The notes under the pieces were generated by a model that worked only from the letters and a program-made list of their open reading frames with translations, was not told where the DNA came from and did no database searches. A program made the position numbers and the translations under genes. This document shows positions 1 through 64,000 of a stretch of 64,000 nucleotides of DNA, piece after piece (position 1 is the stretch's first letter; each line of letters begins with the position of its first letter). The DNA comes from Mobula hypostoma (lineage: Eukaryota), in the NCBI RefSeq assembly GCF_963921235.1, contig NC_086109.1:1426001-1490000 (forward strand), read 5' to 3'.

Positions 1-3000
1 ACGCAGTCCAGAGACCCAGATGGTAGTTTGCCTCCCTGGTGCCAGGGTCCGGGATGTTTCTGATCGCGTCCAAGATATCCTGAAGTGGGAGGGAGAGGGG
101 CCAGAGGTCGTGGTACATATAGGTACCAATGACATATGTAGGAAAGGGAAGAGGTCCTGAAAGGACAATATAGGGAGTTGAGAAAAAGAACCATAAAGGT
201 AGTAATCTCGGGATTACTGCCTGTGCCACGCGACAGTGAGAGTAGGAACGCAATGAGCTGGAGGATAAATGCGTGACTGAGGGATTGGAGTGGGGGCAGG
301 GATTCAAGTTTTTGGATCATTGGGACTTCTTTTGGCGCAGGTGTGACCTGTACAAAAACGATGGGTTGCACTTGAATCCTAGGGGGAACAAACATCCTGG
401 CAGGGAGATTTGCGAAGGCTACTGAGGTGACTTTAAACTAGAATGGTTGGGGGGTGGGAATCAAATTGAAGAGATTAGGTGGGAGGAGGTTAGTTCCCAA
501 ATAGAGAAAGCTAGAAGACAGTGTGTGAGGGAGCATAGGCAGGGGACAGAGATCGGGAGCATTCAGACCGAAGATATAGGGGAGAAGGAAGAAAAAGATA
601 ACAAAGTTGTTTGCTCCATTAAGGACAAACAGAGAGTAAGAGGTGGAAGGTTTCTTAAATGCATCTATTTTAATGCTAGGAGCATTGTAAGAAAGGTGGA
701 TGAGCTTAGAGCATGGATTAATACCTGGAAATATGATGTTGTAGCTATTAGTGAAACATGGTTGCAGGAGGGGTGTGATTGGTGACTAAATATTCCTGGA
801 TTTCGTTGCTTCAGGTGTGATAGAACAGGAGGGGCAAGAGGAGGAGGTGTTGCATTGCTTGTCAGAGAATATATAACAGCGGTGCTCTGGCAAGATAGAT
901 TAGTGGACTTGTCCAGGGAGACTATTTGGGTGGAATTGAGGAATGGGAAAGGTGTAGTGATGCTTATAGGGGTGTATTATAGACCACCTAATGGCGAGCG
1001 AGAATTGGAGGAGCAAGTTTGTAAGGAGATAGCAGATATTTGTGGTAAGGACAAGGTTGTGATTGTGGGAGATTTTAATTTTCCACGCATTGACTGGGAA
1101 GCCCATTCTGTAAAAGGGCTGGATCATTTGGAGTTTGTCAAATGTGTGCAAGATAGTTTTTTGCAGCAATACATAGAGGTACCAACTAGAGAAGGGACAG
1201 TGTTGGATCTCCTGTTAGGGAATGAGATAGGGCAGGTGACGGAGGTATGTGTTGGAGATCACTTCGGGTCCAGTGATCACAGTGCCATTAGTTTCAATAT
1301 AATTATGGAGAAGGATAGGATTGGACCCACGGTTGAGATTTCTGATTGGGGAAAGGCTATCTTTGAGGAGATGCGAAAGGATTTAGAAGGAGTGGATTGG
1401 GACAATTTGTTTTATGGGAAGGATGTAGTAGAGAAATGGAGGTCATTTAAAGGTGAAATTTTGAGGGTACAGGATCTTTATGTTCCTGTTAGGTTGAAAG
1501 GAAAGGTTAGAAGTTTGACAGAGCCATGGTTTTGAAGGAATACTGGAAACTTAGTTTGGAAAAAGAGAGGGATTTACAATAAATATAGGCAGCATGGAGT
1601 AAATGTGGTGTTTGAGGAAAATAAAGAATGTAAAAAGAATCTTAAATAAATTAGAAAAGCTAAAAGAAGATATGAGGCTGCTTTAGCAAGCAAGGGGAAA
1701 ATAAATCCAAAGGGTTTCTACTGTTATATTAATAGCAAAAGGATAGTGAGGGATAGTGAGGGTCCCTTAGAGAATCAGAGTGGACGGCTATGTGCAGAGT
1801 GGGGGAGATTTTGAACAATTTCTTTTCTTCGGGATTCACTAAGGAGAAGGATACTGAATTGTGTAAGGTAAGGGAAACAAGAAGGGTAGTTATGGAAAGT
1901 ATGATGATTAAAGAAGAGAAAGTACTGGCACTTTTAAGAAATATAAAAGTGGATAAGTCTCTGGGTCCAGACAAGATATTCCCCAGGACCTTGAGGGAAG
2001 TTAGTGTGGAAATAGCAGGGGCTCTGACAGAAATATTTCGAATGTCATTAGAAACGGGGATGGTGCCAGAGGATTGGCGTATTGCTCATGTTATTCCATT
2101 GTTTAAAAAGGGTTCTAAGAGTAAACCTAGCAATTATCAGCCTGTGAGTTTGACGTCAGTGGTGGGTAAATTGATGGAAACCATTTTTAGAGATGGTATA
2201 TATAATTATCTGGATAGACAGGGTCTGATTAGGAACATTCAACATGGATTTGTGCGTGGAAGGTCACGTTAGACAAATCTTATTGAATTTTTTGATGAGG
2301 TTACTAGGAAAGTCGACGAGGGTAAATTAGTGGATGTTGTCTATATGGACTTCAGTAAGGCCTTTGACAAGGTTCCACATGGAAGGTTAGTTAGGAAGGT
2401 TCAATCGTTAGGTATTAATATTGAAGTAGTAAAATGGATTCAGCAGTGGCTGAATGGGAGACATCAGAGAGTAGTGGTGGATAACTGTTTATCAGATTGG
2501 AGGCCGGTGACTAGTGGTGTGCCTCAGGGATCTGTACTGGGCCCAATGTTGTTTGTCATATATATTAATAATCTGGATGATGGGGTGGTAAATTGGATTA
2601 GTAAGTATGCAGATGATAATAAGATAGGTGGCGTTGTGGATAATGAAGTAGGTTTTCAAAGCTTGCAGAGAGATTTAGACCAGTTAGAAGAGTGGGCTGA
2701 AAGATGGCAGACAGAGTTTAATGCTGATAAATATGAGGTGCTACATTTTGGTAGGACTAATCAAAATAGAACATACATGGTAAATGGTAGGGCATTGAAG
2801 AATGCAGTAGTACAGAGGGATCTAGGAATAATGGTGCATAGTTCCCTGAAGGTGGAATCTCATGTGGATAGGGTGGTGAAGAAAGCTTTTGGTATGCTGG
2901 CCTTTATAAATCAGAGCATTGAGTTTAGGAGTTGGGATGTAATGTTGAAATTGTATAAGGCATTGGTGAGTCCAAATTTGGAGTATTGTGTACAGTTCTG

Positions 3001-3523
3001 GTCACCGATTTATAGGAAACATGTCAATAAAATTGAGAGTACAGGGGAGACTTACGAAAATGTTGCCTGGGTTTCATCTCCTAAGTTACCGAGAAAGGTT
3101 GAACAAGTTGGGTCTTTATTCTTTGGAGCGTAGAAGGTTGAGGGGGGACTTGATAGAGGTATCTAAAATTATGAGGGTGATAGATAGAGTTGACGTGGAT
3201 AGGCTTTTTCCATTGAGAGTGAGGGAGATTCAAACAAGAGGACATGAGTTGAGAGTTAAAGGGCAAATGTTTAGGGGTAACATAAGGGGGAAATTCTTTA
3301 CTCAGAGAGTGGTAGCTGTGTGGAACGAGCTTCCAGCAGAAGTGGTTGAGACAGTTTCGATGTGGTCATTTAAAGTTAAATTGGTTAGACATATGGACAG
3401 GAAAGGAATGGAGGGTTATGGGCTGAGTGCAGGTCGGTGGGACTAGGTGAGAGTAAGAGTTAGGCATGGACTAGAAGGGCCGAGATGGCCTGTTTCCGTG
3501 CTGTAATTGTTATATGGTTATAT
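1..3523 (+). mobile_element. CR1-clade LINE, cut by the window edge: 3' half of ORF1 (SGNH esterase) plus frameshifted/stop-disrupted ORF2 (APE + RT)
   Basis: ORF1 motifs HIGTND and DGLHLN, stop at 439-441; ORF2 pieces 447-3446 with NARS, SETWL, YRPP, GDFN, SDH, FSKAFDKVPH, GVPQGSVLGP, YADD; 3' tail ttatatggttatat. Confidence 0.95.
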
Positions 3524-4673
3524 TTGATAAGGTACTGCACGCAAGGCTTATTGAGAAAGTAAGGAGGCATGGGATCCAAGGGGACATTGCTTTGTGGATC
3601 CAGAACTGGCTTGCCCACAGAAGGCAAAGAGTGGTTGTAGGCGGGTCATATTCTGCATGGAGGCCGGTCACCAGTGGTGTGCCTCGGGGATCTGTTCTGG
3701 GACCCCTACTCTTTGTGATTTTTATAAATGACCTGGATGAGGAAGTGGAGGGATGGGTTAGTAAATTTGCTGATGAGACAAAGGTTGGAAGTGTTGTGGA
3801 TGGTGTGGAGGGCTGTCAGAGGTTACAGCGGGATATCGATAGGATGCAAAATTGGGCTGAGAAGTGGCAGATGGAGTTCAACCCAGATTACTGTGAGGTG
3901 GTTCATTTTGATAGGTCAAATATGATGGCAGAATATAGTATTAATGAGAACACTTTTGGCAATGTGGAGGATCAGAGAGATTTTGGGTTCTGAGTTGATA
4001 GGACACTCAAAGCTGCTGCGCAGGTTGACTCTGTGGTTAAGACGGCGTATTGTGCATTGTCCTTCATCAATCATGGAACTGAATTTAGGAGCTGAGAGGT
4101 AATGTTGCAGCTATATAGGACCCTGGTCAGACCCCACTTAGAGTACTGTGCTCAGTTCTGATTGCCTAACTACAGGAAGGATGTGGAAACCATTGAAAGG
4201 GTGCAGAGGATATTTACAAGGATGTTGACTGGATTGGGGAGCATGCCTTATGAGAATAGGTTGAGTGAACTTGGCCTTTTCTCCTTGGAGCGACGGAGGA
4301 TGAGAGGTGACCTGATAGAGGTGTATAAGATGATGAGAGGCATTGATCATGTGGATTGTCAGAGGCTTTTTCCCAGGGCTGAAATGGCTAGCACAAGGGG
4401 ACACAGTTTTAAGGTGCTAGAAAGTAGGTACAGAGGAGATGACAGGGGTAAGTTTGTTACTCAGAGAGTGGTGAGTGCGTGGAATGGGCTGCCAGCAACG
4501 GTGATGGAGGTGGATACGATAGGGTATTTTAAAAGTCTCCTGGATAGGTACATGGAGCTTTGAAAAATAGAGGGCTATGGGTAACCCGAGGTAATTTCTA
4601 AAGTAAGGACATGTTTGGCACAGCTTTGTGGGCCGAAGGGCCTGTATTGTGCTGTAGGTTTTCTATGTTTCTA
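3524..4673 (+). mobile_element. 5'-truncated CR1 LINE (RT 3' half and 3' UTR)
   Basis: ORFs 3514-3993 and 4162-4563 are CR1 RT/C-terminus; gggccgaagggcc 3' motif and ttttctatgtttcta tail. Confidence 0.92.
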
Positions 4674-4779
4674 CAATCCTAATATTCTGCAGTGTTAAAT
4701 GACCTGCCCCTTACCATTGCAGATACAAAGCCAATGAAATGCAGTTAGCATCTAACCATAAATGCAAATAGTGTTATTT

Positions 4780-5545
4780 ACAAAATAACTGTGAATAAAA
4801 AAAGTGCTACAGCACACAAATATAAAAGTACTGAGATAGTACAATACGGATGCAATACTGCTTAGCGCTGTGATGTGAGGTTCAGCAGGGTCACAGCCTC
4901 AGGGAAGAAGCTCTTCCTGTGCCTGCTGGTGCGGGAGTGGAGGCTCCTGTAGTGCCTACCGGCTGGGAGGAGAGTGAAAAGTCCATGGCTAGGGTGAGAT
5001 ACATCCCTGATAATGCTTTTCACCTTTCCCAGGCAGCATTTATGGTAGATGTTCTCAATGGTGGGCAATTGGGTGCCGATAATCCACTGGGCAGTTTTCA
5101 CCACACGCTGGAGTGCTTTGCGGTCCGATATGGGACAATTGCCATACCACACTGAGATGCAGTTGGTGAGTATGCTCTCAATGGTACAGCAGTAAAAGTC
5201 CATCAGTATCCTGGGACAGAGGTGAACTTTCCTGATGCTCCGCAGGAAATAAAGGTGCTGTTGCACCTTTTTGATCAGGATGGAGGAGTTCAGGGACCAG
5301 GTGAGATCCTCGGATATGTGGACATCAGGGAATTTGAAGCTTGATACACGCTCCACTACAGCTTCGTTGATGTAGATGGGGACGAGAGTGTGGCTCCTTG
5401 CATACCTGAAGTCCACAATGATCTCCTTGGTCTTCTGGGTGTTAAGGGTCAGGTTGTTGTCAGCACACCATGCGGCCAAGTGCTGGACCTCGTCCCTGTA
5501 GGCTGTCTCGTCATCCCCTCTGATCAGGCCAACCACCGTGGTGTC
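4780..5545 (-). mobile_element. Rex1/Babar-like non-LTR retrotransposon, 3' fragment
   Basis: ORF 4862-5536: WCADNNLTLNTQKTKEIIVDFR, HLYFLRSIRK, SFFPEAVTLLN. Confidence 0.85.
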
Positions 5546-5709
5546 GCCATATGTACAGAGTACTGAAAAAATAGTGACTGACAGATCAGCCCTCTGGGAT
5601 TATGACTGCCTTGTGCAATAGGTGTCAGGTGCTAGAGAGACTGTATTCATTCCTTGTATGAATGGAAGAAAATTGATATAGCACAGGGGGAAAAGATTTA
5701 ATTTAGTTC

Positions 5710-5830
5710 AGAGAGAAGAGATTGCAGAGATGCTGGAACTTCTGAGCAATACACACAAAATGCTGGAAGAACTCAGCAGCTCAAGAATAAGCGATGAACA
5801 TTTTGGGCTGAGACCCTGTACCAAGACTAG
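5710..5830 (-). mobile_element. Degenerate Penelope-like terminal-repeat fragment
   Basis: gcagagatgctgg...acacacaaaatgctggaagaactcagcag...gggctgagaccc resembles the reverse complement of 47200-47330. Confidence 0.6.
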
Positions 5831-5989
5831 AAAAGAGTCAGGAGTGGAAGGAGTACAAGGTGGCGGGTGATAGGTAGTGGATGATAATGAGAGAAGCTAT
5901 GGGGTGATAGATGCAAGAGACAAAGGGCAAACAAAGTAGGCACCTAATAGGAGATGACTGCACAATGGAGTAACTGGAAGAAGGTGGGG

Positions 5990-6472
5990 GAAGTATAGGA
6001 GGCGACGAGCAGGATAAAAGACCACAACACAATACAATTCCATTCTCTTGTCTTCTTGTAACCTCTCATACCCTGATTTATCAAGAATCTAACAAACTCC
6101 ACCATAAATACACCCAATCACCTGGCCTCCACAGCTGCTGGTGGCAATAAATTTATGACCCTCTGGCTAACAAAAAATCCGCTTCATCTTCGTTCTTAGA
6201 TGTCCCTCTATTCTGAGGATATGCCCTCTGATCCCAGATTTCCCCACTATAGGAAACATACTCTCCAAATCCACACTACTTAAACCTTTCAAGATTCGAT
6301 AGGTTTCAATGAGATTCCCCCCCCCCCATTGTTTAAATTCCAGCAAGTACAGTCACAAAGCCCTCATGCGATCCTCATATGATAAGGTTTTCATTACAGG
6401 AATCGTTTTTGTGAACGGCCTTGGAACCTTCTCTGATGTCAGTGCATACTTTTGTAGATAAGGGGCGCAAAA
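5990..6472 (-). mobile_element. Old CR1 3' fragment (left part of the element split by the 6473-10706 insertion)
   Basis: gataaggggcgcaaaa at the left junction joins aaactgctttcgatattgc at 10707 to give a continuous antisense CR1 sequence. Confidence 0.65.
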
Positions 6473-9400
6473 GGAACAGAGCCTCATAGAGCGGGCAGCG
6501 TAGTTTGCGGGCTGCAGAGTGAGCCGGGAGCAGAGTGAAGACTTAAGGGCTTCGGCTCAATGGGCTTAGGCGGAAACGGGCGAGGCGAGGAAGGATTGGC
6601 ATTCATTTTCTGTTGTTATTTGAGGAGAGGGGCAGAATGAGCGTGAGGGCAGTTTGCTGTTCTTGGTGTCGGATGTGGGAGGCCCTGGAGTCTCCAAGCC
6701 TCCCGGACGTCTACATCTGCGCCAAGTGCATCAAGTTGCAGCTCCTAAGGGACCGCGTTACGGAACTGGAGCTGCAGCTCGATGACCTTCGTCTGGTCAG
6801 GGAGAGTGAGGAGGTGATAGAGAGGAGTGGAAGGCAGGTGGTCACACTGGGGCCACGGGAGGCAGACAAGTGGGTCACGGTTAGGAGGGGGAAGGGGAAG
6901 AGTCAGGTAATAGGGAGTACCCCGGTGGCTGTGCCCCTTAACAACAGGTACTCCTGTTTGAGTACTGTTGGGGGGGACAGCTTACCCAGGGAAAGCGACA
7001 GTGGCCGTGCCTCCGGCACAGAGTCTGGCCCTGTAGCTCAGAAGGGTAGGGCAAGGAAGAGGAGGGCAGTTGTGATAGGGGACTCGATAGTAAGGGGGTC
7101 AGATAGGCGATTCTGTGGACGCAGTCCAGAGACCCGGATGGTAGTTTGCCTCCCTGGTGCCAGGGTCCGGGATATTTCTGATCGTGTCCAAGATATCCTG
7201 AAGTGGAAGGGTGAGGAGCCAGAGGTCGTGGTACATATAGGTACCAATGACATAGGTAGGAAAAGGGATGAGGTCCTGAAAGGAGAATATAGGGAGCTAG
7301 GAAGGGAGTTGAGAAAAAGGACCGCATAGGTAGTAATTTCGGGATTACTGCCTGTGCCACGCAACAGTGAGAGTAGGAATGCGATGAGGTGGAGGATAAA
7401 TGCGTGGCTGAGGGATTGGAGCAGGGAGCAGGGATTCAAGTTTTTGGATCATTGGGACCTCTTTTGGCGCAGGCGTGACCTGTACAAAAAGGACGGGTTA
7501 CACTTGAATCCTAGGGGGACCAATATCCTGGCAGGGAGATTAGCAGAGGCTACTGAGGTGACTTTAAACTAGAATGGTTGGGGGGTGGGAATCAAATCAA
7601 AGAGGCTAGGCGTGAGGAGGTTAGTTCACAACAGAGGGATGGGAACCAGTGCAGAGAGACAAAGGGGTGTAAAGTGAGGGTAGAAGCAAAAAGTACAAAG
7701 GAGAAAAGTAGAAGTGGCAGGCCGACAAATCCAGGGCAAGCATCAAAAAGGGCCACTTTTCAACATAATTGTATAAGGGCTAAGAGAGTTGTAAAAGAGC
7801 GCCTGAAGGCTTTATGTGTCAATGCAAGGAGCATTCGTAATAAGGTGGATGAATTGAAAGTGCAGATTGTTATTAATGATTATGATATAGTTGGGATCAC
7901 AGAGATATGGCTCCAGGGTGACCAGGGATGGGAGCTCAACGTTCAGGGATATTCAATATTCAGGAGGGATAGACATGAAGGAAGGGGAGGTGGGGTGGCG
8001 TTGCTTGTTAAAGAAGAGATTAACGCAATAGAAAGGAAGGACATAAGCCGGGAAGATGTGGAATCGATATGGGTAGAGCTGCGTAACACTAAGGGGCAGA
8101 AGACGCTGGTGGGAGTTGTGTACAGGCCACCTAACAGTAGTAGTGAGGTCGGAGATGGTATTAAACAGGAAATTAGAAATGTGTGCAATAAAGGAACAGC
8201 AGTTATAATGGGTGACTTCAATCTACATGTAGATTGGGTGAACCAAATTGGTAAAGGTGCTGAGGAAGAAGATTTCTTGGAATGTATGCGGGATGGTTTT
8301 TTGAACCAACATGTCGAGGAACCAACTAGAGAGCAGGCTATTCTGGACTGGGTTTTGAGCAATGAGGAAGGGTTAATTAGCAATCTTGTCGTGAGAGGCC
8401 CCTTGGGTAAGAGTGACCATAATATGGTGGAATTCTTCATTAAGATGGAGAGTGACATAGTTAATTCAGAAACAAAGGTTCTGAACTTAAAGAGGGGTAA
8501 CTTTGAAGGTATGAGACGTGAATTAGCTAAGATAGACTGGCAAATGACACTTAAAGGATTGACGGTGGATATGCAATGGCAAGCATTTAAAGGTTGCATG
8601 GATGAACTACAACAATTGTTCATCCCAGTTTGGCAAAAGAATAAATCAAGGAAGGTAGTGCACCCGTGGCTGACAAGAGAAATTAGGGATAGTATCAATT
8701 CCAAAGAAGCAGCATACAAATTAGCCAGAGAAAGTGGCTCACCTGAGGACTGGGAGAAATTCAGAGTTCAGCAGAGGAGGACAAAGGGCTTAATTAGGAA
8801 GGGAAAAAAAATTATGAGAGAAAACTGGCAGGGAACATAAAAACGGACTGTAAAAGCTTTTATAGATATGTAAAAAGGAAAAGACTGGTAAAGACAAATG
8901 TAGGTCCCCTGCAGACAGAAACAGGTGAATTGATTATGGGGATCAAGGACATGGCAGACCAATTGAATAATTACTTTGGTTCTGTCTTCACTAAGGAGGA
9001 CATAAATAATCTTCCAGAAATAGTAGGGGACAGAGGGTCCAGTGATATGGAGGAACTGAGCGAAATACATGTTAGTAGGGAAGTGGTGTTAGGTAAATTG
9101 AAGGGATTGAAGGCAGATAAATCCCCAGGGCCAGATGGTCTGCATCCTAGAGTGCTTAAGGAAGTAGCCCAAGAAATAGTGGATGCATTAGTGATAATTT
9201 TTCAAAACTCGTTAGATTCTGGACTAGTTCCTGAGGATTGGAGGGTGGCTAATGTAACTCCACTTTTTAAAAAAGGAGGGAGAGAGAAACTGGGGAATTA
9301 TAGACCGGTTAGCCTAACATCGGTGGTGGGGAAGCTGCTGGAGTCAGTTATCAAGGATGTGATAACAGCACATTTGGAAAGCGGTGAAATGATCGGACAA

Positions 9401-10706
9401 AGTCAGCATGGATTTGTGAAAGGAAAATCATGTCTGATGAATCTCACAGAATTTTTTGAAGATGTAACTAGTAGGGTGGATAGGGGAGAACCGGTGGATA
9501 TGGTATATTTGGATTTTCAAAAGGCTTTTGACAAGGTCCCGCACAGGAGATTAGTGTGCAAACTTAAAGCACACGGTATTGGGGGTAAGGTATTGATGTG
9601 GGTGGAGAATTGGTTAGCAGACAGGAAGCAAAGATTGGGAATAAACGGGACCTTTTCAGAATGGCAGGCGGTGACTAGTGGGGTACCGCAAGGCTCAGTG
9701 CTGGGACCCCAGTTGTTTACAATATATATTAATGACTTGGATGAGGGAATTAAATGCAGCATCTCCAAGTTTACGGATGACACGAAGCTGGGTGGCAGTG
9801 TTAGCTGTGAGGAAGATGCTGAGAGGATACAGGGTGACTTGGATAGGTTGGGTGAGTGGGCAAATTCATGGCAGATGCAATTTAATGTGGATAAATGTGA
9901 AGTTATCCACTTTGGTGGCAAAAATAGGAAAACAGATTATTATCTGAATGGTGGCCGATTAGGAAAAGGGGAGGTGCAACGAGACCTGGGTGTCATTATA
10001 CACCAGTCATTGAAAGTGGGCATGCAGGTACAGCAGGCGGCGAAAAAGGCGAATGGTATGCTGGCATTTATAGCGAGAGGATTTGAGTACAGGAGCAGGG
10101 AGGTACTACTGCGGTTGTACAAGGCCTTGGTGAGACCACACCTGGAGTATTGTGTGCAGTTTTGGTCCCCTAATCTGAGGAAAGACATCCTTGCCATAGA
10201 GGGAGTACAAAGAAGGTTCACCAGATTGATTCCTGGGATGGCAGGACTTTCATAAGAAGAACGACTGGATGAACTGGGCTTGTACTCATTGGAATTTAGA
10301 AGATTGAGGGGGGATCTGATTGAAACGTATAAAATCCTAAAGGGATTGGACAGGCTAGATGCAGGAAGATTGTTCCCGATGTTGGGGAAGTCCAGAACGA
10401 GGGGCCACAGTTTGAGGATAGAGGGGAAGCCTTTTAGGACCGAGATTAGTAGTAACTTCTTCACACAGAGAGTGGTGAATCTGTGGAATTCTCTGCCACA
10501 GGTAACAGTTGAGGCCAGTTCATTGGCTTTATTTAAGAGGGAGTTAGATATGGCCCTTGTGGCTACGAGGGTCAGGGGGTATGGAGGGAAGGCTGGGGCG
10601 GGGTTCTGAGTTGGAGGATCAGCCATGATCATAATAAATGGTGGTGCAGGCTCGAAGGGCCGAATGGCCTACTCCTGCACCTATTTTCTATGTTTCTATG
10701 TTTCTA
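6473..10706 (+). mobile_element. Near full-length CR1 LINE (about 4.2 kb)
   Basis: 5' UTR; ORF1 6637-7572 with one premature TAG at 7327-7329; ORF2 about 7563-10610 with a frameshift near 8810 and a stop at 10253-10255; (tttctatg)n tail at 10685-10706. Confidence 0.97.
6637..7572 (+). pseudogene. CR1 ORF1p: CxxC...CxxC zinc finger, coiled coil, SGNH/GDSL esterase; one in-frame stop
   Basis: ATG at 6637; CSWC...CAKC; LRDRVTELELQLDDL; VIGDSIVRG, HIGTND, DGLHLN; 936 nt in one frame. Confidence 0.9.
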
Positions 10707-12280
10707 AAACTGCTTTCGATATTGCAAATGTGGCCTTGCCCGGTGCCTTATAAAGCCTCAACATTACATCTGTGTTTTTATATTCTAGTCCTCTCAAAAT
10801 GAATGCTAACATTGCATTTGCCTTCCTCACCACTGGCTCAACCTGCAAGTTAACCTTTAGGGAACCCTGCACGAGGACTCCCAAAGCCCAATGCACTTCA
10901 GATTTTTGAATTTTCTCCCCATTTAGAAAATACTTGTATTCTTCCACCAAAGAGCATGACCATAGACTTTCTGACACTGTATTCTATCTGCCACCTCTTT
11001 GCTGATTCTCCTCAGCAGCATAAGTCCTTTTGCAGTCTCCCGGCTTCCTCAAACTACCTACCCTTCCATCATATGATTATCTTCATAATGTCCATAAACC
11101 TGGCATCAATTCTGTCTTCCAAATCATTGACATACAACATAAAAATAAGTGGTCCCAACACAGTCCCCTGCAGAACACCACTAGTCACCAGCATTCAAAC
11201 AGTAAAAGACTCCCTTTATTCCCACTCATTCATTGCCGCCTGTGAAACAGTCAATGGCTTATCCATATTAGTATCTTTCCTGGAATACCATAAGCTCTTA
11301 TCTTGTTAAACAGTCTTATGTGTGGCACCTTCTCAACCGCCTTCTGAAAATCCAAGTACACAATATCCACAGACTCTCTTTTATCTACTTGATATTTCCT
11401 CAAAGAATTTCAACAAATTTGTCAGGTACCATTTCCCAGGAAGGAAACCATGCTGCCTCCAGTTACCCTGAAAACTTATCCTTAGCAATGGACTCCAGTA
11501 TTATCACAATCACCATGGTCAGGCTATCTGGCTTACAATTTCCACCCTCCCTTCCTAAAGAATGGAGTAACATTTGCAACTTTCCAGTCGTCTGGAATTA
11601 TGTTAGAATCTAGTGATTCCAATACCTCCTCAATCTCTTCAGCTACCTCTTTCAAATCCTGGTGTGTAGTCTAAATGGTCCATATGTCCTATTTACCTCA
11701 GATATTTCAGTGTTGCAAGCACCTTACCCCTAATAGTAGCAACTACACTCACCTCTGCCCCTGACATTCTCGAACTTCCAGCATACCAGTAGTGTCTTCC
11801 ACAGTGAAGTTTGATGCAAAATACTTATTCAGTTCATCTGCCATTTCCTTGGCCTCCGTTACTACCTCTCCAGCATCATTTTCCAGCAGTCCTATATCCA
11901 CTCTCGCCCCTCTTTTACTCTTTATATCTTGAAAAAAAAACTTTAGGGATTCTCTTTTATATTATTGGCTAGCTTACTTTTTTATTTCATCTTTTTCATC
12001 CTTATGGCTTTCTTAATTACATTCTGTTGGTTGATAAAAGCTTCCCAATCCTCTAACTTCCCACCAATTGTTGCTCTATTATATGCTCTCTCTTTCGCAT
12101 TTATGTTGGCTTTGACTTCTCTTGTCAGCCATGGTTGCATGATTCTACCTTTAGAACACTTCTTCATCTTTGGGATGTGTCAATTGCAAGCCTTCCAAAT
12201 TGCTTTCAGAAACTAAAGCCACTGCTGCTCTGCCATGATCTCTGTTGGGATCGCCTTCCACTTAACTTTGGCCAGGTCCT
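10707..12280 (-). mobile_element. Old degenerate CR1 ORF2 (right part of the split element)
   Basis: ORF 10696-10977 (RKANAMLAFILRGLEYK) and 11982-12167 (QPWLTREVKANI). Confidence 0.8.
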
Positions 12281-12490
12281 CTCTCACATGAGGACGGGGA
12301 GGTGAAGAGAAAGGCTGAGGGGGGTGGAGCAAAAATAGTGAGGGTCGGAATACAGACAGGAGTCAGTGTTCATGCCATCAGGTTGGAGACTACTCAGATG
12401 GAATATGAAGTGTTGCTCCTTCAACCTGACTTTTGCCTAAATGAGGCAGCAGAAGAGGCCATGGTTAGACATGTCGGTGTGTCAGTGGGA
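12280..12490 (-). mobile_element. Degenerate Penelope GIY-YIG C-terminal fragment
   Basis: catgccatcaggttggagact...gaatatgaagtgttgctccttcaacctga matches the antisense of 46790-46880. Confidence 0.65.
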
Positions 12491-12864
12491 AGTCTGCAAA
12501 TGGAGTAATTAATTCAGCATTGAGTTTGGTGCAGATATTGTGATCTCAAGGGTTTGGTCCTGTGCTGTACTGTTCCATGTGTGGTGTAGACAAAGATCTC
12601 CACAGGTCTCAGCAAAGTTCTGTCTCCTGTGCAGCAAAGTTGTACTGGATGGAGCAGAGTTTGTGAGGGGTGACTAGAGGGGTCTCAATGGTATTGGAAG
12701 GAAAGCGATGTCGGAGAGTGATAGGAGGAGTGATTTGAGGGGACTGAGGCACTGAGTTGGTGTGACAGGGAGATTTCCCCAGCCTGAGGTGGGATGGAGA
12801 CACTAATCCCATGTCTTGGGGAGTGTGAGGATGGTATTAATCATGGAATCTTCTCTCTTTCCAG

Positions 12865-13064
12865 ATACAGTACCTGATAAAATAACAACACCATGCACAG
12901 CAGCACACAGTACAACGAAAACAGATGGGAAAATAAATAATATGTCAGGAGACGGTTCAAAGGTAAGAGAGCGGAATACAGCAATGCCATTGGTACCTCA
13001 GAAAATGAGTCTACTGGTCGGACTGGCAGTGATGGTAACCCTCCTGATTTCCCTCTCGCTGTGA
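12865..13064 (+). CDS. Probable terminal coding exon of an unidentified GPI-anchored or tail-anchored surface protein
   Basis: Acceptor ttctctctttccag ending at 12864; phase-1 frame encodes a T/S-rich stalk, then NTA, a spacer and the hydrophobic tail SLLVGLAVMVTLLISLSL-stop; non-repetitive; AATAAA at 13570-13575. Confidence 0.6.
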
Positions 13065-13569
13065 TTAGCTTCGTCCTGCAGAAGAAAGAAGAGCTGCAGG
13101 AAGGGAACCGTCTTCAGGCACCGAGGATGACTAGATCTGACACACAGTCCGTGTGGGTGGTGGTTGGTGGAGGTGGGGGGGGAGAGGGTGGGGCAGGGTA
13201 GGATTGGGAGGATGGTGACATTGGGGAATGGAGGGAGGGTTTAGATGGGGACTGATTGGGGAAGGGTTCATGACTGTTGGACTGTTGTTGTTCAACTTTC
13301 TTTGTATTTACTTCCATTTTTTAAAATCGCTTGTTGGTTTGTAAACTTTTAGTAACTTGTAGTATATTTGGCTTTTCCTGTATACCTGGTCTAAAAACTT
13401 GAAGTGTAACTCAGAGAGCACCTGTTCACAGGTTATTATGAGAAGATTCCCTTTTCGAACCTGTGACACCAATTTTCAGATCATGAGGACATGTTCTCAT
13501 TTCTTTGGAGCCTTGCCTTGCTTGCTGCTACAGGCTGAACATTTCTGACATGTACTATGATCAGCATCT

Positions 13570-13575
13570 AATAAA
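13570..13575 (+). terminator. Candidate polyadenylation signal of the plus-strand gene
   Basis: AATAAA about 500 nt after the stop, at the end of the unique block. Confidence 0.4.
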
Positions 13576-13599
13576 GTGTAAAGTGACTAACGAAAGATT

Positions 13600-13900
13600 T
13601 CCACCTCAGTCTTGACTTTCAAAGAACGTTATGGACACCATTATCTCCAGGTTGAACAACTTGCCATAGTCAGCAGGATTATTGAGAGGATTTCCGTTGA
13701 CAGCCCTTTCTACCCTCACACCACACTCTGAATAAAAAGTTTCCCCCTACGTTTCCATTAAACATTTCAACTTTCACATTTAACCCATGATATCTAGTTC
13801 TAGTCTCGTCTAACCTCAGTAGGAAAAGCCTACTATATCCCTTATAATTTTGTCTACCTCTATCAAATCTCCCCTCATTCACCTACACTCCATGGAATAA
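13600..13900 (-). mobile_element. Degenerate CR1 3' fragment
   Basis: ORF 13679-13882 resembles the CR1 C-terminus (TRTRYHGLNVKVEMFNGNVGGNFLFRV). Confidence 0.6.
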
Positions 13901-13919
13901 GGACTGAGGTAGTGTTCAG

Positions 13920-15500
13920 GGGTTCAATGTCTATTTAGGAATCGGATGGCAGAGGGGAAGAAGCTGTTCCTGAATCGCTGACTGTGTGCCTTCAGGTTTC
14001 TGTATCTCCTACCTGATGGTAACAGTGAGAAAAGGGCATGCCCTGGGTGCTGGAGGTCCTTAATAATGGATGCTGCCTTTCTGAGACACCAGTCCTTGAA
14101 GGTGTCCAGGGTACTTTGTAGGCTAGTACCCAAGATGGAGCCGACTAAATATATGACCCTCTGCAGCTTCTTTCTGTCTTGTTCAGTAGCCCCACCACCA
14201 ACCCCCCCCCCCGTGCTAGACAGTGATGCAGTCATCAGAATGCTCTCCACAGTACATTTATAGAAGTTTTTGTGTATTTTTGTTGACATACCAAATCTCT
14301 TCAAACTCCTAATGAAGTATATTAACTGTCTTGCCTTCTTTATAGCCGATCGATATCTTGGGACCAGGTTAGGTCCGCAAAGATCTTGACAGCCAGGAAC
14401 TTGAAACTGCTCACTCTCTCCACTTCTGATCCCTCTATGAGGATCGGTATGTGTTCCTTTGTCTTACCCTTCTTGAAGTCCACAATCAGCTCTTTTGTCT
14501 TTACTGACGTTGAGTGCCAGGCTGATGTTGTGACACCACTCCACTATTTCGTATATCTCGCTCTTGTACGTCCTCTCTTCTCCATCTGAGAATCTACCAA
14601 CAATGGCTGTATCATCAGCAAATTTATAGATGGTATTTGAGCTATGCCTAGCCACACAGTCATAGGTATAGAGAGAGTAGAGCAGTGGGCTAAGCACACA
14701 CCCCTGAGGTGCACCAGTATGAGGAGGAGGTAATATCACCAATCAGCACAGATTGTGGTTTTCCAGTTAGGAAATCGAGGATCCAATTGCAGAGGAAGAT
14801 ACAGAGCCCCAGGTTCTGTAACTTAACAAGTAAGAGTGTGGGAATGATGGTATTAAATGCTGAGCCATTGTCAATGAACAGCATCCTGACATAGGTGTTT
14901 GTGTTGTCTAGGTGGTCTAAAGCCATGTGGAGAGCCATTGAGGATGCATCTGCCATTGACCTAGTGGCAATAGGCAAATTGCAATGGGTCCAGGTCCTTG
15001 CTGAGGCAGGAGTTCAGTCTAGTCATGACCAACCTCTCAAAGCATTTCATCACTGTCGATGTGAGTGCTACCAGGCAATAGTCGTTAAGGCAGCTCACGT
15101 TATTCTTCTTAAGCACTGGTACAATTGTTGCCTTTTTGAACCAGTAGCCCTTGAATACTCCCACTAGTTGGTTGGCACAGGTTTTCAGAGCCTTACTAGG
15201 TACTCCCTCGGGACCTTACACCTTATGAGGGTTCACTCTCTTTAAAGGCAGCCTAACGTTGGCCTCTGAGATGGAGATCACAGGGTCTTCAAGTGCAGAA
15301 GGGATCTTCACAGCTGTAGTTATATTCTCCCTTTCAAAGCGGGCATAGAAGGCATTGAGTTCATCTGGTAGTGAAGCATCGCTGCCATTCATGCTGTTGG
15401 GTTTCACTTTGTAGGAAGTAAAGTCTTGCAGTCCCTGCCAGAGGTGTCGTACATCTGATGTCACCTCCAACCTGGTTTGAAATTGTCTCTTCACCCTTGA
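13920..15500 (-). mobile_element. Rex1/Babar-like LINE, degenerate ORF2
   Basis: ORFs with [66 protein letters not shown]. Confidence 0.88.
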
Positions 15501-16389
15501 AATTGCCCTTTACAAGTCATACCTGGTTTTCTGGTACAGACCTCATTTGTTCCTTGTTACCAGAACCAGCTATGCACTTTCTTCTTGCTTCATCAGGGCC
15601 TGAATATCCTTCAACAACATGGTTCCCTAAAACTGTCAGCTTTGCCTTTTATCCTGACAAGAACATACAAACTCTGCTCTCCAACTTCCCATTTAGAAAT
15701 CCTCCCACTAACCATGCTTGCCTTTGCCAGAAAACAACCTGCCCCAATCTGCACTTTCTATATTCATCCTGATAGCAATAAAACTGGCCTTTATCCAATT
15801 TATAACCTCAATGTGGGGGTGACACCTAACCTTTTCCATCATTAACTTGAAGCTAATGGAATTGTGATCTCAAGATCCAAATGGGTTTCCTTGCCTTAGC
15901 ACCTCCCCTGTCTCATTCCCTCATTGGAGATCCAGTATCACATCCTCTCTAGTTGAGACCTTTAGAAATATAGATGCTTTATTGATCCCAAAGGAAATTG
16001 CAGTGTCACAGTAGCATTATGTGTGCATAGAAGAGAAGTGAGAAAGAATAAAAAGATAAGTCACCTTAAAAATATGATGTACAAGATTTACTAATCAAAG
16101 ATTACAAGATTTGCAAGGTTTCCAAGCTCACACTGATAAGATGGCAGTGCAAGAATTACTGTAATATTATACAGTAACGGTGCGCATTCACACTGTCCAG
16201 ATAAGAACTGATGGTAGTACTGCACAGTATTGCACAGGGTGTCTGCGATAGCAGTGTGTGGTAAACAGAACTAAAAAGAATTTAAGCAGAGCTCTGGCAA
16301 ACAGTGGTTAATAACAGTCTAATAGGAGGGAGTCATCATTTCTCCAGCTATAGGTTGACTCATTATAGAGCCTAATGGACAAGGGTAAG

Positions 16390-17480
16390 AATGACCTCAT
16401 ATAGCGCTCTCTGGAGCAGCAGTTGTCTTAGTCTATTACTGAAAGTGCTCCTCTGTTCAGCCAAGGTGAGAAACAATGTCCAGAATTGCTGGGATTTTCT
16501 GAAGGGTCTTTGGTTCTGCCACAGCCTCCAGTGTGTCAAGTTTGATTCCTATAACAGAGCCAGCCTTTCTGATCAGTTTATTGAGCCTGTTGGCATCACC
16601 CGTGTTGATGCCATTGCCCCAGCACACCACCGCATAGAAGGTTGTACTGGTGACAACAGGTTGGTGGAACATGTGAAAAAGAGGCCTGCATACACCAAAG
16701 GACCTCATTCTCCTCAGGAAGTAGAGGTAACACTGGACCTTCTTATACACAGCCTCTGCTCCATTCAAGTCTGTCATCCATGTGCACCCCCAGGTACTTG
16801 TAGGTCCTCACCACATCCACATCCTCACCATCAATAGTAACAGGAAGCAATGCAGCTTGGTTTTCCTAAAGTCTCTCACCATCTTCTTTGTCCTACTGAT
16901 GCTGAGCTGCAGATGATTCAGCTTGCACCATTTGGCAAAGTTCTCTTAGGGCTCTGTGTTCATTTTCCTGTCCTTCCTTTATACACCCAACTATTGCTGA
17001 GTCATCAGAGAGTTTCTGCAGATGACATGGCTTGAGGGTAAACAGGAAGGGAGCCAATACAGTCCCATGTCTGACACAGCTCTGAAGCCGCACAAATGAT
17101 GGTCTTCCAGTCAGGTAGCCCATTATCTAGGATACAATGGAAGTGCCAACCTGCACTGAACGGAGCTCTCCCCCCAACAATGAGGGCTGTATGGTATTGA
17201 AGGCACTTGACAAAGCAAAAAACATGATTGTCACAGTGCTTCCCTGCTTATCCAAATGGGAGTAGGCTCTGCTCAGCAGGTAGATGACAGCATCATCGAC
17301 TTCAATGTGCTCCTGGTAAGCAAACTGTAAGGGATCGAAGGCTGATCTGACCAGAGGTCAGAGGTGAGTCAGGACCAGCTTCTCTAGCATTTTCATGATG
17401 TGTGAAGTCAGGCCACTGGACGGCACTCATTTGAGTCTTTCTGTCGGCCCTTCTTGGGTACAGTACTGGGACCACGCATG
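16390..17480 (-). mobile_element. Rex1/Babar-like LINE fragment (second subfamily)
   Basis: GTVLAPFLFTL, KLSDDSAIVGCI, LYFLRRMRSFGV, DANRLNKLIRKAGSVIG. Confidence 0.8.
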
Positions 17481-18322
17481 ATGTTTTCAACACAGATGAG
17501 ACTCTTTCCAGGCTGAAACATATATTGATTAAGGAAACATTACTGAAAACTTTTAAGAGACTCTATTGCATCCATCAATTTTACAGTATGGGAGTCGGAG
17601 TCAACATGTGGAAAGTTAAAAATTGCCTACTATAACAACCTTACGTGTCTTGCAATTGCTTGCCTCAGAATAGAGTGATCTCCACTTAGAACCAAAATGG
17701 GGAGGAATTTCTTGAGTCAGAAGTCATGAGTCAGTGGAATTTATTGCCACAGGTGGCTTTGGAGGCCATATCACCGGGTATATTAAAGGTAGAAGCTAAT
17801 AAATTCTTGATTAGTCAGGGCATGAAGGGTTACAGGGAGAAGGCAGGAGGCCAGTGCTGAGGGGGAATTGGATCAGAGATGATGAAATGGTAGAGCAGGC
17901 TCAATGGGCCAAATGGCCTAATTCTACTCCTATGTCTTTTGGTCATATGGTCTTTCTACAAAAATGCTTTTCTATAATACTATCCGGTGGCCTACAATTT
18001 AATGCCGTTAGCCTTTTGTTAATTCCCTACCACTGACGTGCGGCTACTGGCTTATAATTTCCTGTATTATCCCTCTTGTCCTTCTTAAACAAAGGACAGT
18101 ATTGGCTAATCTTTATTCTTCTGGTTACTTGAATTTTGCTGTTGGGGATAAAGGATCTTCATAACAGCCCCACAATATCATCGCCCCTTTCCATAATTTG
18201 GGATATATCTTATCATGCTCTGGGGAACTAAAGAAGTGCCTTAATGTTCTTCAAGAGCCTCAGTACTACTTCCTTCATGAAATAAAAATGCCCCGATACA
18301 ATAACACCTCTCCACTACCCTC

Positions 18323-19047
18323 TGTCACGGTCCGGTCCATTGACTCCTCATTTCAGTTAATTTCCTTTTCCTCATGTTCTACCGAACTCCTTGATTAGGG
18401 CACCTGATCCTCATCTGAACCAGCAGCATAAAAACTCCAGCTTACATCTACTCGGGGCTGGCCATCACACCGCAGCCCGTGCGGCAATGCGCGTTCCGGG
18501 CCACCAAGAATGGACTCCTCAGCCAGTGAAGCAATGCACATTCTGGGCTGCCGAGAATAGTGGACTCTAAGTTGCTTCGGTGCCTGGGGTTGCTCGGGAA
18601 TTCTGTCTCTTTGTGTTCAGCTGACTGATTACCGGCCATATGCCGCTTCATGTGCTATTCCGTATCAAAATATGAATTGTCTGTCATTGTTGGTTTTGTC
18701 GTCTTGTGTCCAGCTGAGTTTGCAAGCCGTTTGCTGCTGCTCTCAGCCAAGATACAAATTGTCTGTATTTGTTTGGTTTTGTCGTCATGGTCCAAGTCCA
18801 GTCCAAGTCCAGGCACCGTGTCCAAGTCAAGTCCAAGTCCAAGTCCAGGTTCTGTATCTGTGTCCAATCTAGGTTCCGAGTCCAAGTCCAGGCTCCTCTG
18901 GTTTGTTGTCCAATGTTCACGTCCACGTAAGCATCTAATCCTTGCTCTCTGGCTTTCCTTGCAACTATTAATAAACACACACCTGTTAATGTTACCCCGG
19001 GGTCTGTGTCCTGCACTTGGGTTCACTCCCCAGCGCCCCATTGTAAC
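18323..19047 (+). mobile_element. Solo LTR (725 bp)
   Basis: Termini TGTCAC...TGTAACA; internal AATAAA near 18968; gtccaagtc tandem motifs; flanks ccctc/tcctc (4 of 5 match). Confidence 0.75.
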
Positions 19048-19179
19048 ATCCTCTCCCTGTCCTCCACACGCTTCTCCTTGGTAAGTACTGACACAGTGAT
19101 CGTTTATCACCTCAAGGCTGCATGCTGAGCCCCCTGTTCTACTCTCAGTGTGTTGAAGCACAAACTCCATTGACTGATG

Positions 19180-19720
19180 ACACCATTGTTTCAAAAATCA
19201 CAGGTGACAGTGAGTCAGTTTACCAGAGTGAGATAGGATACCCGATACAGCAACCTCTCATTCAACATGAATAAAACTAACAAACTGATTCACGAGCTGG
19301 AAGGAGGCTGACCATGTGCTAGAATACATTGGTGGCTCGGCTTTGAATAGAGTGAACAGCTTTAAGTTCTCGGTTATTAGTACACTGGATGAACTGTCCT
19401 GGGCCAACACAGAAATGCAATCACCAAGAAGGAGCACCTCCCCCTCTATTTTCTCAAAAGGTTAAGGACACCCAAATAAACCCCTTTGGGTGTATTTTTG
19501 AGAGTTTTTGAACTGATGGTGTCATGGTCTGAGATAGCAGAATGCCCAGCAATGTAAGAAGTTGCAGAGAGTGGCTCACCCCTCCCCACCACCGGTGGCA
19601 TCTACACAAGGTACTGCCTCAAGAAGGCAACATTCATAATGGAAGAACCTTACCATCAGGTTCAAGAACAGTCACTTCACTTCAGCCATTTGGTTCTTGA
19701 ACCAACGTGCACAACCACAC
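19180..19720 (+). mobile_element. Highly degenerate Rex-like fragment
   Basis: agagtgaacagctttaagttc, ctctattttctcaaaaggttaagg and aggttcaagaacagtcacttc resemble Rex RT 3' sequence. Confidence 0.5.
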
Positions 19721-20697
19721 AAAGGCAACACAACAATTACTTTGTACCAGAATGGACTTCATTCAGTTTTTTTTGCTTTGTCTAAATGGGTTATTTTTAT
19801 AACTTGCATATGTTTTCTTGTAAATCTTGTGAATATGAAGCTGTATATGCCCCAGTGATGCTGCTACAAATGTTTTTCATTGCTTCTGTGCATAAATGCA
19901 CTTCTGCAAATTACAATAAAGTCAATTTTTACTCTGAGCTGCCAGTTCAGATTCATAATCGGTTTCTCCATTGAAGACATAGGCTGAAGCGGACCTGGGG
20001 GGAGCACGGCAATGCGGACCCTGTAGGATAAATTAAGAGCAGGTCTGGGTTTATAGAATTGGCAAGAACGCGAGCGGCGAACAAAACGGATCGATACTGT
20101 ACTGCGAGAATTTGCGAGTGAGGACAGCCTAAAATTGGAAGCACCGAGAGAGCGAGGTGATTGAAGGTGCCAAGAGAGCAGAGCGAAAAATAATGCAAGG
20201 AATTGACAAGCCTGATATGAAGAGCACGCGGAGCCGGATGTTGCACCGGAATCAGAATAAGATCATGTGAAAAGAGATCTGGTAGCGCATCGTGATGAAA
20301 TAGACAACTTGGGCCGAGCGAATTGACAGAACTAAGGAATCGATGGCCGGCAGCAAGGCCTCACGAGTTAGTGCTAGTTGTGTTAAAATACCAACAAATA
20401 TTCAGTGCTGGCCATAATTAACAAAGTGCCGTGATGTCTCAGTATTGCTGTAATATAATACTAATAAATTAAATTTTGAAATTAAAATGGATGTGCATAT
20501 TAATCATTAAAACCTCTTGTCAGCCCACAGCAACCTCTCAGGTGAACATAAAAGGACGAGCCCTGTATCCGGTTCCGCTTCAACTTCAGCCTTGCGACGT
20601 CGCAGCCTCTGCGGCGCTGTGCTCTGCCCGTCATCGCTGCGCTGTGAATGGATCGCTGGTCTGCTCTCGCAACGCTCTCTTCCGTGCTGCTGCTGCC

Positions 20698-20766
20698 TGC
20701 CCATCCCATTCCTTCTCACCTTGCCCATCCCATTCCTGCTCCCCTTGCCCATCCCACTGCTGCTGC
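20698..20766. repeat. 24-bp tandem repeat, about 3 copies, in a CpG-rich block
   Basis: Units tgcccatcccattcc(t/c)... start at 20698, 20722 and 20746. Confidence 0.85.
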
Positions 20767-21453
20767 CAGGCGTCGGGGCGAAATTGCGGCAAAGCAAGGA
20801 TAAAAATGGCCCCCGGGGTGAAACATGAGCAGCGAGTAACCCGGACCCGCGGAGTGGGGAAGGGAGAGCCGTGCATGGCGAAGGAAGACAGGCAGATGTG
20901 TTGCATCTGGCAACGTGAGGAACTGGGAGGCCGGAATTGACCGTGAAGACAGAAGCAGTACGAGAAAAATTGATTAGAGGGCAGCGGTCGCAGACAGTGG
21001 CGATACTCAACAAAGGACAAGGGTGGGCCATCTGCAGAATGAAGTTGAGGCGGACCAGGAAGGAACATGGCAATATGGACTTTATACAGTGACTGCCTTT
21101 TTAGAATTGGTAGACACTTTTACAACAGTATCTTGTTCTCGTGGTATTGATTGCAATGTACTGCAAATGAAATACATTTCTCAAATGAAATTCAACCTTA
21201 AGTGAAATATATAGCTTCGCAGCCTCAAATGTTTGTTCCATTTCTGGGCTCCATTCAAAGGTCGCCATTTTTCCAGTCGCTTTGTATAGAGGTTTTTAGC
21301 AGGGACGTTCTCTGTGGCATCTGCATCCTCCCATAGCCAAATAACCTCACAAACCTTTCTGTTTCTTGCTTATTGGTGGCGGTAGCTAGTTCAGCTATCT
21401 TGTTTTGTACTTTACCCAGGATCGCTTGATGTTCCCAGATACTCAAATATTGT

Positions 21454-21584
21454 CTCGAAGGGTCTCGACCTGAAACGTCGACTGTGCCTCTTCCTAGAGA
21501 TGCTGCCTGGCCTGCTGCGTTCACCAGCAACTTTGATGTGTGTTGCTTGAATTTCCAGCATCTGCAGAATTCCTCGTGTTTGCG
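21454..21584 (+). mobile_element. 131-bp Penelope terminal-repeat insertion with a 14-bp TSD
   Basis: TACTCAAATATTGT at 21440-21453 and 21585-21598; insert nearly identical to 47204-47330. Confidence 0.9.
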
Positions 21585-22333
21585 TACTCAAATATTGTAT
21601 TGTCTGACTTGGCCCTTGCCCATCCATCCTCTGCCCTTCATGTGACTTACAGCGCTTCCAATTCCCCCTCTTCAGTGGAATTTCTTAGCAAACGTCATCG
21701 ATAAGGTGGGCTACCTGTACATCAGGTGAGGGAGTACATACATCAAGGCCGCACGCGTTCGGTCCTTGACACGGAACAGGGCTGAGCATATGCACCGGAG
21801 GCAATGCGGCGAAGTTGTACCGCCTCTCCTCCCAAGTAAAGAGAAGTTGACTCTGTAATTATGTCGACACGGGAAATGGAGAAAGATGCACTGACCACAT
21901 CTATCACAGCATGTCACTCGTTGTCTCCCGGTGAAATCCTTTACACCAAAGCCGCTATATCCCGGGCGGCAGCAGACAATGAAAGGGCGCGTTTATTCTT
22001 TTGTGATCATTAACTCTCATTCCTGAGTTGCAGTCTGATTTCTTCGGTGGCCAGACAAGATGGTTATGCACTGAGGTTATAAACTGATCATATCTTGTTT
22101 TACTGGCTGCACTCTGGTTCCAGAGACATTCGAGTGTCCTTCCGGTATCCTATACTGCTCCATATTCCACGGTGCAGAGGTGGAATGGGAAGGAGCATGA
22201 CGAGGAGCTCGCATTTTGCTAATCCCGCTAAAACAGTTTCCTTTAGAATGACAACTCTTCATTTCGCCAATTTACTGTGCACCGTTTGTTCCAAGAGATG
22301 AGGCTAACAATGTTCGGCTTCCGTCAGCGATCC

Positions 22334-22346
22334 CTTCCTAGGCAAC
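22334..22346. promoter_or_regulatory. Possible RFX X-box
   Basis: cttcctaggcaac: strong GGCAAC half-site, imperfect second half, in a CpG-rich unique region. Confidence 0.3.
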
Positions 22347-22489
22347 GTTGTTTCTCATGCCTTCATTATAGACCCGCATAACCGGCATCAGGGGTCTGGA
22401 ATGCTGGTCGGGGTTTCCACTGATAACCGGGTGTTCACCGCCCCTGTCTAACGGACTGCTCCTACCCCATCATCTTAAAATGATTAAAA

Positions 22490-23306
22490 ACATGAGAAAA
22501 TCTGAAGATCCTGGAAATCCGAGCAACACACACAAAATGCTGGAGGAACTCATGGTGGCGATTAGAAAAAGGGGAGGTGCAACGAGACCTGGGTGCCATT
22601 GTACAGCAGTCATTGAAAGTGGGCATGCAGGTACAGCAGGCGGTGAAAAAGGCGAATGGTATGCTGGCATTTATAGCAAGAGGATTCGAGTACAGGAGCA
22701 GGGAGGTACTACTGCAGTTGTACAAGGCCTTGGTGAGACCACACCTGGAGTGTGCAGTTTTGGTCCCCTAATCTGAGGAAAGACATCCTTGCCATAGAGG
22801 GAGTACAAAGAAGGTTCACCAGATTGATTCCTGGGATGGCAGGACTTTCATATGATGAAAGACTGGATGAACTAGGCTTATACTCGTTGGGAATTCAGAA
22901 GATTGAGGGGAGATCTGATTGAATCGTATAAAATCCTAAAGGGATTGGACAGGCTAGATGCAGGAAGATTGTTCCCGATGTTGGGGAAGTCCAGAACGAG
23001 GGGTCACAGTTTGAGGATAAAGAGGAAGCCTTTTAGGACCGAGATGAGGAAAAGCTTCTTCACACAGAGAGTGGTGAATCTGTGGAATTCTCTGCCACAG
23101 GAAACAGTTGAGGCCAGTTCATTTGCTATATTTAAGAGGGAGTTAGATATAGCCCTTGTGGCTAAAGGGATCAGGGGGTATGGAGGGAAGGCTGGTACAG
23201 GGTTCTGAGTTGGATGATCAGCCATGATCATACTGAATGGCGGTGCAGGCTCGAAGGACCGAATGGCCTACTCCTGCACCTATGTTTCTATGTTTCTATG
23301 TTTCTA
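22490..23306 (+). mobile_element. 5'-truncated CR1 (same family as 6473-10706), preceded by a short PLE fragment at 22490-22550
   Basis: ORFs 22577-22771 and 22903-23208; (tatgtttc)n tail at 23281-23305. Confidence 0.92.
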
Positions 23307-23309
23307 ACT

Positions 23310-24160
23310 CAATAGGACAGGCAGCATCTAGGAAGAGTACAGTCGACGTGTCGGGACGATACCCCACGGCAGGACTGGAGAAAAAAAGCTGAGGAATGGA
23401 TTTAAAAGGTCGGGGTGGGAGGGGAGGGAACAAGGTGATAGGTGAAACCTGGAGGGGGAGGATGTAATAAAGAGCTGGGAAGCTGATTGGCGAAAGAAGC
23501 AGAGGCCATGGAAGGAAGGAAAAAAGGGGGAGGAACACCAGAGGGAGGCGATGGACGGGAAGGAGATACGGTGAGAGGGGGAAAAGGGGATGGGGAATGG
23601 TGAAGGGGGGTGAGGTGGGGTGGGGTGGGGTGGGGTGGGAGGGCATTACCGGAAGTTCGAGAATCGATGCTCATGCCATCAGGTTGGAGGCTACCCAGAC
23701 GGAATATAAGGCGTTGCTCCTCCAACCTAAGTGTGGCCTCATCACGACAATGGAGGAGGCCGTGGATGGACATATCAGAATGGGAATGGGAAGTGGAATT
23801 AATATGGATGGCCACTGATCCCGCTTGTTCTGGCGGCGGTATCCTAATCTACATCGGGTCTCGCCCATATACAGGAGCACCGGACACAGTATATGACCAC
23901 AACAGCCTCACAAGTGAAGTGTCATCTCACCTGGAAGGACTGTTTGGGGCCTTGACTGGTAGTGAGGAAGGAGTTGAAGGGACAGGTGTAGCACTTGTTC
24001 CGCTTAGAAGGATAACTGCCAGGAGGGAGTTCAGCGGGGAGGAACGAATGGACAAGGGAGTCGCGTAGGAAGCGATCCCGGCGGAAAGCATAAAGTGAGG
24101 GAAGAGGGAAAGATGTGCTTGGTGACGGGATCGCGTTGGAGGTGGCCGATTCTGGAGAAT
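23310..24160 (-). mobile_element. Penelope-like element 3' portion (GIY-YIG and terminal repeat)
   Basis: LLYMGETRCRLG; SIHGLLHCRDEATLRLEEQRLIFRLGSLQPDGMSID. Confidence 0.88.
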
Positions 24161-24349
24161 TACGTGGTGGACGCGGAGGCTAGCAGGTGGTAGGTTGTAA
24201 AGGATTGTTATAAGGTCTGGGGTCCTGCTGGTAGGGAGGCTTTATTGTTCTGACTGCCCGCAGAGTTTCGGGGGCTGCTTTGTTGTCAATTAATTTGCTC
24301 ACCCTTTTATTCACTCAGCCCTGGACATAGATTGTCTATCCATTTGCCT

Positions 24350-24467
24350 CAACTTTTTTTTGTTTAGCGATACAAGGTGGAACAAGGATGCGCCGCCTCA
24401 GCAACCCCCGACAACCCCGGTTTAACCCTAAACTAATCACGGGACAACTTACAAGGACCAATTAACA
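24350..24467 (-). mobile_element. V-SINE (HE1-like), left half; split by the Helitron
   Basis: Matches the intact copy at 53940-54215 and continues at 35257. Confidence 0.75.
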
Positions 24468-24857
24468 TCTGTATCTATATACTGCTAAAACTCTGATGCT
24501 GTCTGTCTGTCTGTTTGTGGCGCAAACAGTGCATGACAGTGGCACTTTTTTTTGGCTAAGTCTAATTAAAATGCGCTAACTTACAGAATGCAGGCAAAAT
24601 TCAGGGTTATATATTCGTATAAAATTGCTCACTCGCCAAAAATCAACAGGCTGCCTTTCACCCGAGACCCCATCGGCCATCATGGACATCGGGAAGCCAC
24701 AGCCCGACGCATGCGCACGGCCAGCCTCAGCGGCGCCTCATGATGCTCACGGCAGCCGCACCAACCGCACCAAAAGGGCAGGGCTTTCACGTCCAGTTCG
24801 GAGAGCACCAACCACATCATCAAGAAACAAATGCATCTTGGAGGCTTTGGTGTTAAA

Positions 24858-25752
24858 ATAGACAATAGGAGCAGGAGTAGGCTATTCGGCCCTTCGAGCC
24901 AGCATCGCCATTCACTGCAATCATGGCTGATCATCTCCAATCAGTACCCTGTACCTGCTTTCTCCCCATATCGCTTGACTCCGCTATCTTTAAGAGCTTT
25001 ATCTAACTCTCTCGAAAGAATCCAGAGAATTGGCCTCCACTGCCTTCTGAGGCAGAGCAATCCACAGAACCACAACCCTCTGTGTGAAAAAGTTTTTCCT
25101 CAACTCTGTTCTAAATGACTTGCCCCTTATTCTTAAACTGTGGCCTCTGGTTCTGGACTCACCTAACATCGGGAACATGTATCTTGCCTCTAGCGTGTCC
25201 AATCCCTTAATAATCTTATATGTTTCAATCAGATCCCCTCTCCTTCTAAATTCCAGTGTATACAAGCCCAGTCACTCCAATCTTTCAATGTATGACATTC
25301 CCACCATCCCTGGAATTAACCTCATGAACCTACGCTGCACTCCCTCAATAGCAAGAATGTCCTTCCTCAAATTTGGAGACCGAAACTGCACACAATACTC
25401 CAGGTGGGGTCTCACTAGGGCCTTGTACAACTGTAGAAGGACCTCTTTGCTCCTATACTCAACTCCCCTTGTTATGAAGACCAACATGCCATTAGCTTTC
25501 TTCACTGCTTGCTGTACCTGTATGCTTACTTTCAGTGACTGATGAACAAGGATACCTAGATCTCGTTGTACTTCCCCTTTTCCTAACTTGACACCATTCA
25601 GATAGTAATCTGCCTTCCTGTTCTTGCAACCAAAGTGGATAACCTCATTAAACTGCATCTGCCCACTCACCCAACCTGTCCAAGTCACCCTGCATTCTCA
25701 TAACATCCTCCATACATTTCACACTGTCACCCAGCTTTGTGTCATCTGCTTC
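24858..25752 (-). mobile_element. 5'-truncated CR1 nested in the Helitron 5' region
   Basis: ORFs 24999-25265 and 25272-25688 encode the CR1 RT C-terminus. Confidence 0.9.
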
Positions 25753-26468
25753 CGATCTTCTATCAAACATTAGGGTAAAAATATATGGATAGTATAATTA
25801 TGCTGCGTGGAAAGAGAAGGGAGACATTATGGTCAAGAGATGATGCCAGACGTTGTTGGGAAGCGGCAAGGAGGGGGACAGAAGAACAATCGGATGAGGC
25901 CAGGGCCGCACGACTCCAGGATCAAAGAGTCAGGACAAAAAAAAAGATGAGCGAAGACGAGACAAAGGAGGACAGGCATGCACGTCTCCAAAATGACAAC
26001 AATAGGCACAGACGGAGGAGAGAACAAGGTTCCAATCAGGCCAGGGTCCCACGACTCCAGGATCAGAGAGAAAGAACAAATGGTAGAAGAGATGAAGAGA
26101 CGAAGGATGAAAGAGCTGCGCGTCTCCAGAATGACAAAAACAGGCAGAGGAGGAGGAGAGAAGAGACAGGAGAAAAGGAAAGATCAACTTGAGAATATGC
26201 GGCACAGAGTAATTATTGCGAGAGTTGCTGAAGATGACAATGGCCAAATGGTCACTTTGAACGACAATACCTCGACAGAAAGAGCAAGGCACAATGCATG
26301 ACTCGCATGCCATCACATTTCTGCTGATGTTGGTTTGATGACCAGAGTATGCCCTCACTGTCGTGCCTTCCTATTCACTGGAGAAACCGCACATTTCTGC
26401 TGTATGAAGGGAAAGGTCAGGATAGGCAGCATCTACCTAATGAACTCCTCAATTTGTACAGCAATGAT

Positions 26469-29400
26469 TGGGCAGTTGAGGTCAGGTGACCAAACATTTT
26501 GAAAAGCTCGAACAGATAAATAGAGGGACAGCTCAAGCGAAGCGGCCAGTGAGTGAGTGGGCCAGTGAAGGAGTGGAGCTTTGAGGCTTTAACTCGAGAG
26601 GCTTCGATGAGAAGAGGCAGAGGACAAGCTAGCTCGCAGTCAGTTTTTGCAATGTCTCCTGAGACGGTGATGTGCCTCTCATGTGAGATGTGGCAGTCTT
26701 GGGGGAACGCCCCTCTCCCGCAGAGTCACATCTGCCAGAAGTGCATACGGCTGAGCAATCTGGAAGACTGTGTAAGGAATCTGAAGCAGCAGCTGGATGA
26801 CCTTCGACTCATAAGGGAGAATGAGGCAGTCATAGATGAGAGCTACAGGGAGGTAGTCACACCTAGGCTGTCAGAAGCAGGTTGTTGGGTGACAGTCAGA
26901 GGGGGGAAAGTGAAGGTGAGCAGACAGGTAGTGCAGAGCACTCCTGTAGCCATTCCCCTGAATAATAAGTTTACAGTCCTGGATACTGTTGGCGGGGATG
27001 ACCGACCAGGTGTGAGCCACGGTGGCAGGGCCTCCGGCACTGAGTCTGACCCTGTGGTGCAGAAGGGTGGGACGGAGAAGAGGAGAGCTGTCGTCATTGG
27101 AGACTCTATAGTCAGGGGAGCAGACAGGAGATTTTGTGGACGTGAGAAGGACACCCGCATGGTTTGTTGCCTCCCGGGTGCCAGGGTCCGGATGTCTCTG
27201 ACCGGGTGCACGACATCCTGGTACGAGAGGGAAAGCAACCAGGAATCGTGATACATGTTGGGACCAATGACATAGGCAGGAAGAGGGATGAGGTCCTGAA
27301 GTGTGAGTTTCGGGAATTAAGCAAAAGGTTGAAGAACAGGACCTCAAGGGTAACATTCTCAGGATTGCTGCCAGTGCTATGAGACAGAGATGGTAAGAAT
27401 TGGAGGAGATGGCAGTTGAATGCGTGGCTGAGGAGTTGGTGCAGGGAGCAGGGTTTTAGATTTTTAGATGATTGGGATCTCTTCTGGGGAATTTGGGACC
27501 TGTACAGATTGGATGGGTTGCATCTGAACTCGAGGGGGAGCAATATCCTTGCAGGTATGTTTGCTAGCATGGTTCGGGAGGGTTTAAACTAATTTGCGAG
27601 GGGGATGGGACCCAGAGCGATAGAGCAGTGAAAGAAGTGCATGGAGTAAAGCCAGATCTAACATACAGAGAGGCTTTGAGGAAAGAGAAGCAGAATAAAC
27701 GGTGTAAAGACAGGAAGGTAGGAGGGCTGAAATATGTGTACCTCAATGCAAGAAGCATCAGGAACAAAGGTGATGAACTGAGAGCTTGGATACATACATG
27801 GAATTATGATGTAGTGGCCATTACAAGGGCTTGGCTGGCACCAGGGCAGGAATGGATTCTCAATATTCCTGGATTTCAGTGCTTTAAAAGGGATAGAGAG
27901 GGCAGAAAAGGGGGAGGAGTGGTGGCATTACTGGTCAGGAATACTATTACAGCTACAGAAAGGGTGGGTAATGTAGCAGGATCCTCCTTTGAGTCAATAT
28001 GAGTGGAAGTCAGGAACAGGAAGGGAGCAGTTACTCTACTGGGGGTATTCTATAGGCCCCCTGGTAGCAGCAGAGATACAGAGGAGCAGATTGGGAGGCA
28101 GATTTTGGAAAGGTGCAAAAATAACAGGGTTGTTATCATGGGTGACTTTAACTTCCCTAATATTGATTGGCACCCGATTAGTTCCAAGGGTTTAGATGGG
28201 GCAAAGTTTGTTAAGTGTGTCCAGGATGGATTCCTGTCACAGTAGGCGGACAGGCCGACCAGGGGGAATGCCATACTAGATCTAGTACTAGGTAATGAAC
28301 CAGGTCAGGTCGCAGATCTCTCACTGGGTGAGCATCCGGGGGACAGTGACCACCGCTCCCTGACCTTTATAATTATCATGGAAAAGGATAGAATCAAAGA
28401 GGACAGGAAAATTTTTAATTGGGGAAAGGCAAATTATGAGGCTATAAGGCTAGAACTTGCGGATGTGAATTGGGATGATGTTTTTGCAGGGAAATGTACT
28501 ATGGACATGTGGTCGAGGTTTAGAGGTCTCTTGCGGGATGCAAGGTCTCTTCCCGGTGAGGAAGATAAAGAATGGTAGGGTGAAGGAACCATGGGTGACA
28601 AGTGAGGTGGAAAATCTAGTCAGGTGGAAGAAGGCAGCATACATGAGGTTTAAGAAGCAAGGATCAGATGGGTCTATTGAGGAATATAGGGAAGCAAGAA
28701 AGGAGCTTAAGAAGGGGCTGTGAAGAGCAAGAAGGGGGCATGAGAAGGCCTTAGCGAGTAGGGTAAAGGAAAACCCCAAGGCATTCTTCAATTATGTGAA
28801 GAAAAAAAAAAGATGACAGGAGTGAAGTTAGGACCAATTAGAGATAAAGGTGGGAAGATGTGCCTGGAGGCTGTGGAAGTGAGCGAGGTCCTCAATGAAT
28901 ACTTCTCTTCGATATTCACTAATGAGAGGGAACTTGATGATGGTGAGGACAATATGAGTGAGGTTGATGTTCTGGAGCATGTTGATATTAAGGAAGAGGA
29001 GGTGTTGGAGTTGTTAAAATACATTAGGACAGGTAAGTCCCTGGGGCCTGACGGAATATTCCCCAGGCTGCTCCACGAGGCGAGGGAAGAGATTGCTGAG
29101 CCTCTGGCTAGGATCTTTATGTCCTCGTTGTCCACGGGAATGGTACCAGAGGATTGGAGGGAGGCGAATGTTGTTCCCTTGTTCAAAAAAGGTAGTAGGG
29201 ATAGTCCGGGTAATTATAGACCAGTGAGCCTTACATCTCTGGTGGGAAAGCTGTTGGAAAAGATTCTTAGAGATAGGATCTATAGGCATTTAGAGAATCA
29301 TGGTCTGATCAGGGATAGTCAGCACGGCTTTGTGAAGGGCAGATCGTGTCTAACAAGCCTGATAGAGTTCTTTGAGGGGGTAACCAGGCATATAGATGAG

Positions 29401-30579
29401 GGTAGTGCAGTGGATGTGATCTATATAGATTTTAGTAAGGCATTTGACAAGGTTCCACACGGTAGGCTTATTCAGAAAGTTAGAAGGCATGGGATCCAGG
29501 GAAGTTTGGCCAGGTGGATTCAGAATTGGCTTGCCTGCAGAAGGCAGAGGGTGGTGGTGGAGGGAGCACATTCAGATTGGAGGATTGTGATTAGTGGTGT
29601 CCCACAAGGATCTGTTCTGGGACCTCTACTTTTCATGATTTTTATTAACGACCTGGACGTGGGGGTAGAAGGGTGGGTTGGCAAGTTTGCAGATGACACA
29701 AAGGTCGGTGGTGTTGTAGATAGTGTAGAGGATTGTCAAAGATTGCAGAGAGACATTGATAGGATGCAGAAGTGGGCTGAGAAGTGGCAGATGGAGTTCA
29801 ACCCGGAGAAGTGTGAGGTGGTACACTTTGGAAGGACAAACTCCAAGGCAGAGTACAAAGTAAATGGCAGGATACTTGGTAGTGTGGAGGAGCAGAGGGA
29901 TCTCGGGGTGCATGTCCACAGATCCCTAAAAGTTGCCTCACAGGTGGATAGGGTAGTTAAGAAAGCTTATGGGGTGTTATCTTTCCTAAGTCGAGGGATA
30001 GAGTTTAAGAGTCACAATGTAATGATGCAGCTCTATAAAACTCTGGTTAGGCCACACTTGGAATACTGTGTCCAGTTCTGGTCACCTCACTATAGGAAGG
30101 ATGTGGAAGCATTGGAAAGGGTACAGAGGAGATTTACCAGGATGCTGCCTGGTTTAGAGAGTATGCATTATGATCATAGATTAAAGGAGCTAGGGCTTTA
30201 CTCTTCAGAGAGGAGGATGAGAGGAGACATGATAGAGGTGTACAAGATAATAAGAGGAATAGATAGAGTGGATAGCCAGCACCTCTTCCCCAGGGCACCA
30301 CTGCTCAATACAAGAGGACATGGCTTTAAAGTAAGGGGTGGAAAGTTCAAGGGGGATATTAGAGGAAGGTATTTTACTCAGAGAGTGGTTGGTGCATGGA
30401 ATGCACTGCCTGAGTCAGTGGTGGAGGCAGATACACTAGTGAAGTTTAAGAGACTACTAGACAGGTATATGGAGGAATCTAAGGTGGGGGCTTATATGGG
30501 AGGCAGGGTTTGAGAGTTGGCACAACATTGTGGGCCGAAGGGCCTGTACTGTGCTGTACTATTCTATATTCTATGGTCT
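26469..30579 (+). mobile_element. Full-length CR1 LINE (4.1 kb, third subfamily) with a 6-bp TSD, nested in the Helitron
   Basis: AATGAT at 26463-26468 and 30580-30585; ORF1 from ATG 26652 (zinc finger + GDS esterase) to TAA 27590-27592; 566-aa RT ORF 28813-30513; excision restores the Helitron frame YSNDEPIANEFRKNI. Confidence 0.96.
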
Positions 30580-30695
30580 AATGATGAACCTATTGCAAAC
30601 GAGTTCAGGAAGAACATCAGACAATACAATTGCCTCTTCCAAATGACATCCTTTGGTGCCAAAGTCATTCCAACTAGGAATTGATGGAATCCTTC

Positions 30696-31630
30696 TGTCA
30701 CAATGGTGGGGCACTGGGAGCAAGGGTGGACCCAAATGCAAGACACATCTTGTGAGGTTACTTAGATTTAGTTTATTGTTCGATACCAGGAAAGCAAGGC
30801 AGGAGCAGGAAATAGCGAACTGGATAAGGACTCAGGTCTGGGCTTGGACTCAGAATCAGCTCCCAGAACTAGAGGAAATATGAAGAGGCTAGGGTGTGGA
30901 CTCCAAGCCCGAGACTGGGCAAGGACCCAGTACCTGGGTCTTGCCTCAGGCTCAGACCCCAGAACCAGACATGGGCATGACATGGGCTAGGGAGAGGAGG
31001 AACATGAAAAACAGCCTCAGTCTCAGAAGAGCAGGTACATAGAACCATGGACACATACACAGAACACAGAGTCAGGACCCCTCTTTGGGTACAGGACATA
31101 GGGCCGGGACTCATGATCCTCCACAGTGCAACGGCAAGACGGCCTGACTTACCCCACGGAGGCGAGGACAAGACAAGACAAGACCAACACGAAAGAACAC
31201 CAGACAGTACCTATCTAGCTCCGGTGATGGAACTAGACCAAAGTGCAGGCAGGGGCTGTAGATGAGGGCTAGAGGCAAGAGGGACAGAAAAGGGTTTCAG
31301 ACAAGGGGGTAGGGCAGGAATAACACGCCGCCGGGGCCAGGACGCGGACGTGGCACTTGGACGCCGCCGGGGCCAGGACGCGGAGCTTGGTTTCTCCGGG
31401 TAGTGGCGAGCTCTCGACTCGGCCCGGGAACAGTAGACAGTGGCTCTTGATTCTCTCTGGCGGATTAACTGACGGACCCACCTCGGTGAGGAAACTTTAC
31501 AGGCTCGCTTCGGCGAGGTAACTGGACAGGATTGCTCCAGTGAGGAGAGGCGAATTACCGGCACTCGCTTCGGCAGAGACTAGGCTTGCTCCGGTCAGAT
31601 ACCATTGACACACCAAGACTTCACAGATAC
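30696..31630 (-). mobile_element. Truncated LTR of the same family as 40131-41266
   Basis: Starts tgtcacaatgg; reverse complement of the 3' part of the 40131-41266 LTR. Confidence 0.8.
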
Positions 31631-32407
31631 TCCCACACCGAACGGAGCATACAGGGTTAATGGTAAGGCACTGAGGAGTACAGTGGAACAGAGGGATCTG
31701 GGAATACAGATACAAAATTCCCTAAAAGTGGCGTCACAGGTAGATAGGGTCGTAAAGAGAGCTTTTGGTACATTGGCCTTTATTAATCAAAGTTTTGAGT
31801 ATAAGAGCTGGAATGTTATGATGAGGTTGTATAAGGCATTGGTGAGGCCGAATCTGGAATATTGTGTTCAGTTTTGGTCACCAAATTACAGAAGGATATA
31901 AATAAGGTTGAAAGAGTGCAGAGAAGGTTTACAAGGATGTTGCCTGGACTTGAGAAACTGAGTTACAGAGAAAGGTTGAATAGGATTTAATAGATTAGGA
32001 CTTTATTCCCTGAGCGTAGAAGAATGAGGGGAGATTTGATAGAGGTATATAAAATTATGACGTGTATAGATAGAATGAATGCAAGCAGGCTTTTTCCACT
32101 GAGGCAAGGGGAGAAAAAAAAACCAGAGGACATGGGTTAAGGGTGAAGGGGGAAACGTTTAAAGGGAACATTAGGGAGGGCTTCTTCACACAGAGAGTGG
32201 TGGGAGTGTGGAATGAGCTGCCAGACGAGGTGGTAAATGCGGGTTCTTTTTTAACATTTAAGAATAAATTGGACAGATTCATGGATGGGAGGTCTATTGA
32301 GGGATATGGTTCGTGTGCAGGTCAGTGGGAGTAGGCAGAAAATGGTTCAGCACAGACAAGAAGGGCCAAAAGGCCTGTTTCTGTGCTGTAGTGTTTCTAT
32401 GGTTTCT
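31630..32407 (+). mobile_element. 5'-truncated CR1 nested in the Helitron
   Basis: ORFs 31605-31901 and 32143-32334; tail gtttctatggtttcta abuts Helitron IEYQKRG. Confidence 0.9.
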
Positions 32408-35256
32408 AAGTATCGAATACCAAAAGCGGGGTCTGCCTCATTTGCACTGTCTGCCGTGGCTCGATGAGGCATCCAAGCCAAGACCACAAGAATATGATAA
32501 ATTCGTTCAAGCAGTAATACCAGACCCAAATGAAGATCCCGAGCTGCATGAATTAGTATTGAAGCACATGATACATGGTCCGTATTGCACCACTAAATCA
32601 CCGTGTTGGCAAAATGGTAGATGCAGTAAGAGGTACACGAAGCCATTTATTGAGCGTACAAGGTGTGGGGATGATTCATATCCGGTGTATAGAAGACAGT
32701 CTGTAAAAGGGAGGATTCGAAGGTCATCGCGTAGGACGACAAAGTCGAACTATAACTTCTGAAAGGGTGGTCCCCTATAATGCCCAACTAATAAAATTTT
32801 TCAATTGTCATCTAATGTAGAAATATGCTCATCTGTCAACTCCTTCAGATACGTGATCAAATATACCATGAAGGGGCGTCATCGGGCAATTTTTGGAGTG
32901 AATAGAGAAGACGAAATCACACAGTATTTGACAGGCAGATACATTGGGTACTCTGAAGCTGTCGGATTGATACTGGATTTGCAATTCACGAGCGGGAATC
33001 AGCCGTTGTTCTCCTTCAAGTTCACCTTCCCCAACAGCATCAAGTGGTCTTTCGAGATAATGTTGCTGTACAACTGAGTAATGACATGTCAAGAACCACT
33101 TTAACGGAATTCATGGATCTTTGCACTCGCGATGCATTTGCAAGAACCCTGTACTATGCGGATATTCCCAGATTCTACACGCGGACTAATAGGAGATGGG
33201 AAAGAAGGAGAATGGGGAAAAGAGTGGAGGAGTACTCCGGCATTTTTGAAGCAAATGTTCTGGGTCGAAGTGGTGACCTCTACTATATGAGACTTCTTCT
33301 CCATCACACAAAGGGACCAGTGTCTTTCCAATCATTGAAAACACATGATGGAGATATCTCTCCATCATTTAAAGACGTCTGCAGAGAGAGAGGATTGTTG
33401 CAAGCTGCCGATCATTGGCAGCAAGCTATGAAAGAGGCTGAGAGAACAAGAATGCCCAGAGCAATGAGAGATTTGTTTGTCGTTTCAGTGCTAACAAACA
33501 CTGAAATCAACAATCCACAGCAATTATGGAACCGGTTCAAGAATGCAATATCTGAAGATTTCTTACAAATAGAGAGGAGAACCATCAATGATCCTAATAT
33601 GATGATCGATGAGAGGCATTATGGACAAACTCTTCTGTATTTACGAGAGAAACTTGAGAACTTGGGCAAAACACTTGAAGAATATAACTTGCCAACTCCA
33701 AGAAACGGTACAATTACTCAAAGCGCTGGCAATCTGGAATTATTGCGTGAACTGCAATACAACAGAGACGAACAGCAGGAATTTGTTTCACAGAAGGAGC
33801 CCCTATTGAATAATGAGCAAAGAGAAGTATATGAATATGTGTGTGACTGCTTGGAAAGGGATCTCTCTTCAATGATTTTCATTGATGCACCAGGAGGAAC
33901 GGGCAAGACATTTATCATCAACTTGATCCTCACTAAAGTTAGGGGAGATGGTGGAGTTGCTGTCGCTGTAGCATCATCAGGTATTGCAGCAACATTGATG
34001 CCTGGTGGTTAGACAGCGCATTCAAGATTCAAGATACCCTTCAAAGTCAATGAAGATGCCCTTTGTAACGTCGATAAAAACATCAATACTGCAATTTACT
34101 CCAAAATGCGAGGCTTATTGTCTGGAATGAGTGCCCCATGGTTAGGCGGGAGAGCTTTGAAGCCGTGGTCCGCACTCTTCGTGATGTATGTGGCAAGAAT
34201 GAGGCCTTTGGGGGTATTTTAACTTCTAGCAGTTGTGAAACGCGGAAATGATGCTGATGTGGAGAATTCATCCATTAAAAAATCGTACTTATGGAGAAGA
34301 TTCGTCAAGTTTCAATTGAAGAGAAACATGCGATTGGGTGAGGGAGAAGGACGATATTCTCAGTTCTTATTGGATGTTGGAGAAGACAAGATTGAGAAAA
34401 ATGAAAACAATGAAATCGAATTAGCTGAAGATATGATTATGCCAGCAACAACTATGGAAGAATGCATTGATCTCACCTACCCGACATTCGACAATCCTGC
34501 AGAACTCTTCTCGAGCAATTCTATCTTGGTTCCTCTTAATGAAATGATGCGAAAAATAAACTTCACATGCATTAGGCGCTTCCCTGGAATCATGAAAGAA
34601 TACTGCTCCTTCAATGACGTAAGTGAAGGAGCTAACGCCACTCATTTTCCTACAGAATTCCTTGATTCCGTCGAACTCTCTGGATTGCCACCACATAAAC
34701 TGGAATTGAAGAGGGGATCTCCCATCATTTCAGTGAGGAACTTGGATCCACCAAAGCTTTGCAATGGAACACGAATGACGTTGGAAGAACTGCACGACAA
34801 TCTCATCGTAGCAAAGATACACATTGGTGCGTTCAAAACTGACATTTTCATGATCCCAAGAATTACTCTCAGTTTATCGGAAGGGGAAGATGTCCCTCTT
34901 CAGCAGAGCCAGTTCCCGATACAGTCATGCTTTGCTATGACTATACGTAAGGCACAAGGCCACACCACGGAGAATGTGTTGATTTATTTGGAGAAACCGG
35001 TACTGTACTTCAGCATGGTCAGCTGTATGTGGCTATAACCGGGGGGGAAAGAAATGAAAACGTTAGAGTATTCCTGAAGAGTGGCAGATCAACCAGAAAT
35101 GTGGTCACAAAAAGTGTCCTTCATTAAACGAGGAGGACCAATATTTGTCTTGCTACACGTCTTTCTTCTTTAATACACTGAGTTTTTCTTTAATTTCCAA
35201 AGCACATCCCATCACAGTGCACTACCTTTCTCTCAACGGATCACCCGGTTGTCTAG

Positions 35257-35360
35257 TACCCTCTACGTCTTTGGAATGTAGGAGGAAACCGTCGCACGTG
35301 GGGAAAACCGACGCATTCGACGAGGAGTGACGGTGACAATGTAAATTCGTTGCAGCTCTG
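35257..35360 (-). mobile_element. V-SINE right half (continuation of 24350-24467)
   Basis: tacgtctttggaatgtaggaggaaaccg is the antisense V-SINE core. Confidence 0.75.
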
Positions 35361-35379
35361 AGATATTTCAAAGGAAAGA

Positions 35380-36660
35380 TTAACCATATAGCCATATAAC
35401 AATTACAGTACGGAAACAGGCCATCTCGGCCTTTCTAGTCCATGCCGAACTCTTACCCTATCCTAGTCCCACCGACCTGCACTCAGCCCATAACCCTCCA
35501 TTCCTCTCCTGTCCATATATCTATCCAATTTAACTTTAAATGACAACATCGAACCTGCCTCAACCACTTCTGCTGGAAGCTTGTTCCACACAGCTACCAC
35601 TCTCTGAGTAAAGAAGTTCCCCCTCATGTTACCCCTAAACTTTTGTCCTCTAATTCTCAACCCATGCCCTCTTGTTTGAATCTTCCCCACTCTCAATGGA
35701 AAATGTCTAACCACGTCAACTCTATCAATCCCCCTCGTAATTTTAAATACCTCTATCAAGTTTCCCCCTCAACCTTCTACGCTCCGAAGAATAAAGACCC
35801 AACTTGTTCAGCCTTTCTCTGTAACTTAGGAGATGAAACCCAGGCAACATTTTAGTAAACCTCCTCTGTACTCTTTCAATTTTATTGACATCTTTCCTAT
35901 AATTCGGTGACCAGAACTGTACACAGTACTCCAAATTTGGCCTTACCAATGCCCTATACAATTTCAACATTACATCCCAACTCCTATACTCAATGCCCTG
36001 ATTAATAAAGGCCAGCATACCAAAAACTTTCTTCACCACCCTATCCACATGAGATTCCACCTTCAGGGAACTATGCACCATTATTCCTAGATCCCTCTGT
36101 TCTACAGCATTCTTCAATGCCCTACCATTTACCATGTATGTCCTATTTTGATTAGTCCTACCAAAATGTAGCACCTCACATTTATCAGCATTAAACTCCA
36201 TCTGCCATCTTTCAGCCCACTCTTCTAACTGGCCTAAATCTCTCTGCAAGCTTTGAAAACCTTCCTCATTATCCACAACGCCACCTATCTTAGTATCATC
36301 TGCATACTTACTAATCCAATTTACCACCCCATCATCCAGATCATTAATATATATGATAAACAACACTGGACCCAGTACAGATCCCTGAGGCACACCGCTA
36401 CACACCGTCCTCCAATCTGACACACAGTTATCCACCACTACTCTCTGGCGTCTCCCATCCAACCACTGCTGAATCCATTTTACTACTTCCGTATTAATGG
36501 CTAACGATTGAACCTTCCTAACTAACCTTCGGTGTGGAACCTTGTCAAACTGAAGTCCATATAGACAACATCCACTGTTTTACCCTCGTCAACCTTCTTA
36601 GTAACCTCATCAAAAACTTCAATAAGATTTGTCAAACATGACCTTCCACGCTCAAATCCA
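35380..36660 (-). mobile_element. 5'-truncated CR1 (ORF2 family of the 1-3523 copy)
   Basis: ORFs 35743-36462 and 35463-35759. Confidence 0.93.
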
Positions 36661-36759
36661 CCATAGAAAATGGTGGAAAATGGTTTATTATTTAGAAAAT
36701 GTATGGATTATATTCACGAATCCATAGTTAATTAAAAGTTATTTCACAATTACATCAAT

Positions 36760-37320
36760 ATAGAAACATAGAAACACGGAAAACATACAGCACAATATAG
36801 CCCTTTTGGCCCACAAAGCTGTGCCGAACACCTGCCTACCTTAGAACTACCTAGGCTTTACCCATAGCCCTCTATTCTTCTAAGCTCCATGTACCAGGAG
36901 TCTCTGAAAAGACCCTATTGATTCCGCCTCCACTAACGCCTCCGGCAGCCCATTCCACACACTCACCACTCTCTGCATCAAAACTTACCCCTGACATCTC
37001 CTCTGTGCCTACTTCCAAGCACCTTAAAACTATGCTCTCTCGTGCTAACCATTTCAACCCTGGGGAAATGCCTCTGACTATCCACACAATTAAAGCCTCT
37101 CATTATCTTGTACACCTCTATCGAGTCGGCTCTTATCCTCCGTCGCACCAAGGAGAAAAGGCCGAGTTCACTCAACCTTTTCTCATAAGGCATGCTCCCC
37201 AATCCAGGCAACATCCTTGTAAATCTCCTCTGCACCCTTTCTATGGTTTCCACGTCCTTCCTATAGTGAGGCGACCAGAATTGAGCACAGTAATCCAAGT
37301 GGGGTCTGACCAGGGTCCTA
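36760..37320 (-). mobile_element. CR1 3' fragment (family of 3524-4673)
   Basis: ORF 36978-37298; antisense tail tagaaacatagaaac. Confidence 0.9.
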
Positions 37321-38380
37321 TATCATCATCAACATCATCAGGTGCTGTGCCCAGTTTCAGCTTTGCCATGGCCCACACACTCCTGTTTCGGGTCAAGTGG
37401 ATCAATTCATTGGAATTCATTTCCAGTTCTCTGGATGCTGTCTCCATCATCATTTGTCTTTGTCTTCCTCTTGCTTTCTTCCCCTCAATCTTTCTCATAA
37501 TTACCGTGCATTCTAACTCCTCTTTCCCAATCACATGTCCAATGAAGTTACGTTGCCTTTTCATGATCTATACATTATTTCTCTTTTTGTGTTTGCTCTG
37601 TTCATGAAATCCTCGTTAGATAGTCGTTTCGTCTATGATATTCTTTGCATCCTCTTCACAAACCACATCTGTGTTGCTTCAATTCGTTTCCTCATGTTAC
37701 TAGATATTGTCCAACATTCTGAGCCATATAACATAACTGGATAAACGTTTCAGTACTCTGAGGCGGGTTGTCATGCCTAGTTTAGTATTGGTCAGTATAC
37801 TCTTCATTCTCATAAAGGTGTTTTTTGCCATCCCTATTCTTCTTTTGATGTCCATGTCACACCTGCCATCTGATGTCACCCAGTTTCCTAAGTAGCAAAA
37901 GTTCTTTACTTGTTTTATGTCTTCCCCGTTCATTCCCAGTCTGCAGATAGGATTCTCCTTCTTTCTGGATATCATCATACATTCTGTCTTTTTGCAATTG
38001 ATAGATAGACCCATTTTTGCACTTTCTTCAACAATTATATCAATTAAGTTTTGTAGTTCTTCCTCCATACTTGTAACTAACACAGTCTCATCTGCATATC
38101 TGATATTAATGATGTTTTCACCGCCAACTTTGATTCCCAAGATGTCTCTTATTTTTTGTAATATTGTTTCACTGTACACATTAAATAAATCAGGGGAGAA
38201 AACACACCCTTGTCTAACGCCTCTCTTGATTTTTGTAAACTGATTCACTTCTTCATCTATTCTTACAGCGGCAGTTTGTTCCCAGTACAGATTTCTGATT
38301 AGGAGAAGGTCTCTCGAATCTAGATCTTGAGTTTTCTGTAATATTTCAAATAAGTTACTGTGCTTCACTTTATCAAATAC
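37321..38380 (-). mobile_element. RTE-clade LINE, 3' fragment
   Basis: RGVRQGCVFSPDLFNVY, NIRYAD, FCYLGNWVTSDGRC, KIEGKKARGRQR; (gat)n tail at 37321-37340. Confidence 0.9.
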
Positions 38381-39558
38381 TGGGCCTGAACACCTCCCTC
38401 TGCACCTGGATCCTAGACTTCCTGACTGGGAGACCTCGGTCAGTCCGGATTGGAAGCAGCATCTCCAACACCATCACACTGAGCATGGGGGCACCCCAGG
38501 ACTGTGTGCTCAGTCCACTGCTGTTCACTCTGCTGACCCACGACTGTGCTGCAACACACAGTTCGAACCAAATCATCAAGTTCGCCGATGACACGACCGT
38601 GGTAGGTCTCATCAGCAAGAGCGATGAGTCAGCATACAGAGAGGAGGTGCAGCAGCTAACGGACTGGTGCAGAGCCAACAACCTGCTCCTGTACTCGAAT
38701 CCTCTTGCTATGAATGCCAGCATACCATTCGCCATTTTCACCGCCTGCTGTACCTGCATGCCCACAGGGAGGTACTACTGCAGTTGTATAAGGCCTTGGT
38801 GAGACCACACCTGGAGTATTGTGTGCAGTTTTGGTCCCCTAATCTGAGAAAAGACACCCTTGCCATAGAGGAGTACAAAGAAGGTTCACCAGATTGATTC
38901 CTGGGATGGCAGGACTTTCATATGATGAAAGACTGGATCGACTAGGCTTATACTAGTTGGAATTTAGAAGATTGAGGGGGGATCTTATTGAAACGTATAA
39001 AATCCTAAAGGGATTGGACAGGCTAGATGCAGGAAGATTGTTCCCGATGTTGGGGAAGTCCAGAACAAGGGGTCACAGTTTGAGGATAAAGGGGAAACCT
39101 TTTAGGACCAAAATGAGGAAAAACTCCTTCACACAGAGAGTGGGTTTACGAGTGCAGCTTGTGGTGTAAATGTCTGTAATGGCGGAAAGAGAGACCCCGA
39201 TGATCTTCTCAGCTGACCTCACTATCCGCTGCAGGGTCCTGCGATCCGAGACGGTGCAATTTCCGAACCAGGCAGTGATGCAGCTGCTCAGGATGCTCTC
39301 AATACAACCTCTGTAGAATGTGGTGAGGATGGGGGGTGGGAGATGGACTTTTCTCAGCCTTCGCAGGAAGTAGAGACACTGCTGGGCTTTCTTTGCTATG
39401 GAGCTGGTGTTCAGGGACCAGGTGAGATTCTCCGCCAGGTGAACACCAAGAAATTCGGTGCTCTTAACGATCTCTACCGAGGAGTCATCGATGTTCAGAA
39501 GAGAGTGGTAGCTCCGTGTCCTCCTGAAGTCAACAACCATTTCTTTTGTTTTGTTCAC
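38381..39558. mobile_element. Scrambled mosaic: Rex(+) 38381-38685, CR1(-) 38682-38765, CR1(+) 38766-39142, Rex(-) 39143-39558
   Basis: Translations switch family and strand at microhomology junctions; see findings. Confidence 0.85.
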
Positions 39559-42500
39559 TTTCAATGACTGGTGTATAATGACACCTAGGTCTCGTTGCAC
39601 CTCCCATTTTCCTAATCGGCCACCATTCAGATAATAATCTGTTTTCCTGTTTTTGCCACCAAGGTGGATAACCTCACATTTATCCACATTAAATTGCATC
39701 TGCCATGAATCTGCCCACTTACCCAACCTATCCAAGTCACCCTGCATCCTCTTAGCATCCTCCTCACAGCTAACACTGCCGCCCAGCTTCGTGTCATCCG
39801 CAAACTTGGAGATGCTGCATTTAATTCCCTCATCTAAATCATTAATATATATTGTAAACAACTGGGGTCCCAGCACTGAGCCTTGCGGTACCCCACTAGT
39901 CACTGCCTGCCATTCTGAAAAGGTCCCGTTTATTCCACTCTTTGCTTCCTGTCTGCCAAACAATTCTCTATCCACATCAATGCCTTACCCCCAATACTGT
40001 GTGCTTTAAGTTTGCACACTAATCTCCTGTGTGGGACCTTGTCAAAAGCCTTTTGAAAATCCAAATATACCACATCCACTGGTTCTCTCCTATCCACTCC
40101 ACCAGTTACATTCTCAAAAAATTCTGTGAGTGTCATGGTCCAGATCGGGGTCCCTTTAAATTTAGCTTGTTTATGTTACGATCCGGACCGTTGATTCCCT
40201 GTTTTCCCGTGTCCCTCGACTTTGGTGATTAGAGGCAATTAACACTCGGCTGAACCGGTAGTTTATAGTCTCCGGCTTTCGACCGTTCAGTGCGGAGCGT
40301 CTGCAAAGTCACGAAGGTATGGAGTGTTATCGTCATCTGGCTAGAACAAGCCTAGTTTCTGCCGAAGAGAGTGCCGGTAATTCGCCGCTCCTCACCAGAG
40401 CAACCCTGTCCAGTTACCTCGCCAAAGCGAGCCTGCAAGGTTTCCTCACCAAGGTAGGTCCGTCAGTTAACCTGTCGGAGAGAATCAAGAACCGCTGTCT
40501 ACTGTTCTCAGGCCGAGTCGAGAACTCACCACTACCCAGAGGCTCCAGGCCAAGTCCTGGCCCTGGCGGCGTTCTGGCACCAAGCCAAGTCCTGGCCCTG
40601 GTGATCTGTGATTCCTGTCCTACCCCCTTGTCTGAATCCCTTCTCTGCCCCTCTCGCCTCTAGCCCTCGTCTGCAGCTCCCGCCTGCACTTCCATCTAGT
40701 TCTATTGCCGGAGCTAGATAGGTACTGTCTGGTGTTCATTCGTGTTGGTCTTGTCCTCGCCTCCGTAGGGTAAGTCAGGCTGTCTTGCCGTTGCCCTGTG
40801 GAGGGTCCTGAGTCCTGGCCCTATGTTCTGTGCCCAAGAAGGGGTCCCTGCTCTGTTCTGTGTGAGAATGCTGGCCCTATGTTCTGTACCCAAAGAGGGG
40901 TTCTGACTTGTCCTATGTGTCCATGGTTCCATGTACCTGCTCCCTGAGACTGAGGCTCTGTTTCCATGTTCCTTGCCTCCCTAGCCCATGTCATGTCCAT
41001 GCCTGGTTCTGGTGTCCTTGCCCAGTCTCGGGCTTGGAGTCCATACCCTAGCCTCTTCATGTCTCCTCTAGTTCTGGGAGCTGATTCTGAGTCCAAGCCC
41101 AGACCCTTGGTCCCAACTTAGTTGTAGTCTTCAGTCCTTGTCAAGTTCACTGCTCCTGCTCCTGCCTAGCTCTCCTGGTATCAAACAATAAACTAAATCT
41201 AAGTAACCTCAAGATGTGTCTTGCATTTGGGTCCACCCTTGCTCCCAATGCCCTGCCATTGTGACAATAAGATTTGTCTGACTGTCTGATTTCACTGCTT
41301 TCCAAATGTGCTGTTATCACATCTTTGATAACTGACTCTAGCATTTTCCCCACCACCAATGTTAGGCTAACTGGTCTATAATTCCCTAGTTTCTCTCCCT
41401 TAAAAAAGCAGGGTTATATTAGCCACCCTCCAATCCTCAGGAACTAATCCAGAATCTAAAGAGTTTTGAAAAATTATCACTAATGCATCCATTATTTCTT
41501 GGGCTACTTCCTTAAGCACTCTGGGATGCAGACCAGCTGGCCCTGGGAATTTGTCTGCATTTAATCCCTTCAATTTACCTGACACTATTTCCCTACTAAC
41601 ATGTATTTCCCTCAGTTCCTCCATCTCACTGGACCCTCTGTTCCCTACTATTTCTGGAAGATTATTTATGTCCTCCTTGGTGAAGACAGAACGAAAGTAG
41701 TTATTCAATTGGTCTGCCATGTCCTTGCTCCCCATAATCAATTCACCTGTTTGTCTGTAGGGGACCTACATTTGTCTTAACCAATCTTTATCTTTTCACA
41801 TATCTATAAAAGCTTTCAGTCAGTTTTTGTTCCATGCCAGTGTTCTCTCATAATCTTTTTTCCCCTTCCTAATTAAGCCCTTTGTCCTCCTCTGCTGAAC
41901 TCTAAATTTCTCCCAGTCCTCAGGTGAGCCACTTTTTCTGGCTAATTTGTATGCTGCTTTGGAATTGATACTATCCCTAATTTCCCTTGTCAGCCGCGGG
42001 TGCACTACCTTCCCTGATTTATTCTTTTGCCAAACTGGGATGAACAATTGTTGTAGTTCATCCATGCAATCTTTAAATGCTTGCCATTGCGTATCCACCG
42101 TCAACCCTTTAAGTGTCAATTGCCAGTCTATCTTAGCTAATTCACGTCTCATACCTTCAAAGTTACCCCTCTAAGTTCAGAACCTTTGTTTCTGAATTAA
42201 CTACGTCACTCTCCATCTTAATGAAGAATTCCACCATATTATGGTCACTCTTGCCCAAGGGGCCTCTCACAACAAGATTGCTAATTAACCCTTCCTCATT
42301 GCTCAATACCCAGTCTAGAATACCCTGCTGTCTAGTTGGTTCCTCGACATGTTGGTTCAAAAAAACATCCCGCATACATTCCAAGAAATCCTCTTCCTCA
42401 GCACCCTTACCAATTTGGTTCACCCAATCTATATGTAGATTGAAGTCACCCATTATAACTGCTGTTCCTTTATTGCACGCATTTCTAATTTCCTGTTTAT

Positions 42501-43690
42501 TACCATCCCCAACCTCACTACTACTGTTTGGCCTGTACACAACTCCCACCAGTGTTTTCTGCCCCTTAGTGTTATGCAGCTCTACCCATATCGATTCCAC
42601 ATCCTCCCGGCTAATGTCCTTCCTTTCTATTGCGTTAATCTCCTCTCTAACCAGCAATGCTACCCCACCTCCTTTTCTTTCATGTCTATCCCTCCTGAAT
42701 ATTGAATATCCCTGAATGTTGAGCTCCTATCCTTGGTCACCCTGGAGCCATGTCTCTGTGATCCCAACTATATCATAATCATTAATACCAATCTGCACTT
42801 AATTCATCCACCTTGTTACGAATGCTCCTTGCATTGACACACAAAGCCTTCAGGCTTGCTTTTACAACACTCTTAGCCCTTGTACAATTATGTTGAAAAG
42901 TGGCCCTTTTTGATTTTTGCCCTGGATTTGCCGGCCTGCCACTTTTACTTTTCACCTTACTACTTTGCTTCTACCCTCATTTTACACCCCTGTCTCTGCA
43001 CTTGTTCCCATACCCCTGTTGTGAACTAACCTCCTCTCTCCTAGTCTCTTTAATTTGATTCCCACCCCCCAACCATTCTAGTTTAAAGTCACCTCAGTAG
43101 CCCTCACAAATCTCCCCGCCAGGATATTAGTCCCCCTAGGATACAAGTGTAACCCCCCGTCCTTTTTGAACAGGTCACACCTGCACCAAAAGAGGTCCCA
43201 ATAACCCAAAAACTTGAATCCCTGCTCCCTGCTCTAATCCCTCAGTCACGCATTTATCCTCCAGCTCATTGCGTTCCTACTCTCACTGTCGTGTGGCACA
43301 GGCAGTGATCCGGAGATTACTACCTTTGCGGTCCTTTTTCTCAACTCCCTTCCTAACTCCCTATAATCTCCTTTCAGGACCTCTTCCCTTTTCCTACTTA
43401 TGTCATTGGTACCTATATGTACCACGACCTCTGGCTCCTCTCCCTCCCACTTCAGGATATCTTGGATGCAATCAGAATTATCCCGGACCCTGGCACCAAG
43501 GAGACAAACTAACATCTGGGTCTCTGGACTGCGTCCACAGAATCGCCGATCTGACACCCTTACTATCGAGTCCCCTATTACTACTGCCCTCCTCTTCCTT
43601 TCCCTACCCTTCTGAGATACAGGGCCGGACTCTGTGCTGGAGGCACGGCCACTGTCGCTTCCCCCAGGTAAGCTGTTCTCCCCCCAACAG
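39556..43690 (-). mobile_element. Degenerate long CR1 (family of 6473-10706), interrupted by a solo LTR
   Basis: ORF1 esterase 43246-43557; slip site 43081-43087; APE 42163-42657; RT pieces 41400-41741 and 39556-40136. Confidence 0.93.
40131..41266 (+). mobile_element. Solo LTR (1136 bp)
   Basis: TGTCA...GTGACA termini; AATAAA near 41188; removing it plus one 5-bp flank (gtgag/ataag, a degenerate TSD) restores the CR1 sequence. Confidence 0.82.
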
Positions 43691-44539
43691 TACTCAAACA
43701 GGGTATATGGGGAAACTTGCTGTTATTATTCTGGTGGTGTGGGGGGGGGGGTCACTGAGTACAAGGGCAGGACAGTTGTGTTCCAACTTCATAGCCCTTG
43801 GTCAGGAAGGATGTGATATCAGCAGAGACGGTGCAGAGGGAGTCACCATGATGTCTCAGTTATGAGGAGAGACAAGAGATGGAGAGGCAGGTCTGGAGGA
43901 TGTTGGGAGGAGACGATAATGAGGAAGGACATCATTGTGGGACAGCAGCAGAAATCACTGACGGCATTTAATAAGGGTCCAGATAAACATTTGATGCTCA
44001 ACCACCACCCTCCCCCCCCCCCCCCCAAAAAAAAAGAGGCAATGGGACATGAGCCATGGGCAATGGGAGATGGTTAACTATGGATGGGTGTCCTCTGATC
44101 AGTGTAGAGCTGGTGGGGCCAAATGTTCTGCTGTGTTGTATGACTCTGGGATTCCTTCAGGACAGGACCTGAGTGGCAGGGTCTCCCTCAAACATTCCCA
44201 ATGAAAGTCAATTTCTTCCTGATCCATTCTACGTTGCTCTGTCCCTGCCCAATCTGTGATCAGAGTGAAGCTCTGCCACTGAGGTCGGTATTGGCCACAG
44301 GGCAGAGACTGAGGCTTTCTGCCAGGGTGACCCCTGAAATCCTGGGCTGGTTGTTTAGGGCCAGGCTGCAAAACATCAGCCTTGGTGCTGCAGGCCTGGA
44401 ATTTTGAGCTGGGCCAGACAGTTCAGAGATAAACTGCATAGCCTGGGCCTGGAAGTTAGATCTGGGATGAACAACTGGGTCTGTTGATTAGACTGAGGCC
44501 ACAGAACATATACCTTTATTTGAATCTGATTTAACCCAA

Positions 44540-44645
44540 AGCGGTCCTGTAGATGAAGGGTCTCGGCCTGAAATGTCGACTGTTTATTCTTTTCGGTAGA
44601 TGCCCCCTGGCCTGATGAGTTGCTTCAACATTTTGTGTATGTAAC
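44540..44645 (+). mobile_element. Degenerate Penelope terminal-repeat fragment
   Basis: gatgaagggtctcggcctgaaatgtcgactg. Confidence 0.7.
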
Positions 44646-44700
44646 TCCCAGCCTGACTGAAGCCATGAAAATATTGACACCAGACCTCACTTCAGCCAAA

Positions 44701-44706
44701 TTTATT
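44701..44706 (-). terminator. Candidate polyadenylation signal of the FCER1G-like gene
   Basis: tttatt (AATAAA on minus) about 430 nt after the stop codon. Confidence 0.4.
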
Positions 44707-45137
44707 GCACATAATGAACCCACTGAGAATAAAGCAACGAACAAGTGAAGCGTCGGGTTGCTGGCCAAGCTGTTCGGCCATAAATGGCTCACCTGCAGCT
44801 TCGACGATTCAAAGAGTTCCTCACCCACCCATGCAGATCTTAAACACCCCACCCAGACACCCCAGTCCTGTGTTCCCCTTCACCTCAACCTGACCCCCTC
44901 CACATATGGAGGGACTGCATTAGCTCCTGCTCTCTCTGCCCCAGTCTCGATGGGCCAAATGACCTCATGGACATGAGGAGGGCAAAGGATTACCATAGTG
45001 ACATACTGTGGACATTCACAGCCTTGACAGTGACAAAGACTGGGTGACTGTTGCCCCACCTTCACCCTCCCACAGCCAAACCTCCCCACCCCCCCACCCC
45101 CACCCCTGCCCCCGAACCCAGGAGATCAGCATCATCA

Positions 45138-45203
45138 CTACATCTTCCTGGGAGCTTTCATCTGCAGAGATTCGTAGGTATCAATGCGGTGTTCGCCCAG
45201 GCC
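45138..45203 (-). CDS. FCER1G: FcR-gamma-like chain, last coding exon (GLGEHRIDTYESLQMKAPRKM*)
   Basis: Acceptor ctgtctgctcgcag; phase 0; second half of the distal ITAM; TAG at 45138-45140. Confidence 0.9.
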   Translation of the reverse strand, partial: GLGEHRIDTYESLQMKAPRKM

Positions 45204-45723
45204 CTGCGAGCAGACAGAGAGAGGGAGGTTACGCATAAACTGAGAGGAAAGGAGATTCTGAATGAGGAGGGGAGCAAGGGAGAGAGATGGTGAAGAGGAA
45301 GAGAGGGAGAGACATAGCGAGGAGTGTGAGAAAAATAGATGAGGTAGATACACTGGGATGGAGAGGGGGGAAAAAGCGAAAGGGTAACAATGAGAGATGA
45401 AAATAAAGAAATAACGTGAGCGGAAGAGGGAGGAGTGAGGGTTCATGGGGACAGGGAGAGGATGGGAGAACCAGGGAGAAATAGAGAGGGAAGAGGTAGA
45501 TGGGGAGAGAGATTGGGAAGGGCAACTCTGAGAAAAAGCGTGAATTAGAGATAAATTTAGACACCGGCAGAGACGGACTAAACGGAGAGAAAGAGAGTGG
45601 GAAACGCAGAACGAGACTTCCAAAATTAAAAATAAAGTGAGAGAAAAAGGAAAATAGTAACAAAGACTAGAAAGAAACAAAAAGTGAGGGAAAGATGGAG
45701 AGTGGAGAAACAGGTGCACATAC

Positions 45724-45744
45724 CGTGTAAACACCCTCTTCTTT
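45724..45744 (-). CDS. FCER1G: FcR-gamma-like chain, 21-nt exon (KEEGVYT)
   Basis: tcttttctctgcag|AAAGAAGAGGGTGTTTACACG|gtatgt; same size and motif as human exon 4 (KSDGVYT). Confidence 0.9.
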
Positions 45745-45799
45745 CTGCAGAGAAAAGAGATGGAGGGTAAACGTTAGAAATATTATTGTAACAACAAAC

Positions 45800-45880
45800 C
45801 ATGCCCCATCACACACTCCCAGGACACGGGTCAGACACGGTGAAACTCCCTCTACACTGTCCCATCACATACTCCCAGAG
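45800..45880. repeat. 58-bp minisatellite, about 1.3 copies (left remnant)
   Basis: cccatcacacactcccaggacacgggtcagacac..gtgaaactccctctacactgt; same unit as 51326-51535. Confidence 0.85.
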
Positions 45881-46477
45881 CGCGGGTTAGATCAGACCTC
45901 TGATCTATTCTATCAGATAGATATAAACTATCCGTACGGGATAGATTCCAGAGGGTACCTCAACTTGGATGGAAAAAAATACATTTTATTTTCACTAACC
46001 TCTAACTGAAATTTAGCATTTCCTATAATTACGAATGTAGGCAACAAACCACTACCGGTGACCAATAGAAATAACAGATATTTTTATATAACATTACCGT
46101 TGTTATAGATTTAGGGAAATATTGTTTACTACACTCTCATTGCTACTTCGGCATTACGTTAGTTCTTAGACCGCTGCTAGATGGAACATGATCGCAGTCT
46201 TCCTGACCGCAGACGTCCGTGCGAAGTAGCTGACCAACTATCGGCTGGTAGTCCTGTCGCCACCAGACGGTGAATCACGTGTTCTCACATTTGTGTCCCC
46301 GATACCGACGTTGCTGTCTATTATTCCTCATCTAAAATTGTTTGTTGATCATAGTGTGGAAGGAAGTGTCATTTTTTTTATTGTTTATTACTTTTGCAAA
46401 ACTGTACAGTACAAATGACACACGTAAAAGTTGCTGGTGAACGCAGCAGGCCAGGCAGCATCTCTAGGAAGAGGCGC

Positions 46478-46513
46478 AGTCGACGTTTCGGAACGTGACC
46501 CTTCGTCAGGACT
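46478..46513 (-). ncRNA. Minimal hammerhead ribozyme motif (PLE type), weaker helix II
   Basis: AGUC CUGACGA A GGGUCACGUUCC GAAAC GUC GACU on the minus strand. Confidence 0.65.
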
Positions 46514-47195
46514 AACTGAAGGAAGAGTGAGTAAGAGATTTGAAAGTTGGAGGGGGAGGGGAGATCCAAAATGATAGAAGACAGGAGGGGGAGGGATGGA
46601 GCCAAGAGCTGGACAGGTGATTGGCAAAAGGGATACGAGAGGATCATGGGACAGGAGGCCCAGGGAGAAAGACAGGGGTGGGTGGGGGTGGAACCTACGG
46701 TCTCTCCGCCAGAGAAAGCAGGATCTCCCAGTGGCCACACATTTTAATTCCACATCCCATTCCCATTCCGGTATGTCTATCCACGGCCTCCTCTACTGTC
46801 AAGATGAAGCCACACTCAGGTTGGAGGAACAACACCTTGTATTCCGTCTGGGTAGCTTCCAACCTGATGGCATGAACATTGACTTCTCTAACTTCCGCTA
46901 ATGCCCAACCTCCCCTTCGTAACCCATCCGTTATTTATGTATATACACACATTCTTTCTCTCTCTCCTTTTTCTCCCTCTGTCCCTCTGAATATACCCCT
47001 CGCCCATCCTCTGGTTCCCCCGCCCCCCGCCCTTTTCCTTCTCCCTGGGCCTCCTGTCCCATGATCCACTCGTATCCCTTTTGCCAATCACCTGTCCAGC
47101 TCTTGGCTCCATCCCTCCCCCTCCTGTCTTCTATCATTTTGGATCTCCCCCTCCCCCTCCAACTTTCAAATCTCTTACTAGCTCTTCCTTCAGTT

Positions 47196-47231
47196 AGTCC
47201 TGACGAAGGGTCTCGGCCCGAAACGTCGACT
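47196..47231 (+). ncRNA. Minimal hammerhead ribozyme motif (PLE type)
   Basis: AGUC-CUGACGA-A-GGGU(CUCG)GCCC-GAAAC-GUC-GACU: helix I AGUC/GACU, palindromic ACGU helix III, GUC cleavage triplet. Confidence 0.8.
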
Positions 47232-48494
47232 GTACCTCTTCCTAGAGATGCTGCCTGGCCTGCTGCGTTCACCAGCAACTTTGATGTGTGTTGCTTGAAA
47301 TTCCAGCATCTGCAGAATTCCTCGTGTTTACAGGACAAATGAGATTTTTTAACTCTCCGAAAGTTCGCACGGCCTTTTGTCATACGAACTGGCGCGTGGG
47401 CTACGAGTGCCGCCCAGGCAAGTTCAAACACGACCGATGGTTGAGATAACTGCTGAAGTGTGTTATTTAAAGTAACGTCTTATTATTGCTAAAAGATTGC
47501 AAAGTGATGCAGGTCATGCACAGTGCTGTAAATTCTGTCGGCGGCAGAGGATCTTTTGTTTTCTCGTCGTACTTTTTTTTTACTGTCTGTGTTTTGAAGT
47601 AAAGACGTCCACGCGCCGTGTGTTATGCAAGTGGTGTTGGTGTATTATTATGCTATGAAAGTACTGCACTTCCTAAAATAACCGCGAGAATGCTGCGAAC
47701 GACATAAGAAATGAGAACCATGCGCAATAATAGCCTAATTCCAGGAAGAACACGACGCCTGAACTACTACCGTAGTCCTGTGTTATTCTGAGAATCTAAC
47801 ATCCATAAAAAGTATTCAAACTTTGGATAAATTCTGAAACTTAACTTTTTCAACATTTGACATACGAATTTCCTATTTTAACTTTATTGATTTCATACTT
47901 TTGCAAACCCAATTTAACGTGAAATATCGAAAAAAGGGAAATGTGAGGAAAAACTATGTACAGGTATTATATGGTTTCATTGATTTAATGGACGTGACGG
48001 GACACAAAAGCCACGGTGTGCTGAAAATGCCTCTAAAGATGTGGGTAATTTCCAACGAAGGAAACTCGATTCGAAAAAGTTGGGACACTTCCAAACCTGG
48101 ATTTACTATTTCACCAAAACTTTTTTCTAGAACTATCCTACAACGTTGCTACCGGCTTGCCAAACGAAAGAAGCCCCAACACTATTGCATAGAGTAAAGC
48201 CATATGCACCGGAAATGGTGGCGCTCGTCTGTGGACTGGAACAGCGGACAGAATGTGTGGAGAAACTAGACGTGGCTCCCTTATCGAATAATGTAATACC
48301 TTCCAGAATAGTTCATATTTATTTCAACGTTTTCAAGCAGGACTTTGAGGAAGTTCCATTCAGTATGAAACTAGATGAAACTACAGACATGTCTCAATGC
48401 AGTCAGCGCCTGGTTTCTGTTCTTTAAGCGCATGCTGAATCCATCAAAGAAGAATTTGGAAACGGTAAAAAGTATTTGCCAAACAAATACTTTA

Positions 48495-48752
48495 GGACCG
48501 AGATTAGGAAAAACTTCTTCACACAGAGTGGTGAATCTGTGGAATTCTCTGCCACAGCAAACTGTTGAGGCCAGTTCATTAGCTATGTTTAAAAGGAAGT
48601 TAGATATGGCCCTTGTGGCTACAGGGGTCAGGGGGTATGGAGGGAAGGCTGGGTTCTGAGTTGGATGATCAGCCATGATCATAATAAATGGCGGTGCAGG
48701 CTCGAAGGGCCGAATGGCCTACTCCTGCACCTATTTTCTATGTTTCTATGTT
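48495..48752 (+). mobile_element. Short CR1 3' end nested in the hAT
   Basis: Near-identical to 10435-10706, with tttctatg tail. Confidence 0.9.
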
Positions 48753-48860
48753 AAAACTTTGACTGGAAAGAAAAACGTCATACTCTTTGCAAAGATGGAG
48801 CTCCTGCGATGCTTGATAATACCAGTGGTTTTGCTACTTAAGCTCCTCACAGGCATGCAC

Positions 48861-50119
48861 TATCATGGCCCGGTCCATGAAGTCCGCACTCCGGTTCACG
48901 GTCCCGTCCATCGATCCGTATTCCGGGTTTGCCCTGTTTTCCTTTGTTCCATTGGGTGCCTTAATTGAGGCACCTGATTCTCGTTTTGGGCTGATACATA
49001 AATAACTCTCAAACCAAGGATTCCCGGCGGACTGTTCCCTTCCCCTTCCTTCTGAAGCCTCGCCTGCATCCCTGTCAAGTTCAACCACCGGAGTGAGACT
49101 AGAGCCTTGCCACGCCAAGATAGGGAACTATCTATCGTTGAGTTTGGAACTATCTCTGTGTCGCCGTGTTTAGTGTCCGTGTCAAAAAGAGTCCCAGTCC
49201 TGGGTCCTGTTCCCAAGGACGGGCCCTGACTCTGTGTAAAGCCCCAGCCCTAAATCCTATTCCCGAGGAGGAGTCCCGGCTCTGTGTTCTGTGTTCCAAG
49301 TTTCAAGTTCCAGGCTCCGTGTTCCAGTCCTGTCCAAGTCCAGGCTTCGTGTTCTCGTCCAGTCCAAGAGTGCCTCGTCCAGCCCAATGCTGGAGTTCCC
49401 TCGTCCAGTCCAAGCCACGTCCAAGAACCTCGTCCAGTCCAGGTCACGGCTTTGTGTTCTCGTCCTGTCCATGTTCCACGTCCAGTCCTGTAGCCACGTC
49501 CAAGGCTCTGAGCGTCCAGTTCAAGTCCAAGGCTCTGTGTTCCAAGACCAAATCCAGGCGCTGTGTTCCAGCCTTGTCCAAATCTGAGCTTCGTGTCCTC
49601 ATCTAGTTCCGGTTCCTCGCCCAGCCCGGTGCTGGGGTACCTCGTCCTGTCCTGTAGCCACGTCTTGCCGTCGCCTAGATCCGGGAGTCCAGCCCAAACC
49701 ACGTCCTAGAACCTCGTCCTGTCCAAGTCAAGGCTTTGTTCTCGTCCTGTGCAGGAGTTCCACGTCCAGTACTGTAGCCACGTCCTGTCCTTGCCACGTT
49801 CCTAGTCCCGAGTCCTAGCCTAGACCCGGGTTCCGGTTCCGAGTCAAGACCCAGGTTCCGGGTCGTTGTCCAGGCTCTGGTTCCGGAGTTCCGTGTTCCT
49901 AGTCCAGGCTCCTTGTTCCTAGTTCCACGACCGGGTCCCGTGCTTCTCGTCCAAGTACTAGCCCAGGCCCTGAATCTTAGTCTCGTCCAGGGCCTGTGTC
50001 CATGTCCAGCGTCGTTTCTTCCTGACTCCCCTTGCTTTCTTGATAAACCTTGTCCTGTCCCTAGTACTTCAATGTCTGTGTCTTGCAGTTGGGTCCGCTT
50101 CCAGCGCCCCCGTGCAACG
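48861..50119 (+). mobile_element. Solo LTR (1259 bp) with a 5-bp TSD
   Basis: TGCAC at 48856-48860 and 50120-50124; termini mutated (TA...CG); internal ctcgtcc(t/a)gtcc arrays; related to 18323-19047. Confidence 0.85.
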
Positions 50120-51325
50120 TGCACTGGCAACAAAGACTTCCGACAATCCTGCAAGAAGTTTTGTAATACGACCATAAACATCATCAACTTTATTAGAAGC
50201 AGGTCTCTGAATAATCGCATTTTAAAAAGACTATGTCAAGAAATGGGTGTAGAATATAAAATGCTTCTCCACCACACAGAAATTCGCTGGCTCTCCAAAG
50301 AACAAGTATTGAAGCTGTTGTACGAACTAAAAACAAAAGCTTCACCTTTTCTGAAAAAAGAAAACCCACTCTTGGAATAAGTTGAAACACAAAGAATTGT
50401 ATCCATGGATTGGCTGACCTGACAGATATGTTTAACCACATGAATGAAATAAATCTTTCAGTTCAAAGTCCTGAAGCCACCATTATGCACGGTACTCAAA
50501 TTACCAGCGTTCTGGGCAATGCTGCTGATATGGAAGAAGAGAGTAGACGCCAACATCTTTGCAAACTTTCAAATGTTGGAGGAAGTGTTTCACCAAGATG
50601 GAGCGGTCAACGCCTTTGAAGAGACGTCTGAGGACACGGAAACATTTCAGATCTCTTTCAGAAGTTACTTCCAACCTGATGGCATGGAAGTCGAACCATA
50701 GACCTGGAGTCTTTTTCTTCCTGGTGTAAACAGTATCGAAGATGTTGATCTAGCCAAAGATGAAATTATCGATCTACGGACAAAAAGCGTACTACAATTG
50801 GAGTTCAACTCAAAAGTCCTTGCAGAAGTCAGTTGTTCCTTGAGGGAAGCCTATTCTTGGCTTGTAAAGCGACCTATGGAAGCTTTAATTTCATTTGCAA
50901 TGACATATCTTTGTGAATCAGGATTTTCAACACTTGTAAACATTAAAACAAAAAGAAACCTAAATCGGTTGGATATCCTAAATGACATACGAGTTACTCT
51001 GTCGAAGATCACCCCACAGTTTAATGTTCGTATTCCAGTAAGCAATAACAGCCTTCACACTGACATGTCTTCAAAAATAAAATTTAATTTTAATCTGGCT
51101 ATATTTCAAATGCATAGTCTTGTTACTTAATGCTTTAATAAAGAAAGACATATATTACTGTATCACAGATGTGCTTTTAATATTTTGATAACTTTATTTT
51201 AATATAATCGTTTTTTTGTAATTCTATGTATTTTATTTTATATATTTAAATACATTATTCTGAAAAGGGGACATAGGATCCATCGGACTAGCAAAGGGGT
51301 TCATGGCATAAAAGTTTAGAATCCT

Positions 51326-51535
51326 GCTCTACACTGTCCCATCACACACTCCCAGGACACGGGTCAGACACAGAGTGAAACTCCCTCTACACTGTCCCAT
51401 CACACACTCCCAGGACACGGGTCAGACCCAGAGTGAAACTCCCTCTACACTGTCTCATCACACACTCCCAGGGCACGGGTCAGACACACAGTGAATCTCC
51501 CTTTGGACTATCCCGTCACACACTCCAAGGACAGA
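51326..51535. repeat. 58-bp minisatellite, about 3.7 copies, next to an exon donor
   Basis: acactgtccc recurs at 51331 and 51389 (period 58). Confidence 0.92.
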
Positions 51536-51546
51536 GCAATACTCAC

Positions 51547-51621
51547 CTTTTTCCCACCGGGACCGGCTGATTTCTCTCCTTTCAGCTCCTCATAGACATC
51601 AGTGGCTCCATGGCGCAGGTG
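51547..51621 (-). CDS. FCER1G: FcR-gamma-like chain, extra 75-nt exon (HLRHGATDVYEELKGEKSAGPGGKK)
   Basis: tgtttgtcgctgtag|...|gtgagt; phase 0/0; completes ITAM YEHL-x7-YEEL. Confidence 0.85.
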
Positions 51622-51835
51622 CTACAGCGACAAACACATAATAAGGAAACGTCTACGCATGCAGGGTTTAAAGCCTCTCCCCATCTACACATCACGGACA
51701 GCCCGTTCTCCAATTCAGTTGATTAATCCTCCCACCCATTTCATGTCGGTGCAGGGCCGTGGGCTCCGTCCCCAGCACCTGCCCACAGGTGATGCTCTCC
51801 CTTCCCGCTCCCTCTCACCCCAGCTCCCGCCTAAC

Positions 51836-51886
51836 CTCGTACTCCGACTGCCCGGCCGCTGCTTTCTCCTTCCTCCGATCCAAGAT
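51836..51886 (-). CDS. FCER1G: FcR-gamma-like chain, 51-nt exon (ILDRRKEKAAAGQSEYE)
   Basis: cattcaccgcag|...TACGAG|gttagg; resembles human exon 3 (IQVRKAAITSYE). Confidence 0.82.
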
Positions 51887-52254
51887 CTGCGGTGAATGAT
51901 TGAGAAAGGTTTCAATTATCTTTCAAGTATAACATCATCATCTTCCCCACCGCCCGGCCCTTTAGACAAAGTAATTGTGGGAAGGACGAATGCCCCGCCC
52001 CAATTACAAAGCCACGAATGATCCGTAACCCCGGCACCACCTCTTGCACAAATCCCACTCCCTTCCCCCAGTTTGCTTAATACCCAGCGATGTCTGTCCT
52101 GAATCTCCTCGGTGTTGCAGTCCCACAGCCTCTGGGGGAGAGAATGCTCCCACTGCATTTCTCCCCATCTCCGTCCAGAACGGGTCCACCCCTCATTCTG
52201 AGACTGTTCTTCTTAGACACCATAGTCTGGGGGAACACCCTTCCTACACGCACC

Positions 52255-52620
52255 CTGTGTGTGTGTGTGTCTTTGCGTGCGGTGGGGGGAGGGGTGTAGT
52301 TGTGTGTGTTGTGTGTTGCTTTCTGTCTGTATGTCTGTGGTGTGTGTGTTTCTGTCTGTCTCTGTATGTGTGTGTGTGTTTGTCTGCGTGTCTGTGTTTG
52401 TGTGTCTGTGTGTTTGTGTGTCTGTTCTGTGTATCTGTGTGTTTCTGTGTCTGTGTATCTGTGTTTGCGTGTGTGTCTGTGTGTGTTTGTGTGTCTGTAT
52501 GTCTGTGTATCTGTCTGTGTGTTTGTGTCTGTTCTGTGTATCTGTGTGTGTTTGTCTGTATTTCTGTGTATCTGTCTGTGTGTTTGTGTGTCTGTTCTGT
52601 GTATCTGTGTGTTTGTGCCC
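52255..52620. repeat. Degenerate (TG)n/(TGTC)n compound microsatellite
   Basis: Directly visible; explains the overlapping C/V- and H/T-rich ORFs. Confidence 0.97.
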
Positions 52621-52984
52621 TTCCCTTCTTTCCCAACTAGCCACTCACTATTTTACACCCCCCCCCCACACACACACTCTTTCCCCTGCCTCCCATTTCC
52701 AGAGGAAACAACCCCAGCTTCTCCCATCTCTCCTCAGTGACAGTATTCCAATACCAGAAGTATTCTCATAACACTTCACTCCCCTACTCACGTCCCCCAC
52801 CCTCTCCCAATGACCCCGTCACTCCAGGAATGTGGTGCCCAGAACTGTTCCCAATATCTCGTTCCAGCGAGCCCTCCCCGAGCTTACACTCTGTGTCTGG
52901 GCTATTGTGTCCCGAAAGCCCATATTAGGTTAGTCAAGTGAGAAACTCATCTTCATACCCTCACACTGTCCCCCAGTAACCCGT

Positions 52985-53175
52985 CTCCCCCAGCACCCAG
53001 TGTCCCACTGATATTAATCCAGCTCCCTCACACTATCCTTCAGCGTCCCTCAACCACAGCACCCAGTGTCACTGCCTGTGTCCCCATTGGTATTAATCCA
53101 GCTCCCTCACACTAACCTTCAGTATACCCTCAACCCCAGCGCCCTGTGTCGCCGACTGTGTCCCTACTGATGGGA
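52985..53175. repeat. Imperfect tandem duplication adjacent to the transmembrane-exon donor
   Basis: tattaatccagctccctcacacta and cagcacccagtgtc each recur. Confidence 0.7.
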
Positions 53176-53186
53176 ATGTAACTCAC

Positions 53187-53278
53187 CTTCAGACGGCAGT
53201 ACAGAGCCGTTAACACCGTCCCGTAGACAAAGAGTATCGCATCGAGCACATAACAAATCTCAGGCTCACGCAGTCCAG
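53187..53278 (-). CDS. FCER1G: FcR-gamma-like chain, transmembrane exon ((A)GLREPEICYVLDAILFVYGTVLTALYCRLK)
   Basis: 92 nt, phase 1/0, same size as human FCER1G exon 2; CYxLD dimerisation motif and LYCRLK; ttttctctctctgggcag acceptor, gtgagt donor. Confidence 0.95.
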
Positions 53279-53939
53279 CTGCCCAGAGAGAGAAAAGTGT
53301 GAGGATGATCCTGTTGCAAGGAACGGCAGCACTAGGCAAAGGGGCTCGTTCCGGCGACAAACCGGCTGTGGCCCCTTTCTAGCCTTACGAACGGGCTTGC
53401 TGATGCCCCAGGGCAGAGTTTAAACCCAAGGCAGGGAGATGGGAAACTGAGCAAAGACCGAGAAGGGAGAGAAGCAGGACTGGGATATGGAAACTGGACT
53501 CGTCCTTGGAGGGCAGAGACAGAAATGGTGGAAAACACAGTGGCCATACGGAATGGCAGGGAACTGTGCGAGAGTCTAGTGGATGTGAGGGCAATGGTAC
53601 ACACTGTGGCAGTAAAGGAGATGAAGCTTCAGGCCTGTATGCTGAACGGAACGTGATAGGGTTTCTGGCAGAATACCTGGGTGAGATGGGAAAGGAAGGT
53701 GGGGGAAAAGATTAGTTAACAGACCAGTCACCCTGCGAGAAGGGATGATGCACAATCGCGTGCGGTGGCGGTGGGAGCTGGAGGACGAGGCTCGGTCACG
53801 ACGCTTCGTGACGCTCTAACTGATCACACTGTAACCTCATCTCCACATTTCCACCTCGCACCAGTGAGCTTTCAGCCTCTTCTCACGAAGAATCTCTCGA
53901 CCTCCATCTTCTAAAGAGTCTCTGCTTCACAGCCATTTG

Positions 53940-54215
53940 TATTTATTATTGAAAAGCAGCGCGGAAAAGGCGTTTCTGGCCCTTCGAGCAGTGCCAACTA
54001 ACCATTAACACCCGATTCCATCCTAGCCTCATCACGGGACAATTTACCATGACCGATTCACCTACCAACCGGCATGTCTTTGGACTGCGGGCGGACACCG
54101 GAGCACCCGGAGGAAAGCTGCGCGGTCACGTTCAAACCCCTTACCGACAGCGGCAGGAACTGAACGCAGGTGGCCGATACTCTAAAGCGTTGTTCTAACC
54201 ACCACACTACCACGC
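53940..54215 (-). mobile_element. V-SINE (HE1-like)
   Basis: gtctttggactgcgggcggacaccggagcacccggagg is the antisense V-domain core. Confidence 0.75.
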
Positions 54216-54944
54216 CGCCCTCTTCGTGGAAGAGGGTTCCAAACGTACACGACCCTCAGAGAGAGAAACAAAACTGCCTCGTTTCCACTTAAACCACCCA
54301 CTCCATATTTTCAGCCAACGATTCCTGGTGCCAGAATGCCCCACAAGCTGAAACATCCTCTCCATACAAGTCCGACATGTTTCAGTCGGTCTCTCCTGAT
54401 TGTAAACTGGAATGGATTTACACAATGCCTGTAATCGGCCCCTCACACACAATCCTCCTATTCCAGGTTGTTGGCCAATGAAATGATTGCCCGCATGAGA
54501 TCTGTCCCCGGTTCCTAAAAGGTAGACTCCAGTGAGTCCGACTACAGCTTCTCCGTCCCCGCCAGCGACAGGAGCGAACCAGCAGCTGGAAACATTGCAA
54601 ACTGGAGGAAGGGACAAGACAATAATCAGCGTGTCCTTGTTGCTGGGCAAGTGATTGTTGCTCATTCCAAAAGACGGCATAGCCACCGCAGACTGTCAAC
54701 AGAGGACAATTACCCTTGACTTCATGGTTTACCGAGGGGGGAAGTGAAGGGCAAATTGCTTGATGTGATCTACATGATTTGAACAAGGCTTTTGATCCAG
54801 TCCTAGCTGCAGTCCGATGACTAATAGATCCCATGGGATCCGAGTAAAAATATTTGACCCAAGTTGGCTCTGTGGGAGAAAGCAGAGGGCATTACTAAGA
54901 TGAAGGTCCGGGCCTCAGCCCTCATGCTGTGTTGAAGATAATAA

Positions 54945-55982
54945 CAGAATAGTACAGCACAGTACAGGCCTTTCGGCCCACAATGTTGTGCCGACCCTAA
55001 AACCCTGCCTCCCATATAAGCCCCCACCTTAAATTCCTCCATATACCTGTCTGGTAATCTCTTAAACTTCACTAGTGTATCTGCCTCCACCACTGACTCA
55101 GGCAGTGCATTCCACCACTCTCTGAGTAAAATACCTTCCTCTAATATCCCCCTTGAACTTCCCACCCCTTACCTTAAAGCCATGTCCTCTTGTATTGAGC
55201 AGTGGTGCCCTGGGGAAGAGGCGCTGGCTATCCACTCTATCTATTCCTCTTATTATCTTGTACACCTCTATCATGTCTCCTCTCATCCTCCTCCTCTCCA
55301 AAGAGTAAAGCCCTAGCTCCCTTAATCTCTGATCATAATGCATACTTTCTAAACCAGGCAGCATCTTGGTAAATCTCCTCTGTACCCTTTCCAATGCTTC
55401 CACATCCTTCCTATAGTGAGGTGACCAAAACTGGACACAGTACTCCAAGTGTGGCCTAACCAGAGTTTTATAGAGCTGCATCATTACATTGCGACTCTTA
55501 AACTCTATCTCTCGACTTATGAAAGCAAACACCCCATAAGCTTTCTTAACTACCCTATCCAACTGTGAGGCAACTTTCAGGGAATCTGTGGACATGTACC
55601 CCGAGATCCCTCTGCTCTTCCACACTACCAAGTATCCTGCCATTTACTTTGTACTCTGCCTTGGAGTTTGTCCTTCCAAAGTGTACCACCTCACACTCCT
55701 TTCGGTTGAACTCCATCTGCCACTTCTCAGCCCACTTTTGCATCCTATCAATGTGTCTCTGCAATCTTTGACAATCCTCTACACTATCTACAACACCACC
55801 AACCTTTGTGTCGTCTGCAAACTTGCCAACCCACCGTTCGACCCCCACATCCAGGTCGTTAATAAAAATCACGAAAAGTAGAGGTCCCAGAACAGATCGT
55901 TGTGGGACACCGCTAGTCACAATCCTCCAATCTGAATGAACTCCCTCCACCACCACCCACTGCCTTCTGCAGGCAAGCCAAT
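54945..55982 (-). mobile_element. 5'-truncated CR1 (family of 26469-30579)
   Basis: ORFs 55098-55643 and 55555-55980 are near-identical to 29500-30560. Confidence 0.94.
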
Positions 55983-56479
55983 TAGAATTTTGCCACCATT
56001 GTGAGAGCCTCGTGTTTCCAACAGTATTCTGCAGAGTGCAAGTCCACCAGAGCCACAAATCCCATCTGACTTCTACTCTCCCCTGCACTCCCCACACCAC
56101 TACCAGTTTTGGCATGCGGGTCAGGAGAGAGGGATACTGACCAGGGTGAGTGTGCTGTTATTCAGTGAGCTTCACACAACCTTCCATCAAGTTTTGGGAT
56201 TAGCTGACAATGTAGAAGGGTCTCCTGGAACATTGAAGACAAACTCTAGCTGATAGCAGCCACTCTGAGCTAATGGTCACCGGTACGTGATCTAGAACAA
56301 CGGGTCACAATCTAGAACAGTGGGTCACAGGCTCACCTATCCAGAACAGGTACCATTAGTCCCTCTTATCTAGAACAATGGGTCATGAATCATAGATCAC
56401 TAAGCCTCCTCTGATGTAGAACAATGGATTGTATAATGCGTGGTCAACTTACAATGGAGACCACAGTCAATGGCCACTG

Positions 56480-57080
56480 TTTTCTAGAACAAAGGTTCAA
56501 GTTTATTGTCATTACTGTACATATATACAACCAAATGAAACAACATTCTTCTGGACCAAGGAACTCTCGTAGAAGATATAACACACATAAAGCACATAAA
56601 TCAAAGTATTACCATAAGTTAATAAATTATAACTCAAAATTCATGCAGCACAGCTAAACAGCAGACAGTACTGTAAACAGTAAATGGCTTATTGTCCTAG
56701 TGATGAGAACTCGGTGGGGGCAGGGGAGGGTATTCACTAATCTCACAGCCTGAGGGAAGAGGCTGTTACCCAGTCTGGCAATCCTAGTCCTGATGCTCCT
56801 GTACCTTCTTCCTGGTGGTAGTGGTTCAAAGAGATTCTGGGGTGGATAGTAGGGGATCCTCAACAAAGCTTTGGGCCCTTTATCTGCAATACTCCTGGGA
56901 AATGTCACAAATGGGGAGGGGGTAGAGAAAAGACCCGGCAATCCTCTTGGCAGTTTTAACTATCCTCTGTAGGGTCTTGCGATCTGCTGCCTTGCCACAC
57001 AACCCATACTCCGTACTACACAATAGTGCAGCCAGACAAAATGCTTCCAATGAAAATTGTCAGAATGGGGTTGCGGAGCC
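56480..57080 (-). mobile_element. Rex-like 3' fragment
   Basis: LPPGRRYRSIRTRIARLGNSLFPQAVRLVN. Confidence 0.75.
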
Positions 57081-57139
57081 TAGAGCTCAAAAGAAACGCT
57101 CTCTACAAACTGCCAACAGCCAAAATAATTCAAAGGTTT

Positions 57140-59371
57140 GCGAATGGGTAACCAAACAGGTCCGAGACAACTGATTGGGGGGGGGGGGGTGCTATATAAA
57201 TGCTAGCACTCCCAGAGAGAAACACCAACAACTGTGCATTGCAGAAGTCACCTCAACTGGTGATGAAACTTTTGTTAGCTAATTGCAAACTCGGTGAACA
57301 CCACATCATCAACAGTGTAGTGTGGAGTGTCTGAAATGTGGTTTTACACAAGCCCCAAGCAACCAACATGTCTGTGTGTGAAGAAGTGTCTTCAAATGAG
57401 GCAATGAAACCGTCCAGGCTCTTTGAACATTTGAAGAGGATAGACCCTGATAAAGCAAACAAGAACTTGGCTTATTTTCAGTCACTTCACGAAAACTTTC
57501 AGAAACAGAAAACACTTGAAACCATATTTGCCAGCACTTCACAATGACAGTGATAGATCGTGTGCTTTGTACAAAATTCCATTGCTCATTGCCAAATCTG
57601 GAAAGCCCTATACGATTGGAGACAAACTGACGTAGAAAGTTCAGAGTACTGTTTTCCATAAATCATCAGACCAAACAATTCTGCTCAGTGACAACTCTTC
57701 AAAGACAAATAGATGAAACGTTTGAGAATGTGGAAGACAAATTGAGCTGTGCAATATACAGAATTTGCTCTGCAGTTGGACCAGTCAGCTTTACCAGGCA
57801 ATGGATCTTTGCTTCTTGGTTTTCTCGCTTCATAAAGGATGAAAGCCTGAAACATAGAAAACCTACAGCACAATACAGGCCCTTCAGCCCACAATGCTGT
57901 GCCGAACATATACTTACTTTAGAGATTACCTAGTGTTACCCATAGCCCTCTATTTTTCTGAGCTCCATGTACCTATCCAAGAATCTCTTAAAAGACTATT
58001 GTATCAAGAGTTGTTATTTGCAAGGGAACTAGAAAGGGGAAGTCAATATTTTGGGTTATTGAGCAATTTTTAAAGAGAAGGATATTCCGTTCACCAACAT
58101 TGTTGCTAGTGCAACAGATGGGACACCATCAATGACAGGATGCCACATAGGGGTTGATATCTTGCAGAAAACTCTACATATTTACCATTCACTGCGTAAT
58201 TCACAGGTAACATCTCATTGCAAAAGTACTTAAATGATCATCTGCACAAATCATTACTGTTATCACAGCTGTAAATAAATCAAAACTCATGGTCTCAATT
58301 CACTAATTTTTCAAGAGCTTTGTATTGAGAATGATGAACGCCTACTCTTGCATACAGAAGTCCAATAGCTCTGAAAAGGAAACTGCCTGAGACGCTTGTG
58401 TGTATCTTTAAACACTGATAAATTCTTTGAAGATATAAATACTTAATTGAGTAGTCAACTGAAGAATATGAGGCATGCCTTTTCTTATTTGTCAGAATTA
58501 TTGGCAAAATTTAATTAAATCAGTCTTCAATTGCAAGAAAATGAAGTGAATCTTATCAAAGTCAAATCAGTTGTCTCCATCTTTCTGTCTAAGCTAACCC
58601 TATTTAAGTGCAACATTGGCCATCACAAACTTTTCCAATTTCTGAGCCTCTCTGAGTTGAAAGAGAAAGAAAGGATATCAGATGATTTTCATGTATACTG
58701 TGTCCACTTGGGTGAACTGCATAAAGACATATCAGTGAGATTTCAGGATCTTCTCTTGATCCAAATTCGGTAACAAATCCATTCCAAAACCACTTGTATT
58801 GAGGAATTAACAGGAAGGATGGAGAAAAAAACTGATCTTTGAACTGAAGTCAAAGTTCAGAATCATATCAAGCCTTTTGGTTGCAGAAAGAAATCTTTGA
58901 ATGTTATCCTGCATTGTGAAAAAAAAACGTTTATTGCTTTTCCAACATCATATTCAGTGCAGTCGCCCAACTTCTTTCAAAGCAATTAAACCAACAGTGA
59001 ATTACTATAGGTGGGGATTTAAGACTCTTGAGTGACATTTAGCATGAAACTGAGATTACTGCACCAATCGCATCCATCTCATTGTAAGGTGAAAAGGCAA
59101 TAAAATAGTGAATAGTTGGACTGCACATATACACTCTAAAATTGTTGATGAAAATTATTTTGCTGTAATTAAAATTACTTTTAGCTATAAATAGATATGA
59201 ATTATTTTTTGCAATTAACTGTAACCGCTTTGAATTTCTAGTTCCTATTTGCTTTCACTGTGCATCGAAAGTCATCGTTTAATAGCTTAGTAGCAGTAGA
59301 GGGAGAAGGGGGTGCTGGACTGTGGTCTGGAGCCCATGGGACGGTAACCCAAAAAGGTTTGGGAACCACTG
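57140..59371 (+). mobile_element. Second hAT (Charlie/Buster-like) transposon fossil, with a short CR1 tail nested at about 57850-57990
   Basis: CEEVSSNEAMKPSRLFEHLKR; ATDGTPSM; HCVIHR; 3' TIR ggtttgggaaccactg at 59356-59371; 5' TIR not found. Confidence 0.82.
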
Positions 59372-59859
59372 GTGTAGGGGGAGCTTCACTGTTTTTATCT
59401 TATCCCATATCCTGGAGGTGACTGCCAGCACACCATCCCACTGTGTGTGTGTTCCTGTTATCAGCTGGGTAATCTCAGACAGCACATATGAGATCTCTCA
59501 CTTTGGGTCTGGTGGAGTACGTGAGATGAGGAGATGTGACTGTGATGACACCCTTCCCGAGGCCCCTTGACTGTTCCAATCAGATCAAGCTGTGACCAAC
59601 ACGGCAGTTCAGTAAGCGACTGTTTCAAAACCCCTGAACAGAACGGTCAGCTTCACCACTCCTCCTCTCACAACTAGGTGGCTGCCCACCCTTCCTCCCG
59701 TTTATAAAACCAGGGTCCAGTCTGCATTTGGCCTTTGAATTCCTCTATCTCGTTCCCCACTCTGACAAACACGGGGCATTTTATTGAACAGTACACACTG
59801 CAGCAGGTGGTGGAACAAATGAGTATTCGGGTTTCAGGACAGGGAAATGTTTGGTCGCG

Positions 59860-60400
59860 GTTAGGACGGTGGACGAGTTTGCAATTGAAAGGCTGCTTTA
59901 TCCTGGATAGTGTTGACCATCTGCAGAGTTGTTAAAGCTGCAGTCAGCCAGGCAAATGGAGAGTGTTCCATCATACTTCTGATTTGTGCTTTGTGGGTGA
60001 GTGAAAGGACTTGGGTTATCAGGAGGCAAGTCGCTCTCCACAGGTCCCCAGTCTCTGACATGCTCCTGTAGCCACAGTGTCTGATCCGGTTGAGAATGCT
60101 GATGGTGGGGACTGGGCGATGGGAATGTCGGGGGGGATGCGGTCAGACACTCTCTCTTGGTAGCGATGTCACTGCCTGGTACTTGTGTGGTGTGAATATT
60201 ACCTGTCATTTCTCACCCTCTGTCTGACTGTTACCTGGATGCAGGCATGAGCTGCTTCACCTGCTGTGGGAATGAGACTGAATATTTTGCAATCACTAGT
60301 GAGTATTCCCACTTCTGACCTCAGGATGGAAAGACAGCCTATTTATTGAAGAGGAACAAGAAAAAGCTTGAAGGCTAAATGGCTTCCGGCTGCTTCTACC
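59860..60400 (-). mobile_element. Degenerate L2/CR1-group LINE fragment
   Basis: HKAQIRSMMEHSPFAWLTAALTTLQMVNTIQDKAA. Confidence 0.65.
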
Positions 60401-60419
60401 ACCCTCGTGAAGGCTGTTG

Positions 60420-62780
60420 CCCAACAAAGAGCCAGATTATGGAACTCACTATCCAAGAGATGCCAAGGCACAAATCCTGGCCAGTCTTGCAAGATGGAAG
60501 AGGACAGTAGCAGGTATAACAGTAGAGCAGCAATGGCTTAGAGTTTCTGAGAACCCTAGATGCATCTCAATGTACAAGCAGCATTCCATGGGGGGGGGGG
60601 GGGGGGTGAGCATGGCTGACCAGGGAAGTCAAAGTCAGCATAAAGGCAAAAGAGGGCATAGAATTTTACAAAAAATAACAGGAAGACAGAGGATTAAAGA
60701 CTTTAAAAAGTGACAGAAACAACCAAAGCAAAAATGGAAAAAAAAATTAAGTCAAAAGGCAAATTAGCCAAATATTATACAAGAGGATACCCAAGGTGTT
60801 TTTTTTAAAAAAAAAGATATATAGAGTCAAGGAAAATGATGCTGTAGAAGATGTAAAGAGGAACAAAGAAATGGTGAAAAACTGAATAAATAATAAGACC
60901 ATAAGACATGGGGGCAGAATTAGGCCATTTAGCCCTTCACTCCATTCCACCCCGCTCCGTCATTACATCATCGGATCAATCCCAGATCTCATTCAACCCC
61001 ATACATACATCTGCTCTCTAAACATATCTCTTGATGTCCCTTAATCTATCAACTTCGCTTTGAATATACCCACGGACTTGGCCTCAACCATTGTCTGTGA
61101 CAGAGCATTCCACAGATTCACCACTCTTTGGCGACAAAACTTCCTCCTTACTTCTGTTATAAAAGGTCACTCCTCAATTTTGAAGCTGTGTCCTTTAGTA
61201 CAGGATAACCCCACCAGAGGAAACATTCTCTCCACATTCACCTTATCTAGTTCTTTCAATATTCAGTAGTTTTCAATGAGGTCCCTATGCGTTCTTCTAA
61301 ATTCCAGTGAGCACAGGCCCAAAGATGCCAGACGCTTCTCATTTGTAAGCCCCTTCATTCTCAGAAACATCCTCCTGAATCTCCTCTAGATTCTCACCAA
61401 TGACAACACAATCTTTTCAGAGATAAGGAGCCCAAAACTGTTGAAAATACTCCAAGAATGGCCTGGTGACTATCTTAAAGCTTCAGCATTATCTCCTTGT
61501 TTTTACATTCTACTCCCCTTGAAATAAATGCCAACATTGCATTTGCCTTCTTTACCACAGACTCAACCTGTGAAATAACCTTCTGGGAGCTCTGTACGAG
61601 GACTCACAGGTCCCTACTATGCATAAGTCTTCACTGTGAAAGTCACCAGCTATATGCCATAAATTTGAGTCAGTGGGAGAAAGGGAGGCGAAAGTGAGTG
61701 CGGTTGCTATCACAAAGGAGAAGGCACTTGGGAAGCTGAAAGGTCTAAAGGTGGATAAGTCATCTGAACCTGATGGACTACACCCCAAGGTTCTGAAAGG
61801 TGACTGAAGAGATTGTGGAGGCATTCATAATAATCATTCAAGAATTGCTCGAGTCAGGAATGGTTCTGGGGGACTAGAAAATTACAAATATAATTCCACT
61901 CTTTGAGAAAGGATTGAGGCAAAATACAAGAAATCATAGATCAGTTAGCCTGACTTAACTGATTGGTGAAGTTTTAGAGTCCATTGTTGAGGATGAAGTT
62001 TTGGGGAACACGTGATAAAATAGGCTGAAATCCACATTGTTTCCTTAAAGGGAAATCTTGTCTCACAAATCTGTTGGAATTCTTTGAGGAATTAACAGGC
62101 AGGAGAGAAAAGGAGATTCAGTGGATGTTGACGAAAAGATCTGCAGATGCTGGAGGAGCTCAACGGTTCAGGCAGCACTTGTGGAAAAGAGTAAACAGTT
62201 GCTGTTCTGGGCTGAGACCCTTCATCAGGAGGACTGTTTATTCTTTTCCATAGATGTCGCCTGGCCCGCTGAGTTCCTCTAGCATTTTGTGTGTGCTGTT
62301 CAGTGGATTTTGTTTGATTGGATTTTCAGAAGGCCTTTATCAAGGTGCCACATACACGAGACTGCAAAACAAGATAGAAACCACAGTATTACAGGAATGA
62401 TACTAGCATGGATAGAAAGGTTAACTGGCAGAAGGCAAAAAGGGAAAAAGGTGCCCTTTTCTGTTTGGCTGCCTGAGACTAGTGATGTTCCAGAGATGTC
62501 AGTATTGAGCCCACTTTTTATGCTCTCTGTCAATGATTAGGATGATGGAATTGATGGCCTGTGGCTAAGTTTGCAGATGACACAAAGATAGGTGGAGGGG
62601 CAGGTAGTGCGGAGGAAGTAGACTCCCTATAGAAATTATGTGAATGGTCAAAGAAGTGGCAGGTGGTTTACAGTGTAAGGAAGTATATGGTCATGCACTT
62701 TGAGTAAAGGCATAGTCAAAGAAAACAGCTCCAAGACCTGGGCCTCCATACCCACTGCTGCAACTGAATCCTTGACTTAA
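60420..62780. mobile_element. Mixed degenerate CR1 fragments (both strands) with a PLE fragment at about 62130-62300
   Basis: CR1-like RT remnants with many stops; ctgagacccttcatcagga antisense PLE motif. Confidence 0.7.
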
Positions 62781-63700
62781 TCACTAGTAGTTCGCTGTCC
62801 TTGTGGATTAGAAATCACATCTCCAATGATGGCAATCAACATTAGTGCACCTGAAGCATGTGTTCTTAACCCACAATCTCTATACTCACAACTGTGTGTC
62901 TAGGCACAGCTTAAATGCCATCTATAAATTTGTTGGTGACGATTATTGTTTGCAGAATTTCAGCTGGTGGCAAGAACGTATACAGGAGTGAGATAGATCA
63001 GCTGGTTAAGTAGTAACACAGCAACAACCTTGCACTCCACATTGGTAAGACCAAGGAACTGATTGCAGACATCAGGAGGAGTAAGTCGAGGGAAAACACA
63101 ACAGTGCTCATCGGGGTTCAGAAATGGAAGGGGTGAGCAGTTTGAATTTCCCGAGGATCCATCCTGTGCTCAACATATTGATGCAATTATAAACTAGGAA
63201 CAACAGTGGCTGTATTTAATTAGGAGTTTCAGGAGAATTGGTATGCCCCACCACCAAAGACACTCCCATATTTCTACAGATATACTGTGGAGGGCATTCT
63301 AACTGATTGCATCACCATCTGGTACAGAGGGGCAACTGGAGAGGATCGAAGAGAGTTGCAGGAAGCTGTAAACTCAGCCAGCTCCATCATGAGCACCGGC
63401 CTCCTCAGCATCCAGGACATCTCCAAAAGGTGATGCTTCTAAAACAATTAATGACTTCCATTACTCAGGACATGCCCTCTTCTCATTGCTACCATCGAGG
63501 TGGTACAGGAGTCTGAAGACACACATCCAACCTTTCAGGAACAGCTTTTACCCCCTCCACCATCACGTTTCTGATGACAATGAACCCACGAACACCTCTT
63601 TCGTACTCTCTCCCCCTTTTTGCACTACTTAATTTTTAAAAAAATATATACGTATTGTAATTTATAGCTTTATTGAGTATCACAATGTACTGTTACACAA
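62780..63700 (+). mobile_element. Degenerate Rex-like fragment
   Basis: gcacctgaagcatgtgttctt, aagaccaaggaactgatt and caggaacagcttttacccctcc resemble Rex RT and its 3' end. Confidence 0.65.
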
Positions 63701-64000
63701 AACATGCTGGTGATATTAAACTTGAGTCTATTTTCTAAACCGAAAGGAAATTCAGAAATTGGAGTTGCAAAAGGACTTAGGAGCCCTTGTGCAGGATTCT
63801 CTAAAGGTTAAATTGCACGAGCCAGTGTTAAGGAAGGAAACTGCAACACGAGCATTTATTTTCAGGACTTGAAAATAAAAGGAACGATGCTATGCTGACA
63901 CTTTCTAAGGCATTGGTCACACTATATTTGTAGTATTGTGAATCCATTTAGGACCTACCCAAAGGCTTGACAAGAAGCTCAGAAACCTCGGCCTGCATGC

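Follow-up and report, generated by a model that had tools for sequence, protein, structure and literature searches.

Esterase-type CR1 LINEs likely produce their ORF2 protein (ORF2p) as an ORF1–ORF2 fusion through programmed –1 ribosomal frameshifting on U_UUA_AAC. An earlier note had proposed such a fusion from the DNA studied here, and our comparison of sequences supports it through the slippery heptamer at the end of ORF1, its phase, the stop codon that follows it and an ORF2 that lies in the –1 frame without a usable AUG. The layout holds over about ten linker groups of copies in this genome and in distant relatives, and no start codon is conserved anywhere. The comparison indicates that the signal at the CR1 ORF1 ends is real and deeply conserved, and that the site has the sequence features of a –1 frameshift site of the gag-pol type with the exception of the usual RNA structure.

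The window, that is, the whole stretch of 64,000 nucleotides of Mobula hypostoma DNA that was analysed, contains a near-full-length CR1 copy on the plus strand (6470–10706, the 5' boundary being approximate). Its ORF1 (6637–7572) begins with a zinc-finger-like Cys-x2-Cys...Cys-x2-Cys arrangement and a coiled-coil-like stretch, both recognized by eye, followed by an SGNH esterase (PF13472), and the ORF1 profile matches PDB entry 4C1B, 'ORF1-encoded protein', with an E value of 3e-38. ORF2 consists of an APE endonuclease part (7803–8840; PF03372, E 3.6e-12) and a reverse transcriptase (RT) part (8798–10255; PF00078, E 1.7e-32). CR1 elements terminate in 8-base repeats without a poly(A) tail, and this copy ends at 10685–10706 in (TTTCTATG)n, likewise without poly(A). 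The element is filed here as an esterase-type CR1 by its architecture (APE followed by RT in ORF2, an SGNH esterase in ORF1 and an octamer-repeat 3' end). An esterase ORF1 is of the type found in vertebrate CR1 (PMC13343379), and junctions of the same type as the one described below occur in shark and ray consensuses labelled CR1. The copy is dead, because ORF1 carries a premature TAG (7327–7329), ORF2 is broken near 8800–8840, where a decay frameshift splits the APE and RT parts, and ORF2 also stops early (10253–10255). In the genome, 40 of 40 scored matches to the junction region, out of 3,483 candidates, are 98–100% identical to it; the nearest named proteins come from rays and skates (78–94%).

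The ORF1 of this copy ends in ACT TTA AAC TAG, so the heptamer T_TTA_AAC (7563–7569) forms the final ORF1 bases in X_XXY_YYZ phase and the stop TAG (7570–7572) adjoins its 3' side, exactly as the earlier note had read it. The further claims of that note on the two frames also hold. ORF2 is in the –1 frame, which stays open over 427 codons starting at 7557 and includes the APE domain (PF03372). This frame is closed by a TGA (7554–7556) two codons 5' of the heptamer, a closure present in 33 of 33 copies of the same linker group, and its first ATG lies deep in the APE domain (8208–8210, at AVIMG), as codon 216 after the heptamer. A TTG of the –1 frame is located at 7578. The variable linker (7570–7802) is open in the –1 frame only, in which it contains no stops, compared with four and seven in the other two frames. 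Eleven nucleotides past the heptamer starts a G-tract, G6-T-G3 (7580–7589), which is a candidate linear stimulator.

The same layout is found at three further places in the window, again in agreement with the earlier note. The second junction (432–458, plus strand) comprises a heptamer at 432–438, a TAG and a G-tract from 449; its ORF1 is of the same type as that at 7563, but its linker and ORF2 differ. The third belongs to a divergent subfamily (27583–27609, plus strand; heptamer 27583–27589, TAA, G-tract from 27600), with the –1 frame closed five codons 5' of the heptamer. The fourth lies on the minus strand (43061–43087; heptamer 43087–43081, TAG, G-tract from 43070). By itself, TTTAAAC is present 13 times in the window when both strands are counted. 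The combination of heptamer, TRR, seven arbitrary bases and G5 gives four matches, all of them at the four ORF1 ends, where 0.01 would be expected, and with a slightly longer heptamer–stop–G pattern the 3.48-Gb genome yields 17,709 exact matches, compared with one for the reversed control. The TTTAAAC at 53419, considered as an old junction, was rejected, as it has neither an esterase profile match nor DNA similarity to the sampled copies. The linker had been described as diverging completely over 70–80 codons. This divergence stands for 7563 versus 27583 (6% amino acid identity) and fails for 7563 versus 43087 (86% nucleotide identity), and the window copies have 54–86 linker codons before the NARS motif rather than the range given. 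Among the joints listed for contigs of four sequencing runs compared with 6450–8700, none that the runs share crosses the junction, an observation that is uninformative either way.

The conservation and the phase of the heptamer, the points by which the earlier note had proposed to check the idea, were surveyed across this genome. ORF1 ends were located by the esterase profile, which ends short of the C-terminus, and seven loci that repeated the place of another locus were removed. An exact heptamer is present at 151 of the 177 sampled ORF1 ends (window, 4/4; unselected flanks, 3/4; esterase-only queries, 115/140; a junction-spanning DNA query, which gives a biased sample, 29/29). Most of the 26 ends without it belong to decayed copies and differ by a single substitution or deletion; TTTAATC recurs in four of them, and four loci with this form sit together on a small contig, perhaps as duplicates of a single copy. 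A stop directly follows the heptamer in 145 of 151 copies, and the heptamer is in phase with the profile-matched ORF1 frame in 141. An APE motif was found in 120 of the heptamer copies, in the –1 frame in 94 and in other frames in 26, the latter as decay predicts. No Met precedes the APE domain in 76 of the 94 copies with APE in the –1 frame, and a Met lies within the linker in the other 18.

Furthermore, the heptamer is conserved at the nucleotide level beyond the need of the protein. The sampled copies form about ten linker groups, whose linkers are mostly 1–24% identical at the amino acid level. Nine different ORF1 codons supply the first T of the heptamer as their wobble base (GGT in 61 copies, ACT in 34, TGT in 25, AGT in 22, and five more), and the two codons that follow are minority choices in the element, in which TTA encodes 17 of 108 leucines and AAC 17 of 54 asparagines. 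It is therefore the RNA letters that are the conserved unit. A CR1 family with a purine heptamer was not seen in this genome, the search giving 76 matches versus 61 for the control.

The C-terminal ends of ORF1 proteins extend this pattern. Among 150 profile hits in 50% clusters, 90 contain DGxH near the end, and these give 75 distinct tails. Forty-three of the tails end in Asn, as LN (29), GN (8, all QGN), KN (1, SKN), EN (2), SN (2) or FN (1). The dipeptides LN, GN and KN are those of U_UUA_AAC, G_GGA_AAC and A_AAA_AAC, with the GN and KN codons deduced from the proteins, and these are three of the four shiftiest heptamers listed in PMC5009743. In 28 of the 29 LN tails the preceding residue can be encoded by a codon ending in T (p 0.011, for rows that are not independent). 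In a tree of 72 esterase domains, built with the tails excluded, GN, KN, EN and LN alternate within one starred clade, and two whole clades lack the terminal Asn. Since 32 of the 75 tails, including these two clades, do not end in Asn, not every esterase ORF1 uses this site. Database proteins of copies with natural indels (P0022, P0027, P0265 and P0276) run from esterase through FKL and linker to APE; such fusions show the register and not the mechanism.

Distant relatives carry the same junction. A metagenome scan provided 38 fetched loci, 16 of them with a visible junction, although many come from one record set and the 16 do not represent as many independent hosts. TTTAAAC is in phase in 14 of the 16, with a stop directly after it in 11, and the remaining two heptamers, TTTAAAT and TTTAAAA, still conform to X_XXY_YYZ. 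The ORF1 proteins of these lineages are 24–37% identical to that of the window copy or to each other. The amniote-type group, which we take to be bird-like, ends in RALN, as do named turtle, lizard and snake proteins. The annelid-type lineage has a named relative in the annelid Ridgeia piscesae (86%), and LN ends occur in 89 of its best 120 relatives. In L112, L114, L110 and L118, ORF1 reaches the LN-stop uninterrupted, and no stop interrupts the –1 frame over 403–835 codons. Viral and prokaryote collections scanned with the vertebrate alignment returned nothing, or three bacterial esterase-like loci at 24–25% identity.

Published consensuses were inspected over their opening 400 letters in the supplement of PMC13343379; junctions were recognized by eye, and the counts refer to matches, without a denominator of consensuses. 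The string tttaaacta falls at a heptamer–stop junction in 17 of 23 matches, and tttaaactg in one of seven. The labels of the junction-bearing consensuses, expanded here into names, denote alligator, crocodile, bowfin, bullfrog, chimaera, coelacanth, sharks, rays and lizard, and one teleost element among them is labelled Crack.

A G-rich tract past the ORF1 stop had also been pointed out, and it is indeed present at all four window junctions, starting at +11. Of the 151 heptamer copies in the genome, 112 have a stretch of four or more G beginning at +11, and 17, from one subfamily, have it beginning at +9; in 150 of the 151, four or more of the positions +11 to +15 are G. A G occupies +11 in 23 of 23 representatives, which were hand-picked for having the heptamer, and the run takes the same position in amniote-type and annelid-type loci. 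In the published consensus junctions, which are gapped and were compared roughly and by eye, it spans +11 to +15 in only 6 of 18 and is shifted or absent in 12 of 18. The run is kept as nucleotides, because codon 6 of the –1 frame varies (TTG, CAG, GAG, GGG, AAG or CTG) and 135 of 151 copies have GGG as codon 7, though GGG accounts for only 34 of the 109 Gly codons of the element.

The usual stimulator of –1 frameshifting is a stem-loop or a pseudoknot, which is customary and not obligatory. The suggestion that a G-rich structure serves as stimulator was not borne out in 23 hand-picked representatives, in which minimum-energy secondary-structure folds of nucleotides +6 to +85 share no stem-loop after the heptamer. 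The folding z-scores range from –2.2 to +1.6, and the region downstream of the heptamer is purine-rich, with little to pair. A G-quadruplex was rejected as a general stimulator: G4Hunter-type means are 0.8–1.6 in 22 of the 23 and 2.2 in one, and annelid-type copies cannot form an intramolecular quadruplex because they have a single G6 run. A long-range partner of the G-tract within the element was likewise rejected, since the best duplex, with the 3' tail (–20.0 kcal/mol), is no better than those at other sites (–19.5 and –19.2 kcal/mol). From its sequence pattern, the tract seems to behave as a linear motif at a fixed distance. In this regard, structural stimulators lie 5–9 nt downstream of the shift site and the protein-bound CCCANCUCC motif of the arterivirus PRRSV lies at 11 nt, characterised stimulators farther out involve trans-acting factors, and a structure-free stimulator for which rRNA pairing has been suggested is described in alphaviruses (PMC5009743).

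In the frameshifting model, most ribosomes would halt at the UAG or UAA and release the ORF1 protein (ORF1p), and a minority would slip one base back with tRNA-Leu in the P site and tRNA-Asn in the A site and continue into ORF2. The slip rate would fix the ORF1p:ORF2p ratio, and the fusion would tether the enzyme to the ORF1p multimer. Tandem slippage is the standard model for U_UUA_AAC, and it predicts Thr-Leu-Asn/Leu-Glu-Trp at the junction of the 7563 subfamily. The trans-frame peptides TLK and TFK named in the earlier note are for this reason not the main product to be expected. More speculatively, the unstructured G-run could cause a pause at the mouth of the mRNA channel, bound there by a protein or by rRNA. 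We tentatively raise the further possibility, less likely than not, that CR1 LINEs from annelids to birds use a protein-triggered –1 frameshift, in which a candidate factor bound to the unstructured G-tract 11 nt downstream would stall the ribosome on the heptamer, and the heptamer is swapped among U_UUA_AAC, G_GGA_AAC and A_AAA_AAC. The factor could be a host G-tract binder or ORF1p itself. To our knowledge, no protein-triggered frameshift switch has been described outside RNA viruses.

The main rival to frameshifting is termination–reinitiation, in which ribosomes would restart near the ORF1 stop in the –1 frame, at an AUG, at a near-cognate codon or without an AUG, with the G-run tethering the small subunit; we consider it unlikely. 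Precedent exists in mammals, as the first ATG of L1 ORF2 can be replaced by any sense codon (PMC1965478) and AUG-independent initiation is favoured for mammalian LINEs (PMC5009743). In four of eight amniote-type representatives (L110, L115, L118 and L131), the –1 frame has an ATG as its fourth or fifth codon, one or two codons past the stop, so some lineages may use both routes, and many genome copies have TTG at codon 5 or 6. Codon 5, however, is variable (TGG 39, TTG 39, TGC 33 and AGT 26; n = 151), so that no start codon is conserved there, and the 27583 and L080 types have no ATG, CTG, GTG, TTG or ACG in the first 15 codons of the –1 frame. Under reinitiation, an X_XXY_YYZ heptamer fixed down to its wobble bases would not be predicted, and neither would the LN, GN and KN ends. 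Initiation upstream of the heptamer cannot explain the conserved FKL, since the –1 frame is closed two codons upstream in all 33 copies of the 7563 group.

The heptamer might instead be kept only for the C-terminal Leu-Asn of the esterase, with ORF2 expressed from a spliced or sub-genomic RNA. Such a constraint is in keeping with the terminal Asn, invariant at the last column of an alignment of 27 proteins, yet it would leave the choice of TTA and AAC, and of the T before them, free, and the solved ZfL2-1-type esterase that the profile matches, together with its clade, has no LN end. In addition, the linker is kept open in the –1 frame back to the heptamer: all 17 of 17 hand-picked representatives have no stops there, versus 1–11 in another frame. 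We give this explanation very little credence. Single slippage in the P site (AAC to AAA) caused by slow termination, for which the stop directly after the heptamer in nearly all copies and the need of pea enation mosaic virus frameshifting for a nearby stop (PMC5009743) can be adduced, would not require the TTT half, yet TTT is as conserved as the rest. Slippage of the polymerase in an upstream G-run could be imagined in some subfamilies, in which G6 stands directly 5' of the heptamer, but the 7563 subfamily has no such run. That either kind of slippage accounts for the pattern seems to us highly improbable. Both would lead to the same fusion protein as tandem slippage.

In most vertebrate species the dominant retrotransposons are those of the CR1 group (PMC13343379), and how LINE ORF2 is translated is an open question (PMC5009743), which the conserved slip site reduces to a 90-base reporter assay. 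If frameshifting is confirmed, CR1 ORF2p would be made in the manner of Gag-Pol, as a fusion that tethers it to the esterase ORF1p, an ORF2 annotated from its first ATG would lose much of the endonuclease, and the frameshift should be bridged when 'intact' CR1 elements are called. With a linear G-rich stimulator at +11, the site would represent a new kind of frameshift signal, and a protein-triggered switch would let the host cell or the element set the amount of reverse transcriptase. Our search found no paper on CR1 frameshifting; it covered neither the original CR1 descriptions nor Repbase and Dfam comments, so an earlier mention is possible. The available text of PMC5009743 does not contain 'CR1', the available main texts of PMC3905857 and PMC4316615 do not contain 'frameshift', and neither does the available text of PMC13343379; the available parts of PMC5006619, PMC4245944, PMC2951350 and PMC11835228 have nothing on CR1 frameshifting.

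Among known systems, ZfL2-1 (CR1-1_DR) and human L1 have a bicistronic LINE RNA, as does CR1, and ZfL2-1 also shares the esterase ORF1 (PDB 4C1B). In human L1, there is no overlap between the ORFs, and an unconventional initiation is presumed for ORF2 (PMC5009743). We take a clade of eight rows (100/99) to be ZfL2-1-like from its resemblance to 4C1B; unlike the window CR1, its members lack the terminal Asn. The Dictyostelium elements TRE5-A and TRE3-A are, like CR1, two-ORF APE–RT elements, and their ORF2 is stated to require a –1 frameshift (PMC5911963); they differ in their amoeban host, in an ORF1 unrelated to that of CR1 and in a poly(A) tail. In two-ORF Penelope-like elements, a frameshift accompanied by a pseudoknot can set ORF1 apart (PMC8557442), and some Penelope-like elements carry a CR1-type SGNH esterase (PMC3905857). 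These are unlike CR1 in their RT class, their GIY-YIG endonuclease and their pseudoknot stimulator.

The heptamer is shared with infectious bronchitis coronavirus, which uses U_UUA_AAC, among the shiftiest heptamers for mammalian ribosomes, and the fusion of a structural ORF to a polymerase ORF is shared with viral and retroviral or LTR elements of the gag-pol type (PMC5009743). The viral sites have an RNA structure 5–9 nt downstream, whereas in CR1 the stop follows at +1 and a G-run without structure at +11. PRRSV, in which nsp1beta and PCBP act on CCCANCUCC, differs in its C-rich motif, its other slip site and its –2 shift, compared with a G-rich tract and a hypothesised binder in CR1; like CR1, it has a linear motif on the 3' side of the shift site, at a distance of 11 nt (PMC5009743).

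The ORF1 and ORF2 modules of the CR1 LINE copies carrying the TTTAAAC heptamer at 432–438 and 7563–7569 (both on the + strand) appear, from their alignment, to have been swapped just 3' of the slip site. Comparison of window positions 1–1300 with 7160–8460 reveals 87–91% identity across ORF1 and the first 70 nt past the heptamer, whereas the identity of the linker and APE drops to 54–60%, suggesting the apparent exchange.

TTTAAAC followed by a G-rich stretch also occurs at window positions 53419–53445 in a junction-like arrangement. No esterase match was found upstream of this heptamer, and the site is probably a chance occurrence or a very old relic. On one small contig of the genome that contains the window (G000:C99), TTTAATC replaces the heptamer in several copies (L068/L149, L153, L157 and L160), which probably represent a single mutated copy within a segmental duplication. 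Among the esterase ORF1 homologues of the GN clade, P0088, P0108 and P0124 terminate near FF or FL (QFFH, RFFR and GFLGRV); judged from these protein ends, their elements might use U-rich slip sites.

Translated open frames reveal non-CR1 LINE reverse transcriptase fragments at 4862–5599, 13924–14463 and 37700–38473 (all on the – strand), RTE-like and Rex1/L2-like by eye and nested among the CR1 copies of the window. Open frames at 32301–35038 (+ strand) contain Rep/helicase-like motifs (EYQKRGLPHLH and the GPGGTGKT-like DAPGGTGKT) and, judged by eye, presumably represent a Helitron-like DNA transposon remnant.

Within the first 400 letters of a consensus labelled Crack (AldAff_Crack-2) in the PMC13343379 supplement, inspection by eye suggests the 3' end of an esterase-type ORF1, with both the heptamer and a stop codon present. 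This is at odds with the statement in PMC13343379 that no ORF1 was detected in vertebrate Crack elements.
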